Source: Phycisphaeraceae bacterium | GTDB lineage: Bacteria; Planctomycetota; Phycisphaerae; Phycisphaerales; UBA1924 | NCBI GenBank assembly: GCA_021604785.1 | Contig: BQJQ01000092.1 | Location: forward strand, 1 to 11,295 | Direction of reading: 5' to 3' | DNA length: 11,295 nt | Shown here: positions 1 through 11,295 of the stretch, piece by piece | Layout of the letters: each line of letters opens with the position of its first letter | How positions within the stretch are numbered: the first letter of the stretch is position 1 | The notes under the pieces: model-generated | Database searches by the model: none | The model's input: the letters and a program-made list of their open reading frames with translations, nothing else | Told to the model about the DNA's origin: nothing | Translations under genes and position numbers: made by a program

Positions 1-212
1 GTGATGGCGGCGACGGAGCCCGGGCGGACGGTGCCGCGGCCGTCAAAGAGCTCGACGAGCTCGCCGATTTTGAGGCGTTTGACGCGGACGGCGTGGTGGG
101 CCTCGTCGCCTTCGACAGCGATCGGGCCCGGCCCATCCTGCGAAGACGGGGCGTAGAGCCTGTGGTGCGCGGGGGTTGGGTCTGTGCGGGGTCCTCCCGC
201 GGTTCGGGGCAT
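1..212 (-). CDS. rsmE: 16S rRNA (uracil1498-N3)-methyltransferase RsmE, N-terminal fragment (5' part of gene; rest lies beyond window start)
   Basis: Minus-strand translation from ATG (complement of 210-212) gives MPRTAGGPRTDPTPAHHRLYAPSSQDGPGPIAVEGDEAHHAVRVKRLKIGELVELFDGRGTVRPGSVAAIT. This matches the characteristic RsmE N-terminus (R-[IL]-Y-x-P ... HH/HI-x-RVLRL-x-GD-x-[LV]-x-LFDG-x-G). Open to the window edge. The plus-strand ORF 93..482 on the opposite strand is R/G-rich garbage. Confidence 0.6.
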   Translation of the reverse strand, partial: MPRTAGGPRTDPTPAHHRLYAPSSQDGPGPIAVEGDEAHHAVRVKRLKIGELVELFDGRGTVRPGSVAAI

Positions 213-277
213 GGTCGACGGTACCGCGGATCGGGCTTGAGTTCGACCCGGGGCGGTCCGATCATCCGAGCGAGACC

Positions 278-1330
278 ATGCCGGACGGATCGGAGCAGAC
301 CGCGTCTCCCGCTGAACTCGAGGCTGAGCTTGCCAAGCTCACCTCCGAGTTGGAAGCCGAGTGCGCTCAGATCGAGGCGTCCGAGGACGCGGCCCCGGCA
401 GGGGCTTCGGTCTCGGCGGGGGTCGGTGAGGACGACGAGCCCGCGGGCGATGACGATCACGCCGACCTCGACGCGGCCCTGACGGGGTTGCTCAGCGAAT
501 CCGACAGCCCGTCGGACGGGTGGTCGGGGGACGACGACGCCGCTCCGCCACCGATCGATCTGGGGGCGGGCGGGCACGCGCCCAAAGCAACAGCCGAAGA
601 CGACGAAGGCACCGACCCGGACGCCAAGGCGGGCGCGGGGTTCGATCTGCCCGACGCTGAGCAGCAACTCGCGGAACTCGATCAGAGCCTCGCGGACCTG
701 ACAGCGGAGCTGCTGGGCGGCGGCGAGGAGGGTTCCTCGACGGCTGATGCGCCGGCTGCGAGCGTTCCAGCGGCTGAGCCGGTCGCCGCGACGAAGACTG
801 AACCCGCAGCAGCGCCCGCCGACGAACCCGCGGGTGCGGAAGGCACGCCCACCAGTACGCCCGACGATGACGCCGCGGAATCTGCTCCCGCGGGCGTGAC
901 CGCTTCGGAGAATGAGCCGACGGACTCACCGGTTGCGAGCGCGGGCGAGCCCGGGCGGATCGTGAGCGCGTGGCGCCGGGCGGAGCCGACGGTGCGGACC
1001 GCGGGCGAAGTCACGATGAAGGTCTACCGCGTCGTCGCGCCGCACGCGCGGACCGCGGGCATCGTCTCGGCACGGGCCGCGGCGCCGGTGGGTGCGCGGG
1101 CGTTGCTGCTCGCGTCCAAGCCGATCGAGACGCGGCCCAAGGCGGTGCGCGATTCGATCGGATGGCTGGCGCTGGGGACGCTGTTCGTCTCGGTGGTGAC
1201 GTGGTTCTTCGTGCTGGTCCGGTCGCCGGCGAGCCCGGTGGCGGTTGAGCAGCCCGCGGGGCTGCAGGACGCGGACGCGGCTCAGGGGGCAGCTGTGTCG
1301 GTCTCGGCCGCGGCATCATCGGACGGCTGA
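278..1330 (+). CDS. Hypothetical acidic, low-complexity (D/E/A/P-rich) protein with a short coiled-coil-like N-terminus and a single C-terminal transmembrane helix (tail-anchored).
   Basis: ORF-track ORF 176..1330 begins at TTG. The first ATG at 278 gives MPDGSEQTASPAELEAELAKLTSELEAECAQIE... Third codon positions are strongly G/C, as expected for coding sequence in this genome. The hydrophobic stretch IGWLALGTLFVSVVTWFFVLV lies about 50 aa from the C-terminus. Opposite-strand ORFs are R/P-rich antisense artefacts. No recognisable catalytic motifs. Confidence 0.5.
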   Translation: MPDGSEQTASPAELEAELAKLTSELEAECAQIEASEDAAPAGASVSAGVGEDDEPAGDDDHADLDAALTGLLSESDSPSDGWSGDDDAAPPPIDLGAGGHAPKATAEDDEGTDPDAKAGAGFDLPDAEQQLAELDQSLADLTAELLGGGEEGSSTADAPAASVPAAEPVAATKTEPAAAPADEPAGAEGTPTSTPDDDAAESAPAGVTASENEPTDSPVASAGEPGRIVSAWRRAEPTVRTAGEVTMKVYRVVAPHARTAGIVSARAAAPVGARALLLASKPIETRPKAVRDSIGWLALGTLFVSVVTWFFVLVRSPASPVAVEQPAGLQDADAAQGAAVSVSAAASSDG

Positions 1331-2414
1331 AGCGTCGCCCGCCAGTCGCGGTCCAGCGCGTCAAACCCCATGCCCAGCGCCTGCTTCGAAGCCTCATCGA
1401 CACCCAGCGCACCCAACGCCACGAGCCACGCGAACCCGCGCTCGCGGCCGAACCGTTCGAGCACGTACGCGACCATGCTGTGCCCCATCGGGTACGCCAG
1501 TCGCTGTTGCATGAACGTGTCTTCGTCGAAGACCGCAAGAAACTCGAACTCGACGAGCTTGTCGCCGGCGGCAAGCTTCGCGAGCCGCTCGTTCACGCCC
1601 GCGAGTTTGTCATGGATGCTCGACGCCGCGGCTTCGGCGACGCCCTCGTGCGCCCACCACGGCGTCGCGTCCCGCTCGATGCCCATCGCGAAGTAGAGCG
1701 CGTGCCCCAGCTCGTGCGCGATCACACGCTCGATCGATTCGGGCGTGCGCCCGGTGCGCCAGAGCATCTTGATCGACTCGCCCGGCTCGTACCACCCGCC
1801 CAGCGGGGGGTCGTAGGTGGGCGAGATCGACAGCTGCAGGTGCGCGACGTTGTCGTACAGCTTCACCGGGGGGAGCTCGGCGCCGGAGACTTCGAAGAAC
1901 GCCTCGACCCGCGGCGCCACCCGGGCGTACGCCGACCGGACCAGCTCGGCCTCGACCTCGAGCTCGGGCGTCGCGAGCACGCGGATTCGCGGATCGTCGG
2001 AGCGAGCGTGCTCCCAATCCTCCCCGGCGTACCGCCACACGCCGGCGGCGTCCCGCGTGAACCGGGCGTCGAACGTGGCCGATCGAGCTTCCGCTTCGGC
2101 GCTGGGCTGCCAACGCACGCGCACCGGCGCGACGAGCGTGTCACCCTCGGCCCGCGTGCGTCCCGCCCGCTCCAGCTCGAAGGCGGGCACCGCGTCCCCG
2201 GTGACGGCGTTGGCCAGATACCGCTGCTCGTGGGCGAAATACGGATCCGACAGGTCCACGTCCGCGAGGAACGAGCCGCCGTCCGACGAGCGCACGGCCT
2301 CAGTCAGCCGGCCCGCGAGGGCGTCGATTGCGTCGTCCTCGGGCGTTGCCACCGCGCACCCGAAGCCGGGCAGCAGCGCCGCCATCACGCCCACGCAAAG
2401 GAATGCCGCCCGCA

Positions 2415-2415
<1 letters not shown>
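1282..2415 (-). CDS. Secreted zinc metallopeptidase-like protein (gluzincin-type HEXXH...E, peptidase MA-like) with N-terminal signal peptide
   Basis: Internal ATG (complement of 2413-2415) gives MRAAFLCVGVMAALLPGFGCAVA|TPEDD, a hydrophobic signal peptide ending in AVA (an AXA-type signal-peptidase site). The zinc-binding motif VIAHELGHALYF is followed about 20 aa later by WWAHEGVAE, a candidate third ligand Glu. The upstream 141 codons of ORF 1282..2838 are antisense of asnS and were excluded. The stop at 1282-1284 overlaps the convergent gene by 49 nt. Confidence 0.65.
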
Positions 2416-3830
<1,415 letters not shown>

Positions 3831-3873
3831 GAATCGGGCTCCCGCAAGAGGTAGGAGCCGATCGTAGGTGTTC

Positions 3874-3897
3874 CGCGGCCCATCGGGAGAGCCGCGG
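3874..3897 (-). other. GC-rich stem-loop (7-bp stem CCGCGGC/GCCGCGG, 10-nt loop) in the 77-bp spacer between the DUF1559 gene stop and the asnS start. Possible attenuator or RNA processing/stability element; no T-tract follows, so not a canonical intrinsic terminator.
   Basis: Plus strand 3874-3880 ccgcggc and 3891-3897 gccgcgg are exact reverse complements. Confidence 0.25.
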
Positions 3898-3907
3898 CGG
3901 GCGGGCG

Positions 3908-4816
3908 TCAGCGCTGGAAAAAGTCCAGGTAGCCCCACTCGCGGCTGTTCTTGACCCGCAGCGCCCCGGCGAGCCCGTCCCACTGCATCTGCGCCCAGAT
4001 GATGTCGCCGTTGTAGGGGACGCGGACCATCACGTCGTGCGCGACGAAGTCCTTGGTGGGCTCCTCAACCGTCGCGCTCTCGCCCACAGCCGCGTCCCAC
4101 GGGCGGACGACGCCGTCGAGGTAGAGGATGTTGCCCTTGTCGCTGTGGCGGTCGGTGATCTGGTCCTGGGCGGCCCACTCGCCGTCCTGATACTCGTCGT
4201 CGTTGGGGCCTTTGCGCACGCCGTTGTAGAACCAGGTGCTCTCCTCGACGAAGATCGGGATCGAGTCGAAGAGGGTCAGGTACTCGTCGAAGTCCTCGTG
4301 CAGGACCTGCCGCAGCGGCGCGCCCTCGTACTTGCCCGCGGCCCGGTCGACGTACGCGAGCCGGGCCTGGTTGTAGAGTTGCACGCCCTGCACGCCGCGG
4401 ACCATCGTGTAGTCGAAATCGACCTGCGCGTCCTTGTACGTGAAGACGAGGCTCGCGTCGACATCGCCGGCGCCCTGGCGTTTGGCTTTGGGGCACCCGA
4501 GGACCTCGTCGGCGTTGCTGAGGTATTCAAAGACGGGCCCGGGTTCGTACTTCGGGCCGTCCGCAGGGACGGGGTTGATCGGGATCTTGGCCCATTTGCC
4601 GCCCTCGGGCCAGATGCGGTCCTTGTTGTCGCTGGCGTAGAGGTGCGTCGCCTGCCCGAGGCTGCGCATGTTGACGGCGCACGCGGTGCCCACAGCGGTC
4701 TCGCGCGCCTTGCCCAACGCGGGCAGGAGGATGCCGATCAAAAGCGCGATGATCGCGATGACCACCAGCAACTCGATCAGCGTGAATGCACGACAACGAT
4801 CATTGTTCTGAAACAC
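3908..4816 (-). CDS. Type IV pilin-like / pseudopilin-like protein of the DUF1559 (H-X9-DG) family with prepilin-type N-terminal methylation/TM domain
   Basis: GTG start (complement of 4814-4816) is preceded by GGGAGGG about 10 nt upstream. The N-terminus [10 protein letters not shown]|[29 protein letters not shown] is a classic class III (prepilin) signal but has Ala, not Gly, at -1. The C-terminal H-X9-DG motif is [12 protein letters not shown]. It is a paralogue of the next gene. Confidence 0.8.
4698..4787. repeat. About 90-bp dispersed repeat, copy 1 (roughly 90% identical to 5714..5803). It corresponds to the conserved prepilin N-terminal helix coding region of the two DUF1559 paralogues.
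   Basis: Alignment by eye gives about 9 mismatches over 90 nt, with no indels. It includes an identical 26-mer cgcgatgatcgcgatgaccaccagca. Confidence 0.7.
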
Positions 4817-4861
4817 TTCCGGGCCCTCCCTCTAGGCGCCAAGAAACGGGGTTTATCAAAT

Positions 4862-4874
4862 TGTAACTGTTACA
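4862..4874. promoter_or_regulatory. Perfect 6-1-6 palindrome TGTAAC-T-GTTACA in an AT-enriched spacer, 46-58 bp upstream of the GTG of DUF1559 gene 1. Candidate dimeric transcription-factor operator.
   Basis: Read directly: 4862-4867 tgtaac, 4868 t, 4869-4874 gttaca. The surrounding 4850-4875 is the most AT-rich stretch in the window. A TTGATA hexamer (minus-strand reading of 4853-4858) lies adjacent. Confidence 0.35.
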
Positions 4875-4947
4875 TCGGCCCGCGCCAAGCCCGCACCTTG
4901 AGAAGTTGGGGAATGCTCCTCTCGCCCGTTTGTACGGTATTTGATTG

Positions 4948-5823
4948 CTAGTAGAGTAGGTACTGGTTGATCCAGCCGTAGGACTGATCCACCTGGGAAG
5001 AGGTCCACCACGACACGGAACGGTACTTGGGCTTGCCGTTGAGCCGGATCTTGAAGTAGATCTCGTTGGCGATGAAGTCGGTGTTCTCCTGGGCTTGCTC
5101 AGACTCGCTCACGTAGGAGGGGAAGAACTCGACGCCGCCGTCGAGGGTGACGATCTGCCCGCCGCCGTCGTGGCGGGAGGAGATCTGGTCGAGGTTGCCC
5201 CAGAGCCCGTCGGTGTACACCGAGTTGTACCACTCGGCACTCTCCTCGACGAAGACCGGGGGCGAGCGGAAGCGGGTGAGTTTGTCCTCGCCGTAGGGCT
5301 CGCCGAACCCGGTGGGCAGGTGCGCGTCGGTGTACTTCCCGCCGACGCGGTCCACGTACCAGACCGTGCCGGGCAGGTCGGTGCGGGCGCCCTGCATGCC
5401 GGCGAAGAAGGTGTAGTCGAAGTCCACCTCGCCACTGGTGAACGCGTCGAGCACCGAGCGGTCCTCGCCCGTGACGGATCGGCGTTTGTTCTTCGGGCAG
5501 GCGAGGACCTCGTGGGTGTTGTCCACGTAGGCGTAGATCGCGCCGGGCTCCCAACGATCTTCGGACTCGTCCCACACGCGGGCCCAGGTCTCGGCGATAG
5601 CCCCGCCATCGTCCAACGCCACGGCCCAGATCTTGGTGTCGTGGTCGTTCGCGTACTGATGCGTTGCGACGCCGAGCTGGCGCGCGTTGGAGGCACACGC
5701 CACCCGCAACCCCGTCTCGCGCGCGTGCCCCAACGCGGGCAGCAGGATGCCGATGAGCAGCGCGATGATCGCGATGACCACCAGCAGCTCGATCAGCGTA
5801 AATCCGCGCTGTTTCCCGGTCAT
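4948..5823 (-). CDS. Type IV pilin-like / pseudopilin-like protein of the DUF1559 (H-X9-DG) family, paralogue of 3908..4816
   Basis: The preferred start is ATG (complement of 5821-5823), giving MTGKQRG|[29 protein letters not shown] with a canonical Gly at -1 and a 7-aa leader. An alternative in-frame ATG at 5841 would give the 13-aa leader [13 protein letters not shown]. The ORF-track GTG start at 6000 adds a 59-aa R/P-rich extension that I regard as non-coding. The H-X9-DG motif is [12 protein letters not shown]. Conserved blocks shared with the paralogue include EVL[GA]CPK[AN]KR, VDFDYT and P[IV]FVEES. Confidence 0.8.
5714..5803. repeat. About 90-bp dispersed repeat, copy 2 (pairs with 4698..4787)
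   Basis: See copy 1. Confidence 0.7.
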
Positions 5824-5977
5824 CCGCGCCCCGCTGTTCATGACTTCACCGATGCCACCGCCCGGCGATCGGGCGGACGCGTGAGCGTACCAGACCGCCG
5901 CCGCGGGCCCAAGAAACGCGTGAAACCCGCGGTCCGGCGTAGAATCACCCGGCCTGCCCCTGCGCGGACAGGTCCGA

Positions 5978-5986
5978 AAAGGGGAG
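5978..5986 (+). promoter_or_regulatory. Shine-Dalgarno-like AAAGGGGAG, 5 nt upstream of the GTG start of the flotillin gene. A TAGAAT (-10-like) hexamer lies at 5939-5944.
   Basis: 5981-5986 ggggag, followed by aacc and GTG at 5991. tagaat at 5939-5944 is 47 nt upstream of the start. Confidence 0.4.
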
Positions 5987-5990
5987 AACC

Positions 5991-7601
5991 GTGTCCACAC
6001 TCGTCCTGCTGCTCGGCGTCGTTCTGGCGATCGCCATCCTCAGCCTGCTGTCCAAGACCAAGTCCCTCCCGCTCGTGCTCGCGGTGCTCACGGGTGCGCT
6101 GCTTGTGCTGATCATGGCGGTCGGGCTCGCGTCGATCCGGTTCGTCGGGTCGAGCCAGGTCGGGATCATCAAGAAGAACGCGTTCGGGCCGAGCCTCGCG
6201 GGCGGGCGGATCATCGCGACCGGGGGCGAGATGGGCATCCAGGCCGAGGTGCTGCCCCCCGGGTGGCACTTCGGGTACCTCCCGCTGATCTACCAGGTGG
6301 ACAACCGCTCGCTGATCGACATCAAGGAAGGGCAAGTCGGGCTGGTCGAGGCGCGCGACGGGCAGCCGCTCGATGCGGGCCAGCTCTTTGCGCCCGAGGT
6401 CCCCGGCACCGAGTTCAAGAAGATGCTCGACGACGCGGGCTACTTCCTCACCGCCGGCGGCGGGCGCAAGGGCCCGCAGTCCAACGTCCTCACGCCCGGC
6501 AAGTACCGCATCAACACCGAGCTGTTCAACGTCACCATGACCGACGCGACCGAGGTCACCCCCGCGGCGGTCGCCGTCCTCAAGAGCAACTTCGGCAACC
6601 CCCCCACGCTCGACGTCGCGCCGGCCCAGGGCGGCGAACCGGTCAGGCTTGCCATGCAGGGCGAGAAGGGCGTGCTGGCCGAGCCCCTCCCGCCGGGGAA
6701 GTACCCCGTGAACACCAAGGCGTTCAGCGTCTCGACCGTCTCGACCAAAGAGACCATCGTGCTCTTCACCGCCGCCCAGGCCCGGCGCGACGGCGGGGTG
6801 AACGCCGAGCAGCGCGAGATCACCGTCCGCACTTCCGACGGGTTCACATTCCCGGTTGACGTCCGCATCGAGTACCGCATCCAGCCCGTGGATGCGCCGA
6901 TCATCGTCGCCAAGCTCGGCTCCGATGGAGACCCGCTGCTCGCCAAGCTCAACTCGACGGTTCGCGCCATCTTCCGCAACAACGCCGAAGGCGTGAAGGC
7001 GCTGGACTACGTCAACCAGCGGTCCGAACAGGAACGCCAGTCGCTGGCGATGCTCCGCGAGGAGATGTCGCAGGTCGGCGTGACGGTGCTCGCGGTGCGC
7101 ATCGGCGACGTGGGCGATGAAGCCACACTGGGCGAACTGCTCAAGACGCAGCGGGACCGCGAGATCGCGGTGCAGGAGCAGATCACGCTCAAGGAACAGC
7201 AGAAAGCCGCGGAGGAGCAGAAGGAACTGAGCCGCACCGAGCAGGAGGGCGAGGAGGAACGCCGGCTCGCAACCGCGTCGTACCAGGTGCAGATCGCCGA
7301 GCAGGAGCAGCAGCAGCGGATCATCAAGGCGAACGCCGAGGCCGAGGCGATCCTGATCGAGGCCGAGGCACAGGCGAACGCGTACCAGCTCATCGCGACG
7401 CAGATCGGCAAAGGCAACGCGGCGCTGATCGAGGTGCTGCGGATCGTGGGCGAGAACAAGATCCAGATCACGCCCAAGGTCATGGTGACCTCCGACGGCT
7501 CGGGCTCGCGGGCCGCGGGCGCCCAGGGCAACCCCGAGACCATCGCCCTGATCGGGACGATGCTCGACCGGATGGTGGAGGACGAGCCGGACGCTCCCTG
7601 A
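5991..7601 (+). CDS. SPFH/band-7 domain membrane protein of the flotillin family (YqiK/FloT-like)
   Basis: GTG start with a strong SD. The N-terminal hydrophobic hairpin is [20 protein letters not shown]...[20 protein letters not shown]. The SPFH core follows ([12 protein letters not shown]..., [23 protein letters not shown]). A long E/Q/A-rich coiled coil with EA repeats ([26 protein letters not shown]) is the flotillin C-terminal signature. 536 aa. Confidence 0.85.
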
Positions 7602-7644
7602 CCACCCGGGGCGGGCGGCTGCCCGAGCGCGCGTATTCTCCGCC

Positions 7645-8793
7645 ATGCGTTCTGACGCCGACACGTCGCGGATCTCCCCGCTCGGGCTGACCTGCGATCG
7701 GTACGTCGAGGCGTGCCGCGACGCGGGCATCGGCGCGGCACGCGCGACCGGGTGCTACACCAGGTACTACCGCGAGGGCGTAGGCGAAGGCCCCGCTGCG
7801 GGCGCCGAGGTCGCGCCGATCGTCAAGCGCCTCACCGAGCCCGGCGACGAGGGCGTGACGACCAAGTTCTGCCAGCGTCTCAACGCGCCCGACGCCGGCC
7901 GGTTCGCCGAGCAGGGCGTGCCGCACCTGGACATCGAGTCGGTCATCATCCCGATGGTCGGGCGGACAAGCCGCCGGTCACACACGCTGTGCGTGTCGAG
8001 CCAGGTCGGGTGCGCGATGGGGTGCGAGTTCTGCGAGACGGCGCAGATGGGGCTGGTCCGCTCGCTGACGCCCGCGGAGATCGTCGGGCAATGGTGGGCC
8101 GCGACGCATCTCGAGGGCGCCGAGATCGACAACATCGTTTTCATGGGCATGGGCGAGCCGCTCGACAACCTCGACGCGGTGCTCGACGCGATCGCCTGCC
8201 TGACCGACCACCGCGGCGCGGCGGTCCCCATGAGCAACATCACGATCTCGACCGTCGGACGCGTGGACGGGCTGCGCAAGCTCATCGACGTCGTCCAGCA
8301 GCCCGGGTGGAAACGCCTCGGGCTCGCGCTGAGTGTGAACGCGCCCAACGACGAGGTCCGCAACGCGATCATGCCGCTCAACAAGCGATGGGGCATGGCC
8401 GAGCTCCGCGACACGATGGTCGAGCTCTCCGCCGCCCGCAGCAACCGCAAGCTGCTCTTCGAGTACGTCCTGATCCCGGGCGTCAACGACGCGCCCGAGC
8501 ACGCGGGCCAGCTCGCCGAGTGGCTCAGCCCGTTCCTGCGCGCCGAGCGCGGCAAGCACATCGGCCTGCTCAACGTCATCCCGTACAACCCGCGCCGGAA
8601 CTCGCCCTGGCCCGCCCCCGACGAGGACGACGTGACCCGATTCGTCGACGACCTCCGCGACCTGGGGGTGTACGCGAAGCGCCGGCGGACCAAGGGTCGG
8701 ACGAGCATGGCCGCCTGCGGGCAGCTGGGGACCGAGGACATCCGCAAGCGCCAGTACGTCCCCGTGACGACGACCGGGGCGACGCGTGCCTGA
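7645..8793 (+). CDS. rlmN: Radical SAM 23S rRNA/tRNA adenine C2-methyltransferase RlmN (RlmN/Cfr family)
   Basis: ATG at 7645. The protein has the Cys-x3-Cys-x2-Cys radical-SAM cluster and the family-specific region TLCVSSQVGCAMGCEFCETAQMGLVRSLTPAEIVGQ. Other matching motifs are GMGEPLDN, ITISTVG, LALSVNAPNDEVRNAIMPLNKRW and LFEYVLIPGVNDAPEHAGQLAEWL. The C-terminal TKGRTSMAACGQL holds the conserved mechanistic Cys. 382 aa matches RlmN size. Confidence 0.9.
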   Translation: MRSDADTSRISPLGLTCDRYVEACRDAGIGAARATGCYTRYYREGVGEGPAAGAEVAPIVKRLTEPGDEGVTTKFCQRLNAPDAGRFAEQGVPHLDIESVIIPMVGRTSRRSHTLCVSSQVGCAMGCEFCETAQMGLVRSLTPAEIVGQWWAATHLEGAEIDNIVFMGMGEPLDNLDAVLDAIACLTDHRGAAVPMSNITISTVGRVDGLRKLIDVVQQPGWKRLGLALSVNAPNDEVRNAIMPLNKRWGMAELRDTMVELSAARSNRKLLFEYVLIPGVNDAPEHAGQLAEWLSPFLRAERGKHIGLLNVIPYNPRRNSPWPAPDEDDVTRFVDDLRDLGVYAKRRRTKGRTSMAACGQLGTEDIRKRQYVPVTTTGATRA

Positions 8794-11295
8794 GGGGCGT
8801 ATCCGGCGTGCGCTCAAGTCCTCGCCGATCGCCTGGATCAAGCGCCACCCGCGCGCCGCGCTGGCGATCTACGGCGTCCTGCTGATCGCCAACTGGATCA
8901 TCATCGGCGAGGTGAACTTCGGGCGCAAGATCTGGGGCGAGGGGTACATGGCCGACACCGCGCACGCGCGCGAGCTCGTGCTCGACGCGCCGGGCCTGCC
9001 CGTGCGCGAGCTACCGCTGCGCTACTGGGTCGCCTCCCGCGGCGATCTCACCGACCCGGACCACCCGCCCGCGCTCCTCCTGCACGGCTCGCCGGGTGCC
9101 GCGGTCGGGTTTATGGCGTCCGCGGAAAACCCCGGGCTCGTCGGCGAGCTCGAACGGCTCGACCGGGCGGTCATCTGGGTGGACCTCCCCGGGTTCGCGT
9201 CGGAGATCGACCCGACGCGCGAGTTCACGAGCTACTCCGCCGACGCGTACGCGGACGTCATGCTCGCGGTGCTTGACGAATTGGGCGTGGAGCGCGCGCA
9301 CGTCGTCGGGTGGTCCAACGGCGGGGCCGTCGGGCTGCGCATGATCGAGGCGGACCCCGATCGCATCGCAACCCTCACCCTGCTCGCGTCGGTTGGCGTG
9401 CAGGAGACCGAGGGGTCGGGAAGCTACCTCTTCGAGCACGCGAAGTACGCCTTTGGGCAGGTCACGCTCGGGGCGGCGGGGTATCTGGTGCCGCCGGTCG
9501 GGTGGGTGGCGCCGACGGCCGAGACGCGTGCGTTCCTTGCGAACTTCCAGCAGACCGATCAGCGCGCCATGCGCCCGATCATGGAGACGCTCGACACGCC
9601 CACCCTCATCCTGCACGGGCGCCATGATTTCCTGACCCCCGCGTGGGGGGCCGAGCTGCACCACGAGATCATGCCGACGAGCCGGCTGGTGATGCTCGGC
9701 GGGTCGCACTTCATCCCGATGCTGCAGGCAAAGGACGCCGCGGCGGTCATGGAGGGGTTCTTCACCCGCCACGATCGTGCCGGCGTCGAGCCGATCACGA
9801 CCTACGAGGACCGCGCGCCCAATGTCGACCGCGCCGGCGTCGCGCGCGCGATCGCGTGGGTCGGCGGGCACATTCGGTGGACGCCGTGGTGGGTGCTCGT
9901 GCCGTTGATCGCGCTGCTGGCGCGCTGGCGCCCGGAGCTGGCGACGGTGCTCGTCGCGATGTACGTCGGGCGGGTGGACCTGGATATCGGGGTGGCGCTG
10001 CTCGGGCTGTTCGCGGGGCGGCTGGCGCGCCGGCGCACGCCCTTCGACCGTCGGCGGCTGCCCGTCGGCTGGATCGGCACGGCGGCGTGGACCGCGCTGT
10101 CGGTGTTCATCGTGTTCATGCTCGAGCAGGACACGTTCCCGTGGCGTCTCGGGCCGGACGATGCCGCGTTGCGGTTCGGCGCGATCGGGTTCGTCGCGTA
10201 TCTCGTCGTATTGACGACGCTGCTGCACGTGCTGCGGAGCCTCCTCCGCCGGCCGGGGCGGCAGCGCCTCCTCGCGCAGTGGACGCACCTCCGCTCGCAC
10301 GAACACTGGCCGAGCTGGGTGATGTACGTGCCGGTGATTCCGATCTGGGTCGGGCACGCGTTCAAACCCGGCGGCGTGCTCGCGTTCACGGCGGCGAACC
10401 CCGGCATCCCCGACGGCGGCGGGATCACGGGGGAATCCAAATCGCACATTCTGCGCGCCCTGGGCGGCGACCCGCGCGTGCTTGCGCATGAGCTGATCGA
10501 GGCGGGCCCGACCACCGGCGAGCGCGCCGCCGCGGCGCTCCGCGCGATCGAGTCCCGCCCGGACCTCGGCGGGTACCCCGTCATCCTCAAGCCCGACACG
10601 GGCGAACGGGGCTCGGACGTCAGGCTCGCGCGCACGCCGGGCGACGTCGCCCCGTTCTTCGAGCAGGTGCGCGAGGACGCGGTGGTCCAGCGATTCGACC
10701 CCGGGCCGGCGGAGTTCGGCGTGCTCTGGATCCGCCACCCCGACGCGATCGGACGCGATCCGGGCGCGGGCGAGCCGGCGGGCTCGATCTTCGCGATCAC
10801 CGAGAAGCGGTTCCCGGAGGTCGTCGGCGACGGCGCACGCACGCTCGGCGAGCTGATTCTCGCCCACCCGCGAGGGCGGGCGCAGGCGGAAATCCTGTTT
10901 GCCAGGTTCGGCGCGCGTACGCGGGAGACCATCCCCGAGGGCGAGCGGGTTCGGTTCACCAACGCGGGCAACCACATGCAGGGCAGCTCGTTCCACGACG
11001 GCAGCCAGCTCATCACGCCCATACTCGAGCGCGCGATCGACGCGGTCGCGGGCGGGTTTGCCGACGAACGGGGGCGCGGGCTGGATTTCGGTAGGTTCGA
11101 CGTGCGGTGCCCTTCGGGCGAGCACCTGGCGCGGGGCGAGGGGCTGACGATCATCGAGCTCAACGGCGTGCTGGGCGAGGCGACCATCCACTACGACCCG
11201 GACCGGTCCGCGCTGTTCGCGTGGGGCGTGCTGCAGGCGCAATGGAAGCGGCTGTACGAGGTGGGTGAGGCGCGGATCGCGGCGGGGGCGAAGCC
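8786..11295 (+). CDS. Large multidomain membrane protein, 3'-truncated by the window end (at least 836 codons). It has an N-terminal TM anchor, an alpha/beta-hydrolase fold (Ser nucleophile), a polytopic membrane domain of about 4-5 TM, and a C-terminal ATP-grasp amidoligase domain. It is not present in the supplied ORF track.
   Basis: Frame 2 was translated manually from the GTG at 8786, which overlaps the rlmN stop by 8 nt. The frame runs to 11295 with no stop. The TM segment is AALAIYGVLLIANWIIIG. The hydrolase region has the HG oxyanion motif LLLHGSPG (9074-9097), the nucleophile elbow GWSNG (9308-9322), the Asp candidate LILHGRHDF and the His candidate GGSHFIP. Hydrophobic helices span about 9850-10370 (WWVLVPLIALLARW, IGVALLGLFAG, AWTALSVFIVFML, FGAIGFVAYLVVLTTLLHVL, WVMYVPVIPIWVG). 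The ATP-grasp motifs are YPVILKPDTGERGSDV (10574-10621), FAITEKRFPEVVGDGARTLGELI (VVGDG... at 10820-10858), NAGNHMQGSSFHDGSQLITP, and GLTIIELNGVLGEAT (11150-11179 region). Strong GC3 bias. The opposite-strand ORFs 9011..11242 and 9802..11187 are R-rich antisense artefacts. Confidence 0.75.
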   Translation, partial: MPEGRIRRALKSSPIAWIKRHPRAALAIYGVLLIANWIIIGEVNFGRKIWGEGYMADTAHARELVLDAPGLPVRELPLRYWVASRGDLTDPDHPPALLLHGSPGAAVGFMASAENPGLVGELERLDRAVIWVDLPGFASEIDPTREFTSYSADAYADVMLAVLDELGVERAHVVGWSNGGAVGLRMIEADPDRIATLTLLASVGVQETEGSGSYLFEHAKYAFGQVTLGAAGYLVPPVGWVAPTAETRAFLANFQQTDQRAMRPIMETLDTPTLILHGRHDFLTPAWGAELHHEIMPTSRLVMLGGSHFIPMLQAKDAAAVMEGFFTRHDRAGVEPITTYEDRAPNVDRAGVARAIAWVGGHIRWTPWWVLVPLIALLARWRPELATVLVAMYVGRVDLDIGVALLGLFAGRLARRRTPFDRRRLPVGWIGTAAWTALSVFIVFMLEQDTFPWRLGPDDAALRFGAIGFVAYLVVLTTLLHVLRSLLRRPGRQRLLAQWTHLRSHEHWPSWVMYVPVIPIWVGHAFKPGGVLAFTAANPGIPDGGGITGESKSHILRALGGDPRVLAHELIEAGPTTGERAAAALRAIESRPDLGGYPVILKPDTGERGSDVRLARTPGDVAPFFEQVREDAVVQRFDPGPAEFGVLWIRHPDAIGRDPGAGEPAGSIFAITEKRFPEVVGDGARTLGELILAHPRGRAQAEILFARFGARTRETIPEGERVRFTNAGNHMQGSSFHDGSQLITPILERAIDAVAGGFADERGRGLDFGRFDVRCPSGEHLARGEGLTIIELNGVLGEATIHYDPDRSALFAWGVLQAQWKRLYEVGEARIAAGAK

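Follow-up and report, generated by a model that had tools for sequence, protein, structure and literature searches.

A Phycisphaerales membrane protein that fuses an alpha/beta-hydrolase, a DedA/VTT-derived module and an ATP-grasp ligase

The fusion gene at the locus

The window, i.e., the whole stretch of 11,295 nucleotides analysed here, comes from a Phycisphaeraceae bacterium and ends in an open reading frame on the forward strand, 8786..11295, which runs for 836 uninterrupted codons and is still open at the window end. Full-length homologues have 810-870 aa and the window copy stops about 22 residues short of their C-termini, so about 22 codons are missing. The frame is absent from the list of open reading frames because it has no stop inside the window, as an earlier note on this DNA had proposed, and it is the largest gene of the window, as also claimed there, followed by genes of 536 and 522 codons. 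The GC content by codon position is 0.72/0.50/0.93 overall, and GC3 stays at 0.90-0.95 in each 300-nt slice (0.95 in the upstream rlmN gene), with no sign of a frameshift. From the in-frame stop at 8765 up to the first hydrophobic helix, no start codon other than GTG at 8786 is present. An antisense frame at 9011..11242 is long but spurious, as its codon-position GC pattern is the mirror image of that of the fusion gene.

The same three-part architecture is common to 211 GTDB species genomes, closed chromosomes included and almost all from Phycisphaerales, and to more than 100 full-length database proteins. The AlphaFold model of the full-length protein has a pLDDT of 88.6 and a pTM of 0.82. 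The single giant frame described in the earlier note therefore stands, and all motifs quoted from it were found: HGSPG (aa 100-104), GWSNGG (175-180), KPDTGERGSDV (602-612), VVGDGARTLGELI (679-691) and IELNGVLGE (790-798). The idea that a frameshift or misassembly joined separate hydrolase, membrane-protein and ligase genes is effectively refuted already, as only the frame running off the window end could speak for it, while the uniform GC3, the continuous architecture in so many genomes and the confident model speak against it. The label "unannotated" does not hold, since the homologues already carry the public name "alpha/beta fold hydrolase", and only this one. This is confirmed to be a real, conserved and uncharacterised gene of Phycisphaerales.

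Directly upstream, at 7645..8793 of the forward strand, lies a gene for a 382 aa RlmN/Cfr-family radical SAM RNA methyltransferase, assigned by NCBIfam TIGR00048 and Pfam Radical_SAM. It matches the TIGR00048 RlmN model with an E-value of 2e-65 and 221 bits (cut-off 290), and the product carries GCAMGCEFC (CxxxCxxC) and the C-terminal AACGQL cysteine. As read from the sequence, the GTG of the fusion gene and the TGA of rlmN (8791-8793) lie in an 8-nt overlap, GTGCCTGA (8786..8793, forward strand). No promoter-like or terminator-like sites were found when 7300-9300 was scanned.

The two enzyme domains

The protein begins with a basic N-terminus (mean net charge +3.2 in 117 homologues), followed by a signal-anchor helix at aa 22-58 (8849..8959, forward strand). 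The hydrophobic core covers aa 24-44, with a Kyte-Doolittle maximum of 1.98, and the model has one continuous helix, H22-58. The alpha/beta-hydrolase domain, aa 62-330 (8969..9775, forward strand), is predicted to be periplasmic and matches Pfam Abhydrolase_1 (PF00561) with an E-value of 1e-18. Its oxyanion HG (aa 100-101), the nucleophile Ser177 (nt 9314-9316), Asp281 (nt 9626-9628) and His308 (nt 9707-9709) are invariant in 26 diverse homologues. Both the membrane anchor and the GxSxG hydrolase had been recognised in the earlier note.

The nearest solved relatives of the hydrolase are generic, i.e., AidH (4g5x, E 8e-12), meta-cleavage-product hydrolases and proline iminopeptidase, and no equivalog model was matched at its cut-off. 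With these, and with BioH and PcaD, it shares PF00561, the HG oxyanion, the GxSxG elbow and the Ser-Asp-His order. Unlike the generic enzymes, AidH lactonase among them, it has a membrane tether, a predicted periplasmic location and its own cap motif, TEGSGSYxFEHxKY (aa 208-221), which is family-specific and invariant in the homologue alignment.

The C-terminal module, aa 497-836 (10274..11293, forward strand), is an ATP-grasp carboxylate-amine ligase, predicted to be cytoplasmic and identified from the family profile and a fold search. The earlier note expected Pfam families for both enzymes; this holds for Abhydrolase_1, but the ligase domain is not recognised by Pfam or NCBIfam profiles, and it took the family profile and a structure model to find it. 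The RimK Pfam model does not match the window protein, and among 40 relatives only 6 match it at E<=0.1. Against the PDB, the best match of the family profile is the cyanophycin synthetase G domain (E 1e-7), and the remaining matches are all ATP-grasp enzymes. Foldseek with the AlphaFold model of the domain (pLDDT 91, pTM 0.90), likewise run against the PDB, finds CphA1/CphA2 (E 1e-9), then GshAB, Ddl and RimK. The cyanophycin-synthetase/RimK flavour noted earlier is supported by both searches.

The module starts with conserved juxtamembrane HE(W/Y)WP helices (aa 505-524). Its key residues are K552, K602 (in KPDxGERG), Q635, E643, GDGxRTL (681-687), N729-H730, R770/D772/R774 and E791/N793 (in ELNG); K602, D772, E791 and N793 are invariant among the homologues. 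The alignment shows that all residues assigned to ATP and Mg binding are invariant. The alignment to the CphA G domain spans the KP strand (KP-x-G-x-x-G), the GDG..T insertion, the N..G motif of the substrate loop and the E-x-N Mg site. Like the window module, CphA belongs to the carboxylate-amine ligases; it adds an amino acid onto a carboxylate. However, the identity is only about 19-20%, the window ligase is part of a membrane-embedded protein, and the chain ends right after the ATP-grasp, so that both the Mur-ligase-like M domain and the primer-binding N domain of CphA are missing. A cyanophycin synthetase identity was rejected (14 bits against the NCBIfam cut-off of 850). RimK-related alpha-L-glutamate ligases, also ATP-grasp peptide ligases, are reportedly encoded beside 7TM inactive transglutaminases and retropepsin-like proteases, a precedent that links a ligase, a polytopic membrane protein and a hydrolase. 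The window protein differs from these systems in that the membrane partner is DedA-derived, the hydrolase is a serine alpha/beta-hydrolase instead of an aspartic protease, and all three parts are in one chain.

Origin and topology of the membrane module

The membrane module comprises aa 352-486 (9839..10243, forward strand). A polytopic segment of about 170 aa had been described here, and a segment of about 140-170 aa is present; however, it is not anonymous but DedA/VTT-derived with an internal deletion. This identity is new here. In the model, the helices are a (368-381), b1 (383-395), b2 (401-414), c (426-447) and d (457-486). The break between b1 and b2, at R-V-D-L-D, holds the invariant Asp400 (nt 9983-9985), and apart from this residue and a few Gly, Pro and Trp residues the conservation is poor.

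The homology was traced through a sister class of about 900 aa, the long class, to which the short class of the window is homologous and which has an intact VTT domain. The module of the window copy has no match in Pfam, but hhalign aligns the short-class module to the long-class VTT module at 99.5% (E 2e-22), and the alignment is interrupted only once, by an internal gap of about 65 columns. PF09335 is matched by 8 of 40 long-class members (best E 8e-16). One of them, P0165, scores 41.3 bits (gathering threshold 33.9) over profile positions 4-119 of 123, and matches the UptA and DedA NCBIfam models over nearly the full length, the UptA scores being far under the cut-off (25 vs 300 bits). These alignments show that the module descends from a DedA/VTT lipid-transporter domain whose second re-entrant helix has been lost.

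Relative to the DedA/VTT superfamily (UptA, YqjA/YghB, PetA, TMEM41B/VMP1), the window module retains the region of the first hairpin, with its invariant acidic residue, and the TM helices after it. The central amphipathic part of DedA is gone, and the roughly 65 residues lost in the short class include the second re-entrant helix and its presumed phosphate-binding arginines. In YghB, R130 and R136 on this helix are deemed essential for substrate binding, according to a survey of DedA proteins. As the arginine-bearing hairpin has been lost in the window lineage, the module is probably a lipid-binding tether or dimerisation scaffold and not a complete flippase; with the presumed lipid-phosphate-binding residues missing, lipid handling may be lost.

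From the loop charges, the published DedA topology and the ATP need of the ligase, we infer that the hydrolase is periplasmic and the ligase cytoplasmic. In the 117 homologues, the mean net charge is +2.3 for the b2/c loop and +3.6 after d, and it is -0.4 after TM1, -1.1 for b1/b2 and -0.2 for c/d. Of the two YqjA hairpins, the first is HPout and the second has been described as cytoplasmic, and YqjA with GFP at its C-terminus is functional; the orientation of the window module is consistent with this topology. One homologue, P0010, consists of tandem copies of the TM-hydrolase-module unit, and with both hydrolases on one side each unit should cross the membrane an even number of times. The predicted sidedness rests on charge bias and analogy, and whether helices a, b1 and b2, with 13-14 residues each, form a hairpin or spans is uncertain.

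A possible lipid or envelope pathway

We suggest, tentatively, that this single inner-membrane protein has three working parts, the hydrolase, the DedA-derived module and the ATP-grasp, which serve lipid or envelope chemistry. On the cytoplasmic face, the ATP-grasp would activate a carboxylate to an acyl-phosphate and couple it to an amine, with an amino acid as the likeliest candidate. Of the two partners, one would be a membrane-embedded or lipid-linked molecule gripped by the DedA-derived module, for example a polyprenyl-phosphate-linked wall precursor or a phospholipid/amino-lipid head group. On the outer face, the serine hydrolase would afterwards hydrolyse or transacylate the same class of molecule; the reverse order, trimming outside and re-ligating inside, is equally possible. 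The earlier idea of synthesising and trimming at the membrane is a reasonable hypothesis, and that hydrolase and ligase may share one molecule is our proposal.

The lipid flavour is suggested by several features. According to the DedA survey, the DedA family consists of flippases for UndP or phospholipids, and fusions such as DedA-PAP2 work on the transported lipid. PAP2, rhodanese and pyridine-nucleotide oxidoreductase are the only fusion partners in that survey; neither an alpha/beta-hydrolase nor an ATP-grasp is among them. Translational coupling to a TANGO2/NRDE gene was seen in 8 of 8 cases for the VTT-intact class, and the P0165 locus is flanked by accA and an LpxA-like gene. TANGO2 is reported as an acyl-CoA-binding protein and putative Cys-Ntn hydrolase in PMC11867700 and PMC13044924. 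The genes around the short-class copies (aaRS, rlmN, PNPOx, DnaB, LysA-like) have housekeeping roles and do not hint at a function.

It is possible, if rather doubtful, that the membrane module is a degenerate tether for two enzymes with unrelated substrates, such as a periplasmic esterase or peptidase and a ligase that builds or lengthens a cytoplasmic peptide or polymer at the membrane (cyanophycin-like or poly-amino-acid) or performs RimK-like C-terminal tailing of a protein. The enzymes nearest to the ligase (CphA G domain, RimK, GshAB) use soluble peptides or polymers, the window class has lost re-entrant helix 2, and the weak conservation of the module would be expected for a mere anchor. 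The ligase can also do without the hydrolase, as forms with a stand-alone ATP-grasp (P0169) or with no hydrolase (P0275) occur. However, the three-part fusion is kept in over 200 species, with an identity of only 40%, which argues for a coupled function. The invariant Asp400 in the hairpin break, the bona fide VTT domain of the ancestral form and the absence of the CphA-type M and N domains also speak against a simple anchor.

A specific sub-case of the lipid/envelope mechanism, which we regard as unlikely, is an amino-lipid system like MprF with different chemistry. The ATP-grasp would put an amino acid on a phospholipid or amino-lipid head group, the DedA module would bring the product to the outer leaflet, and to keep homeostasis it would be taken off again by the periplasmic hydrolase. 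MprF is paired with periplasmic aminoacyl-phosphatidylglycerol hydrolases and uses aminoacyl-tRNA and a GNAT-like synthase, not ATP-grasp chemistry. The logic is the same, as one lipid modification would be served by a synthase in the cytoplasm, a membrane module that translocates lipids and an alpha/beta-type hydrolase in the periplasm, but there is no sequence relationship, i.e., this is functional analogy and not membership. The TANGO2 coupling and the accA/lpxA-like neighbours of the long class fit this scheme, and some DedA members, e.g. PetA, move phosphatidylethanolamine, according to PMC10193950. Against it, the window protein has no MprF domains, as the Pfam models of the synthase and of the flippase both give no match, and ATP-grasp enzymes acting on lipid head groups are undocumented in the sources examined.

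Quite unlikely, too, is an editing of peptidoglycan precursors. In this reading, the stem peptide of undecaprenyl-linked lipid II, or some other UndP-linked glycan, would receive an extra residue from the ligase. The polyprenyl phosphate would be bound by the DedA module, and the hydrolase would cut the product back on the periplasmic side. The nearly full-length match of P0165 to models of UptA, the undecaprenyl-phosphate transporter, points this way, as do the UndP flipping proposed for the COG0586 DedA subfamily (DedA survey), the PAP2 fusions, Ddl among the structural neighbours of the ligase and a LysA-like DAP decarboxylase gene upstream in 8 loci. However, the UptA matches do not approach their cut-offs, the hairpin whose arginines are proposed to bind the UndP phosphate is missing from the window class, no mur, fts or pbp genes were found nearby in the loci examined, and LysA is a housekeeping gene.

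The earlier note also drew attention to the rlmN overlap and asked whether this linkage is conserved. The overlap is real and the linkage frequent: among 82 species loci, rlmN lies directly upstream and on the same strand in 58, is separated by one gene in 6 and is absent from 18. A functional partnership with RlmN or the ribosome, such as RimK-like modification of ribosomal proteins coordinated with rRNA methylation, could draw on this and on RimK as a distant relative of the ligase, but we consider it very improbable. The genes of the block as a whole (RsmE, aaRS, rlmN, PNPOx, DnaB) are syntenic and have housekeeping roles, and a protein that sits in the membrane and carries a periplasmic hydrolase is unlikely to modify ribosomes. 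As rlmN is missing in at least 18 of the 82 loci and a TANGO2-like gene takes its place in the sister class, the overlap is better read as lineage synteny, and the adjacency looks like conserved gene order and not shared function.

The combination of a hydrolase, a DedA remnant and an ATP-grasp in one protein suggests an unknown envelope or lipid modification pathway.

A long reading frame behind rlmN

Translation of the window gives a frame at 8786..11295 on the forward strand with 836 codons and no stop, which is missing from the ORF list only because it runs past the end of the window. The window DNA has a GC content of 70%, at which long frames can arise by chance, so the codon-position composition was examined. 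The GC content at codon positions 1/2/3 is 0.72/0.50/0.93 overall, and the third-position value (GC3) stays at 0.90-0.95 in all 300-nt slices, i.e., none of these slices shows a local dip that would hint at a frameshift; in the upstream rlmN it is 0.95. An antisense ORF at 9011..11242 (743 codons) has the mirror-image pattern and was rejected as spurious. Reading on from the in-frame stop at 8765, the GTG at 8786 is the only start codon ahead of the first hydrophobic helix; it overlaps the rlmN stop codon TGA (8791-8793), and the sequence here reads GTGCCTGA.

A word-indexed search found 240 relatives. Nearly all of the best 120 of these 240 are full length, and the relatives bearing names are called 'alpha/beta fold hydrolase' and come from Phycisphaerales or Planctomycetota MAGs. 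At full length the homologues have 810-870 residues, and the window copy is about 22 residues short at its C-terminus. Scanning one genome per GTDB species, we find a relative in 211 species, almost all of them Phycisphaerales and several with closed chromosomes, thus the fusion architecture is not an assembly artefact. A frameshift or misassembly has virtually no chance of explaining the frame, and was rejected from the uniform GC3, the continuous homologues and this spread. The earlier note had described a single uninterrupted ORF; it is indeed one, its homologues share the architecture, and in the sequence read-out every motif quoted for the protein is at its stated position.

Two copies of the gene are present in the MAG NORP244, on separate contigs and each behind rlmN, which indicates a strain mixture or a recent duplication. 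A contig labelled 'Cyanobacteria bacterium CYA' (RHKP01000018.1) carries a Phycisphaerales-type copy (43% identity) with a LysA-like gene upstream, and this contig is probably mis-binned.

The two catalytic domains

The architecture proposed before, a TM anchor followed by a hydrolase, a membrane segment and an ATP-grasp, is supported. Three conserved or catalytically competent-looking modules share one membrane protein.

The hydrolase matches Abhydrolase_1 (PF00561) with 68.3 bits against a gathering threshold of 25.8 (E 1e-18). In an alignment of 26 homologues with 39-65% identity, the oxyanion pair H100-G101, the nucleophile S177 in G175-W-S177-N-G179 (GWSNGG), D281 (HGRHD) and H308 (SHF) are all invariant, and the serine, acid and histidine follow the canonical alpha/beta-hydrolase order. 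The GxSxG hydrolase with an HG oxyanion hole and downstream Asp and His, as first read, is therefore borne out. A family-specific cap motif, EGSGSYxFEHxKY, is invariant in the same alignment. None of the NCBIfam equivalog models attains its cut-off on this domain, and its nearest relatives of known structure are diverse, namely lactonases, C-C hydrolases, esterases and proline iminopeptidase. Judged by its residues, the domain is an active-looking serine hydrolase of no recognisable subfamily.

Scanned against Pfam and NCBIfam, the C-terminal third matched nothing, or ATP-grasp models at noise level only, and a PDB search with a single sequence gave only E-values of 0.17-1.4. Recognising the domain took a family profile and a structure model. 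When 23 diverse C-terminal segments were combined into a profile, the best match was the G domain of cyanophycin synthetase (E 1e-7), followed by a RimK-domain protein (CphA2), biotin carboxylases, GshAB and Ddl; the best 60 of its 95 PDB matches are all named ATP-grasp-type enzymes. The alignment with CphA spans the KP ATP strand, the GDG..T insertion, the N..G loop and the E-x-N Mg site. The AlphaFold model of residues 497-836 has a pLDDT of 91 and a pTM of 0.90, and a fold search with it gives 310 PDB matches at E<=0.001, of which the best 50 are all ATP-grasp enzymes, with CphA1/CphA2 (E 1e-9), GshAB, Ddl and RimK as the best neighbours. Invariant ligase residues are K552, K602, Q635, E643, N729-H730, R770/D772/R774 and E791/N793. 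Among them, the lysine of the ATP-binding strand, K602 (in KPD), and the Mg2+-ligand positions D772, E791 and N793 do not vary across 23-26 diverse homologues; in the alignment with CphA they fall on its KP and E-V-N motifs. From the profile, the confident model, the fold match and these residues, the C-terminal domain is an ATP-grasp, a fold in which three alpha/beta subdomains clasp ATP. ATP-grasp enzymes ligate a carboxylate to an amine or thiol by way of an acyl-phosphate, and the window domain is predicted to be a carboxylate-amine ligase. The earlier ATP-grasp call was thus correct, but the Pfam family match that it expected is absent.

The protein is not a cyanophycin synthetase. Besides the G domain, cyanophycin synthetase CphA1 has a Mur-ligase-like M domain and, at its N-terminus, a primer-binding domain; the window protein lacks both the M and the N domain, it ends about 45 residues beyond the ATP-grasp core, and the cyanophycin synthetase model TIGR02068 gives 14.4 bits against a cut-off of 850. 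Regarding RimK (PF08443), the window C-terminus has no Pfam match even at E<=10; among 40 relatives the best PF08443 E-value is 3.5e-5, and 6 reach E<=0.1.

An exhaustive profile search finds 1,424 cluster representatives (50% identity) of this ligase clade at E<=1e-30. Its architectures are the window's of about 830 residues, forms of about 900 and about 1,100 residues, hydrolase-less forms of 540-590 residues and stand-alone forms of 350-400 residues, one of which is named 'carboxylate--amine ligase' at NCBI. Two proteins of about 1,100 residues (P0163 and P0180) have an additional polytopic extension of about 300 residues ahead of the hydrolase, and this extension has no Pfam match.

The membrane module descends from a DedA/VTT domain

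The membrane module (residues 352-486; helices a, b1, b2, c and d) gave nothing in Pfam and NCBIfam scans, including no match to the VTT/DedA family PF09335 at E<=10. Its ancestry becomes clear from the relatives. One hydrolase-less relative is named 'DedA with SNARE-associated domain' at JGI, and P0124, a 900-residue relative, has a full-length yet sub-threshold match to the Pfam VTT/DedA domain. P0165, a member of the long class of about 900 residues in which the VTT domain is intact, matches PF09335 with 41.3 bits (gathering threshold 33.9, E 2.6e-10) over profile positions 4-119 of 123; it also matches the NCBIfam models for UptA, the undecaprenyl-phosphate transporter, and DedA nearly end to end, below their cut-offs. 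In total 8 of 40 relatives, mostly of the long class, match PF09335, the best at E 8e-16. In an alignment of both classes, the long class is longer by about 65-70 residues between the window protein's helices b and c, and this extra part contains the DedA hallmarks 'GD..W.LGR.LG', an amphipathic stretch and 'F-x-P-x-x-R....A-x-G'. With hhalign, the module of the short class, i.e., the window's architecture (87 sequences), aligns to that of the long class (25 sequences) with 99.5% probability (E 2e-22), and the alignment flanks one internal gap of about 65 columns. The multi-helix membrane segment, anonymous when first noted, is present, and its sequence relationships show it to be DedA-derived.

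The substrates of the nearly universal DedA proteins are debated, with undecaprenyl phosphate (UndP), phosphatidylethanolamine and general scrambling all proposed. The window protein keeps a helix-break-helix in both model and alignment (383-395, R-V-D-L-D, 401-414) with an invariant Asp400, which, from a hand alignment with YqjA, may be the counterpart of D51 of YghB. The DedA core consists of two re-entrant helices and three TM helices; the first hairpin holds essential acidic residues (E39/D51 in YghB), and the second holds the essential arginines R130/R136, for which binding of the UndP phosphate has been proposed (Todor, Herrera and Gross, bioRxiv 10.1101/2023.01.04.522824). Given this layout and the position of the gap at the F-x-P-x-x-R region, it is the second re-entrant helix with its basic residues that is deleted in the window's class. 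A neighbour-joining tree built on the ligase domain puts the window protein in a clade of 75 leaves, 59 of them short-class and none long-class, so the hairpin deletion is, on the tree, a derived and lineage-specific state. In the largest long-dominated clade 28 of 38 members are long-class; monophyly is not clean because the regex-based class 'noHyd' mixes genuine hydrolase-less forms with motif variants. A search by sequence found no solved DedA structure.

The orientation in the membrane can be read from loop charges. Averaged over 117 homologues, the net charge is +3.2 at the N-terminus, -0.4 after TM1, +1.4 in the a/b1 turn, -1.1 at the b1/b2 break, +2.3 in the b2/c loop, -0.2 in the c/d loop and +3.6 after helix d. 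From the positive-inside rule we infer a cytoplasmic location for N-terminus, b2/c loop and ligase and a periplasmic one for the hydrolase, so that the two enzymes would lie on opposite membrane faces. A cytoplasmic ligase agrees with its requirement for ATP. The same sidedness is in agreement with YqjA, in which the first hairpin is 'HPout', the second is described as cytoplasmic and GFP fused to the C-terminus leaves a functional protein (bioRxiv 10.64898/2026.09.20.752871). It also agrees with the predicted protein P0010 (1294 aa, at 6001-9885 of its locus L004, on a 590-kb contig), in which two tandem copies of the unit of TM helix, hydrolase and membrane module precede one ATP-grasp. Helices a, b1 and b2 are 13-14 residues long each and may form a hairpin and one span or three short spans; the sidedness is identical whether the five helices are read as five spans or as a hairpin plus three.

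Proposed working and gene neighbourhood

We suggest a general scheme, tentative and in our judgement somewhat short of evenly balanced, in which the cytoplasmic ligase, the DedA-derived module and the periplasmic hydrolase act on a membrane-embedded or lipid-linked molecule. The ATP-grasp would couple a carboxylate on this molecule with an amino acid or amine, the module would hold the molecule for the ligase, and the hydrolase would then process the same class of molecule, or the order may be reversed. The functional suggestion of the earlier note, a synthesize-and-trim or acyl-transfer system at the membrane, is plausible. Any named substrate would deserve far less confidence. It is rather unlikely that the membrane part is an anchor only, with unrelated substrates for the two enzymes; the lost arginine hairpin speaks for it, and the invariant Asp400 in the kept helix-break-helix speaks against it. 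Unlikely, too, is the more specific version of our scheme, in which the ATP-grasp attaches an amino acid or peptide to a polyprenyl-phosphate precursor or to a phospholipid or amino-lipid head group, the DedA module presents or moves the product and the fused periplasmic serine hydrolase edits it.

The long class has its own gene partner. A TANGO2/NRDE-family gene (PF05742, above threshold, with an N-terminal Met-Cys and an NRDE motif) lies directly upstream of the VTT-intact copies in all 8 loci where these were found. At the P0165 locus (L085), which sits between accA and an LpxA-like gene, it occupies 6177-7004 and overlaps the long-class gene by 4 bp; the other loci are L042, L065, L073, L077, L078, L082 and L084. 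No TANGO2-like gene is found within 6 kb of any short-class copy, nor in the window. TANGO2 is reported as an acyl-CoA-binding protein, with a crystal structure pointing to a putative Cys-Ntn hydrolase (PMC11867700, PMC13044924). The TANGO2-like gene is a candidate functional partner of the long class, and this older partner points toward acyl or lipid chemistry. An amino-lipid system like MprF is quite improbable, since neither the synthase nor the flippase domain of MprF has a Pfam or NCBIfam match anywhere in the protein, and the relation is one of analogy. Slightly less probable still is the editing of lipid II or another UndP-linked precursor; the sub-threshold UptA match of P0165 speaks for it, and the loss, in the window's class, of the arginines proposed to bind the UndP phosphate speaks against it.

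A ribosome-linked, RimK-like role, suggested by rlmN, is very improbable. The RlmN-like gene (7645-8793, forward strand) has the CxxxCxxC motif (GCAMGCEFC) and the C-terminal AACGQL cysteine, and its best match is TIGR00048 (E 2e-65) with 221 bits against a cut-off of 290, which suggests a divergent RlmN/Cfr-family member. Of 82 informative species loci, 58 have it immediately before the fusion gene and on its strand, 6 have it 1.5-2.5 kb upstream and 18 lack it. The block around the fusion gene is housekeeping and syntenic: RsmE, a class II aminoacyl-tRNA synthetase, two DUF1559/N_methyl pilin-like genes, rlmN, the fusion gene, PNPOx on the opposite strand and DnaB. The overlap claimed in the earlier note is real in this genome and probably means co-transcription, but the partnership is downgraded, as the loci without rlmN, the housekeeping block and TANGO2 in the long class make the link look like lineage synteny. 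A promoter and terminator scan of 7300-9300 found nothing, which is uninformative in a planctomycete.

At least 8 loci have a LysA-like decarboxylase in place of rlmN, which was judged a housekeeping coincidence and rejected as a functional clue. Neighbour counts of this kind are lower bounds, as gene calling by GC3 overlooked the fusion gene in 18 of 84 loci and the 'noHyd' class is mixed. An SPFH/Band-7 domain protein (536 aa, 5991-7601, forward strand) is encoded between rlmN and the pilin-like genes; such a gene is the second upstream neighbour in at least 10 related loci and is missing from others, e.g., L001 and L004. The two genes with an N-terminal methylation motif are at 3908-4816 and 4948-6000 on the reverse strand, and one also has DUF1559 (SBP_bac_10), which marks a planctomycete-typical pilin-like family. 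On the same strand, an ORF with a weak Peptidase_MA_2 match (1282-2838) overlaps the aminoacyl-tRNA synthetase gene (2415-3983) by about 420 nt; with this overlap and its ambiguous codon-position GC its true start is probably further downstream, and the annotation of 1-2400 is not confident.

All three domains, hydrolase, DedA and ATP-grasp, come from known superfamilies. Their combination, the Pfam-invisible ligase clade and the DedA-degeneration series are not described in the literature searched, and a full-text search for DedA together with ATP-grasp gave nothing relevant. The DedA survey cited above lists fusions only to PAP2, rhodanese and pyridine-nucleotide oxidoreductase domains (bioRxiv 10.1101/2023.01.04.522824). 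The ligase clade is large, was missed by Pfam and NCBIfam and is hidden under the annotation 'alpha/beta fold hydrolase'.

Natural fusions of DedA with enzymes have been used as evidence for DedA cargo. The window family adds a fusion to two catalytic domains on what appear to be opposite membrane faces, an amide-bond ligase inside and a serine hydrolase outside, and its members form a natural series that begins with an intact VTT domain and leads to a module lacking the arginine hairpin. If the substrate of the ligase is lipid-linked, Phycisphaerales would possess an envelope modification of a new type, which would also give a handle on the DedA mechanism. If the specific version with a polyprenyl-phosphate or lipid head-group substrate is true, the envelope pathway would be new, an ATP-grasp-based counterpart of the MprF/hydrolase system, with the first DedA domain physically wired to enzymes that make and unmake its cargo, and DedA substrate specificity would become directly testable.
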